Shown here: positions 1 to 64,000 of the stretch, piece by piece | Numbering within the stretch: position 1 is the stretch's first letter | Layout: every line of letters begins with the position of its first letter | From: TPA_inf: Saccharomyces | Taxonomy: Eukaryota | Reading direction: 5' to 3' | Length of the DNA: 64,000 bases | Assembly: GCA_000146045.2 (NCBI GenBank) | Contig: BK006938.2 | Location: forward strand, 320,001 to 384,000 | Translations under genes and position numbers: made by a program | Notes under the pieces: model-generated | Told to the model about the DNA's origin: nothing | Seen by the model: the letters and a program-made list of their open reading frames with translations, nothing else | Databases searched by the model: none

Positions 1-120
1 AGAGTAAACTTCAACGTCACCATTTTTCTTTGCTAAAACTAATTTTTGTGACTGTTCAGTGGGCAAAATCGCAGTGATATCCGATGATTTCAGCGAGTGT
101 AGCTTTTGAGCTCTTAACAT
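1..120 (-). CDS. VAM6: HOPS/CORVET subunit Vam6/Vps39, N-terminal 40 codons only (5' end of gene; rest lies beyond window start)
   Basis: Reverse complement of 1..120 reads ATG (120..118) then MLRAQKLHSLKSSDITAILPTEQSQKLVLAKKNGDVEVYS, open to the window edge. Matches the Vam6 N-terminus as I recall it and the expected neighbour of RXT3 (YDL077C). Confidence 0.75.
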   Translation of the reverse strand, partial: MLRAQKLHSLKSSDITAILPTEQSQKLVLAKKNGDVEVYS

Positions 121-667
121 TTAATTTTTGGTATAAATTGATATTTTGAAGGGTTTTTGCTGATCAATATAAGACCCGTCCGGTTGAAAAGATAATTGAA
201 CAGCCGTAAACCTAATTACAGGAATCGCTCTCAATTGGTAAGATTTACACGATTAGAGCTTGACTTTTGGCAGAGTTTGTCACAGTCCACGTTTTGTTTG
301 GCGCCCTGGGGTCCTTTTCATAAAATATCGTTTACTACCGATTCGGAATTAATATAATCTGAGGGCCCCGAAAATGGCTTAGTTACACATATTATAACCA
401 GTCTAATTAAAAAAGCAAGCACCTAGGACGGCATGTTAATGTATGGAAGAAGAGTATGAATTTGCAGGAGAGTGAGACAACCAAACTATCCAGTTATAGA
501 AACTTATAAAGTGAAGCTTTTGTTATATAGTACAACGCATCGTATATTCCTCAAAGCAATAATACAGAAGTAGCGCAGCAGAATGATATTTTGAATTAAA
601 TTAAATACACACATGGCGCCAACTAAGGTTGGAAGGGAAAGAAGGACGACCAATATTATGTCTTTCC

Positions 668-1552
668 TTAGGTCCATTTTAAATTTTTAATATACCCGTT
701 TGGTTCATGAGGTTTATCTCTATCTAGTCTTTGCTTAATGACAATACTATAGATACCGTAACTCAGTCCATCGTGTATAACGGTGGCTTCCGATCCCCAT
801 TCCCGCGATGTTATATCAAATCTTTTTACGCTAGGATACTTTTGTAGAGTAGGCAAAAACAACAACTCCACCTCTAGATCAAAAGGTGTGCCTTCCAGTA
901 GGGGAAGGTTACCTGTAACATTATCTTGATTAGTTACATTTACAGGGGTTCTTCTCAATTTGTGAAATGAGCCACCAGAAGGCGCTCCAATTTTGAACCC
1001 GCAATGTCTTAAAACTAGTATTGGGTCTGAGTCATCAGAATAGATATCACATCCCCATATCTCATTATTTCTCTTTCTAGGAGATTCTATATTATTGAAA
1101 CTTGCCTGAATATCTTCATATGTTATTTTTAGCGTTGCAATATTATTGATATTTTGAATACCGATAGCTGGAAGGAACGGTGGTGGAAGAGTGTTGTCAT
1201 AAAGGTTGTATGGAAAACTGTGCCTGTCTGAGTAACTTGTGGAGTCTTCATCAAAAGACCCTTCTTTGAAACGATTGTAATAAAGTGTACCCAAGTTTTT
1301 TAACTTGTTTGGATAGTGTTTCTCAGTGAAAGCAAGAACCGACTGTGAACTTACATTAGGCAGGTCGTAGGCCGAATTTCTGCCGTTTTGGTAATGCATA
1401 TACTGCTCTGGAAAAGAATGGGTGTTGCTTTCTTGTCCCTCCTCTTGCTTATTTTTTGTTCTCGCCGAATTTAGTAGTGTTTCCTGTAGTTTATATATCT
1501 GGGATTGAGTCTCTCTGTACGCCCTATTAGGATCTTGTTCGCTTACCGACAT
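668..1552 (-). CDS. RXT3: Rpd3L histone deacetylase complex subunit Rxt3 (294 aa from internal ATG; ORF extends to 1585 with an upstream in-frame ATG)
   Basis: 305-aa ORF; the second Met (MSVSEQDPNRAY...) gives the 294 aa I recall for Rxt3. The cat at 1550..1552 was checked in sequence. Synteny YDL076C. Confidence 0.8.
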   Translation of the reverse strand: MSVSEQDPNRAYRETQSQIYKLQETLLNSARTKNKQEEGQESNTHSFPEQYMHYQNGRNSAYDLPNVSSQSVLAFTEKHYPNKLKNLGTLYYNRFKEGSFDEDSTSYSDRHSFPYNLYDNTLPPPFLPAIGIQNINNIATLKITYEDIQASFNNIESPRKRNNEIWGCDIYSDDSDPILVLRHCGFKIGAPSGGSFHKLRRTPVNVTNQDNVTGNLPLLEGTPFDLEVELLFLPTLQKYPSVKRFDITSREWGSEATVIHDGLSYGIYSIVIKQRLDRDKPHEPNGYIKNLKWT

Positions 1553-2225
1553 TTTTATCTTATATTGTATTGTTACTTCTCTCAAAAAAAAAACTGCGAG
1601 TAAATTTTCCCTTACCTTCGTACTAAAATACCGTTATTTGTCAAAACGCTGTCATGGAATTCTATAGCACTTGATGCCGGAATGGAGATGCTTATTCTTG
1701 TGTTCTACATTCATGAAGTGCTGATACTATATTTTGTTTTCCCGAACCTCTCCCCTTCTGGGCCCTTTTTCCATTATTCACAATATTTTCATACCTTTAC
1801 CTCCGTACACCAATCTTTATTTTTACCCCCATACCTTTGTATTCTGAAATTGAGAAATGATTTGTGGTGCTTTTTTTTTTGGACAATCTGCCTTCGTGGA
1901 CAGTTTTGAAACGCTAGGCGACAGTTTTGCAACGGAAGGAAGTGGGAGAGCCCAGAAAGGCTTTCTCTCGATGGTGGATCATTCTTGCGCAGGCGGAGGA
2001 TGGGAAAGCTCCGTTCAGGTTTGCGGCTTTTCTTTCTGGCATTTTCGTTCTCCCAACTGCGCAGGCAGACATAGCTTGACTTTACTCATGCTCGCATTAG
2101 GCGGGTTGAATCTCATAGCTTGAAAGATAGTATTGAATTATATTGAAGATTTTATAACTAGTGATAATTTCATTCAAGTTTTAAAGAAAGAATTAATAAG
2201 CAAACAGAACTCAATCAAAGGAAAA

Positions 2226-2988
2226 ATGGCCGGTTTGAAAGACGTTGTCACTCGTGAATACACCATTAACTTGCACAAAAGAGTATGTGAAAGAATAAAA
2301 ATATAATGCCCAAGGGCTTGTCATCTGAATGGTTAATTAAGAAGATATTTCTATAGTCAAGGAATACAATATCAAGAATTTGTACCACAGAAACCTATCA
2401 ACAAAGATCATTGATCAAGATATATTTTATAATACGGAATTTGAAGACCATAATCAATATTATAACATCCAAGAGGGGAAAGATACACTTCGGCTGGACT
2501 TAAAGAGCGATGAAGACAGAAATAGTTATCTTAAATAGTGGAATCCTAGATTTTAAGTCGACAATTATCCATATCCCAAGTTTGACTAAATATGAATCAG
2601 AACAAATTGGGTCTCCAATATACAAAACCATTCATCAAGATTACACTAATATTAAAATGAACAATCGTTACTAACAAAAAATTTACCATTTTATTTTTAA
2701 TAGTTGCACGGTGTCTCCTTCAAGAAGAGAGCTCCAAGAGCTGTCAAGGAAATTAAGAAGTTCGCCAAGTTACACATGGGTACTGATGATGTCCGTCTAG
2801 CTCCAGAATTGAACCAAGCTATCTGGAAGAGAGGTGTCAAGGGTGTTGAATACAGATTAAGATTGAGAATTTCCAGAAAGAGAAACGAAGAAGAAGACGC
2901 CAAGAACCCATTGTTCTCCTACGTTGAACCTGTCTTAGTTGCTTCTGCCAAGGGTCTACAAACTGTTGTTGTCGAAGAAGATGCTTAA
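2226..2988 (+). CDS. RPL31A: Ribosomal protein L31 (eL31), two exons: 2226..2282 and 2704..2988; 113 aa
   Basis: Exon 1 ATGGCCGGTTTGAAAGACGTTGTCACTCGTGAATACACCATTAACTTGCACAAAAGA encodes MAGLKDVVTREYTINLHKR. It is followed by GTATGT, and exon 2 continues LHGVSFKKRAPRAVKEIKK...VVEEDA. This is a classic yeast RP gene with a 5'-proximal intron. Confidence 0.95.
2283..2703 (+). other. Spliceosomal intron of RPL31A (421 nt): 5'SS GTATGT, branchpoint TACTAAC at about 2668..2674, 3'SS TAG at 2701..2703
   Basis: Canonical yeast splice signals are seen directly, and the reading frame is restored across the junction. Confidence 0.9.
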
Positions 2989-3216
2989 ATCAATTAAATA
3001 AAAATAATACTCATTTTATATTAATAAATATAAAGTAAACATTTTCGATTTGTATAAATCTCTTGTACTCAAGCCAAGACTTCTGTATTCATTGAAGCGG
3101 GGCACTCAGATCAATTTTTATCAATGATATCATCTGCTACGCTTGTACAAAGGGTTACCTTCGAATTATTTAAAAGATGCAAGTCTACGTATAAGTGAAG
3201 GCGATAAAAATGGATA

Positions 3217-3471
3217 AATCAGTGTAACTATGACTATAAGGTTATGTTGGCCACTCATCACATTAAAAGACTCCCAATATTCTCCAACAGAAACGAAGTA
3301 TACCGTGCGTCTGATTATGGTCCACCAGAACGATGAGATCATAAAGACACAAAGTAAATGAGAAGTTTTACAATATTGAAAAAATACTGTAAAAGGATGG
3401 TCTTAAAAAGTAGTTTTGAAGTACTTCTGTTCTTAATAGACCAACGGAAAATTAAAATCTTCATCATTAAA
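3217..3471 (-). ncRNA. SNR63: Box C/D snoRNA, most likely snR63
   Basis: On the minus strand, C box ATGATGA (revcomp of 3461..3467) lies near the 5' end and D box CTGA (revcomp of 3219..3222) near the 3' end. There is an internal GTGATGAG C'-like box. It is non-coding and sits in a 1 kb gap between the convergent RPL31A and BRE1 genes. I recall snR63 mapping immediately downstream of RPL31A. Exact ends are +/- 5 nt. Confidence 0.65.
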
Positions 3472-3675
3472 AGTCCATAATTCATTCGCTTTCAGCAAAA
3501 CATAGAGCAGCAAGAAGCTAAAGAAATGACAAGAACTATCGGCAGAGTGAACTCACTATACCATTAATCTTATCACCCGTTTATAAATCTATTCTTGTCC
3601 TTTCCAGTTGATATGATTCTGCTATTATCCTTGTTCCCCCCAAGGACTGCAGTAGAAGAGTTATGTTACAAATGT

Positions 3676-3676
<1 letters not shown>

Positions 3677-3708
<32 letters not shown>
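3677..3708. repeat. (TA)n dinucleotide microsatellite, about 16 units
   Basis: Seen directly. Similar (TA)n tracts lie at 9642..9668, 24005..24030 and 50968..50994. Confidence 0.95.
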
Positions 3709-3712
<4 letters not shown>

Positions 3713-3801
3713 GACATTTGTGATGAAAATATATCTTGAACAAGCGCGATTAAGGTCATAATAAAAAATCACAGAAAATTTTTCAGGTCGCGGGCGTTCT
3801 C

Positions 3802-3839
3802 TCACCCGGCCGCCCAAAGTATTATATGAATCTTTAGGG
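3802..3839 (-). promoter_or_regulatory. Candidate snoRNA promoter elements: Reb1-like TCACCCGG (3802..3809) and Tbf1 site TTAGGG (3834..3839), with (TA)n at 3677..3708 as a TATA-like tract
   Basis: Motifs seen in sequence 200-370 bp upstream of the proposed snoRNA 5' end on the minus strand. Independently transcribed yeast snoRNAs commonly carry Tbf1/Reb1 sites. Confidence 0.3.
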
Positions 3840-4046
3840 CTTGTAGGAATTATCAGCATGATATGTACAATTAGAGTTTTTCTTTGGAAACATGCGACAG
3901 TAGACGTCACTCTTTGATTCAGAAGTTAGGCTAGGATGTACGCAAATAAAATAAAAGCAATGACAAAACTAGATTTACATATATTATATGTATATGTATG
4001 TGGAGGATATAACACAAACAGTGGAAAAGTGGTAGAATAATTAGTA

Positions 4047-6155
<2,109 letters not shown>

Positions 6156-6612
6156 TTATTATCAGCTAGCACGATTAGCATAAAAACGGTGAAAGCCCTT
6201 TCTATCTCTGTTAAAAACCTTGGGGCGCTCTCTGTTAGTTTACCGTTCAAACAACATCCATCCAACTTTTTTTAATCTTCTTCTTTTTTGTTTTTTCGCC
6301 TTCTTTAAGAAAGTTTCGTTGGATGTGATTATAATCACGTGATCAAATGCTTTTGTCACTTTTATATAATAACGATGGTTTGATCAAAGTACGATCAGTT
6401 GGTGCTTCATTTCAAAGTTAGAAGACATCCTTAGTGCCTATTGTCGATCTGCTCTTTCTTTTTGAATCCACTGAAATTAACGATCTCAGAATTTCACCAG
6501 TGATTTTCCCAATATTATCTTTCGTGGGTAGAGAAACAATTCTGAACTCGATTGTGCTTCGTATGCTATATACGCATTGTTGTAGCACTAAAGATCATAT
6601 TGCTCATTAAGC

Positions 6613-9567
6613 ATGGGTCCTGCCATACATAATCAACTATATGAATGTGGATTAAAGACTACGTCTCAAGATGGCTTCTTGATGGACAATTATGAAACTC
6701 AATTATTTCAATCGTTGAACAGGTTTATCAATTTCATAAACAATGCTAATCAGTCAGCTAGTAATAAAGAACAAAATACAAAATTTTGCAAATCCTCCTC
6801 AAATTTTTTACGCTTGAAACTACTAACGGTTCTAAGACAATGGTGTGATTCTTCACGAAGCAACTGTACACTGGAGGTTAGAGATGTTTTGACCCAATGG
6901 TGGGTCACACTTTTAAACTTTCTAAATTCTGACACCTCGCTTCAAATAGATACTGCCCTTGAATTGAGCTTGAGCATAGAACTAACTTCCGTGTGTCTCG
7001 AGTGCCTCAGCAAAATTATGACCATACTAATAATATTGCCTTTCCATTCATCCAGAGACATGGAAATATACTCACATCATCTTTTGCTGACCATTCATTG
7101 CATAACAAACAAGTTGATTTTGATTTCTAAAAACTCCAAAAAACTTAAACGTACAAATAGTGATGACAAGTGCTCTATAAACGACAAGAAGCTGCAATAC
7201 CTTAACAAATATTCTTCCTTGCTGCGAGCATTCATCGGGAAGTTAAATGCTTACGCATTTTTTTATCTACCAGAAGACTTTCATTTCGATACAATTTTGT
7301 TATTGACAGTTTCTCCTCAAATCTCTTCAAGTATTCAAACATCTTTGTTTTCATGGAAGAAGAGACAATATAAATTCACCGACGATCAGGGACAAATGAT
7401 CCGCACTGAAGCTTTTGAAAATAAAGATACTAAATTTTTTAAGATCATTGTTTCTTATATTAAAAATGATTTTGTACTTATGTCATTTTATTGGCACTAT
7501 TGGTATATCATACTTCAATTTATGAAATTCTCTGATTCAGATGTAGGAATTAAAAAATCGACATTGTCATGCATACCTGGCTCAGAAATTTTATTGACGC
7601 ATGTAACCACTAGATTCTTGAATTCAGATTTGAATAAATTCACGCGGATTATTAAACAAACGCCGAATCCAAGGATAGCAAATGAGAATGTGACAGAGTC
7701 ACATCCAAATTTCAAGAGTTTGAATAGTAGCAATGCTTTAATTACATCTGAAAGGATTAATGATTACGTATTTTCTAATTTTAAGACAATCAAATTATGG
7801 GAATGTCTTAGAAGCCTTTCAGGATGCATTCTTAAAGAAAATCATCCGGAATACCTGGAAAATATGCTTTCCTTACATGAGTCTCTATTGATAGACTATG
7901 TCTCCACTATTTCAGCGTACGATTATATTGCAGCGAACGTCATTTACAATAAGGTTCTCCAGTTTATTATTTTCCAGTTTGAAAGTTTACCTTCTCTGAA
8001 ATTCATTCAATGGAGGTCGTGGTACAATGGGCTTTTGAGTATGTTAAGGACCAAAAATGTTAACTGCCAGACTGTTTCTTTATTATGCCTTTTCAATATT
8101 TGGAAGCACGTAACCATTGAGGACCGCGATGAAATAGTAAAAGTGCTGTTAAGTGATTTTTGGGAGTCATTGATTTTTGAAAACGAATTTCCTTTGATTA
8201 GAATTTTATTTATGAAGGTATTAGTTTTTAAAATCATTCCAAGTGTTCAAAATTCTTCTTCATTACGATTCTTGCCACATGATAGAATTAAACAACTATA
8301 TGAAGAGCTACTGGTAAACAAGGAGGAGTTATTTGAGATGCAAAAACACGATTCAAATGATATAGTGGCGCATAGAAAGAATGCTCTCGTTTTTAATGGT
8401 AACTCACGTTTGATGATGATTCCAAAAAAACCAAATACAGAGGACCACTTAGTTTATAAGATTAATCATGATAAAAATTTAACTACAGAAAGATTTCCCT
8501 CTGTCAGCTCAGTGGCAAATACAAGACCTAACGTTATCTTGAAAAATGGTAAATACGCTTATGATATTTTGGACGAAATGACAAGTAAAGCTGCCTTTCT
8601 TCTTGCAGAAAAGAAGACCCGACTAAATCCCAAAAAAAATCACAAAATTATGGATGGCTACGAAGGAGGTCAGGAAAACGAAGATAATGATGAAGACTCA
8701 GAAGATAGTGGCTCGCATAAAAATAAGAGAAAGGAAGGTAATAGTTCTTTATCGGCAACACTGAACACTTGGCTTTCAAAATTTTCAAGTACTTCTGAAG
8801 ATTCACAGAAGAAGAAGGAACAGGCAAATGAATTAGGCAACGATTTTGAATATGATGAAGATGTGGCTGATTTTGCAGAAATTTTGCCGAAGCAGTCATC
8901 TAGTAATATTGAAAAAATTTTTAAGCATGGTAACAATTCAGGATCAATGGTATCATATAATTCAAGTATCAAGCTCAATAGGAGGGAGAATATATTGATA
9001 GGTCCACCAGAGTTGAGATTTTCTAATGAAATCAAGGAACACAATAGTATTGCTACAATATTCAAACTGGTATTTATTCAAACCAATAGAAGAGTCGTCG
9101 AAAAAATAGATTTGGCGAACATGAAATGGGGGACAATCCACGGAGGCAGTAAGTACATGAAGCCTTTACCCGTCCCGAAAGATTTGGTTGCGAGTGTTGC
9201 TAAGAACGAAAGTGAGACGAGAAACTTAGCTACCTTATGCGGTAATGGTCTAGATTTTGAGATACCGGTGCCTGATTTTAATATTTTTGGCAAATGTATG
9301 GAAGATGAGCAAGATGTAGCCAAAATTGGTAATCAGAATGTGGAAGATTTGAAAGTTACTGGGGGGCGGGAGGTGACAATTTGGAAGCAGATCCAAGATA
9401 TGAAGTTGAGAACAAGGATACAAAAAATCTGTGTTTTAATTGAGACGTTCAATGCTACAGTAAGAGAATATTTTGAGTTTTCCAATCGATTAGAGCATGA
9501 CGGTATATTTATAGATTTTGAAGTGAGGAAACCTAGTAGTAATAATTCTATTAATATCAAAGTCTGA
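6613..9567 (+). CDS. AHK1: Scaffold protein of the HKR1 branch of the HOG pathway (984 aa)
   Basis: 984-aa ORF at the position of YDL073W between BRE1 and YET3. Named from size and synteny only; I do not recognise the sequence itself. Confidence 0.8.
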   Translation: MGPAIHNQLYECGLKTTSQDGFLMDNYETQLFQSLNRFINFINNANQSASNKEQNTKFCKSSSNFLRLKLLTVLRQWCDSSRSNCTLEVRDVLTQWWVTLLNFLNSDTSLQIDTALELSLSIELTSVCLECLSKIMTILIILPFHSSRDMEIYSHHLLLTIHCITNKLILISKNSKKLKRTNSDDKCSINDKKLQYLNKYSSLLRAFIGKLNAYAFFYLPEDFHFDTILLLTVSPQISSSIQTSLFSWKKRQYKFTDDQGQMIRTEAFENKDTKFFKIIVSYIKNDFVLMSFYWHYWYIILQFMKFSDSDVGIKKSTLSCIPGSEILLTHVTTRFLNSDLNKFTRIIKQTPNPRIANENVTESHPNFKSLNSSNALITSERINDYVFSNFKTIKLWECLRSLSGCILKENHPEYLENMLSLHESLLIDYVSTISAYDYIAANVIYNKVLQFIIFQFESLPSLKFIQWRSWYNGLLSMLRTKNVNCQTVSLLCLFNIWKHVTIEDRDEIVKVLLSDFWESLIFENEFPLIRILFMKVLVFKIIPSVQNSSSLRFLPHDRIKQLYEELLVNKEELFEMQKHDSNDIVAHRKNALVFNGNSRLMMIPKKPNTEDHLVYKINHDKNLTTERFPSVSSVANTRPNVILKNGKYAYDILDEMTSKAAFLLAEKKTRLNPKKNHKIMDGYEGGQENEDNDEDSEDSGSHKNKRKEGNSSLSATLNTWLSKFSSTSEDSQKKKEQANELGNDFEYDEDVADFAEILPKQSSSNIEKIFKHGNNSGSMVSYNSSIKLNRRENILIGPPELRFSNEIKEHNSIATIFKLVFIQTNRRVVEKIDLANMKWGTIHGGSKYMKPLPVPKDLVASVAKNESETRNLATLCGNGLDFEIPVPDFNIFGKCMEDEQDVAKIGNQNVEDLKVTGGREVTIWKQIQDMKLRTRIQKICVLIETFNATVREYFEFSNRLEHDGIFIDFEVRKPSSNNSINIKV

Positions 9568-9636
9568 ATAATAGAATGAGTTACATACGTAAACGTGTAG
9601 TATTATTATTATTATTCTATTTCCTTTCCGTTTTTA

Positions 9637-9669
<33 letters not shown>

Positions 9670-9835
9670 TGGGTGTTTATATTTAGGTAGGGCATAAGGA
9701 TTTACTGTCGGCATGAACCTACTTGAACAAAAAAATAAAAATCAAAAGAAAAATAATGTAGGCTTTTGCACATCGACTATATATAAATATATATATACAC
9801 ACTTCTGTGCAGAAGAAAAGGAATAAAACGTCAAA

Positions 9836-10447
9836 CTAATTTATTTCTTCTTGCAACGATTCCGACTTCTCCTTTAAACGTGCAATTTCGTCATCGATGT
9901 CCTGAATTTTCTTCAATAGTTCAAAATTTTTCTCATCGCCGTGGTCATCCTTGGAAGCGCCGGATTGAGCAGCAGCTTCGGCAGTAACAGAGTCGTTCTT
10001 CTTGACATCGCTGGAGGCTACTGGAGGCGATGCTCTGTATATGTCTTTCATGGTTAAAAGTTCTATGACTAGCCCAAAAGTCCTAACGACGACAAAGGTC
10101 AAAAACAAAGTTATACCTGTCAAATACATATTCCTTTGGGCAAAGAATTTCCTAGAAAGAACCTCAATTCTATCTTGAGCGATTATAGCGCCATTATTTT
10201 GAGAGGCGCTACTTAACTGCAGCTCTTTGTCGATGCTGTACACTCTGTTGATACAATCGATGAAAAGCAAAAGAATGAACCCAAGTACACACTTGATCGC
10301 AACTTGCACTGTGGAGGATTTGAACGGCTTTAATAACAGTAAGGTGAGAGGCCTACGGTATCTAGAAGGGATTGGTAGGGCTAGAATGGAGAACATGAAA
10401 ATCTCCACCACTAGAATGGCAAAAACCAAGGTGTAATATAATGACAT
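9836..10447 (-). CDS. YET3: ER membrane protein, BAP31 homolog (203 aa)
   Basis: 203-aa ORF with three N-terminal hydrophobic segments and a C-terminal coiled coil ending KKIQDIDDEIARLKEKSESLQEEIN. BAP31-like architecture; synteny YDL072C. Confidence 0.85.
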   Translation of the reverse strand: MSLYYTLVFAILVVEIFMFSILALPIPSRYRRPLTLLLLKPFKSSTVQVAIKCVLGFILLLFIDCINRVYSIDKELQLSSASQNNGAIIAQDRIEVLSRKFFAQRNMYLTGITLFLTFVVVRTFGLVIELLTMKDIYRASPPVASSDVKKNDSVTAEAAAQSGASKDDHGDEKNFELLKKIQDIDDEIARLKEKSESLQEEIN

Positions 10448-11023
10448 GATTCAATTCTGTGAATTCTATGGTTATGAGTATAATGTGACGTGGTTACCTT
10501 GGAAGAGCTCACTATTCTATCTTCCTACTAAATCGGGATTTGCTATATACCATTGTTATATACGGCACTTTTCCACTCTTCTTCCCCTTAATGGAGTGAA
10601 GCAGGCAGGGTGACCCTCTAGCTAAAAAAAGAAAGAGGCGAAAAAAGAGTGCAACGTCAACAACGCTAAAAGAGAAAGGGAGAAACGCGCAAGTGTTTAC
10701 GCATAGAGGGTGAACAGGAGCAAGAGCATTTTGATAGCACACAGACTTTTAATAATAAAGCGGCAGAGAATGACTCAAATAAATGCGCGATGATATTGGG
10801 AAGAGGCTCAAGCAATTCGTGAGGCGCAACCAACGCCAGTTTTTCGTTGCTCGTGCACAGTGACACGGTGGCAAAATGGTCGACGTTGGCGCTTGTTTCG
10901 GCCACTTTGTTATTCGGAAGAGATTTTATATATAAGGCGGGCGCGGTAGCCAGAAAAGAGCGAAAAAGAGAGAACGCGGAAAAACTGAAACAAACAGATT
11001 GAGCGAAATAAACCTCGGCGGCT

Positions 11024-12940
11024 ATGTCTCGTACTAACATGGATACAAGACACGCACATTCTGCTTTACTGGCAGCACCACAGAGTGCTACTGCAAATAG
11101 CAGGAGCAGCAACAGCAGCAGCGAGAGTAGTAGTAACAAAAACAATATCAATGTCGGCGTCGGTGACGATAGCGGTAATGTCAGCGCGGTAAGTATCGAC
11201 GATGGACCCCACTTCAGGGATATCTTCCACTATGGACACGAGGAAAATTACAAACTTGCGAGCAGCGGTATCACTAACCTGAATTCTTCATCCCACGCCC
11301 ACCAAACTTTGTCTCCCATTTCCATTAGTAATGCATCCACTCCGGAAAGTTTTCCCGAGCACCCTTTGGGCCTAGAACGGGAAACAGAGCCGGCGTTGGA
11401 AGCTGAAATGGAAGCGGAGGAACTACCACCACACCAAAGTAAATACCTTTTAAGCTCCATTAAGGCGACCAAACGATTAAAAGATGCTAGACCGTTTCTG
11501 AAGCCGGTTGATCCTATTGCTTTGAACATCCCGCATTATTTCAACTACGTTCAAACCCCAATGGATTTGTCTTTAATTGAAACAAAATTGCAGGGCAACG
11601 TGTATCATTCAGTAGAGCAAGTCACATCGGACTTCAAAACAATGGTGGATAATTGTTTAAACTTTAATGGTCCAGAATCTTCAATCTCTTCGATGGCTAA
11701 AAGGATTCAAAAGTATTTTGAAAAAAAGTTATCTGCAATGCCACCAAGAGTTTTACCCGCTTCTGCCTTGAAGAAAACAAGCAGAAACCGGAAAAAAAAT
11801 GAGGATATGGATTCCCCACTTGTCATTAGACGTTCAGTTAGTACCACCAATGACAATATTGGGGAAAGCGGAAATAGAGAAGGCGTCAGTGGTGGTAGAC
11901 CCAAAAGAACAATTCATCCACCCAAATCAAAAGATTTGTTTGATATATATGAAAACTCCAAACCAAAATCAAAGACTTTACAAAAAAAATTCAGGACTTG
12001 TCTGAAAATACTAAAGGTTTTGATGAGTAAAAAAAATTCGGATATAAATTTTCCCTTTTTACAACCTGTTGATCCGATTGCTTTGAATCTACCAAATTAC
12101 TTTGATGTCGTGAAGAATCCTATGGATTTGGGTACAATATCAAATAATTTAATGAACTGGAAGTACAAAACAATTGATCAATTTGTCGACGACCTCAACC
12201 TTGTCTTTTATAATTGTTTCCAATTCAATCCAGAAGGCAATGAAGTCCATTCAATGGGCAAAAAACTAAAAGAGCTTTTCAATTTTCATTGGTTAGAGAA
12301 CCAGGATATTTTGAATGAAATTGAAACGGATTCAGATCTTGAAGAGGATAACTATTCTTCTTCATATTCATCTGATGATGAATATGATGATGAAGACATA
12401 AATGAAAACGATATAACTAATCCGGCTATTCAATATTTGGAACAAAAACTGAAGAAAATGGAGGTTGAATTGCAACAATTGAAAAGACAAGAGTTAAGTA
12501 AATTATCGAAGGAAAGGAAGAGGAAGCATCTAGGTAAAACGCTTTTGCGTAGGAAGGCAATGAAGCATTCAGTTGACGATTTAAAGAAATCTATTACTGA
12601 TAAAATCAATGAATTAAGTGATTTAGAAATGAATGGGATGATTCGTATCATTAAAAATTCATTACCCGCAGATGAAATACTAACTTCCAATGAAGATGAA
12701 ATTGAAATTGATTTGGATATTTTAGATGAAGCGACTATTGCAAGAATTTATGAGAGATATTTTGAGAAAAAAAATAACAACAATAGCAAAAGAAAACTAA
12801 GTGGCAACTACTCGACTGCGCCAACTAACAAGAAAAAGAAAACCTTGAAATTTTTGGAAAAGGATGAAATCATAAATAATAATAATTATTCCGATTCTGA
12901 AGAAGACAGTAGTGATAGTAGCGACAGTGACAGTGATTAA
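11024..12940 (+). CDS. BDF2: BET-family double-bromodomain protein (638 aa)
   Basis: Two bromodomain-like segments (…PFLKPVDPIALNIPHYFNYVQTPMDLSLIE… and …PFLQPVDPIALNLPNYFDVVKNPMDLGTIS…), an ET-like region and an acidic/Ser-rich tail. Size 638 aa; synteny YDL070W. Confidence 0.9.
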   Translation: MSRTNMDTRHAHSALLAAPQSATANSRSSNSSSESSSNKNNINVGVGDDSGNVSAVSIDDGPHFRDIFHYGHEENYKLASSGITNLNSSSHAHQTLSPISISNASTPESFPEHPLGLERETEPALEAEMEAEELPPHQSKYLLSSIKATKRLKDARPFLKPVDPIALNIPHYFNYVQTPMDLSLIETKLQGNVYHSVEQVTSDFKTMVDNCLNFNGPESSISSMAKRIQKYFEKKLSAMPPRVLPASALKKTSRNRKKNEDMDSPLVIRRSVSTTNDNIGESGNREGVSGGRPKRTIHPPKSKDLFDIYENSKPKSKTLQKKFRTCLKILKVLMSKKNSDINFPFLQPVDPIALNLPNYFDVVKNPMDLGTISNNLMNWKYKTIDQFVDDLNLVFYNCFQFNPEGNEVHSMGKKLKELFNFHWLENQDILNEIETDSDLEEDNYSSSYSSDDEYDDEDINENDITNPAIQYLEQKLKKMEVELQQLKRQELSKLSKERKRKHLGKTLLRRKAMKHSVDDLKKSITDKINELSDLEMNGMIRIIKNSLPADEILTSNEDEIEIDLDILDEATIARIYERYFEKKNNNNSKRKLSGNYSTAPTNKKKKTLKFLEKDEIINNNNYSDSEEDSSDSSDSDSD

Positions 12941-13120
12941 CAATCGAAATGGGCTTCATGCCCTAATTAAGGAAAAAAAGAAAAGAAAAAAAAAATTGGG
13001 AAGAATGGGGATAAAAAAGATTTGTAACATTATAAACAAAAATAAGAAATAATTGTTTTTACGTACTTATTGTAAATAAAACAAAGGGATAACGGACAAA
13101 AAGGCATCGTTTCTTTTGTA

Positions 13121-13810
13121 CTATGATTTACGCAAATGGTAATTAATTAGAGGTATGCATATAGTTTTTATAATTGATTCAATGAATTTTTTGTTATCGT
13201 TTTTAATTTCGAGTAATTTCAGGTAACCAATAAAGGATAAGATCACTTTCCAATCGTTCAAGTTCTGAAAATCATTAGAGCTGGAAGTTAATCCCATTTC
13301 CTTCGGCAAATTGGCAGGTATTCGCAAATGAGCTAATTGGTTAATTTTCAACGAATTCTTGATAAGCCAGCTTATCGAGTCCATGTTCACTACTCGAGCT
13401 CGATCTAAGTTATGAATGTAATTGAAGTTTTTGTTCATTATATTAAACTGATTGAAATTCGTAAATGTTATTGTAAGCATCTTATTAATTTCCAAGTGAA
13501 TGAGCTGTTCACCCAATTTTTGTAAAGTTTCGTTTCTTGTTTCAAATGTATTTCCTGTGCTCAAGTCTCCAGTCATTGGTACTCGTACCAACATATTCCT
13601 GCTTGTGGTATATAGCAGTTTAGTTAGTTCTTTAGTCGGTATGCGTTCCTTTCCTTTATATCCGTCAGGATTAACTTCAAGGACTTCACACAGTTTTTCT
13701 ATCTTACTAATATTCTTTTTCGTCACCGTGTTTATAGTTCTGATGGGAATATACCTGCGAATCCCAGATATTCGAGCAACAGTAGTTGCAAACACTTTTG
13801 TCCTCAACAT
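13121..13810 (-). CDS. CBS1: Mitochondrial translational activator of COB mRNA (229 aa from the second Met; ORF runs to 13822 with a Met 4 codons upstream)
   Basis: 233-aa ORF at the YDL069C position. I recall Cbs1 as 229 aa, which fits the start MLRTKVF.... Identification is mainly by synteny. Confidence 0.7.
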
Positions 13811-14216
13811 GTCGAGATTCATTATCTGATTTATTCTTTTATCCTGCTATAAAGAAACCATAGAAGAATAGAAGCAAAGGGGTAGTACGTGGCACCTCCT
13901 AAAGGTAATATTGTACTATTCCTAGTTCACTCAAGGTCTGCCTGTCTTATTCTCCACATACATTTTCTATAACTCTTTTTTTAAGTTTGTTTTTATTTTA
14001 GTTTGACACTACATAAATATGTAAAACTATTTTTTCAAATTATACAAATAGAAAATTATGATAAAGGTCAAAAAGAAAGAAAAGAATGACTTGTCTGTTT
14101 TCCTTCCCTACAAACTCTTGCAAAAGTAATCAATCGAGGCCAGCACAGAAAAAAAATAAAAGATAAATAAATAGGAATAAGAATATAATGCGAAAAACAA
14201 TAGTGGTCAGGTTCGG

Positions 14217-14396
14217 TCAGTTCTCTTGCTTTTTCCTCTCAGCTAGCTCTGCGTAGAACTTCTCTCTCTTGTTAATCTTATCCATGTGGAATCCCCACCA
14301 CCAGTAAGAGGCCATGACACCCCCGAGGGAGAACCCGAGGACGATGTCCATGATGACTCTTCTCTTGATCGTACCAGTAATTGGAGCAATAGTCAT
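14217..14396 (-). CDS. COX9: Cytochrome c oxidase subunit VIIa (59 aa)
   Basis: The minus-strand translation MTIAPITGTIKRRVIMDIVLGFSLGGVMASYWWWGFHMDKINKREKFYAELAERKKQEN was read directly. It is too short for the supplied ORF track. Start and stop were verified in sequence. Confidence 0.9.
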   Translation of the reverse strand: MTIAPITGTIKRRVIMDIVLGFSLGGVMASYWWWGFHMDKINKREKFYAELAERKKQEN

Positions 14397-14535
14397 GTCT
14401 GTGTAAGTCGCTTGTAGTTAGTAGTTTGCAAATATCTTGCTTGCTCTAATTCTCGGTCCTAATTTTCCCTGAAGATAAGAGTCTCTTTCATCGATTCTTT
14501 TAATACCACAGGAACAAAGCGGGCATCGTGGTAGC

Positions 14536-14548
14536 GGGCCAATCAGGT
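14536..14548 (+). promoter_or_regulatory. CCAAT box (GGCCAATCAGG) in the COX9/IDP1 divergent promoter; candidate Hap2/3/4/5 site
   Basis: CCAATCA is seen at 14539..14545 between two respiratory/mitochondrial genes. The Hap complex consensus is CCAATNA. Confidence 0.45.
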
Positions 14549-14834
14549 TGCAGTAAATGAAGAGATATAGAGGAGGACTCTGCTAAAGACCATAACAAGG
14601 GTCTGCAATGATCTTGGACTAAATAAAGGTGTCTTACAATCCAAAAGAGCTTGAATCATTCCTTTTATGAGCTAAATAGCACCGTTTGCACCTTCTGATA
14701 ACGCTTTACGGGTCACGCGCGGATTTTGACTCACATAATTCCACTTGCCCATATAAAGAGGGACTCATATGATCTTATGAAATCTTCCTTCAAGCAATTG
14801 TGAGACAACAGACGCACAAGGAAGATCGCCCAGC

Positions 14835-16121
14835 ATGAGTATGTTATCTAGAAGATTATTTTCCACCTCTCGCCTTGCTGCTTTCAGTAAGATTAAGGTC
14901 AAACAACCCGTTGTCGAGTTGGACGGTGATGAAATGACCCGTATCATTTGGGATAAGATCAAGAAGAAATTGATTCTACCCTACTTGGACGTAGATTTGA
15001 AGTACTACGACTTATCTGTCGAATCTCGTGACGCCACCTCCGACAAGATTACTCAGGATGCTGCTGAGGCGATCAAGAAGTATGGTGTTGGTATCAAATG
15101 TGCCACCATCACTCCTGATGAAGCTCGTGTGAAGGAATTCAACCTGCACAAGATGTGGAAATCTCCTAATGGTACCATCAGAAACATTCTCGGCGGTACA
15201 GTGTTCAGAGAGCCCATTGTGATTCCTAGAATTCCTAGACTGGTCCCACGTTGGGAAAAACCAATCATTATTGGAAGACACGCCCACGGTGATCAATATA
15301 AAGCTACGGACACACTGATCCCAGGCCCAGGATCTTTGGAACTGGTCTACAAGCCATCCGACCCTACGACTGCTCAACCACAAACTTTGAAAGTGTATGA
15401 CTACAAGGGCAGTGGTGTGGCCATGGCCATGTACAATACTGACGAATCCATCGAAGGGTTTGCTCATTCGTCTTTCAAGCTGGCCATTGACAAAAAGCTA
15501 AATCTTTTCTTGTCAACCAAGAACACTATTTTGAAGAAATATGACGGTCGGTTCAAAGACATTTTCCAAGAAGTTTATGAAGCTCAATATAAATCCAAAT
15601 TCGAACAACTAGGGATCCACTATGAACACCGTTTAATTGATGATATGGTCGCTCAAATGATAAAATCTAAAGGTGGCTTTATCATGGCGCTAAAGAACTA
15701 TGACGGTGATGTCCAATCTGACATCGTCGCTCAAGGATTTGGCTCCTTAGGTTTGATGACTTCTATCTTAGTTACACCAGACGGTAAAACTTTCGAAAGT
15801 GAAGCTGCTCATGGTACCGTGACAAGACATTATAGAAAGTACCAAAAGGGTGAAGAAACTTCTACAAACTCCATTGCATCCATTTTCGCGTGGTCGAGAG
15901 GTCTATTGAAGAGAGGTGAATTGGACAATACTCCTGCTTTGTGTAAATTTGCCAATATTTTGGAATCCGCCACTTTGAACACAGTTCAGCAAGACGGTAT
16001 CATGACGAAGGACTTGGCTTTGGCTTGCGGTAACAACGAAAGATCTGCTTATGTTACCACAGAAGAATTTTTGGATGCCGTTGAAAAAAGACTACAAAAA
16101 GAAATCAAGTCGATCGAGTAA
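14835..16121 (+). CDS. IDP1: Mitochondrial NADP-dependent isocitrate dehydrogenase (428 aa)
   Basis: 428-aa ORF with an N-terminal presequence ([17 protein letters not shown]) followed by a clear isocitrate/isopropylmalate dehydrogenase family sequence. Synteny YDL066W. Confidence 0.95.
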
Positions 16122-16248
16122 TCGAATTTACGTAGCCCAATCTACCACTTTTTTTTTTCATTTTTTAAAGTGTTATACTTAGTTATGCTCTAGGATAATG
16201 AACTACTTTTTTTTTTTTTTTTTTACTGTTATCATAAATATATATACC

Positions 16249-17277
16249 TTATTGTTGTTTGCAACCGTCGGTTAATTCCTTATCAAGGTTCCCCAAGTTC
16301 GGATCATTACCATCAATTTCCAACATTTTCATGAGTTCTTCTTCTTCATTACCGTGTTTTAGGGGGCTGTTCGCACTTCTAATAGGGCTATCACCAAGCT
16401 GTTCTAATTCGTCCAAAAGTTCAGTAACACGATCTTTATGCTTTAGCTCGTCATAATCTTTCAATTCATAAATATTTACAATTTCGTCTACGATATTAAA
16501 TTGCCTCTTGTAGGTGCCTATCTTTTCCTTATGCTCTTCATTTTCACCGTTTTCTTGAAACCAAACACCGAACTCACTACGCATTTCTTTCATAGGCTCA
16601 TATAATACTTCTTTTGACGTCATTTGATCAAGTATTTTTGTTATTGCGTCGTCCATCTCCCCATCTTTTAGATCAAATTGATTTTCTGCACTTTCTTTTC
16701 CACCAGATGCTACCATTTGATCTAATAATTGTGACAATATATCATCAATATTATTATTTTGGCCACTGCGTTGAGATTCCTTGGTTTCTTCGGCTAGGGA
16801 TGTATCAACTTTATTACCATTTTCCTTTAACCTGTCTAGCGTATTGGAAACAATGTTTTTAAATCCCGGATTGCTACCATTCACGGTCCCTTTATCAGTG
16901 CTGTTACTTTTCAAACTACTACATCCTTGCTCCATCTGTTGATGAGGTACTTTAGCTGCCTCTTCTAGAGCACTAATCAGTTTATTAAAATCTTCTGTCT
17001 TCACATTATTCTCGTTACCGTTATTTTTCATCAAATTTGCGAACTCATTTTGCAAATCTACCATCATTTCTTTCAATTCTGGGTCCTCTTCAGATTCATT
17101 AGCTACCTGTACGCCATCACTGTCCTTACTTTCGGCATTCTTCTCTTTGTTTTCACTATCGTTGTACACAGAACCCTTCGCTTGCACATCATCGGGCTCT
17201 GCTTCATCCAGTTTAGTGGGATCTTCATCTAAAAGGTCATCCAAATCATCAAAATTATCGTACTCGTTTTCATTCAT
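16249..17277 (-). CDS. PEX19: Peroxisomal membrane protein import receptor/chaperone with C-terminal CaaX box CKQQ (342 aa from MNENEYDNF; ORF extends to 17301)
   Basis: Acidic protein ending in the farnesylation motif CKQQ. I recall Pex19 as 342 aa starting MNENEYDNFDDLDDLLDED. Synteny YDL065C. Confidence 0.85.
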   Translation of the reverse strand: MNENEYDNFDDLDDLLDEDPTKLDEAEPDDVQAKGSVYNDSENKEKNAESKDSDGVQVANESEEDPELKEMMVDLQNEFANLMKNNGNENNVKTEDFNKLISALEEAAKVPHQQMEQGCSSLKSNSTDKGTVNGSNPGFKNIVSNTLDRLKENGNKVDTSLAEETKESQRSGQNNNIDDILSQLLDQMVASGGKESAENQFDLKDGEMDDAITKILDQMTSKEVLYEPMKEMRSEFGVWFQENGENEEHKEKIGTYKRQFNIVDEIVNIYELKDYDELKHKDRVTELLDELEQLGDSPIRSANSPLKHGNEEEELMKMLEIDGNDPNLGNLDKELTDGCKQQ

Positions 17278-17486
17278 TACTTCGTGTTGTATGTTTGGCA
17301 TTTCTTCTTTCCGTCAATACTTCGGTTCCCACAATTTGTAATTCTTTCTTCACTTTATATCTCTCAGAAACCGCGTTTAACATCTGGAAATTAAAAATTA
17401 TTCCTGTCTCCATAACAAACATTTAAAAAAAGAAGAGAAATTTAGCATAGGATAAGCACACACTGGCACCATTTTTTGGAAGCAAT

Positions 17487-18070
17487 ATGAGTAGTTTGTG
17501 TCTACAGCGTCTTCAGGAAGAAAGGTAAGTAGTAGTTTTCCTCCTTTTATGCTTACATTCTGTAGGCATACACAATTTCATCCAGCGGTATACTAACAAA
17601 TCGATGAACTTAACTTGTTTTACTTGAATAACAGAAAAAAATGGAGAAAGGATCATCCATTTGGATTTTATGCCAAACCAGTTAAGAAAGCTGATGGGTC
17701 CATGGATTTACAGAAATGGGAAGCTGGTATCCCAGGCAAAGAAGGTACAAACTGGGCGGGTGGTGTGTACCCAATTACAGTCGAATATCCAAATGAATAT
17801 CCTTCAAAACCTCCAAAGGTTAAATTTCCAGCCGGATTTTATCATCCAAACGTGTATCCAAGTGGCACAATATGTTTAAGTATTTTAAATGAAGATCAAG
17901 ATTGGAGACCCGCCATCACGTTAAAACAAATTGTTCTTGGGGTTCAGGATCTTTTAGACTCTCCAAATCCAAATTCCCCTGCTCAAGAGCCTGCATGGAG
18001 ATCATTTTCAAGAAATAAGGCGGAATATGACAAGAAAGTTTTGCTTCAAGCTAAACAGTACTCTAAATAG
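17487..18070 (+). CDS. UBC9: SUMO-conjugating enzyme E2, two exons 17487..17524 and 17635..18070 (157 aa)
   Basis: Exon 1 ATGAGTAGTTTGTGTCTACAGCGTCTTCAGGAAGAAAG encodes [13 protein letters not shown], and exon 2 continues [15 protein letters not shown]...[15 protein letters not shown] (UBC fold with the catalytic Cys). The frame was verified across the junction. Confidence 0.93.
17525..17634 (+). other. Spliceosomal intron of UBC9 (110 nt): 5'SS GTAAGT, branchpoint TACTAAC at 17591..17597, 3'SS CAG at 17632..17634
   Basis: Signals are seen in sequence. The 5'SS is GTAAGT rather than the predominant yeast GTATGT. Confidence 0.88.
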
Positions 18071-18271
18071 AGGGAATCCATCTTTCCCATTCTTCCTCCT
18101 TTTGTACTTTATTTAACTAATGTCGTTGTGTAACAAAAATAGAGCAAAATAACATTATTTACAAATTCTCAAAAATAATTTTTTGCTCTTTGTTTCTTAT
18201 GCTAAGTAAATAGAAAGATATTTTTTGTACCATTTTCTATAAGTATGGCAACTATATACACTTTAATAAAT

Positions 18272-20134
18272 CTATTGGTTAGTAGAATTTTCATTCATTT
18301 TGTAGTGAATGAAACTATCCAACGTAGTAAAGCAATCATGGCATCTTTCTTTTAGTTCGGGATTTTTGTTTTTATCAACCATTTTGAATTGCTGCCTCAA
18401 ATTTGGTACAACTTGGTCTTTTAGAATAGATAAAAATCCACCCCTTACAAATATTGGTTCATTATAGTCGTAAGAGGCATCCCCGTAAATTTGGAAAAGC
18501 GAATTTGTCATTTCTATCAAAATTTCAGGGCGAACATTCAACTGTGTTAAAGTTTGTATGAAGAACTGCCCAATCTCCTTATTTGCATCAATTTGTCCCT
18601 GAATCATAGCATATGTGCTTAGTACATTAATACATTTTTGTTGTAACTCAAGGTCATTATTATTTTGGAACTCTTCAATAATTCCCCTAGCGAATCCTGA
18701 ATTGTTCAGCATTTGGACATTGATCAATGCTCGATTCTCACTTTCAAACGCTCCATCAGGAAAGATGAGTTTCAGAAGCGCCCAAATACAGCCCATTCTT
18801 CCTATTTTAATACTCAAATCATCTTGGCTGTCCAACTGTGTAACATAACTCCATAAGGTGGTTAACAACTCTCCAGAGAGCTCTGTTAGAGATAGAGACA
18901 CAAAGAGCCAGATCAGATTGTTCCATCCGATCAATATTCGCGAGGTGAAGGTATCTTTCAAAATCATGAAAACGTGAGGTAAGAAATTTGTTAAGGTATT
19001 GATTAGCTCCTCTGGAATTGCTACTTCCTGTGATTCTGGTGATTCATATTTGGATGCAACTATCTCAATGATTGCGGTGATAAGATCAATTGCTATTTCA
19101 ATGCTTTGCAATTTTATCATGGATTCGTTACGTTTCGCATTGTAATCCTTGATCTTAGTTATAACCTTACTGCTTTCATCTTTACTAGTAGCAGGTCCAA
19201 TTTCTACAGGGTTATTAATGTCATTAACTAACTGTACTGGATCAATGTTATTAATGGAATGACATACAGAGTGGATCATTTTGTTACATTGATCATAAGT
19301 TATTTTCATGTCAAGGAATTGGCAATGGATACCTTCAATTAGAACTTTTGTTAATTCATTAGCTTGTGGATGTAAAGCCGGAGATAGCCCATTTAAGAAC
19401 TGTGATAGAAGTTCATTGTTGGAAACATGATCAATAAATTCAAATGATTCGGAACTCAAATCATAAATGAGATCAAGAGTGGTATTGAACAGATTAATTG
19501 GCAGTTTCTCGACACCATATTTTAATAGCTGTGAAATGACCTGAAAAATTTCATTTATTTTACTTTCCGTTAATATCTCATTAAGAATATCGTCGGATCC
19601 ATTAGACAGAGCCACCACTAACGACAGTAAGTTATCGGCAAAATCGAATAACAACCTTTTAGATTCTATTTTGGATTTTCCTGCAGGTTTTAGCTGCGGT
19701 TGCTGTTCTGCTGCTTGCAAAGCGGATAACGATTCAACAATCCTGCCAAAATTACTTGTTATACTTGTCCATATATCAGATCTCCAAAGGTAGATTGACA
19801 CATCATAACCTTCTTCCAAAGACAAGTTCCTTAATAAGCCGAACGACTCCACAACTATGTCCGAATTAGAATCGTTCAGCAATTTATTCAAAATGATAGG
19901 AACTAATTTCTCTTTCAGTAAAAGTTGTCTCATATGTGCATCCTCACAAAGAACACTGATGGAACTCAAAGCAATACTTCTATCATTAGGCACCACACTT
20001 GACAAATTCTGCAATAGCGGCTGGAGTTTTTTATTAACGACGTTGGTATCTTTATTATTGTCATTTGACCCAGCTTTGCGTAGTGGATTTAATCGAGACG
20101 AAGATGCTCTTGATCTTTTCTTTGATCTGCCCAT
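18272..20134 (-). CDS. SYO1: Import adaptor/chaperone for ribosomal proteins Rpl5 and Rpl11; ARM/HEAT-repeat protein (620 aa from MGRSKKRSR; ORF extends 46 codons further to 20272)
   Basis: The 666-aa ORF has an internal Met immediately followed by a basic NLS-like stretch ([20 protein letters not shown]). I recall Syo1 as 620 aa. The cat at 20132..20134 was verified. Synteny YDL063C. Confidence 0.85.
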
Positions 20135-20285
20135 TCTTTTCTGCCCTAAAAAGTCGATTTCTGCGTCCTTGTACAAACTCGAAAATCTGATCGAAAGTAC
20201 TTGGAATCCAGTAAGAATAATGGGGGCGTTGCTACGAAGATTTAATTTTACAATACATAGACCTTTAAACAATGGTAGATAAATG

Positions 20286-20320
20286 GATGAGATGAGATGA
20301 GATGAGATGAGATGAGATGA
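20286..20320. repeat. Pentanucleotide microsatellite (GATGA)7
   Basis: Seven direct copies of GATGA, read directly, lie about 150 bp upstream of the SYO1 ATG. Confidence 0.95.
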
Positions 20321-20329
20321 AAAATTTTC
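20318..20329. promoter_or_regulatory. RRPE-like element TGAAAAATTTTC abutting the (GATGA)n tract in the SYO1 promoter
   Basis: Matches the ribosome-biogenesis RRPE consensus (TGAAAAATTTT) and is seen in sequence. Confidence 0.5.
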
Positions 20330-20627
20330 TGAATAAGAGAACTACTCGTTCTAAATGATTATTGTACATTTTGCATAGAAAAATGGCAATAAACAGGGCA
20401 GTACTATTTCATCATCATCACTAAACATTAGTTGGCAAACTTATTAAGCCAACAGTACTTGTGACTAGAATTTTTTATTATATCGCCAATATTTAATGAT
20501 AAACATAATATAGTAATACCAAAAATAATTATGATAACTTATACAAAAGAAGTGGAAAGAAAAGGAAAGAAGTAATCAAAGTAACTCAAAAAAGGTTAAT
20601 GATTACGATGTTACAATCGCTCTTGAC

Positions 20628-20798
20628 TTATCTGTACTTGTGGAAACCAATGTCGTTAGCCTTTTCTCTGAAACATTGACGACAGATGTTTAAGTCGTAC
20701 TTTCTGACCAAACCAGTGTGGGAGGAGCAGACACGACATTGACGGGAACCTTTACCGAATCTTCTTGGGTGGGAGAACCAAACGTTTTCGTGAGCCAT
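20628..20798 (-). CDS. RPS29B: Ribosomal protein S29 (uS14), 56 aa
   Basis: The minus-strand translation [56 protein letters not shown] was read directly. It is too short for the ORF track. Start and stop were verified. Confidence 0.9.
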
Positions 20799-21487
20799 TT
20801 TGTATATATTCTATAACCAATAAGTTTTCAAAATTGAATAGAAAAATGTTAGTATTATAATTTTTGCAGTTTTTATGTTTTCCAGGAGTTCCATGGACGT
20901 GTACAATAGAATTTTTCGACTATCGAAGTTAAAAGGAAATAAATATAAGCTTATGCTATGGCTCATTGTATTTGACATAATTTGAAGCTTTGTTGATGTT
21001 TGATGCTTGTTGCTACATTCAATAAACACATCGTCTTATTCCACCATGGGGCCACCAGAAAGGCTCCCCCCTACTGCTAGCCACAGATATTTTCCTCGAA
21101 TTTTCAATTCTTTTAGTTGTAAATTTTAGTTACAAATCCAAATCAGCGCAGATACTTTCCTGCTGTTCCTTCATTCTGCATACACGTCCCTTGTCTCTTC
21201 AATCCGCGTTTCCACATACATTTAGCTATAGTTTCTTTCAAAGAATTTCTCAAACTACTAATCCCAATACCTAATAACCACTTCTTGTACTGACGGTTAT
21301 ACCTTTAAGACTTGACGCTTTCCCAGGCAAAATGTAACATTTTCCACCGCGCTGTTCGTACAACGCGAGAAGATCTTTATAAAGAGTACCCAGATGTTCC
21401 CCCCAAGTGAAATAAATAGGCCTACTTAGGACTGGGTGTTAAAATGTACGGATGGAAAAGTAGACTCGATATTCAATTACAGCTAAG

Positions 21488-21515
21488 AAAAATTTTCAGT
21501 TCTGCTCATCTCATC
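21488..21515 (+). promoter_or_regulatory. RRPE (GAAAAATTTTC, 21488..21497) plus PAC-like element (GCTCATCTCATC, 21504..21515) about 110-130 bp upstream of the TSR1 ATG
   Basis: Motifs seen in sequence. TSR1 is a 40S biogenesis factor, and Ribi-regulon promoters typically pair RRPE with PAC (GCGATGAG / CTCATCGC). Confidence 0.5.
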
Positions 21516-21600
21516 ACCAGTAAAAAAATGTGTGAGTTAGAAGTTGATATGAGTTGTGATATTAATCGCAGAAATTTATTTGTTAGTTGAAGAGCGGTAG

Positions 21601-23985
<2,385 letters not shown>

Positions 23986-24236
23986 AGTGATAAAAATATA
24001 CACGTATATATATATATATATATATATATAAGTACGTGAGATCTATTTGTATAATATAATGCTAATAAAATAGTATCAACGATACTGTTGATAAAGGTAA
24101 GTCGATACCTGTTCCGTTCGCATCAAATACAAATGCCACTTATTTTGTAGAGGTATTAATGCATTATGTGAAAATTATGACTTTTTATCAAGCAAAATAA
24201 ATTTGCTACTTGTGCCCTTTTTCTTTCTTTTTTTTT

Positions 24237-24953
24237 TTATTTGATATGCGTGCCTTTAGCATCCTCCAATTTGATAAAAGTCGGCTTGCTATTAGTCGCT
24301 GACAATAAGTTGTAATTGGTGTTAGCTTCATTTTTAATTTTTTTTGAGCCATACAAGCCATCGACATAGTAATTATTTGTAATCTTAGTCTCATAATCGA
24401 GTATGATTTTTTCAAAGCTCAATAACGCCTTCTTTAACGCATCGCCTACAGCCTCTTTTTTCGACCTGTTATAACATTCACCTCTCGAGGACAAAGTAAT
24501 TCTACCTAGCCCACCACACTGTGTGTTGGTGCCATCCTTTAAGGTAACCTTTACTTGGGCTTCTGCCACAACTGTATACTTGACCTCACTAGTGTTGGTG
24601 TTTTCTCCATTATTTACTGCGGTGAAGGGCTGGCACTCCCGGGCCTCAACATCTATAACATCCATTCGCCAACCATCATACCCGAATGTTTCATTAGCGA
24701 ACTGAATGAGAGCATGCCCTGGTATCAGCTTAGATAAGTTGTGCTTCCCATATTTATTATTGTGGTAAATATTGTACGTGTACCTTTCGATCTTGGACTG
24801 TAGAAGCCCAATCCTCTGCACCGACCAAGCGCTGGCAGGTCTTCCATTCCAATCTTCGATGATTTGGAACTCTTTTATATCCAAGCCCGGTGCTGTGCCG
24901 TATGTAGTCGAATCATACGATATGCTCGAACTGGGCTTCGCTTGTATCGTCAT
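24237..24953 (-). CDS. RAD59: Rad52-paralog single-strand annealing recombination protein (238 aa)
   Basis: 238-aa ORF at the YDL059C position. Named from size and synteny; the Rad52 N-terminal domain was not verified residue by residue. Confidence 0.85.
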   Translation of the reverse strand: MTIQAKPSSSISYDSTTYGTAPGLDIKEFQIIEDWNGRPASAWSVQRIGLLQSKIERYTYNIYHNNKYGKHNLSKLIPGHALIQFANETFGYDGWRMDVIDVEARECQPFTAVNNGENTNTSEVKYTVVAEAQVKVTLKDGTNTQCGGLGRITLSSRGECYNRSKKEAVGDALKKALLSFEKIILDYETKITNNYYVDGLYGSKKIKNEANTNYNLLSATNSKPTFIKLEDAKGTHIK

Positions 24954-25664
24954 TATTTTGTCTGTTTATCCTGAAATATGCTCTTCTCCTCTACGTAACC
25001 CTTTAATGGTCCAAAGCATGTGCTAAACTGCCACAGACTCCCTCAATGATGTTCTTATCCTTCCTTGCCGTTACTGCTTCCTATCATATCTGCCCTTGCC
25101 AAACTGTGGCTTCCTCTAATCAATTTGCCCCAGTACATTGAAAAGCACGTGACGTGACACCAACTTGAAAGACATTAGTGTCCAACGCGATATAATGGTC
25201 AATAAAATACCCAATTTTATCAAGTGAACATGATATTATTCAATACTATAGTACTTTAAAGAAAACTTCAACAAGTTGCTTCATTGCTATATTATACAAT
25301 TATGGGTGATGCCGGTCGGCTAACCTTTCTTTCGCAGCGCCACATACAAGAACATATGGTAATTACTAAGAACTTTTTGGAAACTATTTCCATGAAGAAA
25401 ACAAAATTTACTGGCTTCTGTCTTCGAAGTAAATTTAGCGAACTTGATACTTTCGTTTGGACAGTCGTTTAGATTTGCAACTGTCTGTTCTTATTTCTTG
25501 CTATTATTACCAGAAATAAAGCCTAAAGCGCGTGGTTCTTACGAAAAAAATAGACCTTGCACATTAACAGGGTTTAGACATCACAGAGACTGAATACTGG
25601 AGAGAAGACAATTCTTGTTCACGACTTCGAGTGATTAATATCTATAACAACCCTCCTATCAAGA

Positions 25665-28600
25665 ATGGACATCATTCAAGGACTGATACAGCAACCAAAA
25701 ATTCAATCTGTGGATGAAACCATTCCGACGTTGTGCGATCGAGTTGAGAACTCCACTTTGATTAGCGATAGGAGATCCGCTGTGCTGGGATTAAAGGCAT
25801 TTAGCCGGCAGTATAGAGAATCAGTGATTGCATCCGGGCTAAAACCGTTGCTCAATACTTTGAAACGTGATTATATGGATGAAGATTCGGTAAAGGCTAT
25901 ATTAGAAACAATTTTGATTCTTTTCATCAGAGGCGATGGCCATGACGACTTAACTAGAGGTTGGATTTCTCAACAATCGCGGTTGCAGAATGGCAAGTAT
26001 CCCTCACCATTGGTGATGAAGCAAGAAAAGGAACAAGTAGATCAGTTCTCGTTATGGATTGCTGATGCTTTGACGCAGTCTGAAGATTTAATTCACCTAC
26101 TTGTTGAATTTTGGGAAATCGATAATTTCCATATTAGATTGTACACAATTCAATTACTAGAGGCAGTGATGGCCACGAGGCCGTTGAAGGCGAGAAGTGC
26201 TTTGATTTCACTTCCAACGAGCATATCCACAATGGTCTCACTCCTAGATGACATGCATGAGCCCATCAGGGATGAAGCTATTTTATTATTAATGGCAGTA
26301 GTGAACGATTCACCTCACGTTCAAAAATTGGTTGCTTTTGAAAACATTTTTGAAAGGCTCTTTTCCATCATCGAAGAAGAAGGTGGGTTAAGAGGCTCTC
26401 TCGTCGTCAATGATTGTTTATCGTTGATCAATAACATCCTGAAGTATAACACTTCTAATCAAACTTTATTCCTTGAGACAGGAAACTTGCCAAAACTGGC
26501 ACACCTTTTGAGTGAACCAATATCTCAAGATGAAGTTTTTTTTTGGAATGATCAAAGGATAGTTAATATCAATACAGCTTTAGATATCGTCAGCCTAACA
26601 GTAGAGCCAGGAAATACTGTCACCACTAAGCATCAAAATGCGTTGCTTGACTCAAGCGTATTAATGGTTGTGTTGCGACTTGCATTCTTTCATAATATCC
26701 CAAAAAAAGTTAGACCGGTTGCTCTTTTGACTGCCGCAAACATGGTTAGAAGTAATGAACATGCACAGCTAGAGTTTAGTAAGATCGATGTTCCATATTT
26801 CGATCCTTCATTACCTGTAAACTCTACTGCAAACGGTGGTCCAATTAAATTAATTCCTGTAGTCAGCATCTTGATAAATTGGATGCTCTATGCCAACTCC
26901 GTTCACACGTTTGATACAAGAGTTGCGTGTTCTAGACTATTAAAGGCTTATTTCATGGATAATTTTGATCTTCAAAGAGATTTTTTACTAAAACAAGTCC
27001 AATTGTGTAATAATTCAACAAATAATGTCGGCGACAATGCTAAAGAAAATGGTGGTTCTAACAAATCTGATAAAGAAAGTGATTCAGATAAAGATACCGA
27101 CGGGAAGGATGGCACTGAATATGAAGGTTCTTTCAAGGCAAATCTATTCGAAGTCCTGTTAAATTATGACGCAGAATTGAATCTGAACCCTTTTAAATTA
27201 TTCTTCACAACTGATATTTTTATGTTTTTTTTCCAACAGGATCACAAATATAGCGAAGAACTACGTGAAATAACAAGAAATGTTACCACCGGTAACGATC
27301 TCGAAGACGAAGAACCCTTAAAGGCAATTCAAACAATAAGTGAATTGCTAACTACTTCCCTTACTGCTGCTGACATAAGAATTCCTATTTCCTACTTAAC
27401 GTTCCTAATATATTGGCTCTTTGGCGACTTTAAGGCCACGAACGATTTTCTTTCGGATAAATCCGTGATTAAATCCTTGCTTTCCTTCTCTTACCAAATT
27501 CAAGATGAAGACGTTACTATCAAATGCCTTGTAACAATGTTACTAGGTGTGGCATACGAGTTTTCCTCGAAAGAATCTCCATTCCCAAGAAAGGAATACT
27601 TCGAATTCATCACTAAAACTTTGGGAAAAGACAATTATGCTTCTCGAATCAAACAATTTAAAAAAGATTCATATTTCTCAAAAGTTGATATGAATGAAGA
27701 CAGTATACTAACTCCGGAGCTTGATGAAACTGGTTTACCAAAAGTTTATTTCAGCACTTACTTCATACAGTTATTTAATGAAAACATATACAGGATCAGA
27801 ACTGCATTGTCTCACGACCCTGACGAAGAGCCAATCAATAAAATATCTTTCGAAGAAGTCGAAAAATTACAGAGGCAATGTACAAAATTGAAGGGTGAGA
27901 TAACTTCTTTGCAAACAGAAACGGAAAGCACCCATGAGAACCTCACCGAAAAATTGATTGCGTTGACTAATGAACACAAAGAGTTGGATGAGAAATACCA
28001 AATTTTGAATTCCTCACATTCTTCGTTGAAAGAAAACTTTTCCATTTTGGAAACTGAATTGAAGAACGTCAGAGATTCCTTGGATGAAATGACGCAACTG
28101 AGAGATGTACTGGAAACTAAGGACAAAGAAAATCAAACTGCTTTACTGGAGTACAAAAGCACAATCCACAAACAAGAAGACTCTATCAAAACTTTAGAAA
28201 AAGGACTTGAAACTATTTTGTCTCAAAAGAAAAAGGCAGAAGATGGTATAAACAAAATGGGTAAAGATTTATTCGCTCTGAGTAGAGAGATGCAAGCAGT
28301 TGAGGAGAATTGTAAAAATTTACAGAAGGAAAAAGATAAAAGCAATGTCAACCATCAGAAAGAGACTAAATCACTAAAAGAAGATATTGCGGCAAAAATT
28401 ACTGAAATAAAAGCTATCAATGAAAATCTGGAAGAAATGAAAATTCAATGTAATAATTTATCAAAAGAAAAGGAACATATTTCGAAGGAACTTGTTGAGT
28501 ACAAATCCCGCTTTCAGAGTCATGACAATCTAGTAGCGAAACTAACAGAAAAATTGAAATCCTTAGCAAATAACTATAAGGATATGCAAGCTGAAAATGA

Positions 28601-31037
28601 GTCTCTAATAAAAGCTGTAGAAGAGTCAAAAAACGAAAGCAGCATACAATTGTCTAATTTGCAAAATAAAATTGATTCTATGTCACAGGAAAAAGAAAAT
28701 TTTCAAATAGAAAGAGGCAGTATAGAAAAAAATATCGAACAACTAAAAAAAACCATCTCTGACTTAGAACAAACGAAGGAGGAAATTATCTCAAAATCCG
28801 ATTCTTCAAAAGATGAATATGAGTCCCAGATTAGTCTCTTGAAAGAAAAATTAGAAACGGCGACAACAGCAAACGATGAAAACGTGAATAAAATCTCAGA
28901 ATTGACTAAAACTAGGGAAGAGCTGGAAGCCGAGTTAGCAGCTTATAAAAATCTCAAAAATGAACTTGAAACAAAACTAGAAACTTCAGAGAAAGCTTTG
29001 AAAGAAGTTAAAGAAAACGAGGAGCATTTAAAAGAAGAGAAAATTCAACTCGAGAAGGAGGCCACTGAAACCAAACAGCAACTCAACAGCCTACGTGCCA
29101 ATTTAGAATCATTAGAAAAAGAGCATGAAGATTTAGCAGCTCAGTTGAAGAAGTACGAGGAGCAAATTGCCAACAAGGAAAGGCAATATAACGAGGAAAT
29201 ATCTCAATTAAATGATGAGATTACTTCCACTCAACAAGAAAATGAATCAATTAAGAAAAAAAATGACGAACTGGAGGGCGAAGTTAAAGCAATGAAGAGC
29301 ACTTCAGAGGAACAATCAAATTTGAAAAAGTCAGAGATTGATGCCTTAAATTTGCAAATTAAAGAGCTGAAAAAGAAGAACGAAACGAACGAAGCCAGTT
29401 TATTGGAGTCAATCAAAAGTGTAGAATCAGAAACGGTAAAAATTAAAGAATTACAAGACGAATGTAACTTTAAAGAAAAGGAAGTTAGTGAATTGGAAGA
29501 CAAACTCAAGGCCTCAGAAGATAAGAACTCTAAATATTTGGAGCTACAGAAGGAATCGGAGAAGATAAAAGAAGAACTAGATGCTAAAACGACTGAACTA
29601 AAAATTCAATTGGAAAAGATCACTAATTTATCTAAGGCCAAGGAGAAATCAGAATCTGAGTTGTCTAGATTGAAGAAGACATCTTCTGAGGAAAGAAAAA
29701 ATGCAGAGGAGCAATTGGAAAAATTGAAAAATGAAATACAAATCAAAAATCAGGCCTTCGAAAAGGAAAGAAAGCTACTTAATGAAGGATCTTCAACAAT
29801 TACACAAGAATATTCTGAAAAGATCAATACTTTGGAAGATGAATTAATTAGGCTACAAAATGAAAACGAATTAAAAGCCAAAGAGATCGATAATACGAGG
29901 AGTGAACTAGAGAAGGTTAGTTTAAGCAATGATGAGCTTTTAGAAGAGAAACAAAACACAATAAAAAGCTTACAAGATGAAATTCTTTCATATAAAGACA
30001 AAATAACTAGAAATGACGAAAAGCTTCTATCAATAGAGCGAGATAATAAACGAGACCTGGAGAGCTTGAAAGAACAACTCCGGGCTGCACAAGAATCCAA
30101 AGCTAAAGTTGAAGAAGGGCTGAAAAAACTTGAGGAAGAATCTTCAAAAGAGAAAGCAGAGCTTGAAAAGTCTAAAGAAATGATGAAAAAGCTAGAGAGT
30201 ACGATTGAGAGCAATGAAACGGAGTTGAAATCCTCAATGGAAACCATAAGGAAATCAGATGAAAAATTAGAACAGTCGAAAAAAAGTGCTGAGGAGGATA
30301 TTAAAAACTTGCAACATGAGAAGTCAGATTTGATATCCCGAATCAACGAATCTGAAAAGGATATTGAAGAACTGAAAAGTAAACTGAGGATCGAAGCAAA
30401 ATCTGGCTCTGAACTAGAAACCGTAAAACAAGAGCTAAATAACGCACAAGAAAAAATAAGGATCAACGCAGAAGAAAATACAGTTTTGAAATCTAAATTA
30501 GAAGATATAGAACGTGAACTCAAAGACAAGCAAGCCGAAATAAAAAGTAATCAAGAAGAAAAAGAATTACTAACTTCGCGCCTCAAGGAATTAGAACAGG
30601 AATTAGATAGCACCCAACAGAAGGCACAAAAATCCGAGGAAGAACGTAGGGCCGAAGTCAGGAAGTTTCAAGTCGAAAAGTCTCAACTTGATGAAAAAGC
30701 CATGTTGCTTGAAACTAAATACAACGATTTGGTGAATAAAGAGCAAGCATGGAAAAGGGATGAAGATACTGTTAAAAAGACAACCGATTCTCAGAGACAA
30801 GAAATTGAAAAGTTGGCTAAAGAACTGGATAACTTGAAGGCAGAGAACTCTAAGTTGAAGGAAGCTAACGAAGATCGTTCGGAAATTGATGACTTGATGC
30901 TCTTGGTTACTGACCTAGATGAGAAAAACGCCAAATATCGCTCAAAGCTGAAGGATTTGGGCGTTGAAATTAGTTCGGATGAAGAGGATGATGAAGAAGA
31001 TGATGAAGAAGACGAGGAAGAAGGGCAAGTGGCATGA
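25665..31037 (+). CDS. USO1: ER-to-Golgi vesicle tethering factor (p115 homolog): N-terminal armadillo-like head, about 1000-aa coiled coil, acidic tail DEEDDEEDDEEDEEEGQVA (1790 aa)
   Basis: 1790-aa ORF with a globular head followed by a long heptad-rich E/K/L/Q coiled coil and an acidic C-terminus. Size and synteny match YDL058W. Confidence 0.95.
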   Translation: MDIIQGLIQQPKIQSVDETIPTLCDRVENSTLISDRRSAVLGLKAFSRQYRESVIASGLKPLLNTLKRDYMDEDSVKAILETILILFIRGDGHDDLTRGWISQQSRLQNGKYPSPLVMKQEKEQVDQFSLWIADALTQSEDLIHLLVEFWEIDNFHIRLYTIQLLEAVMATRPLKARSALISLPTSISTMVSLLDDMHEPIRDEAILLLMAVVNDSPHVQKLVAFENIFERLFSIIEEEGGLRGSLVVNDCLSLINNILKYNTSNQTLFLETGNLPKLAHLLSEPISQDEVFFWNDQRIVNINTALDIVSLTVEPGNTVTTKHQNALLDSSVLMVVLRLAFFHNIPKKVRPVALLTAANMVRSNEHAQLEFSKIDVPYFDPSLPVNSTANGGPIKLIPVVSILINWMLYANSVHTFDTRVACSRLLKAYFMDNFDLQRDFLLKQVQLCNNSTNNVGDNAKENGGSNKSDKESDSDKDTDGKDGTEYEGSFKANLFEVLLNYDAELNLNPFKLFFTTDIFMFFFQQDHKYSEELREITRNVTTGNDLEDEEPLKAIQTISELLTTSLTAADIRIPISYLTFLIYWLFGDFKATNDFLSDKSVIKSLLSFSYQIQDEDVTIKCLVTMLLGVAYEFSSKESPFPRKEYFEFITKTLGKDNYASRIKQFKKDSYFSKVDMNEDSILTPELDETGLPKVYFSTYFIQLFNENIYRIRTALSHDPDEEPINKISFEEVEKLQRQCTKLKGEITSLQTETESTHENLTEKLIALTNEHKELDEKYQILNSSHSSLKENFSILETELKNVRDSLDEMTQLRDVLETKDKENQTALLEYKSTIHKQEDSIKTLEKGLETILSQKKKAEDGINKMGKDLFALSREMQAVEENCKNLQKEKDKSNVNHQKETKSLKEDIAAKITEIKAINENLEEMKIQCNNLSKEKEHISKELVEYKSRFQSHDNLVAKLTEKLKSLANNYKDMQAENESLIKAVEESKNESSIQLSNLQNKIDSMSQEKENFQIERGSIEKNIEQLKKTISDLEQTKEEIISKSDSSKDEYESQISLLKEKLETATTANDENVNKISELTKTREELEAELAAYKNLKNELETKLETSEKALKEVKENEEHLKEEKIQLEKEATETKQQLNSLRANLESLEKEHEDLAAQLKKYEEQIANKERQYNEEISQLNDEITSTQQENESIKKKNDELEGEVKAMKSTSEEQSNLKKSEIDALNLQIKELKKKNETNEASLLESIKSVESETVKIKELQDECNFKEKEVSELEDKLKASEDKNSKYLELQKESEKIKEELDAKTTELKIQLEKITNLSKAKEKSESELSRLKKTSSEERKNAEEQLEKLKNEIQIKNQAFEKERKLLNEGSSTITQEYSEKINTLEDELIRLQNENELKAKEIDNTRSELEKVSLSNDELLEEKQNTIKSLQDEILSYKDKITRNDEKLLSIERDNKRDLESLKEQLRAAQESKAKVEEGLKKLEEESSKEKAELEKSKEMMKKLESTIESNETELKSSMETIRKSDEKLEQSKKSAEEDIKNLQHEKSDLISRINESEKDIEELKSKLRIEAKSGSELETVKQELNNAQEKIRINAEENTVLKSKLEDIERELKDKQAEIKSNQEEKELLTSRLKELEQELDSTQQKAQKSEEERRAEVRKFQVEKSQLDEKAMLLETKYNDLVNKEQAWKRDEDTVKKTTDSQRQEIEKLAKELDNLKAENSKLKEANEDRSEIDDLMLLVTDLDEKNAKYRSKLKDLGVEISSDEEDDEEDDEEDEEEGQVA
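30979..31024 (+). repeat. Coding GAW trinucleotide tract (GAT/GAA)n encoding the acidic tail of Uso1
   Basis: The run gatgaagaggatgatgaagaagatgatgaagaagacgaggaagaa is seen directly. Confidence 0.8.
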
Positions 31038-31433
31038 TAGAGTTAAAATATGTGCATAAACAAATCGCTTGAACGATCTGTTTGATTATGTGGGCAGCAC
31101 TACTTTTTTGTAATTATATATGCATATATACATTTTACTGACACTAAATGTTATATTTTCTATAACATCTAACATTACTTCACGCCTTCTAATTAAAGTA
31201 TAGTTTGTGCAAACAATATGTGAGCTCACGTAGACAATTGTCTAATATATCATTAATGTCCCTTGCATAGAACTTCCTTTTTTTTTCTCAGCGTCGCAAT
31301 ATCTCTGTCGAGAAACGCTTACGCATTATAATAAGCCAAGGAAAAATAGCGAAAAGCCGATGCAGATCTACAGGAGTGATGAAAGTACTAAAAAGATCAG
31401 AAAAGGGAATATTTGTCAAATAACCAAGTCGAA

Positions 31434-32420
31434 ATGGAAAAAAAACATGTCACTGTGCAAATACAAAGTGCTCCCCCCTCCTATATCAAATTGGAAGCAA
31501 ATGAAAAATTCGTATATATTACAAGTACAATGAACGGCTTATCTTATCAAATTGCGGCTATAGTTTCATACCCAGAAAAGAGAAATTCATCAACTGCAAA
31601 TAAAGAAGATGGTAAATTACTGTGCAAGGAAAATAAACTAGCATTGTTACTACACGGAAGTCAATCTCACAAGAACGCTATTTATCAAACTTTACTAGCA
31701 AAAAGGCTGGCCGAATTCGGATATTGGGTACTAAGAATAGATTTTAGGGGCCAAGGTGATTCCTCAGATAACTGCGACCCTGGCCTTGGTAGGACGCTCG
31801 CTCAGGATCTTGAAGATTTGAGTACAGTATACCAAACAGTATCTGACAGGTCTCTTAGGGTGCAATTGTACAAAACTAGTACAATATCACTGGACGTGGT
31901 TGTGGCACATTCTAGAGGATCTCTTGCCATGTTCAAATTCTGTCTAAAATTACATGCAGCTGAATCTCCATTACCGTCTCACCTGATCAATTGCGCTGGA
32001 AGATATGATGGGAGAGGACTTATTGAACGCTGCACACGACTGCACCCGCATTGGCAAGCAGAAGGTGGGTTTTGGGCGAATGGTCCACGAAATGGCGAAT
32101 ACAAAGACTTTTGGATACCATTAAGTGAGACTTATAGTATCGCTGGCGTTTGCGTTCCGGAATTTGCCACGATACCACAAACTTGTTCAGTAATGTCCTG
32201 CTATGGCATGTGTGATCACATAGTGCCAATTAGCGCAGCCTCAAATTATGCAAGGCTTTTCGAGGGCAGACATTCATTGAAACTTATTGAAAATGCGGAC
32301 CACAATTATTATGGCATTGAAGGTGATCCCAACGCGCTAGGCTTACCGATAAGGAGGGGTAGAGTCAACTACTCACCACTAGTAGTTGATCTAATTATGG
32401 AATACCTGCAAGATACATAG
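31434..32420 (+). CDS. Uncharacterised alpha/beta-hydrolase-fold protein (328 aa from MEKKHVTVQ; ORF extends to 31413)
   Basis: Nucleophile-elbow-like AHSRGS motif with downstream Asp/His candidates. Position corresponds to YDL057W. Start choice rests on my recollection of a 328-aa product. Confidence 0.75.
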   Translation: MEKKHVTVQIQSAPPSYIKLEANEKFVYITSTMNGLSYQIAAIVSYPEKRNSSTANKEDGKLLCKENKLALLLHGSQSHKNAIYQTLLAKRLAEFGYWVLRIDFRGQGDSSDNCDPGLGRTLAQDLEDLSTVYQTVSDRSLRVQLYKTSTISLDVVVAHSRGSLAMFKFCLKLHAAESPLPSHLINCAGRYDGRGLIERCTRLHPHWQAEGGFWANGPRNGEYKDFWIPLSETYSIAGVCVPEFATIPQTCSVMSCYGMCDHIVPISAASNYARLFEGRHSLKLIENADHNYYGIEGDPNALGLPIRRGRVNYSPLVVDLIMEYLQDT

Positions 32421-32876
32421 ACCATACAACTACATATTAATCTAAGATAAGTCTTGTGCTGAGTTTGGTCACTTTGCGGGATCACCCGCATAAAGTCGTC
32501 GGCATTGCAGTTTAAGATCAAATAGAGGCAATACTACGCTGTGAGACGATATTTCTGATCGTGATTAAACTGGTATTCCACATGTTCAGCATCCATTAGC
32601 CGTTAGAGATAATTCATTTACGTTCCTTTTTTCTCTTGCGCTTGAGATTGTTAGATTGTTAAATTACTACTGCTTTGTTTTTCCATCCGATTAGTATAAT
32701 CAACAGATGAAAAAATGAAAAAAAGAAAACAAAATCAACATAACTTGCACAAGATTGAGCCATCGGAAAATAAAGCCCATTGTAATTCATATAACTAAAC
32801 ATCATATCAAGTGCGATTGGTCTGCAAAATCGTGCTTAACATTCCGAGACACAACGTAAATCCCAGAAACACAAGC

Positions 32877-35378
32877 ATGTCTAACCAAATATACTCAGCG
32901 AGATATTCGGGGGTTGATGTTTATGAATTCATTCATTCTACAGGATCTATCATGAAAAGGAAAAAGGATGATTGGGTCAATGCTACACATATTTTAAAGG
33001 CCGCCAATTTTGCCAAGGCTAAAAGAACAAGGATTCTAGAGAAGGAAGTACTTAAGGAAACTCATGAAAAAGTTCAGGGTGGATTTGGTAAATATCAGGG
33101 TACATGGGTCCCACTGAACATAGCGAAACAACTGGCAGAAAAATTTAGTGTCTACGATCAGCTGAAACCGTTGTTCGACTTTACGCAAACAGATGGGTCT
33201 GCTTCTCCACCTCCTGCTCCAAAACATCACCATGCCTCGAAGGTGGATAGGAAAAAGGCTATTAGAAGTGCAAGTACTTCCGCAATTATGGAAACAAAAA
33301 GAAACAACAAGAAAGCCGAGGAAAATCAATTTCAAAGCAGCAAAATATTGGGAAATCCCACGGCTGCACCAAGGAAAAGAGGTAGACCGGTAGGATCTAC
33401 GAGGGGAAGTAGGCGGAAGTTAGGTGTCAATTTACAACGTTCTCAAAGTGATATGGGATTTCCTAGACCGGCGATACCGAATTCTTCAATATCGACAACG
33501 CAACTTCCCTCTATTAGATCCACCATGGGACCACAATCCCCTACATTGGGTATTCTGGAAGAAGAAAGGCACGATTCTCGACAGCAGCAGCCGCAACAAA
33601 ATAATTCTGCACAGTTCAAAGAAATTGATCTTGAGGACGGCTTATCAAGCGATGTGGAACCTTCACAACAATTACAACAAGTTTTTAATCAAAATACTGG
33701 ATTTGTACCCCAACAACAATCTTCCTTGATACAGACACAGCAAACAGAATCAATGGCCACGTCCGTATCTTCCTCTCCTTCATTACCTACGTCACCGGGC
33801 GATTTTGCCGATAGTAATCCATTTGAAGAGCGATTTCCCGGTGGTGGAACATCTCCTATTATTTCCATGATCCCGCGTTATCCTGTAACTTCAAGGCCTC
33901 AAACATCGGATATTAATGATAAAGTTAACAAATACCTTTCAAAATTGGTTGATTATTTTATTTCCAATGAAATGAAGTCAAATAAGTCCCTACCACAAGT
34001 GTTATTGCACCCACCTCCACACAGCGCTCCCTATATAGATGCTCCAATCGATCCAGAATTACATACTGCCTTCCATTGGGCTTGTTCTATGGGTAATTTA
34101 CCAATTGCTGAGGCGTTGTACGAAGCCGGAACAAGTATCAGATCGACAAATTCTCAAGGCCAAACTCCATTGATGAGAAGTTCCTTATTCCACAATTCAT
34201 ACACTAGAAGAACTTTCCCTAGAATTTTCCAGCTACTGCACGAGACCGTATTTGATATCGATTCGCAATCACAAACAGTAATTCACCATATTGTGAAACG
34301 AAAATCAACAACACCTTCTGCAGTTTATTATCTTGATGTTGTGCTATCTAAGATCAAGGATTTTTCCCCACAGTATAGAATTGAATTACTTTTAAACACA
34401 CAAGACAAAAATGGCGATACCGCACTTCATATTGCTTCTAAAAATGGAGATGTTGTTTTTTTTAATACACTGGTCAAAATGGGTGCATTAACTACTATTT
34501 CCAATAAGGAAGGATTAACCGCCAATGAAATAATGAATCAACAATATGAGCAAATGATGATACAAAATGGTACAAATCAACATGTCAATTCTTCAAACAC
34601 GGACTTGAATATCCACGTTAATACAAACAACATTGAAACGAAAAATGATGTTAATTCAATGGTAATCATGTCGCCTGTTTCTCCTTCGGATTACATAACC
34701 TATCCATCTCAAATTGCCACCAATATATCAAGAAATATTCCAAATGTAGTGAATTCTATGAAGCAAATGGCTAGCATATACAACGATCTTCATGAACAGC
34801 ATGACAACGAAATAAAAAGTTTGCAAAAAACTTTAAAAAGCATTTCTAAGACGAAAATACAGGTAAGCCTAAAAACTTTAGAGGTATTGAAAGAGAGCAG
34901 TAAAGATGAAAACGGCGAAGCTCAGACTAATGATGACTTCGAAATTTTATCTCGTCTACAAGAACAAAATACTAAGAAATTGAGAAAAAGGCTCATACGA
35001 TACAAACGGTTGATAAAACAAAAGCTGGAATACAGGCAAACGGTTTTATTGAACAAATTAATAGAAGATGAAACTCAGGCTACCACCAATAACACAGTTG
35101 AGAAAGATAATAATACGCTGGAAAGGTTGGAATTGGCTCAAGAACTAACGATGTTGCAATTACAAAGGAAAAACAAATTGAGTTCCTTGGTGAAGAAATT
35201 TGAAGACAATGCCAAGATTCATAAATATAGACGGATTATCAGGGAAGGTACGGAAATGAATATTGAAGAAGTAGATAGTTCGCTGGATGTAATACTACAG
35301 ACATTGATAGCCAACAATAATAAAAATAAGGGCGCAGAACAGATCATCACAATCTCAAACGCGAATAGTCATGCATAA
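32877..35378 (+). CDS. MBP1: MBF transcription factor DNA-binding subunit (APSES/KilA-N domain plus ankyrin repeats), 833 aa from MSNQIYSARYSGVDVYEF; ORF extends 22 codons upstream to 32811
   Basis: The N-terminal APSES domain sequence is recognised (MSNQIYSARYSGVDVYEFIHSTGSIMKRKKDDWVNATHILKAANFAK). Ankyrin repeats lie around TPLMRSS...GDTALHIASKNGD. ATG at 32877..32879 verified. Confidence 0.93.
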   Translation: MSNQIYSARYSGVDVYEFIHSTGSIMKRKKDDWVNATHILKAANFAKAKRTRILEKEVLKETHEKVQGGFGKYQGTWVPLNIAKQLAEKFSVYDQLKPLFDFTQTDGSASPPPAPKHHHASKVDRKKAIRSASTSAIMETKRNNKKAEENQFQSSKILGNPTAAPRKRGRPVGSTRGSRRKLGVNLQRSQSDMGFPRPAIPNSSISTTQLPSIRSTMGPQSPTLGILEEERHDSRQQQPQQNNSAQFKEIDLEDGLSSDVEPSQQLQQVFNQNTGFVPQQQSSLIQTQQTESMATSVSSSPSLPTSPGDFADSNPFEERFPGGGTSPIISMIPRYPVTSRPQTSDINDKVNKYLSKLVDYFISNEMKSNKSLPQVLLHPPPHSAPYIDAPIDPELHTAFHWACSMGNLPIAEALYEAGTSIRSTNSQGQTPLMRSSLFHNSYTRRTFPRIFQLLHETVFDIDSQSQTVIHHIVKRKSTTPSAVYYLDVVLSKIKDFSPQYRIELLLNTQDKNGDTALHIASKNGDVVFFNTLVKMGALTTISNKEGLTANEIMNQQYEQMMIQNGTNQHVNSSNTDLNIHVNTNNIETKNDVNSMVIMSPVSPSDYITYPSQIATNISRNIPNVVNSMKQMASIYNDLHEQHDNEIKSLQKTLKSISKTKIQVSLKTLEVLKESSKDENGEAQTNDDFEILSRLQEQNTKKLRKRLIRYKRLIKQKLEYRQTVLLNKLIEDETQATTNNTVEKDNNTLERLELAQELTMLQLQRKNKLSSLVKKFEDNAKIHKYRRIIREGTEMNIEEVDSSLDVILQTLIANNNKNKGAEQIITISNANSHA

Positions 35379-35673
35379 AATATACATAAATAGAGGAACT
35401 TTACATGTATCCATATACTGAAAAATAGATAAAACAATGAGATAATATTTATTAACTTCTACGTAAATAAAAAGTTACATAAGGATCAACCTTTTTTTCT
35501 TTATTTTCTTTTTTTTTTTTATTTTTCATTTTCAATTACAAACTAAGACATAACAGTAAGCAGTGCTTTTTCTGTGCATGTTTTCCTCTTTTTATAATGA
35601 TATTGGCTAAAATAAAATTAACAAAAACAGATGAGTGATATAGATTATATTCATTACAGTTCGTTTTCCTAAC

Positions 35674-36759
35674 TCACATAATAATAGCTTCCTTTGGAAC
35701 ATTATCGGAGATAGACTTATGAGGTAAGACTTTACCACCGTTGATGTAGATTTCGTCCTTAACTTCAACGTCGTCACCCAAGACAGTGACACCTTCCAAA
35801 CGACACCATTGACCAACGGTAGAGTTCCAGCCTACGATGGTAGATTTGACCAAGGAGTGGTTCTTGATGGTGGAGTTGCACAAAACAACAGATCTGGTGA
35901 TTCTAACACCATCACCGATGGTGACATTAGGACCGATAACCACGTCTGGGCCAATCTTAGCAGTGGAGGAAATCTTAGCGGTTGGGTCGATCAAGGCATT
36001 ACCAACAATGTTGGCACCTGTAGCCAATTTTTTTGGTTGTCTCTTGGCCAAAGAGTTCAAGTAAAGAACGGTACCAGACAAGAAGTCCTTTGGTTGACCA
36101 ACATCCATCCAGAAACCTTCCAAATCGAAGGAATATAGTTGTTTTTCTTCGACCAAGATTGGGAAAGTTTCCTTTTCAATTGAAGTTGGCTTCATTTCAA
36201 TCAAGTCAATGACTTCTGGGTTTAAAATGTACAAACCGGCGTTAATTCTGTTACCAACAAATTCCTTTGGCTTTTCAACAAATCTGTCAATCAAGTTTGG
36301 AGTAGCTATATCATGGACAATGACACCGTATTTAGAAGGTTCGTCGACCTTGGTAGCAACAATGGTACCTTTACCACCGTGAGCTTTGTGGAAGTCAGCC
36401 AATTCCTTGAATGGATATTCGCAAATGACGTCGGAGTTTAGGACGAAAAATGGAGAGTTGTCCTTCTTCAAAACATCTTCAGCCAATTTCAATGGACCTG
36501 CAGTACCTAATGGTTCAGTTTCTACAGAGAAAGTGATGTTAACACCATATTCCTTTTCGTACTTCTTCAAAGTTTCCACCATGACTTCTGGTCTGTAATT
36601 AACAGCAAGAACGATGTCAGTAACACCAGCGTTGGCTAAAGCCTCGATTTGGTGTAAAATCATTGGTCTATTACCGAATTCAACCAGTGGCTTTGGAACG
36701 GTCAAAGTTAAAGGTCTCAATCTGGTACCGTAACCACCGACTAAAATTAAACCTTTCAT
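35674..36759 (-). CDS. PSA1: GDP-mannose pyrophosphorylase (mannose-1-phosphate guanylyltransferase), 361 aa
   Basis: N-terminal nucleotidyltransferase motif [18 protein letters not shown] and C-terminal left-handed beta-helix hexapeptide repeats. 361 aa; synteny YDL055C. Confidence 0.95.
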
Positions 36760-37118
36760 TTTTCAATTATATATGTTTTATTTGTTGAAGTTGTAGCTTG
36801 TCTTGTGCTGATAATATTTTGTTTGTATAGTCAACAAAATATTTGGACAGAAGAAAAGAGTTAGCGAATGTAAAGTAGTTTGCACACTTGATGAACGTTA
36901 TCAAAGTCAAAGAGGTGAGAACAAGATAGACAAAGAAAAAAAAAATACAGTTTTGGAGAAAAGAAAACAAGACTATGTGAAACTTCTAACAATGACGTGA
37001 AAAGTCTACTATATATATGTTTACAAGAGCGCCACGAGGCAAGGAAAAAAAGAAAACAAAGCGAGAAACCACCAGCTTACTTTACTACCGGTCAGCTGTG
37101 GTTCTGTGTCTGTTCGTC

Positions 37119-37139
37119 TGTTTGTTTGTTTGTTTGTTT
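37119..37139. repeat. (TTTG)n tetranucleotide repeat, about 5 units
   Basis: Seen directly about 360 bp upstream of the PSA1 ATG. Confidence 0.9.
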
Positions 37140-39576
37140 ATTGCTGCGCTGTTCATGCTGAAAAACGACAAAAACAAAGAAAAAAAAGTTTTTCAGAGAT
37201 TGAGATAAAAATAAACGTGGTGGCTCCCGAGGCATTTCTAGCTGGCCAGCAAGTACACGGTGGCCGTTTCTTTTGGCGTTTTTTTTTTCTGTTTTCGCGT
37301 TCTTCATGCTGTGCGTTGCTGGTGAGGTGGCGTGGACGGTTTGGTTTAGGCAATGATAGAAAAAGCTATAGTCAGAGTTGCAGGAAAGGACGAAAGTAGT
37401 CCATTTGGTGCCGTTATCCAAGGGTCTTGCTCTTAGTCTTGCTTTTCACCCAGCACGCGGTAAGAAGGATCGGGTGCAGCATGAAGAATGCTGACTGTAC
37501 GCGTTTCGATTTGAAGCTTTAGGATGTTCTGTGGGTTGGGTTGGCTCGATCGACAGTGCGTATAGTGACCTTTGAACTGTACCGGGTGGCACGTCGTGCA
37601 CAGAATCAGAAGTAGTTATAAAAGATTTGTAATTGCGTATATGCAACCAAGTTTAGGCTTTCTCCGTGCCGTTTTTTAAGGTGAAATGTACTCCTCTTGA
37701 AAATGTAAAAAAATGGAGCCTCGCAGAGCAGCTTGCCAAGCAGGTTGATACAAGGTGAGCCGCCGAAACATAACGATAAACGTGGTATAGTTTTCGATTG
37801 CCTTTAGTTTGGGTGGTCTCAGTGCTGGCACCTGACGAACTATTCGTAGGCAGGAGAACTTGCATCATGTGGTGTTCTTCCGAGATAGGGATGCCGTTTG
37901 GTCCTTACGAAAGTCAATGTTCTGGTACTACTAATTATTAACATAGTTCGTTGTATACACACTCTTTACTTTCATAAGAAATAAAAAGCACGTCTAAGAA
38001 ATCTCTACGTCTTGGCTGCGGCAAGCAACTGCATAGAAAGCACATAGTAGTAACTCTAAAATGCGAGCTTCATACAGACAATTACATAAATGCAACATAG
38101 GCAGCATGGGATCCTGGGTTTCATATCGTCAAAGAAAGCCACCAACTGGCTTTACCATAAAAATACGAAAAGAAGTGCACACATTCTTCTTTTTGGCTCA
38201 TCACAAGTTCTTCAATTTACTGTCATTACTTTTGTTTCCTTGTCAGATAATGTATGGGTGGTGTGTACACCAAGGTATTTTTTTTTTTACTTGGCAGATC
38301 TGCAATGCATAATAGAATGGTAAGGGAACGAGTAACAGACGGGAAGCGAATGCGAACACAAAGAATATAAATTTGAAATCTCCTGTTGCAAAGGATTCTC
38401 TAGACATTTACTATCTCAGTGACAATTCTCGAGTGAAACAAGAAATTGAGATGGTAGGTCAGCGCCCATACTTCTTGAATCAATTGGAGGAGCGGATAAA
38501 GCAAGTTTCCCCCCTCAATGTAAATCATCTTAAGCAAAATTTTAAAATCTAGGCACATATAAAGAGAAAATGGGAATGATTTTGCTGGATAGGCTACAGT
38601 GTTAGGAATGCAGAATTAGGAACTATAGATGATGCGATTAAAGATATTAAACGAGAAGTGACAGTGGTGGCTTCGACAACGGCAGTCGTGCTCGGTCGAC
38701 AACGTGTATGTTTTTGCCGAGCAGAGCAGGGAAAGTCCTTCTTTCTGCGCGTGAATCAAAACACATTGGTATCGAATTTAACATATCTGGGTGAGGAATG
38801 GACAATCCTAATAAAGTACTGGAGGTTTGTCTGTATTTCCAAGTTCTTGCTTGTAGAAACTGCTTTCTTTTCTCTTTTCCTGCAGCGGTCGAACATATGT
38901 GATTATTGATTAGCCATTTGTTCCAAGTCATATAGTAGTATTACGTGTTCAGATGCGGTGTTAGCGTATCTTTTTGTTAAATAAAATATCATTGTGCCGT
39001 TGCCGCCCTACCTGCCAAGGGTCAAAGAAGGCACCTTTATACGATGCCACCTTTTTATAGTATTCTACTACAGAGTCATCGTTCACCAGTTACTGTTCAT
39101 TCTACTAAATTAGTATGGCGTGTTGCATAGAAGGAAGCATGAATTACAAGATCAGTAGAACAAAAAGTTCAACTGTTTGGAATTTAGTTGAACATGTGAC
39201 GAAAGCTCTGCTACTAAGACAGGGGCAAAAAATAACAATATGTAAGCATAAGAAATGGGTCAATGTTGGGATACTTGGTGAATTCCGTTCTTTTTAGAAG
39301 CGGATTTTCTTATTCGTTTATATGTTGCCATTCATTACCCTATCATATTATGAATCTTCACATTTTATTTTCCATAAGATCTGATGACTGTTTCCCAATC
39401 ACCTTACATCATATATGATAATGTACAATTGATATGAAGAATAGCAGTCGATGGATGATATTTTATTCTTATTATCAACATGTACAAAGTGTTGGAACGG
39501 TAAAGACCAGTGCAAATCTGATAAAACTTTAAAATAACATGGACAAATTTATGTCCAGGATTCTCCGAAGAACTCA

Positions 39577-39672
39577 TCCTTGTTAGCTCAGTTGGTAGAG
39601 CGTTCGGCTTTTAAGCGCATTTGCTTAAGCAAGGATACCGAAATGTCAGGGGTTCGAGCCCCCTATGAGGAG
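39577..39672 (+). tRNA. tK(UUU)D: tRNA-Lys (anticodon UUU) with a 23-nt intron at about 39614..39636
   Basis: TCCTTGTTAGCTCAGTTGGTAGAGCGTTCGGCTTTTAA[gcgcatttgcttaagcaaggat]ACCGAAATGTCAGGGGTTCGAGCCCCCTATGAGGAG. The cloverleaf folds with anticodon loop CTTTTAA, an intron 1 nt 3' of the anticodon, and a T-loop GGTTCGAGCC. Yeast tRNA-Lys(UUU) genes are intron-containing. Confidence 0.93.
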
Positions 39673-39824
39673 TTCTTTCTTTTTTTCTCTCAATTTTTAA
39701 CCGGTACCTTTAAAAGGGTATCAAAAACAATAGCATAGCATAAAAGAAATAAGTGCAATTTATTGGTGTCATTTATATAAGCTATGAATTTTAAAAAAAA
39801 TAAATGTAGCAGTTTCTTTTTTGT

Positions 39825-41285
39825 TTAAATTCTGAGTTTTCTACTTTTTAATTTCCAAAATACTACAGCTGAAAGAACAGCGGATACAACGAATGCGATA
39901 CTGCTGTACTTGTAGACAGCCGAAATACAGGACGGATTTCGCAGATCTCCTCCGCCACTCATACAGCGAGAATCGTAAAATTTGGCATACAACATGCAAA
40001 ATATCATAGAACCTATAGCAGGTGCAATTAGTAAGCTACCGTAAACAGTCCCGAATGAGCGTTCGCCCCATACTAACAGGACCAGCGTCGGATAAACAGT
40101 GAAAAGTCCACCGTATACAATTCCAACCAATGATCCTGTAGGTACTAGCCCCCAGGGTGACGCTGAAGAGGTCATTTTCAATAAAAACAGTTGTGCACAT
40201 ACCCCTAATGAAAGGAAAGTCAACAGGATCCATTTAATTGATATTTTTTTCTTGGCGAAGAAGTCTGCCACTATGCCTGTGAGCAATCTCGTAAAAGTGG
40301 AAGATAGCGCGTATGTGGATAACAACTTTGTAGATAAGGTTGGCGCATCTAATTGGACTAGCAGGTTAGTCAGTGATCCCATATTGGCAATAAACATCTC
40401 GAGGGGCCCAAGTGATAACAAAATTGATACCGCTAGGATATATGTCACAGGATCACTAAAGATCCTTAGCATCGTCTGCGTAAACTTTTCTTGAACATGA
40501 TTACTTCGTTCTAACAGCGGTGATTGTTCCACATCAGTTTGATCATCCAGCCGTTTTTGGTTGTCTTGCTCTTCATTAAAATGCAAAAGTGATACCACGC
40601 TGGTGGCTATCCATGCAAGTAGCCCAATAACGACATAAACGAGGGCAAATGTTTGGAATACTCTTCCCAGGTTTAAGTCACTATTGGACGAGGAAGAACT
40701 TGCGTTAGAGGACCAGAACCATTTGATTCTTAGCAGTTGAGAACCGACTACAGAAGAAATACCATAACATGTCGTTGGTAAGCTAATGGATAGTAGTTTT
40801 GTATGAGGATATAGCTTAGTGCATGTCAGTAAAGCGCTAAAGTATAAAGCGCTTGTTGATATACCTATGAAAACGAAACAAATGATGGATAGATTGAATG
40901 ATGAGTCACCATTTCCTCCGAGAGATAACTCCGGATGATTAAAAACGTAAGCCAGATATGAATAGCTAGGTATGAACCCTATGATGGCTAAAAGACTTAA
41001 AGTAATGGGGCCATGAGAATCAGCGATCATCCCCAAGATTGGTGGCGTCAAGTACATCCCCAAATTAGTCATACTAGCGATGGTGTTGATTTGCCATGAG
41101 GAATAATTTAAATGTTTCTGCCACGGTTGAGAGTAAAGAGATATCAAAGTAATGAAGCCAGTTGACACCGCAGATAATAGCGAAAAGATGTATGCAACAC
41201 GATGTGATGACTGAAGAGACAAAACATGGGGTAAGAGTAAGCGCGTATGGTATGAAAGGTAGTGCTCCACCTTTGATAGAGGCAT
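39825..41285 (-). CDS. MCH1: Major facilitator superfamily transporter, monocarboxylate-permease-like (486 aa from MPLSKVEH; ORF extends 3 codons upstream)
   Basis: About 12 predicted transmembrane helices; position corresponds to YDL054C. Start choice rests on recalling a 486-aa product. Confidence 0.85.
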   Translation of the reverse strand: MPLSKVEHYLSYHTRLLLPHVLSLQSSHRVAYIFSLLSAVSTGFITLISLYSQPWQKHLNYSSWQINTIASMTNLGMYLTPPILGMIADSHGPITLSLLAIIGFIPSYSYLAYVFNHPELSLGGNGDSSFNLSIICFVFIGISTSALYFSALLTCTKLYPHTKLLSISLPTTCYGISSVVGSQLLRIKWFWSSNASSSSSNSDLNLGRVFQTFALVYVVIGLLAWIATSVVSLLHFNEEQDNQKRLDDQTDVEQSPLLERSNHVQEKFTQTMLRIFSDPVTYILAVSILLSLGPLEMFIANMGSLTNLLVQLDAPTLSTKLLSTYALSSTFTRLLTGIVADFFAKKKISIKWILLTFLSLGVCAQLFLLKMTSSASPWGLVPTGSLVGIVYGGLFTVYPTLVLLVWGERSFGTVYGSLLIAPAIGSMIFCMLYAKFYDSRCMSGGGDLRNPSCISAVYKYSSIAFVVSAVLSAVVFWKLKSRKLRI

Positions 41286-41698
41286 GATTTGCACTTGGAA
41301 AATGGTTATTGCTATAAAATGATATGAAAGGAAACTAGTCTCGATGAAACGTTAGAAGTTGCTGTCTGAGTAGCGGTCTCTGTTATCTTGTATTTACACT
41401 GTATAATAGTTTTTCTTGTAGGGCAAAAAGAAAGGTACTAATTTCCGAACGATGCGAAAAGCCGCTAGCATCGGAAAGGCTAAGTGAACTATGCAATAAA
41501 GACTAAGAGAAAAAGCAAAGAAAGGCGTCTTAACACAGTATACATTTTTCGACATTATGAATTATAAAATTTTTATTTACGCTTGTAAAATAATATTTTC
41601 ATTTCTTCTATTTTCCTCTTTTCTTCGTTTTCTTGACTTCATACTTCATTTTTTGTTTGACTCCTTTTTGCGTTATGAAACGTGATGCTTCGATATTC

Positions 41699-42256
41699 TC
41701 ATTGGTTTCTTAAAACTTTAGCAATATCGGACAAACAGCCGTATTTTTTATTCTTATTTTTACTGCTTGATACAGTACCCCAGTCAGTGGCTGTTGAAAC
41801 TCTGCCACTTGCCGTTTCTGATAGTACTTGCTTATAAGTTTTCATTGAATGACTTTTTTCACCAGCGGTATAGCTCTGAAATAATTTGTGCATATACGAT
41901 CTAACTTCTTCTCTATTGTAAGGTTGTTTATTCGCTCTTTTAAATTTCTTATTTGTGGATGATCCATTGGCGGTGGAACTACCCTTTATATTAGCAGGCG
42001 GCGCGGTAGATGCGATGGTTTTAGTCTTCGTATTAGCAGGTTGTACAGCCACGGAATCATCTTTTCGTGCCTGCTGTTGCTGTTGCTGTTGCCTTGGAAG
42101 GGCTTTGGCAGCTGCCTGCGCCCAACCTGTTAATTTTGGCTTCTGAGGAAGCACAGCGGGCGTTGGACCATTTGAATTTGGACCTGAAGCAGATAAAGTA
42201 GCCTTCAAAGTCGAGGAGGTTCTGCCATCTACACTGGTTGTTGAGGTTGTTGTCAT
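41699..42256 (-). CDS. PBP4: Pbp1-binding protein; low-complexity S/T/Q-rich protein with a Q7 run (185 aa)
   Basis: 185-aa ORF at the YDL053C position. Named by synteny and size. Confidence 0.8.
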   Translation of the reverse strand: MTTTSTTSVDGRTSSTLKATLSASGPNSNGPTPAVLPQKPKLTGWAQAAAKALPRQQQQQQQARKDDSVAVQPANTKTKTIASTAPPANIKGSSTANGSSTNKKFKRANKQPYNREEVRSYMHKLFQSYTAGEKSHSMKTYKQVLSETASGRVSTATDWGTVSSSKNKNKKYGCLSDIAKVLRNQ

Positions 42257-42671
42257 TTCGTACTAGATTAAAGGGAAAATTGTATCGTAAATAAGTAATA
42301 AAGTTAATGAAAATTCGGAAACAAAAATGGATAGATATTAAACAGTGAACAAATGAAAAATTTCAGAAAAAAAGAATTAAAAAAAAAAAGGGAAAAAATA
42401 TGCACAAGATCGTATTATTTGTTGTTCCTCGTATTTTTCTTTCTATTTAGTCTCACATTTTTGACACATGCCTGGTGTTATATATACATTACAATGGAAA
42501 GTTCTTTTCTCTTTCTCCGAATAAAGTAGCGGTCTATTGATCACTTCTTACGCTGGGTATATGAGTCGTAATAAATAAAATCATCAGAATCATTCGTAAG
42601 TCATTTTACTTTTTTAAAAAGATAATTACAGTTTTTGGGTCTATATACTACTCTAAAAATGTGGTGGTGGC

Positions 42672-43583
42672 TTAATGCATCTTTTTTACAGATGAACCTT
42701 CGTTATGGGTATTGACATCGTTGCTAATGCTGACAGAAGGCACAGGCTCATTCTTGATTTTCTTGTTCACTTTCTTGTCATGTTGAAGAGCGGCATACTC
42801 AATAGCTTGTGGTGGGAGGGTTGTATCGTTGATGGCGGGAGAGTAGCCAATCTCCTTCAAAGTGTCAACCATTTGATCTCTAACTTTTTCAGCAAATTCA
42901 CCAATTTTGTCCTTTGTTAAGTTCTCGGTTGAAATAGGTTTTAAAATTCTAACAATCATACAGCCTCTGTTGAAGACCCCATATTTAGGACTTACTAAAG
43001 TACTGGTATTGGAAACAACCACTGGAACAATGGGGATCTTACCCTGTTGTGCCAAATGGAAAGCACCCTTCTTGAAAGGCAACATTGTCAGCTCACTCGT
43101 GTAAGACCTGGTACCCTCAGGAAAAACCCATAGAGCACGCTTGTTTTTCTTAACATTTTCTAAACCTTTATTCAAGGTGTCAATGGCTTCTTGCCTTTTA
43201 GATCTGTCTAAGAAATATGTACCACTCAAAGCCATGAACCAACCCAGAAAGGGGACGTATTTCAAAGACTTCTTGGCAGTAACTGTGCAACCAGGGGGGA
43301 AAATCCTACCTAACATGAAGATATCCAAGGTGGATTGGTGATTGGCAATCATAATATATGGCTTCTTGGCCAAATTCTCCTCGCCAACGACCTTGACGTC
43401 AAGGCCAAGCATCAATTTCATGACATGGTAAAAACAACGCGCAGTAATCCACTGAGCCAAATGTTGCTTACCGATTAACGTGCAAAGGATAGAGGCGATT
43501 ACACCGTAAAAGCCACAGCCTGCAAGCGCCAGTACGACCAACACGGACCTCAAGTAATACAAGAACCTACCTATCACACTCAT
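42672..43583 (-). CDS. SLC1: 1-acyl-sn-glycerol-3-phosphate acyltransferase (303 aa from MSVIGRFLYY; ORF extends to 43604)
   Basis: Acyltransferase motifs NHQSTLD (H-x4-D) and FPEGTRS are present. Position corresponds to YDL052C. Confidence 0.9.
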   Translation of the reverse strand: MSVIGRFLYYLRSVLVVLALAGCGFYGVIASILCTLIGKQHLAQWITARCFYHVMKLMLGLDVKVVGEENLAKKPYIMIANHQSTLDIFMLGRIFPPGCTVTAKKSLKYVPFLGWFMALSGTYFLDRSKRQEAIDTLNKGLENVKKNKRALWVFPEGTRSYTSELTMLPFKKGAFHLAQQGKIPIVPVVVSNTSTLVSPKYGVFNRGCMIVRILKPISTENLTKDKIGEFAEKVRDQMVDTLKEIGYSPAINDTTLPPQAIEYAALQHDKKVNKKIKNEPVPSVSISNDVNTHNEGSSVKKMH

Positions 43584-43951
43584 TATTTTTTTGCTCGAAT
43601 TCACTGACGGAGGGAAACCACTAAACTTCTCTATTGAAGAATTCCCCCTTCACCTTAAACCCTTCCTAATATAAGTATTTTGAACACCATACCATATTCT
43701 CAACAAAACAAAGGAAGCATAATTGATATCATCATTCACGAGATCCATCTCGTGACCGTGAAAAAATTTTCGTCTTCGTCTTAGTGTAATGTGTTCAGCC
43801 CAACCTCATCGCAATATCTCAAGATTTTTGAATTACAACCAAATCAAAAGCACAGAGTCGCATCTCATCGCTATGATGTATTTTTTTCTTTTTCCAAAAA
43901 ATGGGTTCTATTTGGTTCTACTGGAACTAAAGTAGCATCTGCAAAGAAGTA

Positions 43952-44779
43952 ATGTCTGAAAAACCACAACAAGAGGAGCAAGAGAAACCACAATCAAGAC
44001 GTAATTCATTTGCTGTGATTGAATTTACTCCAGAAGTCTTGGACAGATGTTTAAAGCAAGTGGAATTCTACTTTTCTGAATTCAACTTTCCATATGACAG
44101 GTTCTTGCGCACAACAGCGGAAAAAAACGATGGATGGGTCCCCATCAGCACCATCGCCACATTCAACCGTATGAAGAAATATAGACCAGTGGATAAGGTT
44201 ATCGAAGCACTACGTAGTTCTGAAATTTTGGAAGTATCTGCTGATGGAGAGAACGTCAAGAGACGTGTTCCTTTGGACCTAACTGCTGCCAGAAATGCCA
44301 GAATTGAGCAAAACCAACGGACTTTGGCTGTAATGAATTTCCCACATGAGGACGTTGAAGCTTCCCAAATTCCTGAATTGCAGGAGAACTTGGAAGCCTT
44401 TTTCAAAAAATTAGGTGAAATCAACCAAGTGCGTTTGAGAAGAGATCACAGAAACAAGAAATTTAATGGTACGGTCTTGGTGGAATTTAAGACAATTCCA
44501 GAATGTGAAGCTTTTTTGAAATCGTATTCCAATGACGATGAGTCCAACGAAATTTTGTCATATGAAGGTAAGAAACTGAGTGTTTTGACGAAAAAACAGT
44601 TTGATTTACAGAGAGAGGCCTCGAAGTCCAAAAACTTCAGCGGTAGATCAAGATCCTTTAACGGCCATAAGAAGAAAAACTTGCCTAAATTCCCCAAAAA
44701 TAAGAAGAAAAACGGCAAGGAAGAGTCAAAAGAGGACTCTTCTGCCATTGCCGATGACGATGAGGAGCACAAGGAGTGA
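43952..44779 (+). CDS. LHP1: La protein homolog (La motif plus RRM, basic C-terminal tail), 275 aa
   Basis: La-motif-like N-terminus ([18 protein letters not shown]...) followed by an RRM and a KK-rich tail. Size and synteny match YDL051W. Confidence 0.92.
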
Positions 44780-45067
44780 TTCTTGTGTTTCTTCTGGTTC
44801 TCGTATCTCATTATCATAGCATATTAAGAATATATGTACTAACATATGTACTAAACAGAAACACAATATGAATTACAACTAATACTATATTATTTGTCTC
44901 CTTTTTTTATTAGTATTAAAAATTACCGTTACTGGTTAAAATGGAATACAGCTCATCCATTTAAAAAAAAAAAAAAATAGAATAACAATAATTAAGCAGA
45001 AAAAATGTTAACGAATATAATAAATCGATTTGTCCATTTTCATAAATTTTTTTTTTGTATTATTTCA

Positions 45068-45874
45068 TTATCTGTGCCTCAAAGCATTAACTTTTCTTGC
45101 AGTCAGAGAGAGTCTCTTGCGTGGATTATACCAACCGCCATTATCAGCCGGCATAGGGGCCGGCGTAGCATAGTTACTATCAGCTGTAATTATGTATGAC
45201 CACCCTGGTGTTACGGTAGTATGTTGATCAACGGAGTTTCTTAAAGTGTAGTAATACGTTACCTCACTGGTCGCGTACTTCCTTTTCCATGTCTTTGCTG
45301 TTACCTTAGTAGCCGGTTGGAGTTGCATGGGAGCATATTTCACAACACCTGTTTGTAAGTTGTAGGGAACGGTGAAACTCTTAGAATCAATCGTGGCACC
45401 CACATCTCCTGTGGTAATTCTTGTTTGTGCCTCTGGTGCAATGGTTATCATACTCGGATTAGCGGCTTTTGTACCAATCATCCCTTTTAGTTTAAATCTG
45501 TTAGTGTAATGAATGGTGTAACCGATAGCTGTTTGCGCAAAGACTTGTATGAAGTAAACACCGTCCGTCCCAACGGTGTTTTCTATTATCGCATTGAACT
45601 CGTTGTCTGTCAGATCACTCGCACTGAGTGTTTGAAGAGTAGCCATTGCTTCTATCATGGCATTGGTACCCGAACACAGAGTAAACGTGTATCTGACAAA
45701 ATCCTTTTCCTGTGGTGTGTTATCTGTATGCATCCACTTTACTTTGACAACAGCCTGACTTGTACCAGATAAATCATAAACTGAGTTGGGTTCTGGAGCC
45801 ACAATGGCCACATCACAATAAGCTGTTCGGAACACTACCGAACAAAATAATGTTAAGAATAATACTATCAGCAT
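45068..45874 (-). CDS. KNH1: Secreted/cell-wall Kre9 homolog involved in beta-1,6-glucan synthesis (268 aa)
   Basis: N-terminal signal peptide (MLIVLFLTLFCSVVFRTAYC) on a Ser/Thr-rich protein. Position and size match YDL049C. Confidence 0.85.
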   Translation of the reverse strand: MLIVLFLTLFCSVVFRTAYCDVAIVAPEPNSVYDLSGTSQAVVKVKWMHTDNTPQEKDFVRYTFTLCSGTNAMIEAMATLQTLSASDLTDNEFNAIIENTVGTDGVYFIQVFAQTAIGYTIHYTNRFKLKGMIGTKAANPSMITIAPEAQTRITTGDVGATIDSKSFTVPYNLQTGVVKYAPMQLQPATKVTAKTWKRKYATSEVTYYYTLRNSVDQHTTVTPGWSYIITADSNYATPAPMPADNGGWYNPRKRLSLTARKVNALRHR

Positions 45875-46738
45875 ACGTTTTACGTAATTGATTTTTTATT
45901 ATTGTTACCTACCTAAGAAGTCGACGTAATACTTGTATACTTTACTTTTTACTTCTGTGCAACTTTCATCGATACGTTTTTATAAATTTACGTAACTAAC
46001 TACCTCATGTAATATTATACATGAACGAGCACATAATGTCCAATGTCCCTTACATGTTCGTACTTTCAAAAAAGAAAGAAGAAAATTGGTGAAGAGGAAA
46101 TGTGCTTTTCTGTTGGAGTTGGTCAACAATATGATGAGGAAGAAGGGAAAGCCGCAAAGACTGGATTTACGCAATGGACTACATTCTCATGTGAAAAAAA
46201 GAAGTGCTGCTTCGAAGGTTCGCGACCCTTTCAAGGGACTCGCCGCGATGCAGAGAAAAAAAAAAGAAGAGATAACGTGGGGGCAGCTAAAAAAAGACGA
46301 ATCGATAATGAGTCCATGACTTGAGCCGGACGGACTTATAATTCGATTCGGGCCTAGGCTTGTACAGCTGAAATAGTGTACAATATAAGGAACTAAACGA
46401 TCGGAGACCAATCGGAGAGCCGGCAGTTGAATCAGGTGCTTCATCACTGGCATAACCTATCCGCAAACGGCTGATGCAGGTCTCAACGCCCTTCTGGTAA
46501 AATCAAAAAAAGTAAAAAAAACGGCTCATGCCAGCTTGCTTCCTGTCAATAGCGGTTGTTGATTTTTTCGCTTCATGCCTAAAAAGAGAAACGAGACACA
46601 GAGAGAAAACAAGAATCTAGATTAATAACGTAGGGCAGCGTAACAATAATTTACGCAGAAATGATGTGTATTATTAGGGCATAAATAAATAAATGTATGT
46701 ATGTGTGTGTATGTATGAGTCGGTGAATGACTTTGGTT

Positions 46739-48211
46739 TTAGTGATATGAGTAGCCACATCCTTTCCCCACGTGCTTATTTAGCCAGACGTCAACGTTCG
46801 GAAATTGCAGTCCACAATGCTTGCACTTCCCCGGCACAACACCTCTATCTTCTTTCTTGGTCTTGGGCGGGTACTCGAAATGCAAAGCCTTTAGGTGATT
46901 CTTGAAAGTATCACAGCGCGAAAAAACGCCCGTTTGATGACAGTTTATTGGCTCGAAATAGAGTGATCTAGACTTGTGTGGATACACCTCCATATCCAAA
47001 TTGATCAGAGTAGAGTTGTAAGGACACTTGAATGCACCTTTAATCTTGTATAGTGATTTCAATTGGTTTTTCTTCAGTAGTTTTGTTTCTTCGGAAGAGG
47101 ATGAGGCAGCGAGTTTATCGTTTGAGTCGTCGCTGTCGTTGTTTGCGGAGGTGCGGGCAGTGTCATCTTGATCGTCAGCACCACTATTGTTGTCGGACTC
47201 CCTTGCGTATATTTGCATAAATTCATCTTTCCAATGGCGCTTCTTGTGCCTTATCAGATCATTGTTCCTGGCAAAGCCGCGTTGACAGATAGGGCACTTA
47301 TGCGGTCTGTCCTCCGGAGTTAAATGAGTGGATTTATGCGTAGATAGGTTGGCGTAGAAGTTGTGGCAGATGGGGCATTCCTTTTTCTTTCTTTGCTTCG
47401 TTATCTTGGCGGAATCCTTTAAAGACGATGAATACCTGCTTGTATGTTCATTAGTCAATGGGGAATGAATAGACGGTAGTGCAGAGGCACTACTACTACT
47501 GTTGAGTTGCTGTTGCTGTTGTTGTTTGACGATCAAAGGTGGGAATCCACTAACGGGTAGGCTGGACACGGATTTTGATCTCGGTACGTTATCTACCGCG
47601 GTTGGCAATATACTCTGGTGTTGAGTTGGTGGTGAGGGGGTGATGGTTTTGAAACCCGTTGTGTTGTTAGGGTTGCAAAATGTTAGCTCATGTCTGTGAT
47701 GATCTAGCACTGTTCTTGGCACCGGTGATGTAAAATTGGCATGCAAGGAATTTGATCTGCCGTTAAATTCTCTTTCTGCAACTGTAATTAAATTGGTGAA
47801 GGAGGATATGGGTGGCAAAATGACATGGCTTGAGCTGTTGGATGACAGCGGTGTTGGAGAAAGGCTATGAGGGAAATAGCATTTGGAATTATGTGCCAAG
47901 GCTGTATTGTCTGTAGGCGAACTCGTGATAGACTGGCATGCAGAGGAGTTATAAGAAGAGTATGATGTAGTTAATGGGGGAGGTGGAGGAGAATTCAGTG
48001 TAGAACTGAGGGTAGAGCGCGAAGACGACGTAGTACTGGACAACAATGGCAGTGATGGATCTATCAAATGGTGAATGGTGCCATTGGGAGAAGCCGTTGG
48101 GTTTGGCATTTTTTCTGGAGTATCTATAAAGGGAGGGTTTCTCCGTAAAGACATCGTCTCATGGGACATTACTGAGTCAATGCTTGATGCAAAAGATGAT
48201 GATACCAGCAT
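46739..48211 (-). CDS. STP4: C2H2 zinc-finger protein of the Stp family (490 aa from MLVSSSFASS; ORF extends 4 codons upstream)
   Basis: Carries C2H2 fingers (CPICHNFYANLSTHKSTH, CPICQRGFARNNDLIRHKKRH), a polyQ run and Ser/Thr-rich regions. Position corresponds to YDL048C. Confidence 0.88.
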   Translation of the reverse strand: MLVSSSFASSIDSVMSHETMSLRRNPPFIDTPEKMPNPTASPNGTIHHLIDPSLPLLSSTTSSSRSTLSSTLNSPPPPPLTTSYSSYNSSACQSITSSPTDNTALAHNSKCYFPHSLSPTPLSSNSSSHVILPPISSFTNLITVAEREFNGRSNSLHANFTSPVPRTVLDHHRHELTFCNPNNTTGFKTITPSPPTQHQSILPTAVDNVPRSKSVSSLPVSGFPPLIVKQQQQQQLNSSSSASALPSIHSPLTNEHTSRYSSSLKDSAKITKQRKKKECPICHNFYANLSTHKSTHLTPEDRPHKCPICQRGFARNNDLIRHKKRHWKDEFMQIYARESDNNSGADDQDDTARTSANNDSDDSNDKLAASSSSEETKLLKKNQLKSLYKIKGAFKCPYNSTLINLDMEVYPHKSRSLYFEPINCHQTGVFSRCDTFKNHLKALHFEYPPKTKKEDRGVVPGKCKHCGLQFPNVDVWLNKHVGKGCGYSYH

Positions 48212-49259
48212 AGGGGAAGCCAAAGAAAAGAAGTAACAAATATTCCAAGCGCTCCAGTGTTACAGCTACTGCAAACCAAGAAAAGCAACTGACAAGAATT
48301 AGATATCCTAATCATAGGGCACCGAATTTACTTCCATGTTTTTTCCAGCTCCACTTAGAATATATATATAAATGTATAAAGACGGAAATATGCGCTTTTG
48401 AGAAATAGACAGAATAAAGAACGCACTGATGCAGCTTTAACTTTTAAGAAATGGTGCTTTTTTTTTCGCCCTCTGTTCCTCTGCGGATGGGAGCTATCAG
48501 TAGTAGAAAACAAAAGGAAACGAAGAAAAAAAATTGGAAAAGGGAAGAGTAAAACAGCGAGGAGAGCATTACGTACATAAAATAGGTTTAAGTAACCATA
48601 CCACTAACAATGCCCCTAGGAAGTGACAATCTAGAGATATCCTTGAGAGTTAGCCACGGGCCGTAAGGGAAGGAAAAGACCAATCTAGCAATAAGCGCAT
48701 GGGGGGTTTCCGACAGCCACTACCAAATTGTGTGGCAGCCAAGCGAGAATCAATGCGGCTATTTGAGATCTGTTCTTTTTCTATTCAAAGACTCGAATGA
48801 GGCCAACGAAAGAAGTAGTAAAAAAAATCCGGGATTCCCAATTCAGGTCATATCCGGCAAGACATTCCCGGATTTTATTTTCCTCAATGTGCTCGTGTAA
48901 GTGTCGGCCCGGAACTTGATTCCCCCCGGACTAATTAGAAGTTCCGAGAACGCGCGCAAGCCGTCCCGCGCGTAGAAGGCTAAAAAGCAGCCGGAGGAAA
49001 AAAAATAACGCAAATGTGGGCTCCCCTTCCCCTGTGCGGCCACGTCGTGCCTCCCCACCATTTGCCTCATATGCGGCCATTGCGTGTGGTGTTTTTTCTG
49101 CTCTTGTCACTGATTTTAACTACCGCGGGGTTTGACTAACAAGCAAATTGCAAAGCCGCGGCGGTTCCCGGAAAAAAAAAAAGGAAGGCCACGCTATTGG
49201 TAACCATGAAGTGTAAGGCGACGCAGGAGAGATGAAAAGAATGAAATTAAAAGAAATCC

Positions 49260-49283
49260 AAAAAAAAAAAAAAAAAAAAAAAA
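49260..49283 (+). promoter_or_regulatory. Poly(dA:dT) tract A24 in the STP4/SIT4 divergent promoter; likely nucleosome-excluding element
   Basis: 24 consecutive A residues are seen directly, followed by AGAAAAAGAAAGAAAAAG. Confidence 0.6.
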
Positions 49284-49317
49284 GAAAAAGAAAGAAAAAG
49301 GGGGAATAACACAGCCG

Positions 49318-49324
49318 CGGGTAA
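49318..49324 (-). promoter_or_regulatory. Reb1-like site TTACCCG(C) about 450 bp upstream of SIT4
   Basis: The plus strand reads cgggtaa at 49318..49324. The Reb1 consensus is TTACCCGG. Confidence 0.35.
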
Positions 49325-49770
49325 CATGAAGCGGCGCGAGCGATACTTCCGTGTTAAGTGATATCCATCTTTCTGCGGGTAATAAGTCTAGTCAAGTCCG
49401 CTGTATTTTTTCTTTCGCTCTCGCTCTCTTTCTCTCTTCGCTCATGGAGCGGTAAAAAAAAAACATGCATATCGAGTCGAAGCCCAGCAAAATTAAAAAA
49501 AATATAGCCTTCAGTGGAAACCCAGTGATGCTCGCACACAACGTAATGGAGCATTGAAGAGCTACAGACGGTAGATAAAAAAGAAAAAGAAGCAATACAA
49601 TAGGTTATTGCATACTATCATAAGCATACAGATAAAGGAGTTCTGCACATACGGTCCCTCTTTCTCTTCCTATTATTCTTCAGTCCCCTCCTCGCTCTTT
49701 TTAGATTCGACATTACAAGGTGAAATACTATTGAAGCTCAAAAACATCCATAATAAAAGGAACAATAACA

Positions 49771-50706
49771 ATGGTATCTAGAGGCCCCGACGAATGGCTT
49801 GAAACAATAAAGAAATGCCAGGCGCTAACTGAAAACGAGATGAAACAACTGTGTGAAATGGTGAAAGAACTTTTGATGGAGGAAAGTAACATCCAGCCGG
49901 TACAGACCCCCGTTACTGTATGTGGAGACATACACGGCCAATTTCATGACTTGTTAGAGCTATTCCGTACGGCGGGTGGCTTTCCTGACGATATAAACTA
50001 CATTTTTCTCGGTGATTACGTGGATCGTGGCTACTATAGTCTGGAAACTTTTACGCTTTTAATGTGTCTGAAAGTCAAGTACCCGGCAAAGATAACTTTG
50101 GTCAGAGGAAACCATGAGTCCAGACAAATTACTCAAGTTTACGGGTTCTACGAGGAATGCCTGAATAAGTACGGATCTACCACCGTATGGAAGTATTGCT
50201 GTCAAGTTTTTGATTTCCTGACGCTGGCCGCTATAATTGACGGTAAGATCTTATGTGTCCATGGAGGGTTATCTCCCGAGATTAGAATGCTCGATCAAAT
50301 CAGAGTCTTGTCAAGAGCTCAAGAAGTGCCACACGAGGGTGGGTTCTCGGACCTGCTTTGGTCAGACCCTGACAATGTAGAGGCTTGGCAAGTTTCCCCT
50401 CGTGGTGCAGGATGGCTCTTTGGCAGTAAAGTTGCTAGAGAGTTTAACCACGTTAATGGACTGAACCTTATTGCCCGGGCTCACCAACTGGTTATGGAGG
50501 GGTTCAAGTACCATTTTCCTGAAAAGGACGTTGTAACCGTGTGGTCCGCGCCAAATTACTGTTATAGATGTGGTAATGTCGCGAGTGTAATGAAGGTCGA
50601 TGAGGATCTGGAACCTACTTTCAAAATTTTCTCGGCTGTTCCCGATGACTACATAAGAGAATCCACGGCAAACCATAATAATCAAAGAGCCGGCTATTTC
50701 TTATAA
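49771..50706 (+). CDS. SIT4: PP2A-related type 2A Ser/Thr protein phosphatase catalytic subunit (311 aa)
   Basis: PPP-family motifs GDIHGQ, GDYVDRG, RGNHE, SAPNYC are present; 311 aa; synteny YDL047W. Confidence 0.95.
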
Positions 50707-50963
50707 CACGACGGCATGCCCTCCCTAACTCGACGAATAAAAATAATTTTCACAATAAAAAAAAGACTACAAAAATCAGAAACTTTTTCATTACGCCATT
50801 TGCTACGATACGATACACAACAAGCACATTCTAAGAGCATTCCATTTACTATGGTCAAAATGACCAAATAAAAAATTAAAAAAAAAAAGAAGGAATGAGA
50901 ACTAGTAACTACATATTCAACAATTGCAGTTTTCTTTTCCTTTTTGTCCTTGTCCTTTCTTTC

Positions 50964-50994
<31 letters not shown>

Positions 50995-51206
50995 ATACTA
51001 CTATGTTATATTACATTATATTATTATCACAATAATTATTACGTTCATCGTGCCGAAACGTCACCTCCCACGGTTTGGATCTATTGAAAGAGGGTGGAAT
51101 CCCTGATAATAAAAAAACTTTAATCAACACTCGGGAGGGGAAATATAAAAGACTGGCGCTACTTAAAGAGCTGATTCGCCAAGGCAGAAAAGCATAACCA
51201 TATTAA

Positions 51207-51761
<555 letters not shown>

Positions 51762-52229
51762 TCTGATTCATACAACTCATTGATCCGTGTTTATTTCCCT
51801 TCTCGTTCCATGTATTCTTTTCTTTTACCCCATGTTCTCTTCACCCGTTCGAGGCAGGGTTTTTCCTCTTTTTGTTATAACCACCATCTAGTCGAATGTG
51901 GTTACTCTTAATATTTTTTTGTCGGCCAATGCTTCAGCGCCTTTGTCAACACCTACTTCTTTTCCATTCCTTTCCTCTAATTAAAAATCATCTATTTAGT
52001 GTGTACGTATTAAAAACATGTCATTACATTGATATCTCATTGCAAAATTTCTCCCTTACGCACATCTTTGGTTATTATATATGATGACAGGTTCGTTCTC
52101 CGGGTAATGCGGACTTTACATATTAATTCTTTTCCCAGTATTTTAGGCAGAATATAAAAGCTTTGAGGCTTTAAGTGAGACAAAAGTCTTACCATAGCAA
52201 CACGAGGGCTCGCCGAAACTTCCATCTAA

Positions 52230-52535
<306 letters not shown>

Positions 52536-52687
52536 TTTTATATCCAAAAGCAGCAAGAATGAAAACTTGATAATATTAAAGTCATGGCCTTGTATATACA
52601 AATTAAATAGTCTCAACGGAAAATATATAAACTTTTAATCTAATAGTAACATCAGCATTTTATTTTCTTTCCTCCGTTAAACCGTAC

Positions 52688-53608
52688 TTAATTCTTGATC
52701 CTGCCTGCTCTCTCTAAAGTGTCATCAACCAAATACCAGCCAGGATAGTAATTGTCATGGTATTTGCTGAATCTTTCCTTATCCACCACGGAAATAGGTG
52801 ACGTGTTTATAGCGGAACTACGTTCGCCTTCTGCGTCCTTGCCAAATGCATGAATGATTTCCCATTCAAAATGCAAGGCTGGATTATTGGAGTCCTTTCT
52901 CAAGTGTGGGTTAGGCAATGAGTTGTTAATTCCGCCGATTGATGTGAAACCTTTACCATATAGTCCACAAATTGGCTCATTAGAATACAGTAAGAAACTC
53001 CATATATTGGTTAAGTCCCAGTGTAAGAGAGGTTGCAACCTCATAAAATCAGGCCAGTTAGAATCTGTTCTTTGAATAGGCTTTAATGCTTCACCAAATG
53101 GGTCTGTGTGTCTAATACCTATCACTATAGCTTCGGTCTCAGGGTATATCTTTATAAAATCTCTAAATGCGTCTGCCATATTGACCGATGCACCAGATTG
53201 CCTTTGTGATTCGTATAAGGAAAGGCAATATCGCTCTGAGGTTTCCAGTACAAAATTCTCTAATGTAGGGAAAGTTTCTTCTTGATCAATGAAAACAGTT
53301 GGAAGTCTTTGCATGGGGAAGCTTTGAAACTCGAAATCGAATTGGGAATTTTGAGCCTTAATGAAGAAATATTCCCATAAGCAACTCAGATATAACAGTA
53401 GTAATACCTGGCAATCTTTTCCTCCGTTGTACGAGAATGATATTTCCCCATTCAGTGGACTCCAACGTACAAAAATTTCACTTAGTAAGTATTTTCTTGT
53501 CAACCGTATCGCTTCTTGTGTACTTGCTATTATCTGAGATTTCTGGTCTATGTGTAAGTAAGAGTTTGTTATCTCATAACACATCTCAGCAGCCTTGCTC
53601 AACTGCAT
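52688..53608 (-). CDS. FAD1: FAD synthetase (FMN adenylyltransferase), PAPS-reductase-like fold (306 aa)
   Basis: 306-aa ORF at the YDL045C position. Named from size and synteny; family motifs were not verified residue by residue. Confidence 0.85.
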   Translation of the reverse strand: MQLSKAAEMCYEITNSYLHIDQKSQIIASTQEAIRLTRKYLLSEIFVRWSPLNGEISFSYNGGKDCQVLLLLYLSCLWEYFFIKAQNSQFDFEFQSFPMQRLPTVFIDQEETFPTLENFVLETSERYCLSLYESQRQSGASVNMADAFRDFIKIYPETEAIVIGIRHTDPFGEALKPIQRTDSNWPDFMRLQPLLHWDLTNIWSFLLYSNEPICGLYGKGFTSIGGINNSLPNPHLRKDSNNPALHFEWEIIHAFGKDAEGERSSAINTSPISVVDKERFSKYHDNYYPGWYLVDDTLERAGRIKN

Positions 53609-53966
53609 ATTGTGCTCCCCTATTTGTTTATTACTTTTTGCAAATGTTGCCCTCTATACCGAGAAAGTAATATCAGTTTTTTCCACTCTCAGTCAACAAA
53701 ATCTTTCGAAGATTTTTCGAGGTTCTTTCTATAGACGGATCCTTAGGTTCTTGCTAACCAACGTGTTGTATATGAAACCCATCTCCAAATTTTGAGCTCT
53801 TCCCATCCTTTTGTTTCCTCGGACTCAATGAATTTGAAATCTGCCGAACAAGCTAACTAAAAAATAGGAAAATTGGAACAGAAGTTAAATGCGAGCAGGA
53901 ACGTTTATTAGCGCTTTTAAGTCTAACACATATATATAACACTATTTACAAGGTTTGAATAATTTT

Positions 53967-55289
53967 CTACCTGTCTCTAGTTAAATTTTTTTTGAGGCTT
54001 TTGAGATAATTTTCAACAATTAGTAAGTCATTATTCGTGTCTTTATTCCATAAAACACCTACATTCACTATTTTATTTGCGCTGGACGAAACTTCCTCAT
54101 CTGCACTGAGCTGTTCTCCTGCTTCAAGAAAGACATCCTCATTTAAACTTCTCATTTCTTTGACAATCTTATCCAATATATCCACGGTTTCAATATTTCC
54201 GATGACACCATTAACGCTCATCTCGGTAACCACACGTCTCAAGTAGCGAATCTCCTGGAAGTTTTCCCACAATAGCTGAACCAGCAAATTGTAGAAATCA
54301 ACATTACAAATTGTTAGGTACAGTGAAGCGTCCATGTTGTTTTTACATTCATTATAAACATAGGAGATCAATGTGTACTTTCTGTCTGCCGGGAAATCAA
54401 AGTCACCTAATCTAAGCGATTTGACTATAATATATGGTAAAGTCATTGCAAGCGGTTTCGGTAGTTCTGCCGGTTTATTTATACACGCACTTCTAATGTC
54501 TTCGAAAATGTTTGAAGATTCTGCATTCATCTTTAACTCTAGGTCTTTGTTCCTTTTCTTGTAAATGTCTAGTGATTGCTTTAGGTATCTTAAAAGATCG
54601 TAATCACTTTTAACAGCTTCCCTCAAGTAGTCAATGTGAGGTTCTAAAACCTGATCCAGTGTGGTTTGGTACCGAATCTTATTACCAATTTCTTGCATCA
54701 CTTCCTCGCTAAATTTGACGTTGGAATGTGCAACTGGCTGCCTCAAAGCTTCCATTCCCGAGCCCTTGCGCAGATTAAGATTCAGCAATTCTCTGTTGCT
54801 TTTATTAATGCTATTATCTTCGTCAAATATCTTTTCCAGCAAAGTTCTTGTCTGCTCACTTATCGTTTTAGTGCTAATAGCAGAAGGTTCTGCCCGTTCG
54901 TAGACATAGTCATTGCCTGCTGTTTCCTTCAGGAATTCATGGTCCTTATTTGGAAGCTTCCTTTGAGCTCTTTGACTGTGGTTAAAAACAATTTTTTCTT
55001 TTTTTACACTAGTTCCCTCGGAGTTGTCCTGTAGCCCATTGTAATACTTGTCAATTATTTTGCTAGCATTAGTGTGCCTCATGTTTTCAACCCTTGCTCC
55101 AGCTTCGAATAGTTCTCCAAATACCTTACGTTCCTCTTCGAGAGCTTGTTCAAATGTCTTTTCATTTGAAACTCTTTCTACGTTGTGAGTTTTTCTATCT
55201 TTCAAATTGGCTTCATTCAGCAAGCATCTATGGATGCAATGTATGTATCTATAGTTACAGTTTTTTAATATAGATGATGTTCTGATCAT
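53967..55289 (-). CDS. MTF2: Mitochondrial protein interacting with mitochondrial RNA polymerase N-terminus; couples transcription and translation (440 aa)
   Basis: 440-aa ORF with a mitochondrial-type N-terminus; synteny YDL044C. Confidence 0.85.
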   Translation of the reverse strand: MIRTSSILKNCNYRYIHCIHRCLLNEANLKDRKTHNVERVSNEKTFEQALEEERKVFGELFEAGARVENMRHTNASKIIDKYYNGLQDNSEGTSVKKEKIVFNHSQRAQRKLPNKDHEFLKETAGNDYVYERAEPSAISTKTISEQTRTLLEKIFDEDNSINKSNRELLNLNLRKGSGMEALRQPVAHSNVKFSEEVMQEIGNKIRYQTTLDQVLEPHIDYLREAVKSDYDLLRYLKQSLDIYKKRNKDLELKMNAESSNIFEDIRSACINKPAELPKPLAMTLPYIIVKSLRLGDFDFPADRKYTLISYVYNECKNNMDASLYLTICNVDFYNLLVQLLWENFQEIRYLRRVVTEMSVNGVIGNIETVDILDKIVKEMRSLNEDVFLEAGEQLSADEEVSSSANKIVNVGVLWNKDTNNDLLIVENYLKSLKKNLTRDR

Positions 55290-55679
55290 TGTATGGCGTG
55301 TTGTACTCTTCCTTAGTTCCCTCTTCTTCCTTTACAATTATCTCTCAAGTATAGCAAGCGTTGTCACATCACAGTTTTCGGCCTTGTTCGCCTAATTACA
55401 TTTTTCTGAATAAATACGTATGTATGCTGCGAGTACTAGATACTGTTGATAAATGGTAACATAAATACTCTAGATCGCAAAAGCGCATGGAAGTTGAGCA
55501 GTAATATAATTTTAGAGGAATATGGTTATTATACTCCCTGAGAATAAGTGCACATTGGATGGGAAAATTTCGTAAAAAAAACTCTTGTAAAGACAATTGT
55601 TTCCTTAATAGCTATTATATAATCCAATTTGGTTAGAGTTTTGTATGCCGATTATTAACGTTACCCAAAAATAATACTG

Positions 55680-56480
55680 TCATACATCGGCTTGTTCTTG
55701 TTCGGCTTGTTTAAAGAAAAATTGAACGTAATAAAGTTTTGATATAGCATCCCAAAATGTACACTTTTTATTTAATTCATCTACTCCATCGTTATTATTG
55801 TCCATGTCATTGTTTTCGCTGAATAATATTTCGTTTGGAGGTAGCTCAATAGCAATATTTTCAAAGGGTTCATACGCAATAACGAGAAATTTTTTTCCCT
55901 TCTGTTTGGTATCTGATAGCTCTAAACCAGATACAATCCTAATGAGAGGAGGGACTTTAGCCTTATCATCGCTATCGACACTATTTTCTTTGACTTCACT
56001 GCTATAATTTACCTGGATAGCCAAACCTACTGAACCGTTCTTCGGGTTTTTCACGGTAGCTATTTTACAAACAGGGATCGTACCGTTATTCTTTAAAGAT
56101 TGCTTAGCTTCAATTATCTTTTGTTGTTGTCGGAAATCATGAGTTGTTTGGCCTTCTCTCCCTAGAGAACTTTTCTCTATACTGATACCACGCCTTAACA
56201 CATTTAAACCATGTTTTTTACCACCCAAATGCCTTTCAACGCTGGACCACGACATGTGCATTGTATTACATAGTTTACAAACCAGTTTACCGGAATGATT
56301 CTTGTAAATGTACGGATTGGACCTTACTTGATCGTCCTTTTCATCTTGGAAAGTGTACGGGACATTTTCGCCTTTACTAAGTAATGATTCGACTTCTTTC
56401 CTTCGTTGTAAGTTAAACTGAGATTCTGAGGCTATACCACCACCTCCTTTCTTTGACCCAACGCCTTCTAAATAGTTCAT
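55680..56480 (-). CDS. PRP11: SF3a splicing factor subunit (SF3a66/SAP62 homolog) with matrin-type C2H2 zinc finger (266 aa)
   Basis: Matrin-type zinc finger CKLCNTMHMSWSSVERHLGGKKH; 266 aa; synteny YDL043C. Confidence 0.9.
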   Translation of the reverse strand: MNYLEGVGSKKGGGGIASESQFNLQRRKEVESLLSKGENVPYTFQDEKDDQVRSNPYIYKNHSGKLVCKLCNTMHMSWSSVERHLGGKKHGLNVLRRGISIEKSSLGREGQTTHDFRQQQKIIEAKQSLKNNGTIPVCKIATVKNPKNGSVGLAIQVNYSSEVKENSVDSDDKAKVPPLIRIVSGLELSDTKQKGKKFLVIAYEPFENIAIELPPNEILFSENNDMDNNNDGVDELNKKCTFWDAISKLYYVQFFFKQAEQEQADV

Positions 56481-56756
56481 TTTGAATGTATGGATGCGTT
56501 AAATGATTTGAATTTGCTGTTCCACCTGCCCTTCTTACATTAAGCTATTTGTGAGAGCCTTGCGTCTTTAGCAGATTTTTTTTTTTCATTTTTTTAGTGA
56601 GATGGGCGGTACATGTAATATTTCACCCGGTACAATGAAAATAGCAGAATGTAAATAATATTTGACTACAATAATTGAAAGGAAAACAAAATTGTTTGCC
56701 ATACTATGTAAATTGATATTAATTTGGCACTTTTAAATTATTAAATTGCCTTCTAC

Positions 56757-58445
56757 TTAGAGGGTTTTGGGATGTTCATCTGATGTAACGACATACACGC
56801 CCTTATCCTTCTCTTGGCATTTAAAGTTCTTGTTCTTCAAATCGTTCCATTTCTTATGCGGAATCGTCCAGCCACATTTTTGGGCTACCATAGCTGCAAT
56901 GTCATCACAGTACCCCAAAAGAGATAAATCAAATTCTGCGTGCTTGACGGGATCACGATTAATCAGGACTTGGGGAACGTGGGAAGGAACCATGTTTACG
57001 ATTTCAGACACTGGCGCTACTTTTAAACTTGTCCCAATGCAAATCAACAAATCACATTCTAAGATATCTTCGCGAATGCTCTTATGAAATTTATTTGGCA
57101 GTGCTTCGCCAAAGAATGTGATATCTGGTTTGAGAACGCCATATGAGTTAAGGATATATGGAGGCCTTTCCGACATTGAACCCTGTGATGCAGCAACACC
57201 TACTTTATTATTATATCCCTCTGGGAAATATTCTCTTCTTTTTTTGTAACAGTACGGGCATAGTGGAAGTTCGAGGTTTCTAATTTTATTAAATATCCTC
57301 TCACCGGGTAGGTTCCAATGGCAGGTAACGCAGGTGGCAGTAGCAAAAGAGCCATGGCACTGCACCAGTTTATCTGTGCTTATTCCCGCATAAGATTCCA
57401 AATTATCAATGTTTTGAGTATAATTTCTCAATAATTTCCCTTTCATTTGTAGCATCTTAATGAAACTATGCAATGGAGAATAAATTTTTTCTGGAGGTAA
57501 AACCATATTGGCAATATTATAGAAAACAGAGGGGTCGTGCATAAATATATTGTAATTGAAAACGTCTTGGGGATCATCGAGCCCCAAATGTTTGATCTTT
57601 GAATAGAACCCCTCAGAAGATCTGAAGTCCGGGATCCCTAATGAAGTTGAAACACCTGCACCAGTCAGGACCAAAATTTTTCTAGCGGTATGTAATTTTT
57701 GAATAAAATGATCAATAGTGAAAAAATTGGATAATCTTAATCTTGTACATAGAACTTTGTTAATTGCTCTTTGCAAATCTTTGATTAGACGAACTGTTTG
57801 CTTTTTTGCCAATGGGTCTTCAACATTTGTGACAGATATTGCACTTCCCAAATCTTGAACACGCTCTTGCGAGTTGATATGGACAATACTGTTGATGGTG
57901 CCGATAAGCGCTTGATCTTTAACTTCAAAGCCTAGCAACTTGATAAGATAGTAAATGTATAACGAGTTCAAATCCTCGGGGAGGTAAGTGTCTAAAAATT
58001 TGTGTGCACCATAGTATTTCAGAAACATTCGAGCATTGAGAGACTCTCGTTTAGTGAAGGAGGGACCATAGAAAATACCATTTGATGGGTTTTTACTGAT
58101 TATGATTGGCCCCTTGGGCGTCTCTGGTTTCAAAACGTCATTGGACATTGACACTACTGAAGCTGCTGACACTGCCAAGGGATCCATGTCATTAGTTGGT
58201 TTGAGCTCCATCGATGCCACTTCTCCGAGCGCAGCTTTAGTGTGCCCAAGTGGATCTGTTGTGTTGGTTTCCCTCAAGGAATCCGGCTGTGCTACTTTTA
58301 TCTTCTTATGTGAAGGTTCATCATTATTTATAATGTCATCGGGTTGTTTTCTGATCGCGTCTTTATCTTGTGTGGGGCTTACTGTATTTGAAACCTTATT
58401 TTCGCTAGTCTTTGATACGGCGTATTTCATATGTGGGATGGTCAT
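56757..58445 (-). CDS. SIR2: NAD-dependent histone deacetylase, sirtuin (562 aa)
   Basis: Sirtuin core motifs GAGVSTSLGIPDFRSSEGFY and the zinc ribbon CxxC...CxxC are present; 562 aa; synteny YDL042C. Confidence 0.96.
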   Translation of the reverse strand: MTIPHMKYAVSKTSENKVSNTVSPTQDKDAIRKQPDDIINNDEPSHKKIKVAQPDSLRETNTTDPLGHTKAALGEVASMELKPTNDMDPLAVSAASVVSMSNDVLKPETPKGPIIISKNPSNGIFYGPSFTKRESLNARMFLKYYGAHKFLDTYLPEDLNSLYIYYLIKLLGFEVKDQALIGTINSIVHINSQERVQDLGSAISVTNVEDPLAKKQTVRLIKDLQRAINKVLCTRLRLSNFFTIDHFIQKLHTARKILVLTGAGVSTSLGIPDFRSSEGFYSKIKHLGLDDPQDVFNYNIFMHDPSVFYNIANMVLPPEKIYSPLHSFIKMLQMKGKLLRNYTQNIDNLESYAGISTDKLVQCHGSFATATCVTCHWNLPGERIFNKIRNLELPLCPYCYKKRREYFPEGYNNKVGVAASQGSMSERPPYILNSYGVLKPDITFFGEALPNKFHKSIREDILECDLLICIGTSLKVAPVSEIVNMVPSHVPQVLINRDPVKHAEFDLSLLGYCDDIAAMVAQKCGWTIPHKKWNDLKNKNFKCQEKDKGVYVVTSDEHPKTL

Positions 58446-58873
58446 CCAGCTTTAATGTGCCGATGAGGGAAAAATGGTTTGAATGTGTCTACCGAAGCGA
58501 TGCCTAATTTCTTGAAATACGTGAGAATGGGCTTTACATCTCTTCACTAAATATATTTTTCTTGGGTGGTGAAAAAGACAAGTCTTTCAAACTATGCGAC
58601 CTAGAAAAAAAATATTTTACCGCAACTGGCGGCCAAAGAGGACAAAGAAAAATTCCTCGTTTTTTCTCTGAGATGGGAAAGCAAGAATTTTGGCAAGAAA
58701 AGGTCCTGGCTGTCCTGGACCATGGTTGGAAGGAGTGCTAGATGTAGCTTGGAAAAGAAATGACCTATAACAATGTATCTTTTATGAGCATATGCGCATG
58801 CATATAAGCATATACATAAAAAATATATACATAAATTAAGTAAGAGTTAATTGACACATTGAGGAGTTGCAGG

Positions 58874-61438
58874 CTACAAGTAATACTGTAGAATTTCGTT
58901 CTGGGAGTGAGGCTCCAAGGGAGAAAGACTGCTAATAATCATTTCTTTCAAATTAGAGCTTCCGATCGGAACATCATCGCGATAGCGATACAGAAATAGC
59001 AGGCCATTTATATCATTCTTACCGAATTTTTCTTGGTAGAAATTCAGCCAATCGAAGCTATTGTTAGATATTTCGTTTAATGGGAAATTTTCAGAATACT
59101 CTTTTTCAAGGCTCTTCGTGACTACTTTCTTCAAAATTGGATCAAAGGGGGTGTCGTTTCTTGTGGCATGTAACAAAACAATGGCCATACTACCAAATAA
59201 ACCGCTCGTGGTGCCAAATCTCTTAGCGAATTTGTTTAGAGAAGCAAAGCACAAAGCTAACTTTCCAATTCTGTAGTTAAATTCAAAGTCCAAAATATAA
59301 TCCCTTTCGTCTTCTCTGACTTGCATGGAGTAGTTATTATAAAATTCGGTAGCGAAGTCCTCCATTGGAGTGGAGGTTTCAATCAACTTTTCGCCGAATA
59401 CATCGTTATCTTGATCACTCGGATAAGCAGCAACACTCTTGGCTTCAGTTTCTTTCCGTTTGTTCATAGCGGCTGCTTCCTTCTTAGCTTTTTTCTTTTG
59501 GCTGCTACTATTTTGGCCATTATTTTGGATTTCATCTGAATTTTCATCTAAAGAATCGGACTTTCTTTTTAAGCGATCATCATGCATTTGAAAGTAAAGC
59601 TTTGATGCTTCCTTCATTGCGCGAACATACATGGGTTTGGTATAAAGTGCCTTTCCCCATTCTAACATCTCCAGATAGGCTCTTGGCGTACCTTTTCTCA
59701 TACAGTATGAATGGAAATCCAACTGGTCATCTTCGAATTGTTTATAAAACTTTGGAATAGCGTTGAATCTTTTCAGCGCCAAACCTTTATATTTGCGAAC
59801 AAGCCATTGGTTTTCTTTGATATCATTCGCAATTTGTTCGCTTTTATCACTTTCAACCTCTTTTTTTAGCGATGCTAAATCGTCTAATTTCTTTTTTCTA
59901 TCCAGGTATAGTCTATAATAGGCTTCTGCCTGTTCTACGATGAACCAAGAAGCTTCCACAAGGTGTAAGTCCTTAATACCATTAACAGAATCATCGTTTT
60001 TGGTGAAAAGGGACGCGACTTCCACCGCCTTGTCGATATTGTTAGCCCTTAAAAAGTACTTAACCGTTTTACAGTTGATAAATCTATCCTGCAAATCAAG
60101 TTGCCTACCTTCCTCCAAAATTCCAGCCGCTGTGTCCATTAGGCCTAAGTGCTTCAGGATACGTGCCTTGAGGATGTAAAACTCAACTAAAGTTGGGGTG
60201 TGGTCAAGGGCAGCATCAATATATTCTTGGGCTTTCGGAAAATCCTTAAGGAAAAGGAAATGTTGAGACAAGTAATAATTGGTCCAAATAAAAGGAATTG
60301 GATCCTGCGTAGGATCTAATCCGGACAAATAATCAAGGACAATTTTCTCCAATAGTGGTGAAACCTTGGACTTCCTTCTTTGGTAAAGGGGTTTCACGTT
60401 GGAAAAAGTTGCTGGAACACCGCGCTCCAATTGAGGCAAAACATATTCTCTCAATTTTTTGCTGAGCTCTTCTTTGTCTTGAAGGAAAGTTAATGGAATA
60501 AATTTGGGTGGTTCGCATCTTGGATAAAATTGTTCAAGTTTTCCATACAAAGCCTTCTTCAATTTATTGTCACCTTGGATTCCCAAGGATACTTCCAGTA
60601 ATTTGTAGTACTTAAAATTATCTGGATTTCTCTTGATCAGAGTTCTATAAACAATGGACGCGTCTTTCAATTGACCCAATTTCATGTAAATAGTTGCTTT
60701 TCTCTCTAATAAACCAAATTTATCAAAGACGCATGGCTCGATATCATTCAAATGTTTCAATACATTTTGTAACTTGTCTTGGTTATCACTGGCAGCTTTA
60801 TACATAATGTCGTTTTTGTACATTAAACACTCGCTGTGTTCATATTTCTCGGAATCAGATATTTTTCCCTCAGCGAGTTTTTCAAACTGAGATAAAGTGT
60901 TAATAGCTTGTTGCCTCTCACCGTTCACATCTTGTGCCACAGCCAATGATGTCCAGTTGGCACGGTAACCAAGGAATGCTTCCCAATATTTTTTCCTGGA
61001 CACTAAAGCATTTTTGAAATCGCCAATTTGTGATTGCAAAGTTGCTAAGTCTCTATATATTTGCTTGTTAGTGGACCCATTGTTCAAAGCTGCCGTGAAC
61101 CATTTAATAGATTCTTTGTACTCTTTGGTGTTTCTCATGTAGATACCTAATACATGACAGCAGATTGGTGATGCTGAAGCGCCTTCAATTTTTCTGATGG
61201 CATTAGCCACGTAGGAAGCAGCGTCATCTTTCTCACCTACAGAATATAAATCAAGACCCTTTAAAGCCAAGGAATCAACGTGACTACCGTCTTTTTTCAA
61301 AATTGCGTCTAGCAGCTTGAGAGATTTTTTGTATTGCTTCCCTTCGTATAGTTTCAATGCCTCGAGGAACTGGTCATTTTCTTTTTTCAAAGCTATTTTA
61401 GCTGCTGGCTTGGGCTTAGTACTTCTTTTCCTAGACAT
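58874..61438 (-). CDS. NAT1: NatA N-terminal acetyltransferase auxiliary (ribosome-anchoring) subunit; TPR-repeat protein (854 aa)
   Basis: 854-aa TPR-rich ORF with a basic K-rich segment; size and synteny match YDL040C. Confidence 0.93.
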   Translation of the reverse strand: MSRKRSTKPKPAAKIALKKENDQFLEALKLYEGKQYKKSLKLLDAILKKDGSHVDSLALKGLDLYSVGEKDDAASYVANAIRKIEGASASPICCHVLGIYMRNTKEYKESIKWFTAALNNGSTNKQIYRDLATLQSQIGDFKNALVSRKKYWEAFLGYRANWTSLAVAQDVNGERQQAINTLSQFEKLAEGKISDSEKYEHSECLMYKNDIMYKAASDNQDKLQNVLKHLNDIEPCVFDKFGLLERKATIYMKLGQLKDASIVYRTLIKRNPDNFKYYKLLEVSLGIQGDNKLKKALYGKLEQFYPRCEPPKFIPLTFLQDKEELSKKLREYVLPQLERGVPATFSNVKPLYQRRKSKVSPLLEKIVLDYLSGLDPTQDPIPFIWTNYYLSQHFLFLKDFPKAQEYIDAALDHTPTLVEFYILKARILKHLGLMDTAAGILEEGRQLDLQDRFINCKTVKYFLRANNIDKAVEVASLFTKNDDSVNGIKDLHLVEASWFIVEQAEAYYRLYLDRKKKLDDLASLKKEVESDKSEQIANDIKENQWLVRKYKGLALKRFNAIPKFYKQFEDDQLDFHSYCMRKGTPRAYLEMLEWGKALYTKPMYVRAMKEASKLYFQMHDDRLKRKSDSLDENSDEIQNNGQNSSSQKKKAKKEAAAMNKRKETEAKSVAAYPSDQDNDVFGEKLIETSTPMEDFATEFYNNYSMQVREDERDYILDFEFNYRIGKLALCFASLNKFAKRFGTTSGLFGSMAIVLLHATRNDTPFDPILKKVVTKSLEKEYSENFPLNEISNNSFDWLNFYQEKFGKNDINGLLFLYRYRDDVPIGSSNLKEMIISSLSPLEPHSQNEILQYYL

Positions 61439-61984
61439 ACTTCGTTAGGGTCAATCGCCTTCCTCAATGGTATTTGTCTTAAACAAGGAATCTGAACATC
61501 ACTTTTTAAAAAGGTTTGACTTTTGAGTGTAGAAACTTTTTCATTTTCGCTCTTTCCTCTTTACTCTGTATTATGTTCTGTTTCGACGCGGAGCAGGGTA
61601 AAAAGTGCATACGCAACCCAGCGACCTCATTAGCAAGGTCATGCAATTTGGTGGCACATTTCAGGCCTATCATGTCTCCAGTTGTACAATAATGAAAATT
61701 TAGCAGTATTCCCCCTTTAAAAGATTAAATAGCGATTATATAATCAACTCAAAGAGTTTCCTTAGCAGTCCTCTCTCAATTTTGAATTGTCGAATGTCAT
61801 GGCGTTCTCGAAGCACTTTGCATACTTCAAGGAGTGGACAGAAAGAGTCTGATAATAATAATTTTTTATTGAATCCGAAGATATTCTATAATCAAATTTA
61901 ACTATTATTCTATGTAAAATCTATAATTGGTTTATATGGTATACGAACGAGAATGGCGTAGGGACATGAAAGATGGTAGAATGA

Positions 61985-64000
61985 CTAAATGAAAGCTAGA
62001 GGAAGAGCGGCAGCGAGCCACACCAATTTTCCTACTGCTTCAATGTTTGCGCTGCCTTCCATGATTAATGAAATGCTGGCAGATGATGTAATGGCTCCTG
62101 TTGATACAGCAGCAATGGAATGCTTTGATGTGATAAATGCGTTAGTAGTGGTGGTCGTGAAGGAATTTGTATAATGAATGGCACTGGATTGACTAGAATA
62201 ATCTTTAGTTGAGGTACCAGAAACACTTTCTAGAGAGGCAGCTGCAGAAATATTGTCCTCAATACTGTGATTCATTACGGAAGCAGTTGATTGAACGTTA
62301 CTTATAGTAGACGTTGATGCAGGAGAAGTCATAAATGCAGATTGTTTGGTGATGGTAGTGTCTTTGGGACCCGAGTAATTTGGGTTCCCAACCTCAGACT
62401 GAATGTTAATGTTTGAAGTTACTAGTGTTGTATGGCGAGTCGAGTCAGTAACTCTACTGACAATATCGGTGACGCTTGCGTGAGCTGATGCATAAGTTCT
62501 ATCTAATGTGATTGGATGAGCTGAGGAAGATGAGCCGACTAAACCATTTTCACTGGCTAGAGTCGTTGGGTCTGCTGAAGTTATGCTAGGATATGAAGAT
62601 TTAGTTGATTGGAATGCGTCAACTACAGAAACAGAACTTTGGGTCTTCGAATCATTGCTGCTAACTGGCATATTAGGCTTGATTATACTTGTTGCGCTTG
62701 ACCTACTCGAGGAAGCCGAATCAACTGGGGTTAAAGTTACAATCGAAGAACTTGAAGTGGCCGAAATTCCTTGCTGTCTAGAAAGGCTTAGACTTTCCGA
62801 CGCAATTGGAATGCCCGTGGAAGTTGATCCGGTCGAAGCTGTTGGATATACTGGGCTATTCGAGACAGCGAAAGTGCTTGGGTCTACTTGAGATCTTTGA
62901 ATGGATGAGACGCTCAAATCAGCTGAACCAGTTGAGGAAACCATATCAGTTAGACTAGATGATACTGTTTGGGTATCTTGGCTGGTTGAAGTGGTTGAAA
63001 CCCTTAGAATGATTGTGTCAGAGAAAGTAGCTAGATCTGTTGAAGTAGTTGGACCACTTGGTCTGGTTGAATAAACTGAGGTTGAACTGACAATAAAACT
63101 GGTTGGTTCAGATGAAGTTGAACTAACTACAGAACTAGCTGGATCAATTGAGGCGCTACTGATGATAGTAGTTGCACCGCTTGAACTAACGATGGAGCTA
63201 ACTGGATCAATTGAAGTAGTTTGAGCCGCTAAAGTAGCTGAACCGTTTGAATTAGCAGAAATAGTCACAGTGCTTGAGCTAGTTGGGTAAGATGAAGTTA
63301 AACTGACAACAGAACTAGCCGGATCAACTGGAGCGGAACTGACTACAGAACTAGTTGGATCAACTGAAGTAGTTTGAACGGTCGAGGTAGTTGAGTCAGC
63401 TGAAGTAGTTGGGTCTGCTGAAGTTGAACTGATAACAGAAGTGGTTGGGTCAACTGAAGTAGCAACGTCACTTGAGCTAGTTTGATCAACTGAGGTTGAA
63501 ATGACTACAGAAGTAGTTGGGTCAACTAAAGTAGTCACAGCGCTTGAACTAGTTGGATCTGCTGAAGTAGCCACGTCACTTGAGCTAGTTGGATCTGTTG
63601 ATGTGGTTACCTCGTCAGAGCTTCTTGTACGATACATACCAGCAACACTTGATGAGGCATGTGGACCAACTGTTGTAGTAGACTCAATTAAAGATGTAGA
63701 GTCCGTGGAAGTGGAAATCACGACAGAGATATTTAGACTTGTTGAAGTAGTAATATCGTTTGAACTGACGAGAGAAGTAGTTGGTTCAATTGAAGTGGTT
63801 TGAACGGTTGAAGTAATCACATCGCTCGAGCTAGTTGGGTCAATTGAAGTGGAACTAACTGCAAAAGTAGTGGAATTGGCCAAAGTGGAATTGCCGATGT
63901 TGTTACTTGGACCAGCTGAAGTGGTTTGAACGGTCGAGGTAGTTGAGTCAGCTGAAGTAGTTGGGTCTGCTGAAGTTGAACTGATAACAGAAGTAGTTGG
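61985..64000 (-). CDS. PRM7: Pheromone-regulated Ser/Thr-rich mucin-like protein with C-terminal hydrophobic tail; 5'-partial, since the reading frame stays open to the window end
   Basis: Minus-strand ORF composed of degenerate ~15-aa S/T-rich repeats (…DPTSSSDVATSADPTSSS…) ending in the hydrophobic LVWLAAALPLAFI. Translating 64000..63884 gives PTTSVISSTSADPTTSADSTTSTVQTTSAGPSNNIGNST with no stop. The start shown in the ORF track is a TTG, not a real initiator. Position corresponds to YDL039C. Confidence 0.8.
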   Translation of the reverse strand, partial: PTTSVISSTSADPTTSADSTTSTVQTTSAGPSNNIGNSTLANSTTFAVSSTSIDPTSSSDVITSTVQTTSIEPTTSLVSSNDITTSTSLNISVVISTSTDSTSLIESTTTVGPHASSSVAGMYRTRSSDEVTTSTDPTSSSDVATSADPTSSSAVTTLVDPTTSVVISTSVDQTSSSDVATSVDPTTSVISSTSADPTTSADSTTSTVQTTSVDPTSSVVSSAPVDPASSVVSLTSSYPTSSSTVTISANSNGSATLAAQTTSIDPVSSIVSSSGATTIISSASIDPASSVVSSTSSEPTSFIVSSTSVYSTRPSGPTTSTDLATFSDTIILRVSTTSTSQDTQTVSSSLTDMVSSTGSADLSVSSIQRSQVDPSTFAVSNSPVYPTASTGSTSTGIPIASESLSLSRQQGISATSSSSIVTLTPVDSASSSRSSATSIIKPNMPVSSNDSKTQSSVSVVDAFQSTKSSYPSITSADPTTLASENGLVGSSSSAHPITLDRTYASAHASVTDIVSRVTDSTRHTTLVTSNINIQSEVGNPNYSGPKDTTITKQSAFMTSPASTSTISNVQSTASVMNHSIEDNISAAASLESVSGTSTKDYSSQSSAIHYTNSFTTTTTNAFITSKHSIAAVSTGAITSSASISLIMEGSANIEAVGKLVWLAAALPLAFI

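Follow-up and report, generated by a model that had tools for sequence, protein, structure and literature searches.

The promoter of SYO1 (YDL063C) contains a pentanucleotide microsatellite, (GATGA)7, that runs into an RRPE. This locus, which lies in the 64-kb stretch of Saccharomyces cerevisiae DNA analysed here as a whole (the window), raises the question whether the repeat acts as an array of PAC sites, whether all of its units contribute to this function, and whether its length matters. We put at roughly 0.85 the probability that the element is the RiBi cassette of SYO1, in which a distal RRPE is joined to a gene-proximal homotypic PAC array that is written as a pentanucleotide microsatellite.

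Sequence of the repeat and of the adjoining RRPE

The repeat is located at 20286-20320 and is detected by TRF as a perfect period-5 array (7.0 copies, 100% matches, score 70). Direct reading of 20281-20331 gives AAATG(GATGA)7AAAATTTTCTG, with the PAC orientation on the plus strand, antisense to SYO1. The first-pass annotation had described (GATGA)7 fused to an RRPE, in agreement with this reading; the sequence string that it quoted is one unit short of this (six instead of 7) and is absent from the window. The GC content of the array is 40%. When a 20-mer of the repeat is searched for with up to two mismatches, it is found at a single locus in 64 kb, and 0 matches are obtained in 100 dinucleotide-preserving shuffles.

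The array contains six GATGAG cores (20286-20316). GATGAG occurs 45 times in the 64-kb window, as compared to 29.8 times expected, and between 18764 and 21505 it does not occur outside the array. GATGAG is the Dot6/Tod6 consensus according to PMC13084002 and PMC3612091, and the PAC consensus GCGATGAGMT and the RRPE consensus TGAAAAWTTTY are taken from PMC5416754. A scripted motif scan detects five overlapping GAGATGAGAT sites on the plus strand at 20289-20318, with a spacing of 5 bp. Each of these registers matches the 10-bp PAC consensus at 9 of 10 positions, the sole difference being C2 to A, and no register of the array gives a 10/10 match. The registers also match G.GATGAG.T, which we take to be a looser form of PAC. 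Thus, the earlier proposal of an array of PAC cores is right as to the cores, but the term 'half-sites' is wrong, because the five 9/10 matches are full-length. No affinity measurement for GAGATGAGAT was found in the literature. With a core every 5 bp, simultaneous occupancy is probably limited to about every second site, or roughly three in all.

The RRPE, TGAAAAATTTT, is detected by the motif scan on the plus strand at 20318-20328. It matches TGAAAAWTTTY exactly, so that its earlier description as near-consensus understates the match, and it overlaps the array by 3 bp, its TGA being provided by the last repeat unit. Exact RRPEs are observed twice in 64 kb (0.65 expected), and 14 of 100 shuffles reach 2. 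An exact RRPE alone in an AT-rich 64-kb window is therefore not significant, and the case rests on the repeat and on the pairing of RRPE and PAC. No further PAC or RRPE match with one mismatch or fewer is present in 20100-20640. An RRPE is a site for Stb3. The RRPE of SYO1 is also similar to gAAAATTTTc, the motif of Sfp1 in vitro, which is mentioned in PMC13254600. No gene-level binding of Stb3 or Sfp1 at this RRPE was found in the literature searched.

Position of the array in the SYO1 promoter

In the orientation of SYO1, the RRPE (from about -195) is followed by the repeat (-186 to -152), 151 bases and the ATG, as expected from the 150-190 bp upstream of the ATG given in the first-pass annotation. 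The 151 bp that separate the array from the ATG (20135-20285, minus strand), which are presumed to represent the core promoter and 5' leader, are poorly conserved, with 0.05-0.35 of the alignment columns invariant in five species, and contain no PAC or RRPE match at one mismatch or fewer. The coding sequence at 18272-20134 on the minus strand specifies 620 aa and a stop codon; its product matches Pfam TPR_SYO1 and is identical to Syo1p of S288C ('Synchronized import protein 1'). SYO1/YDL063C is the regulated gene, as had been annotated. The array thus lies in the proximal promoter of a gene that is classed as RiBi and 'PAC cluster' (PMC11983098, PMC13084002). An ORF of 141 aa at 19857-20282 on the plus strand, which is antisense over the 5' end of SYO1 and stops 3 bp before the repeat, is treated as non-coding. 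The SYO1 promoter is bordered upstream by the 3' end of the minus-strand gene RPS29B (20628-20798), beyond which is TSR1 (21619-23985, plus strand).

The repeat is intergenic and is located downstream of RPS29B, which has a highly conserved 3' flank. This arrangement would accord with a role unrelated to PAC: the repeat could belong to the terminator or 3' end of RPS29B, act as an origin of replication, form a structured RNA or bind a different factor. Such a role is extremely improbable. The repeat lies about 310 bp past the RPS29B stop codon, and the conserved block of the 3' flank ends near 20474; the RPS29B 3' end is unlikely to be the role of the repeat, because this block stops about 150 bp short of it. 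The ARS consensus is absent from the interval, a search of Rfam gives no match at E ≤ 1, ATG does not occur on the sense strand of the (GATGA)7 repeat, and the genetics indicate Dot6/Tod6. The region at 20474-20550, which follows closely on the RPS29B stop codon, shows 75-95% invariance in five Saccharomyces species, far above the neighbouring intergenic DNA, and presumably represents the RPS29B 3' UTR and polyadenylation region.

Binding of Dot6 and repression of SYO1

During growth, TORC1/Sch9 and PKA hold Dot6 and Tod6 inactive. Dephosphorylated Dot6 and Tod6 bind PAC and recruit the Rpd3L deacetylase. To judge from published experiments, these Myb/SANT repressors probably occupy the SYO1 promoter upon starvation or stress and cause nearly all of its repression. 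The YDL063c promoter was selected by Freckleton et al. (2009) on the ground that it "contains 5 PAC sites" (PMC2659770). These five sites are the (GATGA)7 repeat, because the only GATGAG of the promoter are those of the array, which contains exactly five GAGATGAG. When examined by ChIP-qPCR in carbon-starved cells, Dot6-TAP is enriched at YDL063c 12-30-fold over ACT1 (PMC2659770), in line with the Dot6 occupancy considered in the first-pass annotation. The amplicons are shorter than 100 bp and span all PAC motifs (PMC2659770), so that the PAC array and the RRPE, or the number of filled sites, are not separable in this signal. The repression of YDL063c on PKA inhibition is weakened at least 3-fold in dot6Δ, as cited in PMC2659770. 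Neither Tod6 occupancy nor footprint-resolution data at the SYO1 array were found in the literature.

The repression of SYO1 depends on Dot6 and Tod6, as had been supposed. At 20-30 min after NaCl, the mean log2 change of YDL063C is -5.50 in the wild-type strain, -5.39 in tod6Δ, -3.74 in dot6Δ and -0.67 in dot6Δ tod6Δ (source data of Fig EV3 of PMC13084002, EMBO J 2026). Thus, SYO1 is repressed by salt approximately 45-fold by RNA-seq, and this repression is nearly gone in the absence of both repressors. The RNAPII log2 change of YDL063C, which is listed as a RiBi gene in row 47 as sorted of Table S4 of PMC11983098 (NAR 2025), is -4.16, as compared to -4.07 for TSR1.

The PAC test oligonucleotide of Wang et al. 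(2004), GGGATGAGATGAGATGAGAT, is 20 bp long and does not exhibit enhancer activity in a reporter assay (PMC406390). This result fits a repressor site, the assay having covered enhancer activity. GGGATGAGATGAGATGAGAT is identical to 20284-20303 of the window at 19 of 20 positions. A derivation of this oligonucleotide from SYO1 is not claimed; the text of PMC406390 names no source promoter.

Because the multi-PAC character of this promoter and its binding of Dot6 are in the literature, the array counts as already known. The first-pass annotation is correct in its core interpretation, which is already established, but the novelty that it implied is lost, since the multi-PAC promoter was noted in 2009 (PMC2659770). 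The array itself adds nothing new to RiBi regulation, YDL063c having been the multi-PAC example for Dot6 ChIP in that year. It is a real, functional and ordinary member of the PAC-RRPE class, unusual only as a microsatellite. New are the descriptive details, namely its genus-wide conservation, its length polymorphism and its likely derivation from a single PAC. No report of a mutation of the SYO1 array itself was found in the literature searched, and the 2025 yeast STR paper contains nothing on the SYO1 repeat.

Length and conservation of the array in Saccharomyces

Contigs encoding Syo1 or Rps29b were taken from public assemblies. All nine S. cerevisiae assemblies that share the reference Syo1 protein contain 7 units. 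Ten more S. cerevisiae places, which were reached through RPS29B and de-duplicated by their neighbouring proteins, contain 7 units (two places), 6 units (six places) or 4 units (two places). The 4-unit allele is present in two independent assemblies, GCA_949124545.1 and GCA_000975675.2. GCA_947369855.1, which was reached through a Syo1 variant named HN1 by NCBI, contains 6 units. The S. cerevisiae alleles are therefore those of 4, 6 and 7 units (20 assemblies).

The array contains 5 units followed by TCAT in S. paradoxus, 6 units followed by CCATC in S. mikatae, 5 units followed by TCAC in S. uvarum, and 8 units, the second of which is TCAGC, in S. kudriavzevii IFO 1802. S. kudriavzevii-like contigs from two sequencing runs contain 6 units with the same TCAGC interruption. 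Thus, the unit number varies between isolates and between species, as the first-pass annotation had suggested, and ranges from 5 to 8 across the species. An array of fewer than 4 units is not present in any of the sequences sampled, which cover the 20 S. cerevisiae assemblies, four other species and the S. kudriavzevii-like contigs from two runs. The 8 units of IFO 1802 (L014, 2308-2360) and the 6 units of the S. kudriavzevii-like Logan contigs ERR10748822 and ERR10749158 (L018, 189-230) share the interruption, indicating that the length changed downstream of a fixed interruption.

All Saccharomyces sequences that were retrieved share an identical junction between AAAATTTT and TCATC. When the promoters of five Saccharomyces species are aligned, 20-column windows over the RRPE and the repeat are 0.95 invariant, as compared to 0.05-0.35 in the rest of the promoter. 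The RRPE and the repeat are the most conserved block of the SYO1 promoter in these five species. This invariance overstates the positional conservation, because repeat columns align trivially; what is really conserved is the presence of at least 4 nearly pure units everywhere sampled. As an internal control, a (TGA)4 tract at about 20409-20424 is specific to S. cerevisiae, the other four species having either no such tract or a degenerate one. Because this tract has no counterpart in the relatives, simple repeats are not kept in this region by default.

Origin of the array

The PAC at the array position is kept in S. paradoxus, S. mikatae, S. kudriavzevii and S. uvarum, and the outgroups contain a canonical PAC or 2-3 units. 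Hence, the orthologous position is PAC-like in related species; the alternative of a non-PAC ancestral sequence, which the first-pass annotation had raised, does not apply. Outside the genus, the SYO1 promoter has an ordinary module of RRPE and PAC. In the SYO1 promoter of N. castellii, AAAAAATTTTCA is followed after 5 bp by GCGATGAGCT, with the PAC at -117. In Torulaspora globosa, TGAAAAATTAT and AGCTCATCGC are separated by 13 bp (PAC at -83), and in Lachancea lanzarotensis, AAAAATTT and AGCTCATCGC are separated by 7 bp (PAC at -114). In Nakaseomyces bracarensis, TGAAAAATTTA is followed after 5 bp by CATCTCATCTCATCG, which consists of 2.8 units ending in the canonical CG (PAC at -130).

Because the outgroups have one canonical PAC or 2-3 units beside an RRPE, expansion of a single PAC is the most likely origin of the array, as far as can be judged from these sequences. 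Expansion of a PAC by slippage, which had been proposed in the first-pass annotation, fits this distribution. On the most parsimonious reading, a two-unit PAC beside the RRPE expanded by slippage in the Saccharomyces ancestor until it abutted the RRPE, and the (GATGA)2 already inside the extended PAC motif GCGATGAGATGAGCT would have been the source of this expansion. Selection may then hold the array at 4 units or more, with its length drifting between 4 and 8 units, whereas slippage alone can also keep a repeat pure.

Number of PAC sites and depth of repression

The window contains two ordinary cassettes. In the TSR1 promoter, 21486-21515 reads AGAAAAATTTTCAGTTCTGCTCATCTCATC, in which 8 bp separate the RRPE from a two-unit PAC (on the minus strand, GATGAGATGAGC). 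This cassette lies about 105-135 bp ahead of the start codon of TSR1. This RRPE is accompanied by AGCTCATCTCATC(A/G)C with exactly two units in S. cerevisiae, S. paradoxus, S. mikatae, S. kudriavzevii and S. uvarum; in S. kudriavzevii the PAC reads AGCTCATCTCATCGC. Because the TSR1 site is constant at two units, the PAC motif is stable at TSR1 while it is expanded at SYO1. In the LHP1 promoter (43759-43871), an RRPE-like TGAAAAAATTT is accompanied by canonical PACs (CTCATCGC) at 43805-43812 and 43864-43871. The downstream ORF of 275 aa at 43952-44779 is LHP1/YDL051W by its position and by the gene name in the dataset. The LHP1 promoter is an ordinary RiBi cassette and a useful comparator.

The mean log2 fold changes after NaCl (PMC13084002) were compared with the number of PAC sites, which was taken from Freckleton et al. 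for SYO1, MRD1 and YTM1 and from this window for LHP1 and TSR1. SYO1, with 5 sites, is repressed by -5.50 in the wild-type strain and by -3.74 in dot6Δ. The corresponding values are -5.21 and -2.64 for MRD1 (4 sites), -4.74 and -2.02 for YTM1 (3 sites), -2.88 and -1.56 for TSR1 (2 overlapping sites), and -2.44 and -1.15 for LHP1 (2 sites). The repression in the wild-type strain tracks the PAC count across these five hand-picked genes, and the residual repression in dot6Δ does likewise, except that it is greater for TSR1 than for LHP1. This result is suggestive of deeper repression with more PAC sites. However, the loss of RNAPII at TSR1, which has two overlapping cores, nearly equals that at SYO1. 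Overlapping registers would be expected to raise the local occupancy or avidity, and a higher occupancy could place SYO1 among the most deeply repressed RiBi genes and make it unusually well repressed by Tod6 alone. The trend fits such a relationship, in which occupancy rises with the number of registers and Tod6 by itself is enough. Among about 60 Dot6/Tod6-dependent genes, SYO1 has the largest mean repression in the wild-type strain (next RRS1, -5.35) and clearly the strongest residual repression in dot6Δ (next MRD1, -2.64, the others reaching about -2.3 at most), and these extremes hold for that sample only, which is a portion of the 489 Dot6/Tod6-affected genes.

It is possible, if somewhat unlikely, that only one or two RRPE-adjacent units act as PAC and that the other units are neutral products of slippage. 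The SYO1 promoters of the outgroups get by with one PAC, and TSR1 is stably kept at two units and is still Dot6/Tod6-dependent. The array length is free to vary between 4 and 8 units within and between species, and a similar repression is reached by other RiBi genes: RRS1, NOC2, SSF1 and BRX1, the PAC counts of which are not part of the comparison, are repressed almost like SYO1 (-5.2 to -5.35). However, units without a function would hardly be expected to leave no sampled lineage below 4 units, nor to carry a single point interruption (TCAGC in S. kudriavzevii) between flanks that are 65-95% variable. The extreme residual repression of SYO1 in dot6Δ among the approximately 60 genes and the parallel between repression depth and PAC count across five genes also argue against neutrality.

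Under the preferred reading of the repeat as a PAC array, the array length (4, 6 or 7 units) is a candidate dial for the depth and robustness of the Dot6/Tod6 shut-off, although a doubtful one. If it is such a dial, a longer array would, for example, keep SYO1 repressed when one paralogue is limiting, and natural variation in the repeat would set how much of the Rpl5/Rpl11 chaperone is supplied, with selection imposing a floor of about 4 units. It is very unlikely that the length is, beyond this, an adaptive 'tuning knob', in which the candidate effect of length on the strength of SYO1 repression is exploited and particular lengths are favoured by niche. The coexistence of 4, 6 and 7 units in S. 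cerevisiae and of 6 and 8 units in S. kudriavzevii-like genomes would be consistent with it, as would the order of repression in the wild-type strain, SYO1 (5) > MRD1 (4) > YTM1 (3) > LHP1 and TSR1 (2). STRs can directly alter the affinity and on-rates of transcription factors (bioRxiv 10.1101/2022.05.24.493321). However, the five genes behind the trend were picked by hand and have many other differences, and the range of lengths is narrow. The array is of modest value as a clean natural case of a transcription factor site that has turned into a microsatellite, with retention as long as the genus and length variation within a species. It is a convenient locus for asking whether the copy number of overlapping sites alters the depth of repression, and whether it compensates when one of the two paralogous repressors is missing.

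Comparison with known promoter elements

The SYO1 cassette shares its motifs, the order of RRPE and then PAC, the promoter zone and the target class with the PAC-RRPE module of RiBi promoters, ordinary examples of which are present in the same window at TSR1 and LHP1. The RRPE-PAC module has a median spacing of 12 bp and a median position of -118 (PMC3612091). In the SYO1 cassette, in contrast, the spacing is zero, with a 3-bp overlap, and the one or two separate sites of an ordinary module are replaced by a perfect pentanucleotide repeat that offers 5-6 overlapping registers; position 2 is A and not C as in the canonical PAC. The extended PAC motif is written GCGATGAGATGAG(CT) and contains two GATGA units (10.1101/2025.09.19.677475). 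This is exactly the form of the TSR1 site, whereas the SYO1 array comprises 4-8 units and no longer has the GC and CT that flank the canonical motif.

Variable promoter repeats of yeast, which Vinces et al. (2009) discussed in terms of 'transcriptional evolvability', are reportedly mostly AT-rich and act by nucleosome exclusion. The SYO1 array is likewise polymorphic in unit number among natural isolates. It differs from these repeats in being an array of transcription factor sites, in its 40% GC and in its conservation across the genus. Among STRs that bind transcription factors, many overlapping registers would be expected to raise the occupancy and on-rate (Horton et al., bioRxiv 10.1101/2022.05.24.493321). 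The repeats of that work flank a bHLH consensus site, whereas the SYO1 repeat, as read from its sequence, itself consists of near-consensus sites.

Other matches and repeats in the window

GCGATGAGAAAAATTTT, a canonical PAC fused to an RRPE-like run, is located at 9923-9939 on the minus strand. It lies outside any promoter, within the 3' part of a minus-strand ORF of 203 aa (9836-10447), and may have arisen by chance or be functional. GCGATGAG occurs on the minus strand at 4675-4682 and 5847-5854, inside a minus-strand ORF of 700 aa (4047-6149); these coding matches are probably incidental. Long imperfect tandem repeats with periods of 18, 36 and 72 bp are present at 63348-63595 in a minus-strand ORF (61985-63883), which suggests that they represent a repetitive protein domain.

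Follow-up and report, generated by a model that had tools for sequence, protein, structure and literature searches.

The long GC-rich, ORF-free interval upstream of PSA1 in Saccharomyces cerevisiae is probably a composite of ordinary intergenic parts

PSA1, MCH1 and MBP1 are the neighbouring genes at the locus described here, which belongs to chromosome IV of Saccharomyces cerevisiae and lies within a 64 kb stretch of DNA (64,000 nucleotides) that was analysed as a whole and is referred to below as the window. Between the PSA1 ORF and a gene for tRNA-Lys extends an interval in which the longest reading frame has 109 codons and begins at a TTG, and the longest frame begun by an ATG has 94 codons (Table 1). 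This agrees with the preliminary description of the DNA, in which no frame was said to exceed about 110 codons and the same two genes were named as the limits. When followed as far as MCH1, the ORF-free segment measures 3065 bp and is the longest in the window, compared with a median of 442 bp, so the gap had rightly been called unusually large.

Table 1. Features of the interval upstream of PSA1 and of its neighbours. Positions are those of the window, and negative numbers are distances from the PSA1 ATG.
Feature	Position	Strand	Remarks
PSA1 ORF	35674..36759	minus	left-hand neighbour
ORF-free interval	36760-39576		limited on the left by the PSA1 ORF, on the right by tRNA-Lys(UUU); probably chrIV about 356760-359576 (window position + 320000)
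PSA1 5'UTR	36760..36908	minus	transcription start site (TSS) reported at -149, i.e. 149 nt upstream of the ATG (PMC8098854); strong conservation across four Saccharomyces species
PSA1 core promoter and proximal UAS	36909..37310	minus	conserved like coding DNA
ACGCGAAA, predicted SBF/MBF site	37293..37300	minus	MCB (ACGCG) and SCB (CGCGAAA) combined; at -541
GC-rich patch, putative distal promoter	37311..37900	none	positional GC conservation, weak sequence conservation
Unconstrained spacer	37601..38247	none	four-species identity 0.11; no Pfam or Rfam match
ACS exact match TTTTACATTTT	37700-37710	minus	11/11 to WTTTAYRTTTW; the sole one in the interval
Conserved 118-bp island	38248..38365	none	four-species identity 0.58; centred on a canonical Rap1 site
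Candidate Rap1 site CACCCATACAT	38250-38260	minus	oriented towards PSA1
Fast-evolving unconstrained spacer, Ty landing zone	38366..39303	none	four-species identity 0.09; upstream of the tRNA gene
Ty1/Ty2 delta LTR, degenerate 5' half	39304..39480	minus	delta positions 1-188, from the TGTTG terminus
tRNA-Lys(UUU) gene, 23-nt intron	39577..39672	plus	Rfam RF00005, 52.9 bits; aragorn tRNA-Lys (ttt) with intron

Four-species identity denotes identity across all of S. cerevisiae, S. kudriavzevii, S. mikatae and S. arboricola. It is 0.66 at 36760-37310, 0.32 at 37311-37600, 0.11 at 37601-38247, 0.58 at 38248-38365 and 0.09 at 38366-39303, compared with 0.37-0.55 in neighbouring intergenic regions and 0.65-0.85 in CDS. 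In the comparison among sensu stricto yeasts that had been proposed as a check on the interval, the segment next to PSA1 is conserved like CDS, the GC-rich patch is conserved no better than the intergenic regions around it, and most of the DNA beyond can hardly be aligned at all. The distance between MCH1 and PSA1 is smallest in Nakaseomyces bracarensis (1.08 kb) and S. uvarum (1.2 kb), reaches 2.5-2.8 kb in S. arboricola and S. kudriavzevii and 3.07 kb in S. cerevisiae, and is largest in S. mikatae (7.8 kb).

The segment at 36760-37310 carries a TATA box, a (TTTG)n tract and the ACGCGAAA site. In the four-species alignment TATATATATG at 37009-37018 is invariant and a block at about 37172-37300 is nearly so, and the core promoter region aligns to S. 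uvarum at 72-73%. The (TTTG)n tract, earlier placed at 37119-37139, is real and is delimited by TRF as a (TTTG)n/(CAAA)n repeat at 37107-37139 with period 4 and 8.2 copies. The ACGCGAAA octamer is unchanged in S. cerevisiae, S. kudriavzevii, S. mikatae and S. arboricola and was found upstream of PSA1 in all yeasts scanned (9/9), at -320 to -640 and in either orientation. PSA1 thereby has the conserved upstream element (MCB, ACGCGN, or SCB, CRCGAAA) by which SBF/MBF G1 promoters are recognised. Published work counts the gene among the targets of SBF/Swi6, notes that its Swi6 sites are conserved, and places it in SBF/Swi6 ChIP-chip modules (PMC2244593, PMC1637117), and the cell-cycle regulation of its mRNA is credited to Benton 1996 within PMC8098854. 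Judging from the motif and its conservation, ACGCGAAA is likely to be an SBF/MBF site for G1 expression of PSA1, and SBF/MBF acting through it would most likely drive the known G1 peak of the gene. With a conserved ACGCGAAA at about -540, further MCB/SCB cores upstream of it, a reported SBF/Swi6 target and an mRNA reported to be cell-cycle regulated, the region resembles the long SBF/MBF G1 promoters of CLN1/2 and of cell-wall genes. It differs from them in that the predicted sites are unusually far from the ATG (-540 to -940) and only one of them is conserved, the perfect MluI site being specific to S. cerevisiae.

The GC content is 0.466 over 37200-37900 and 0.498 over 37300-37600, compared with 0.359 for the intergenic DNA of the window, and the patch is at the 99th percentile among all segments of 400 bp and of 700 bp. 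The conspicuous GC-richness of this core had been correctly noticed, and both GC-rich strings quoted as examples are present, at about 37314-37345 and 37448-37481. The MluI/MCB hexamer ACGCGT is also present, at 37499-37504 (-745) and not at 37497-37502 as first given, and it is not conserved in the relatives; an ACGCGG core lies at 37455 within the patch. In 5/5 Saccharomyces species a GC peak is found at -500 to -900 from PSA1, reaching 0.65 in S. uvarum. Over -480 to -960, MCB/SCB cores summed over the five species number 18, against 6.8 expected from dinucleotide composition, a count that pools related species, one site being common by descent to all five and two more to S. cerevisiae and S. 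mikatae. Within 37311-37600, SNPs distinguishing 10 S. cerevisiae strains occur at 10/kb, compared with 23-38/kb elsewhere in the gap, a deficit that rests on 3 SNPs in 290 bp.

As read from the aligned promoters, the individual MCB/SCB sites of the patch, including the MluI site, turn over, while GC content and CGCG load stay at the same distance from the gene. The patch (about 37311-37900) would be the distal section of the same PSA1 promoter, with its GC content and MCB/SCB-type CGCG cores kept in five Saccharomyces species, and it may act as an SBF/MBF-responsive distal UAS or as a template for the non-coding transcript CUT488. Much of it may be dispensable, since S. uvarum manages with an alignable promoter of only about 640 bp. 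The earlier suggestion of an extended PSA1 regulatory region is supported for the first 550-850 bp or so of the interval, where CDS-like conservation is followed by a patch bearing MCB/SCB cores, but not for the MluI site that had been singled out.

The island is 74-82% identical to S. kudriavzevii, S. mikatae and S. arboricola by blastn. In addition to the candidate Rap1 site it holds a T10 tract, an invariant CTGCAATGCATAAT, an invariant GAGTAA and a block GGT[A/G]AGGGA that has one substitution in S. kudriavzevii. The exact 11-mer CACCCATACAT occurs a single time in the window; it is kept in S. kudriavzevii and S. mikatae and is represented by CACCCACACA in S. arboricola, so that a site of the Rap1 consensus (ACACCCRYACAY) is conserved in all four species. 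No such site was found at the locus in S. uvarum or in the non-Saccharomyces yeasts examined. RNAalifold gave no covariation support for the island on either strand (0-1 compensatory pairs, positive covariation term), and when metagenomes were scanned with the island motif the only matches were two S. cerevisiae contigs, neither a paralogous copy nor another species being found. A literature search for PSA1 together with Rap1 retrieved nothing relevant. The alignment indicates that the island is under selection in the clade from S. cerevisiae to S. arboricola. It is likely to be a distal factor-binding element (a UAS, a barrier or the start site of upstream non-coding transcription), and its motif suggests that it may bind Rap1. 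The exact CACCCATACAT core, the adjacent T-tract and the conservation in four species are reminiscent of the Rap1 (RPG-box) UAS of ribosomal-protein and glycolytic promoters. Such elements lie 200-450 bp from the ORF start and have paired sites, however, while the candidate site in the island is single, the nearest ORF start is some 1.5 kb away from it, and S. uvarum is without it.

The rest of the interval consists of spacer, and comparison of gene order suggests where it came from. In Torulaspora globosa the order is MCH1, SEC61, an ERG25-like gene and PSA1, with the ERG25-like gene divergent from PSA1 and SEC61 adjoining MCH1. Lachancea thermotolerans has SEC61 in the MCH1-PSA1 interval, and Naumovozyma dairenensis keeps the ERG25-like gene between MCH1 and PSA1, so relatives retain both candidate parent genes and S. 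cerevisiae keeps neither here. By synteny, then, a SEC61 copy and an ERG25-like gene formerly stood here. The remaining spacer of about 1.7 kb sits at the place from which they disappeared after the whole-genome duplication (WGD), and retrotransposon traffic upstream of tRNA-Lys has reshaped it since. The loss of both genes from the ancestral MCH1-SEC61-ERG25-like-PSA1 order resembles post-WGD reciprocal gene loss with enlarged spacers; the locus differs from regions with gene relics in that no relic is recognisable and the spacer varies from 1.1 to 7.8 kb among relatives. Nowhere in the gap are SNPs denser than in the segment at 38366-39303 (38/kb in the 10 S. cerevisiae strains), and at the place matching this segment S. 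mikatae has about 5 kb of extra DNA. Two coding candidates were rejected in the course of this work. A plus-strand ORF starting from the invariant GTGGTGGC block seemed to run for 113 codons in S. mikatae; it lacks an ATG, however, its stops vary from species to species and the frame is lost in S. uvarum. A DUP240-type relic had been considered because the gap of S. mikatae contains a DUP-family fragment; tblastn found nothing of the kind in the S. cerevisiae gap, and the fragment belongs to inserted DNA that is specific to S. mikatae.

According to the preliminary description the interval contains no LTR or tRNA-associated Ty remnant, and this is wrong. A delta fragment lies 97-273 bp upstream of the tRNA-Lys gene, inside the roughly 750 bp ahead of a Pol III gene in which solo LTRs are expected. 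Measured with an approximate delta query and not a curated consensus, its local alignment score is 115, compared with null means of 30-33 and with null maxima of 49 for shuffled sequence and 66 for other pieces of the window; the blastn E value is 2e-7. The similarity begins at TGTTG. No 3' half is recognisable (score 26 against a null mean of 25), nor is a 3' end or a target-site duplication, so the fragment lacks the length of about 330 bp, the ...CA 3' terminus and the 5-bp duplication of a full-length element and is a truncated remnant. Delta was not found in the gaps of S. kudriavzevii, S. arboricola and S. uvarum, and sigma was not found in the S. cerevisiae reference gap. The S. mikatae gap contains two solo sigma elements at the same tRNA, a delta piece and the DUP fragment, and one S. 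cerevisiae strain has a polymorphic sigma about 10 bp upstream of the tRNA-matching sequence, the 5' end of the tRNA falling in an assembly gap. With this delta fragment, the polymorphic sigma and the sigmas of S. mikatae, the tRNA-Lys gene resembles other Pol III genes with solo LTRs (delta, sigma) clustered upstream of them, the difference being that the delta here keeps just its 5' 188 bp at about 67% identity.

The PSA1 promoter is known to be crossed by a published unstable transcript, CUT488, which runs in the sense direction and has its 3' end at the PSA1 TSS (PMC8098854). It is degraded by the exosome, and by RT-qPCR both the rrp6-delta and the dis3 exo- mutations were found to stabilise it, with a parallel drop in Pol II recruitment to PSA1; a regulatory role at PSA1 is the proposal of the authors and not a demonstration (PMC8098854). 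The GC-rich patch lies upstream of the PSA1 TSS on the strand that gives CUT488, and we infer that the two overlap. In its sense orientation and the accompanying fall in Pol II recruitment, CUT488 is similar to SRG1 at SER3, IRT1 at IME1, the lncRNA upstream of HO and the CUT class, the last of which was reportedly described by Xu et al. in 2009. It departs from repression of the SRG1-SER3 type in that PSA1 is essential and constitutively high, and the regulatory role is one put forward by the CUT488 authors.

Several single explanations for the GC-rich core were weighed against this background. The least probable of all is that it encodes an unannotated stable or structured ncRNA, snoRNA-like or otherwise functional. 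GC-richness without ORFs, the slightly low SNP density in 37311-37600 and the existence of a non-coding transcript across the PSA1 promoter would suit such an RNA, but CUT488, the sole known transcript, is degraded by the exosome and not stable, so that the ncRNA suggested earlier is supported in part, by an unstable transcript, while nothing supports a stable or structured one. Neither at gathering thresholds nor at E <= 10 did Rfam match anything in the interval except the tRNA (the best other matches had E = 3-10 and 13-17 bits against thresholds of 45-100), fold z-scores over 37200-37900 are unremarkable on both strands (-1.8 to +1.2), the four-species identity of the core is low, and past about 37300-37340 it does not align to S. 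arboricola or S. uvarum. A few sliding windows reach z near -3, at 38310 and at 39210-39560, the latter in or beside the delta remnant. A decayed pseudogene of the ERG25-like gene divergent from PSA1, or of the SEC61 copy, is very unlikely as well. Synteny with T. globosa and N. dairenensis argues for it, and the predicted position and strand of an ERG25-like relic coincide with the core. However, tblastn with proteins of T. globosa, N. dairenensis and L. thermotolerans against six orthologous gaps gave best E values of about 0.1-0.2 at scattered positions, the SEC61, ERG25-like and Lachancea neighbour proteins left no residual frame-consistent similarity, and when all six frames of the entire gap were scanned against Pfam (E <= 10) only two chance matches of 12-13 bits came up. 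No frame is conserved between species, and tblastx is uninformative about coding because its similarity is equal in all six frames, as expected of conservation at the DNA level. Moreover, the GC content of the core (0.47-0.50) exceeds that of flanking coding sequence (0.41-0.42), which is not the expected product of decay of relaxed coding DNA, and S. uvarum has the GC peak although its 1.2 kb gap is too short for a relic. The lost gene proposed earlier is in this way supported by synteny but not by residual protein similarity. A replication origin (ARS), also suggested, is highly improbable: one exact ACS match does lie inside this long intergenic region, but such matches occur in the window at the chance rate (3 observed, 3.6 expected), and 50-bp segments around it have a four-species identity of 0.04-0.22. 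In sensu stricto yeasts a functional ACS is usually conserved. On the whole, no evidence was obtained that the interval holds a structured ncRNA, a conserved ORF or an origin of replication.

Two further readings fare a little better. The GC-rich patch could be a mutational by-product, left by GC-biased gene conversion if the PSA1 promoter has long been a hotspot of meiotic recombination, and would then have no sequence-specific function of its own. Hotspots of double-strand breaks in yeast are found in promoters and persist over evolutionary time, five species keep the GC by position while the sequence itself is not kept, and another long divergent promoter of the window has a similar GC-rich patch at about 48700-49250. 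We consider this unlikely, though the least so of the rivals, since the excess of MCB/SCB cores over the dinucleotide expectation and the reduced SNP density point to some constraint; it is also compatible with the promoter explanation, the two not being mutually exclusive. Distinctly unlikely is the reading of the island, at -1.5 kb, as a distal promoter from which a long sense transcript, be it an extended form of CUT488 or a LUTI-like PSA1 isoform with a longer 5' end, crosses the GC-rich patch and interferes with transcription of PSA1. The selection on the island in four species and the orientation of its Rap1 site towards PSA1 speak for it, as does the sense non-coding transcription through the promoter with its lower Pol II recruitment on accumulation (PMC8098854). 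The same report, however, puts the 3' end of CUT488 at the PSA1 TSS and gives no start as distant as 1.3 kb (PMC8098854). There is no minus-strand TATA box near the island, and S. uvarum and the non-Saccharomyces yeasts are without the island altogether. CUTs are typically just a few hundred nucleotides long, which also counts against this reading.

We therefore favour, with good but not full confidence, the view that the interval is a composite of ordinary intergenic parts, namely the PSA1 promoter, its GC-rich distal section, a spacer left by gene loss and Ty activity, and the Rap1 island, and not a single hidden element. Anatomy, conservation, synteny, motif distribution and the LTR remnant were established directly in this work, while CUT488, the PSA1 TSS and SBF targeting are taken from the literature. 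The main points on the interval were already known, and literature searches for this intergenic region, for PSA1 with LUTI and for PSA1 with MCH1 retrieved nothing relevant. The gain is mostly one of annotation, in that an eye-catching GC-rich, ORF-free region in a compact genome resolves into parts of known kinds: a long promoter under G1 control, across which non-coding transcription has been published, the scar of gene loss after the WGD, and remains of Ty elements beside a tRNA gene.

For the regulation of PSA1, the conserved SBF/MBF element is the predicted ACGCGAAA site at -541 and not the perfect MluI hexamer (-745), the genus preserves a high GC content at -500 to -900 in position but not in sequence, and a conserved candidate Rap1 island sits 1.5 kb upstream. 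One may go further and imagine, as a quite improbable proposal, that in the clade from S. cerevisiae to S. arboricola the island and the GC-rich patch together form a distal module in which a Rap1-dependent long sense transcript, non-coding or 5'-extended, passes over the patch and the SBF/MBF sites, tunes PSA1 by interference and links Rap1 growth-rate signalling to cell-wall glycosylation. If this is true, the module would tune the supply of GDP-mannose by way of the essential PSA1 gene, and it would have been gained within the genus or lost in S. uvarum.

The ORF-free interval that separates PSA1 from the tRNA-Lys gene (36760-39576) is a genuine but ordinary feature of this locus. In agreement with the preliminary description, its longest reading frame has 109 codons. 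No other ORF-free segment in the window is as long as the 3065 bp reaching to MCH1 (median 442 bp). The (TTTG)n tract reported there is a (TGTT/TTTG)8 run, and the two GC-rich strings cited from the core were both found in the sequence. The core itself has a GC content of 0.466 (37200-37900), or 0.498 at 37300-37600, against 0.359 for intergenic DNA, which places it at the 99th percentile among all same-size windows. The sole other equally GC-rich intergenic patch in the window (about 48700-49250, up to 0.52 in 400 bp) sits within a 1.56 kb ORF-free segment (48212-49770), which by synteny with sequence record L011 is the divergent STP4-SIT4 intergenic region. The exact PSA1 protein also occurs in assemblies taken to be S. 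cerevisiae, with MBP1-like and MCH1-like genes on either side, and the interval is 98.2-99.9% identical to its counterparts in ten such assemblies. The locus would thus belong to S. cerevisiae chromosome IV, a chromosome position less 320000 giving the window position. Default ARAGORN returned zero tRNAs for the whole window and overlooked the intron-containing tRNA-Lys(UUU), a case of intron-containing yeast tRNAs escaping default scans; snR63 is present within the window.

Orthologous MCH1-PSA1 loci were gathered via MCH1 homologues from S. kudriavzevii, S. mikatae, S. arboricola, S. uvarum, Naumovozyma dairenensis, Nakaseomyces bracarensis, Torulaspora globosa and Lachancea thermotolerans. 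The identity profile counts positions identical in all four of S. cerevisiae, S. kudriavzevii, S. arboricola and S. mikatae (see table). This profile, together with the S. uvarum sequence, which is alignable over 36760-37340 and the tRNA only, indicates strong constraint on the 550 bp adjoining PSA1. Past these 550 bp, conservation is no better than in the neighbouring intergenic DNA, and further out two virtually unalignable stretches are split by a conserved 118-bp island.

Features of the PSA1-MCH1 gap and its surroundings (window positions unless L012, the S. mikatae record, is named; identity is that of the four species)
Feature	Position	Strand	Identity	Remarks
PSA1 ORF	35674-36759	minus		361 aa, NTP-transferase/hexapeptide
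PSA1, MCH1 and PBP4 coding sequence			0.65-0.85	
Three neighbouring intergenic regions			0.37-0.55	
PSA1-adjoining segment	36760-37310		0.66	
TATATATATG	37009-37018			invariant
(TGTT/TTTG)8 tract	37107-37139			conserved
TTCATGCTG	37152-37160			third copy of this motif
Nearly invariant block	37172-37300			terminates in TTTTCGCGTT
Inverted repeat	37297-37311 / 37477-37491			GCGTTCTTCATGCTG / CAGCATGAAGAATGC
Inner GC-rich segment	37311-37600		0.32	
ACGCGT (MluI)	37499-37504			-745
Outer segment	37601-38247		0.11	
Exact ACS match	37700-37710			
Island	38248-38365		0.58	
Outer segment	38366-39303		0.09	
TATAAAT	38366			
34-codon ATG ORF	38451-38555	plus		MVGQRPYFLNQLEERIKQVSPLNVNHLKQNFKI
Delta LTR fragment	39304-39480	minus		delta positions 1-188
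tRNA-Lys(UUU)	39577-39672		0.93	23-nt intron; Rfam and aragorn intron search
MCH1	39825-41285			right of tRNA-Lys
Two solo sigma LTRs	L012 11736-12062, 12598-12924			adjoining tRNA
DUP-family gene fragment	L012 15190-15486	minus		98-aa ORF, Pfam DUP domain

PSA1 transcription is reported to start at -149 relative to the ATG (PMC8098854), which is at about 36908. Upstream of this start the four-species alignment contains the invariant TATATATATG, the conserved (TTTG)n tract and the nearly invariant block, within whose terminal motif, read as reverse complement, lies ACGCGAAA, which joins an MCB core and an SCB. The octamer is found upstream of PSA1 in 9 of 9 species, at -320 to -640 and in varying orientation, and PSA1 is listed among the SBF/Swi6 ChIP-chip targets, with conserved Swi6 sites (PMC2244593, PMC1637117). 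The MluI/MCB hexamer of the preliminary description is present, though not at 37497-37502; neither S. kudriavzevii nor S. arboricola has kept it, and its S. mikatae counterpart is reduced to CACGCGC. The GC patch also holds a 15-nt inverted repeat (93% complementary, arms 165 nt apart), which with the third copy of TTCATGCTG may represent a repeated factor site or chance.

Past 37310, composition is kept by position while the sequence is weakly conserved. In 5/5 Saccharomyces species GC content peaks 500-900 bp upstream of the PSA1 ATG; the peak is highest in S. uvarum (0.65), followed by S. arboricola (0.56), and stands at 0.47-0.51 in S. cerevisiae, S. kudriavzevii and S. mikatae. The peak interval has 2-5 MCB/SCB cores per species, in total 18 against 6.8 expected from dinucleotide shuffles, a count in which the species are non-independent and some sites common by descent. 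Among ten S. cerevisiae strains, 37311-37600 carries 10 SNPs per kb (small numbers), like coding DNA, versus 23-38 per kb elsewhere in the gap. The exosome-sensitive CUT488 runs in sense through the PSA1 promoter with its 3' end at the PSA1 start site, and its accumulation goes with lower Pol II recruitment at PSA1 (PMC8098854). Were CUT488 as long as CUTs usually are, its start would fall within the GC patch.

Of the explanations proposed earlier for the core, neither an RNA gene nor a relic of coding sequence finds support: Rfam gave no match, fold z-scores stay between -1.8 and +1.2, a six-frame Pfam scan gave no domain and no reading frame is conserved between species. As to the outcomes that the preliminary description named as refuting, the core shows no conservation above that of neighbouring intergenic regions, and neither Rfam, six-frame Pfam nor tblastn with the syntenic proteins gave homology to a protein or RNA family; on the transcript side, the literature does record CUT488 across the PSA1 promoter. 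Nothing in the interval supports a replication origin: its single exact ACS match lies in unconserved DNA, and the window holds 3 such matches versus 3.6 by chance.

The idea of a lost gene fares differently for the gap as a whole, the great length of which is explained by synteny. In T. globosa (L018), MCH1 is followed by SEC61, then by an ERG25-like gene of the sterol desaturase family on the opposite strand, and lastly by PSA1; SEC61 is at this position in L. thermotolerans also, and the post-WGD N. dairenensis retains the ERG25-like gene, divergent from PSA1. Since S. cerevisiae has neither gene here, the interval is a site of post-WGD gene loss. No relic is detectable, as tblastn with the syntenic proteins gave only chance-level matches in six orthologous gaps. 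Spacer length differs widely, from little more than 1 kb in N. bracarensis (1.08 kb) and S. uvarum (1.2 kb), through 2.5-2.8 kb in S. arboricola and S. kudriavzevii and the 3.07 kb of S. cerevisiae, to 7.8 kb in S. mikatae. The ERG25-like copy adjoining PSA1 is one of a pair, since both T. globosa and N. castellii have two such genes that share at least 90% identity and lie about 26 loci from each other, as do HG537_0E01520 and HG537_0E01260.

The preliminary description was mistaken in finding no LTR remnant. The 5' half of a Ty1/Ty2 delta LTR, matching from the TGTTG terminus, survives in degenerate form 97-273 bp upstream of tRNA-Lys (alignment score 115 versus null maxima of 49 and 66); its 3' half was not detected, and S. 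kudriavzevii, S. arboricola and S. uvarum have no delta in their orthologous gaps. Both LTR queries, delta and sigma, were uncurated sequences, and the sigma query was validated in S. mikatae, where it matches over its full length at 81-85%. The gap of that species (L012 11462-19244) holds the two sigma (Ty3) LTRs, a delta-like piece and the DUP fragment, all in DNA without S. cerevisiae counterpart. In the S. cerevisiae record L001 (GCA_014132375.1, about 7020-7200), a sigma end lies some 10 bp upstream of tRNA-Lys-matching sequence and is followed by an assembly gap (run of N) spanning the tRNA 5' end; this is a polymorphic Ty3 insertion, and it raised the apparent tRNA SNP count in the strain comparison. 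At 39110-39560, where the delta remnant and its surroundings are unconserved, several 150-nt windows are more stable than shuffles on both strands (z -2.4 to -3.0), which probably reflects AT-rich inverted repeats.

The island starts with TAATGTATGGGTGG, the minus-strand reading of which, CCACCCATACATTA, has the form of a canonical Rap1 site oriented to PSA1; its core CACCCATACAT occurs in exact form nowhere else in the 64 kb of the window. The putative site is followed by a T10 tract and by the conserved blocks CTGCAATGCATAAT and GAGTAA, both invariant, and GGT[A/G]AGGGA, with one substitution in S. kudriavzevii. Four species, S. cerevisiae, S. kudriavzevii, S. mikatae and S. arboricola, have the island at -1393 to -1531, and S. 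uvarum and the non-Saccharomyces yeasts examined lack it; a motif scan of metagenome contigs returned only S. cerevisiae copies of the same locus. Short conserved blocks with no covariation across them suggest protein-binding DNA and not RNA. The plus-strand TATAAAT just past the island is S. cerevisiae-specific, and neither it nor the 34-codon ORF that follows is conserved in other species.

Overall, the interval most probably comprises a long SBF/MBF-type promoter, which has a distal GC-rich part conserved in position and is itself crossed by published unstable transcription, and an outer spacer under no constraint, which ancient gene loss left behind and Ty insertions at the tRNA gene have remodelled. 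The conserved Rap1 island is the sole element that might merit an experiment.
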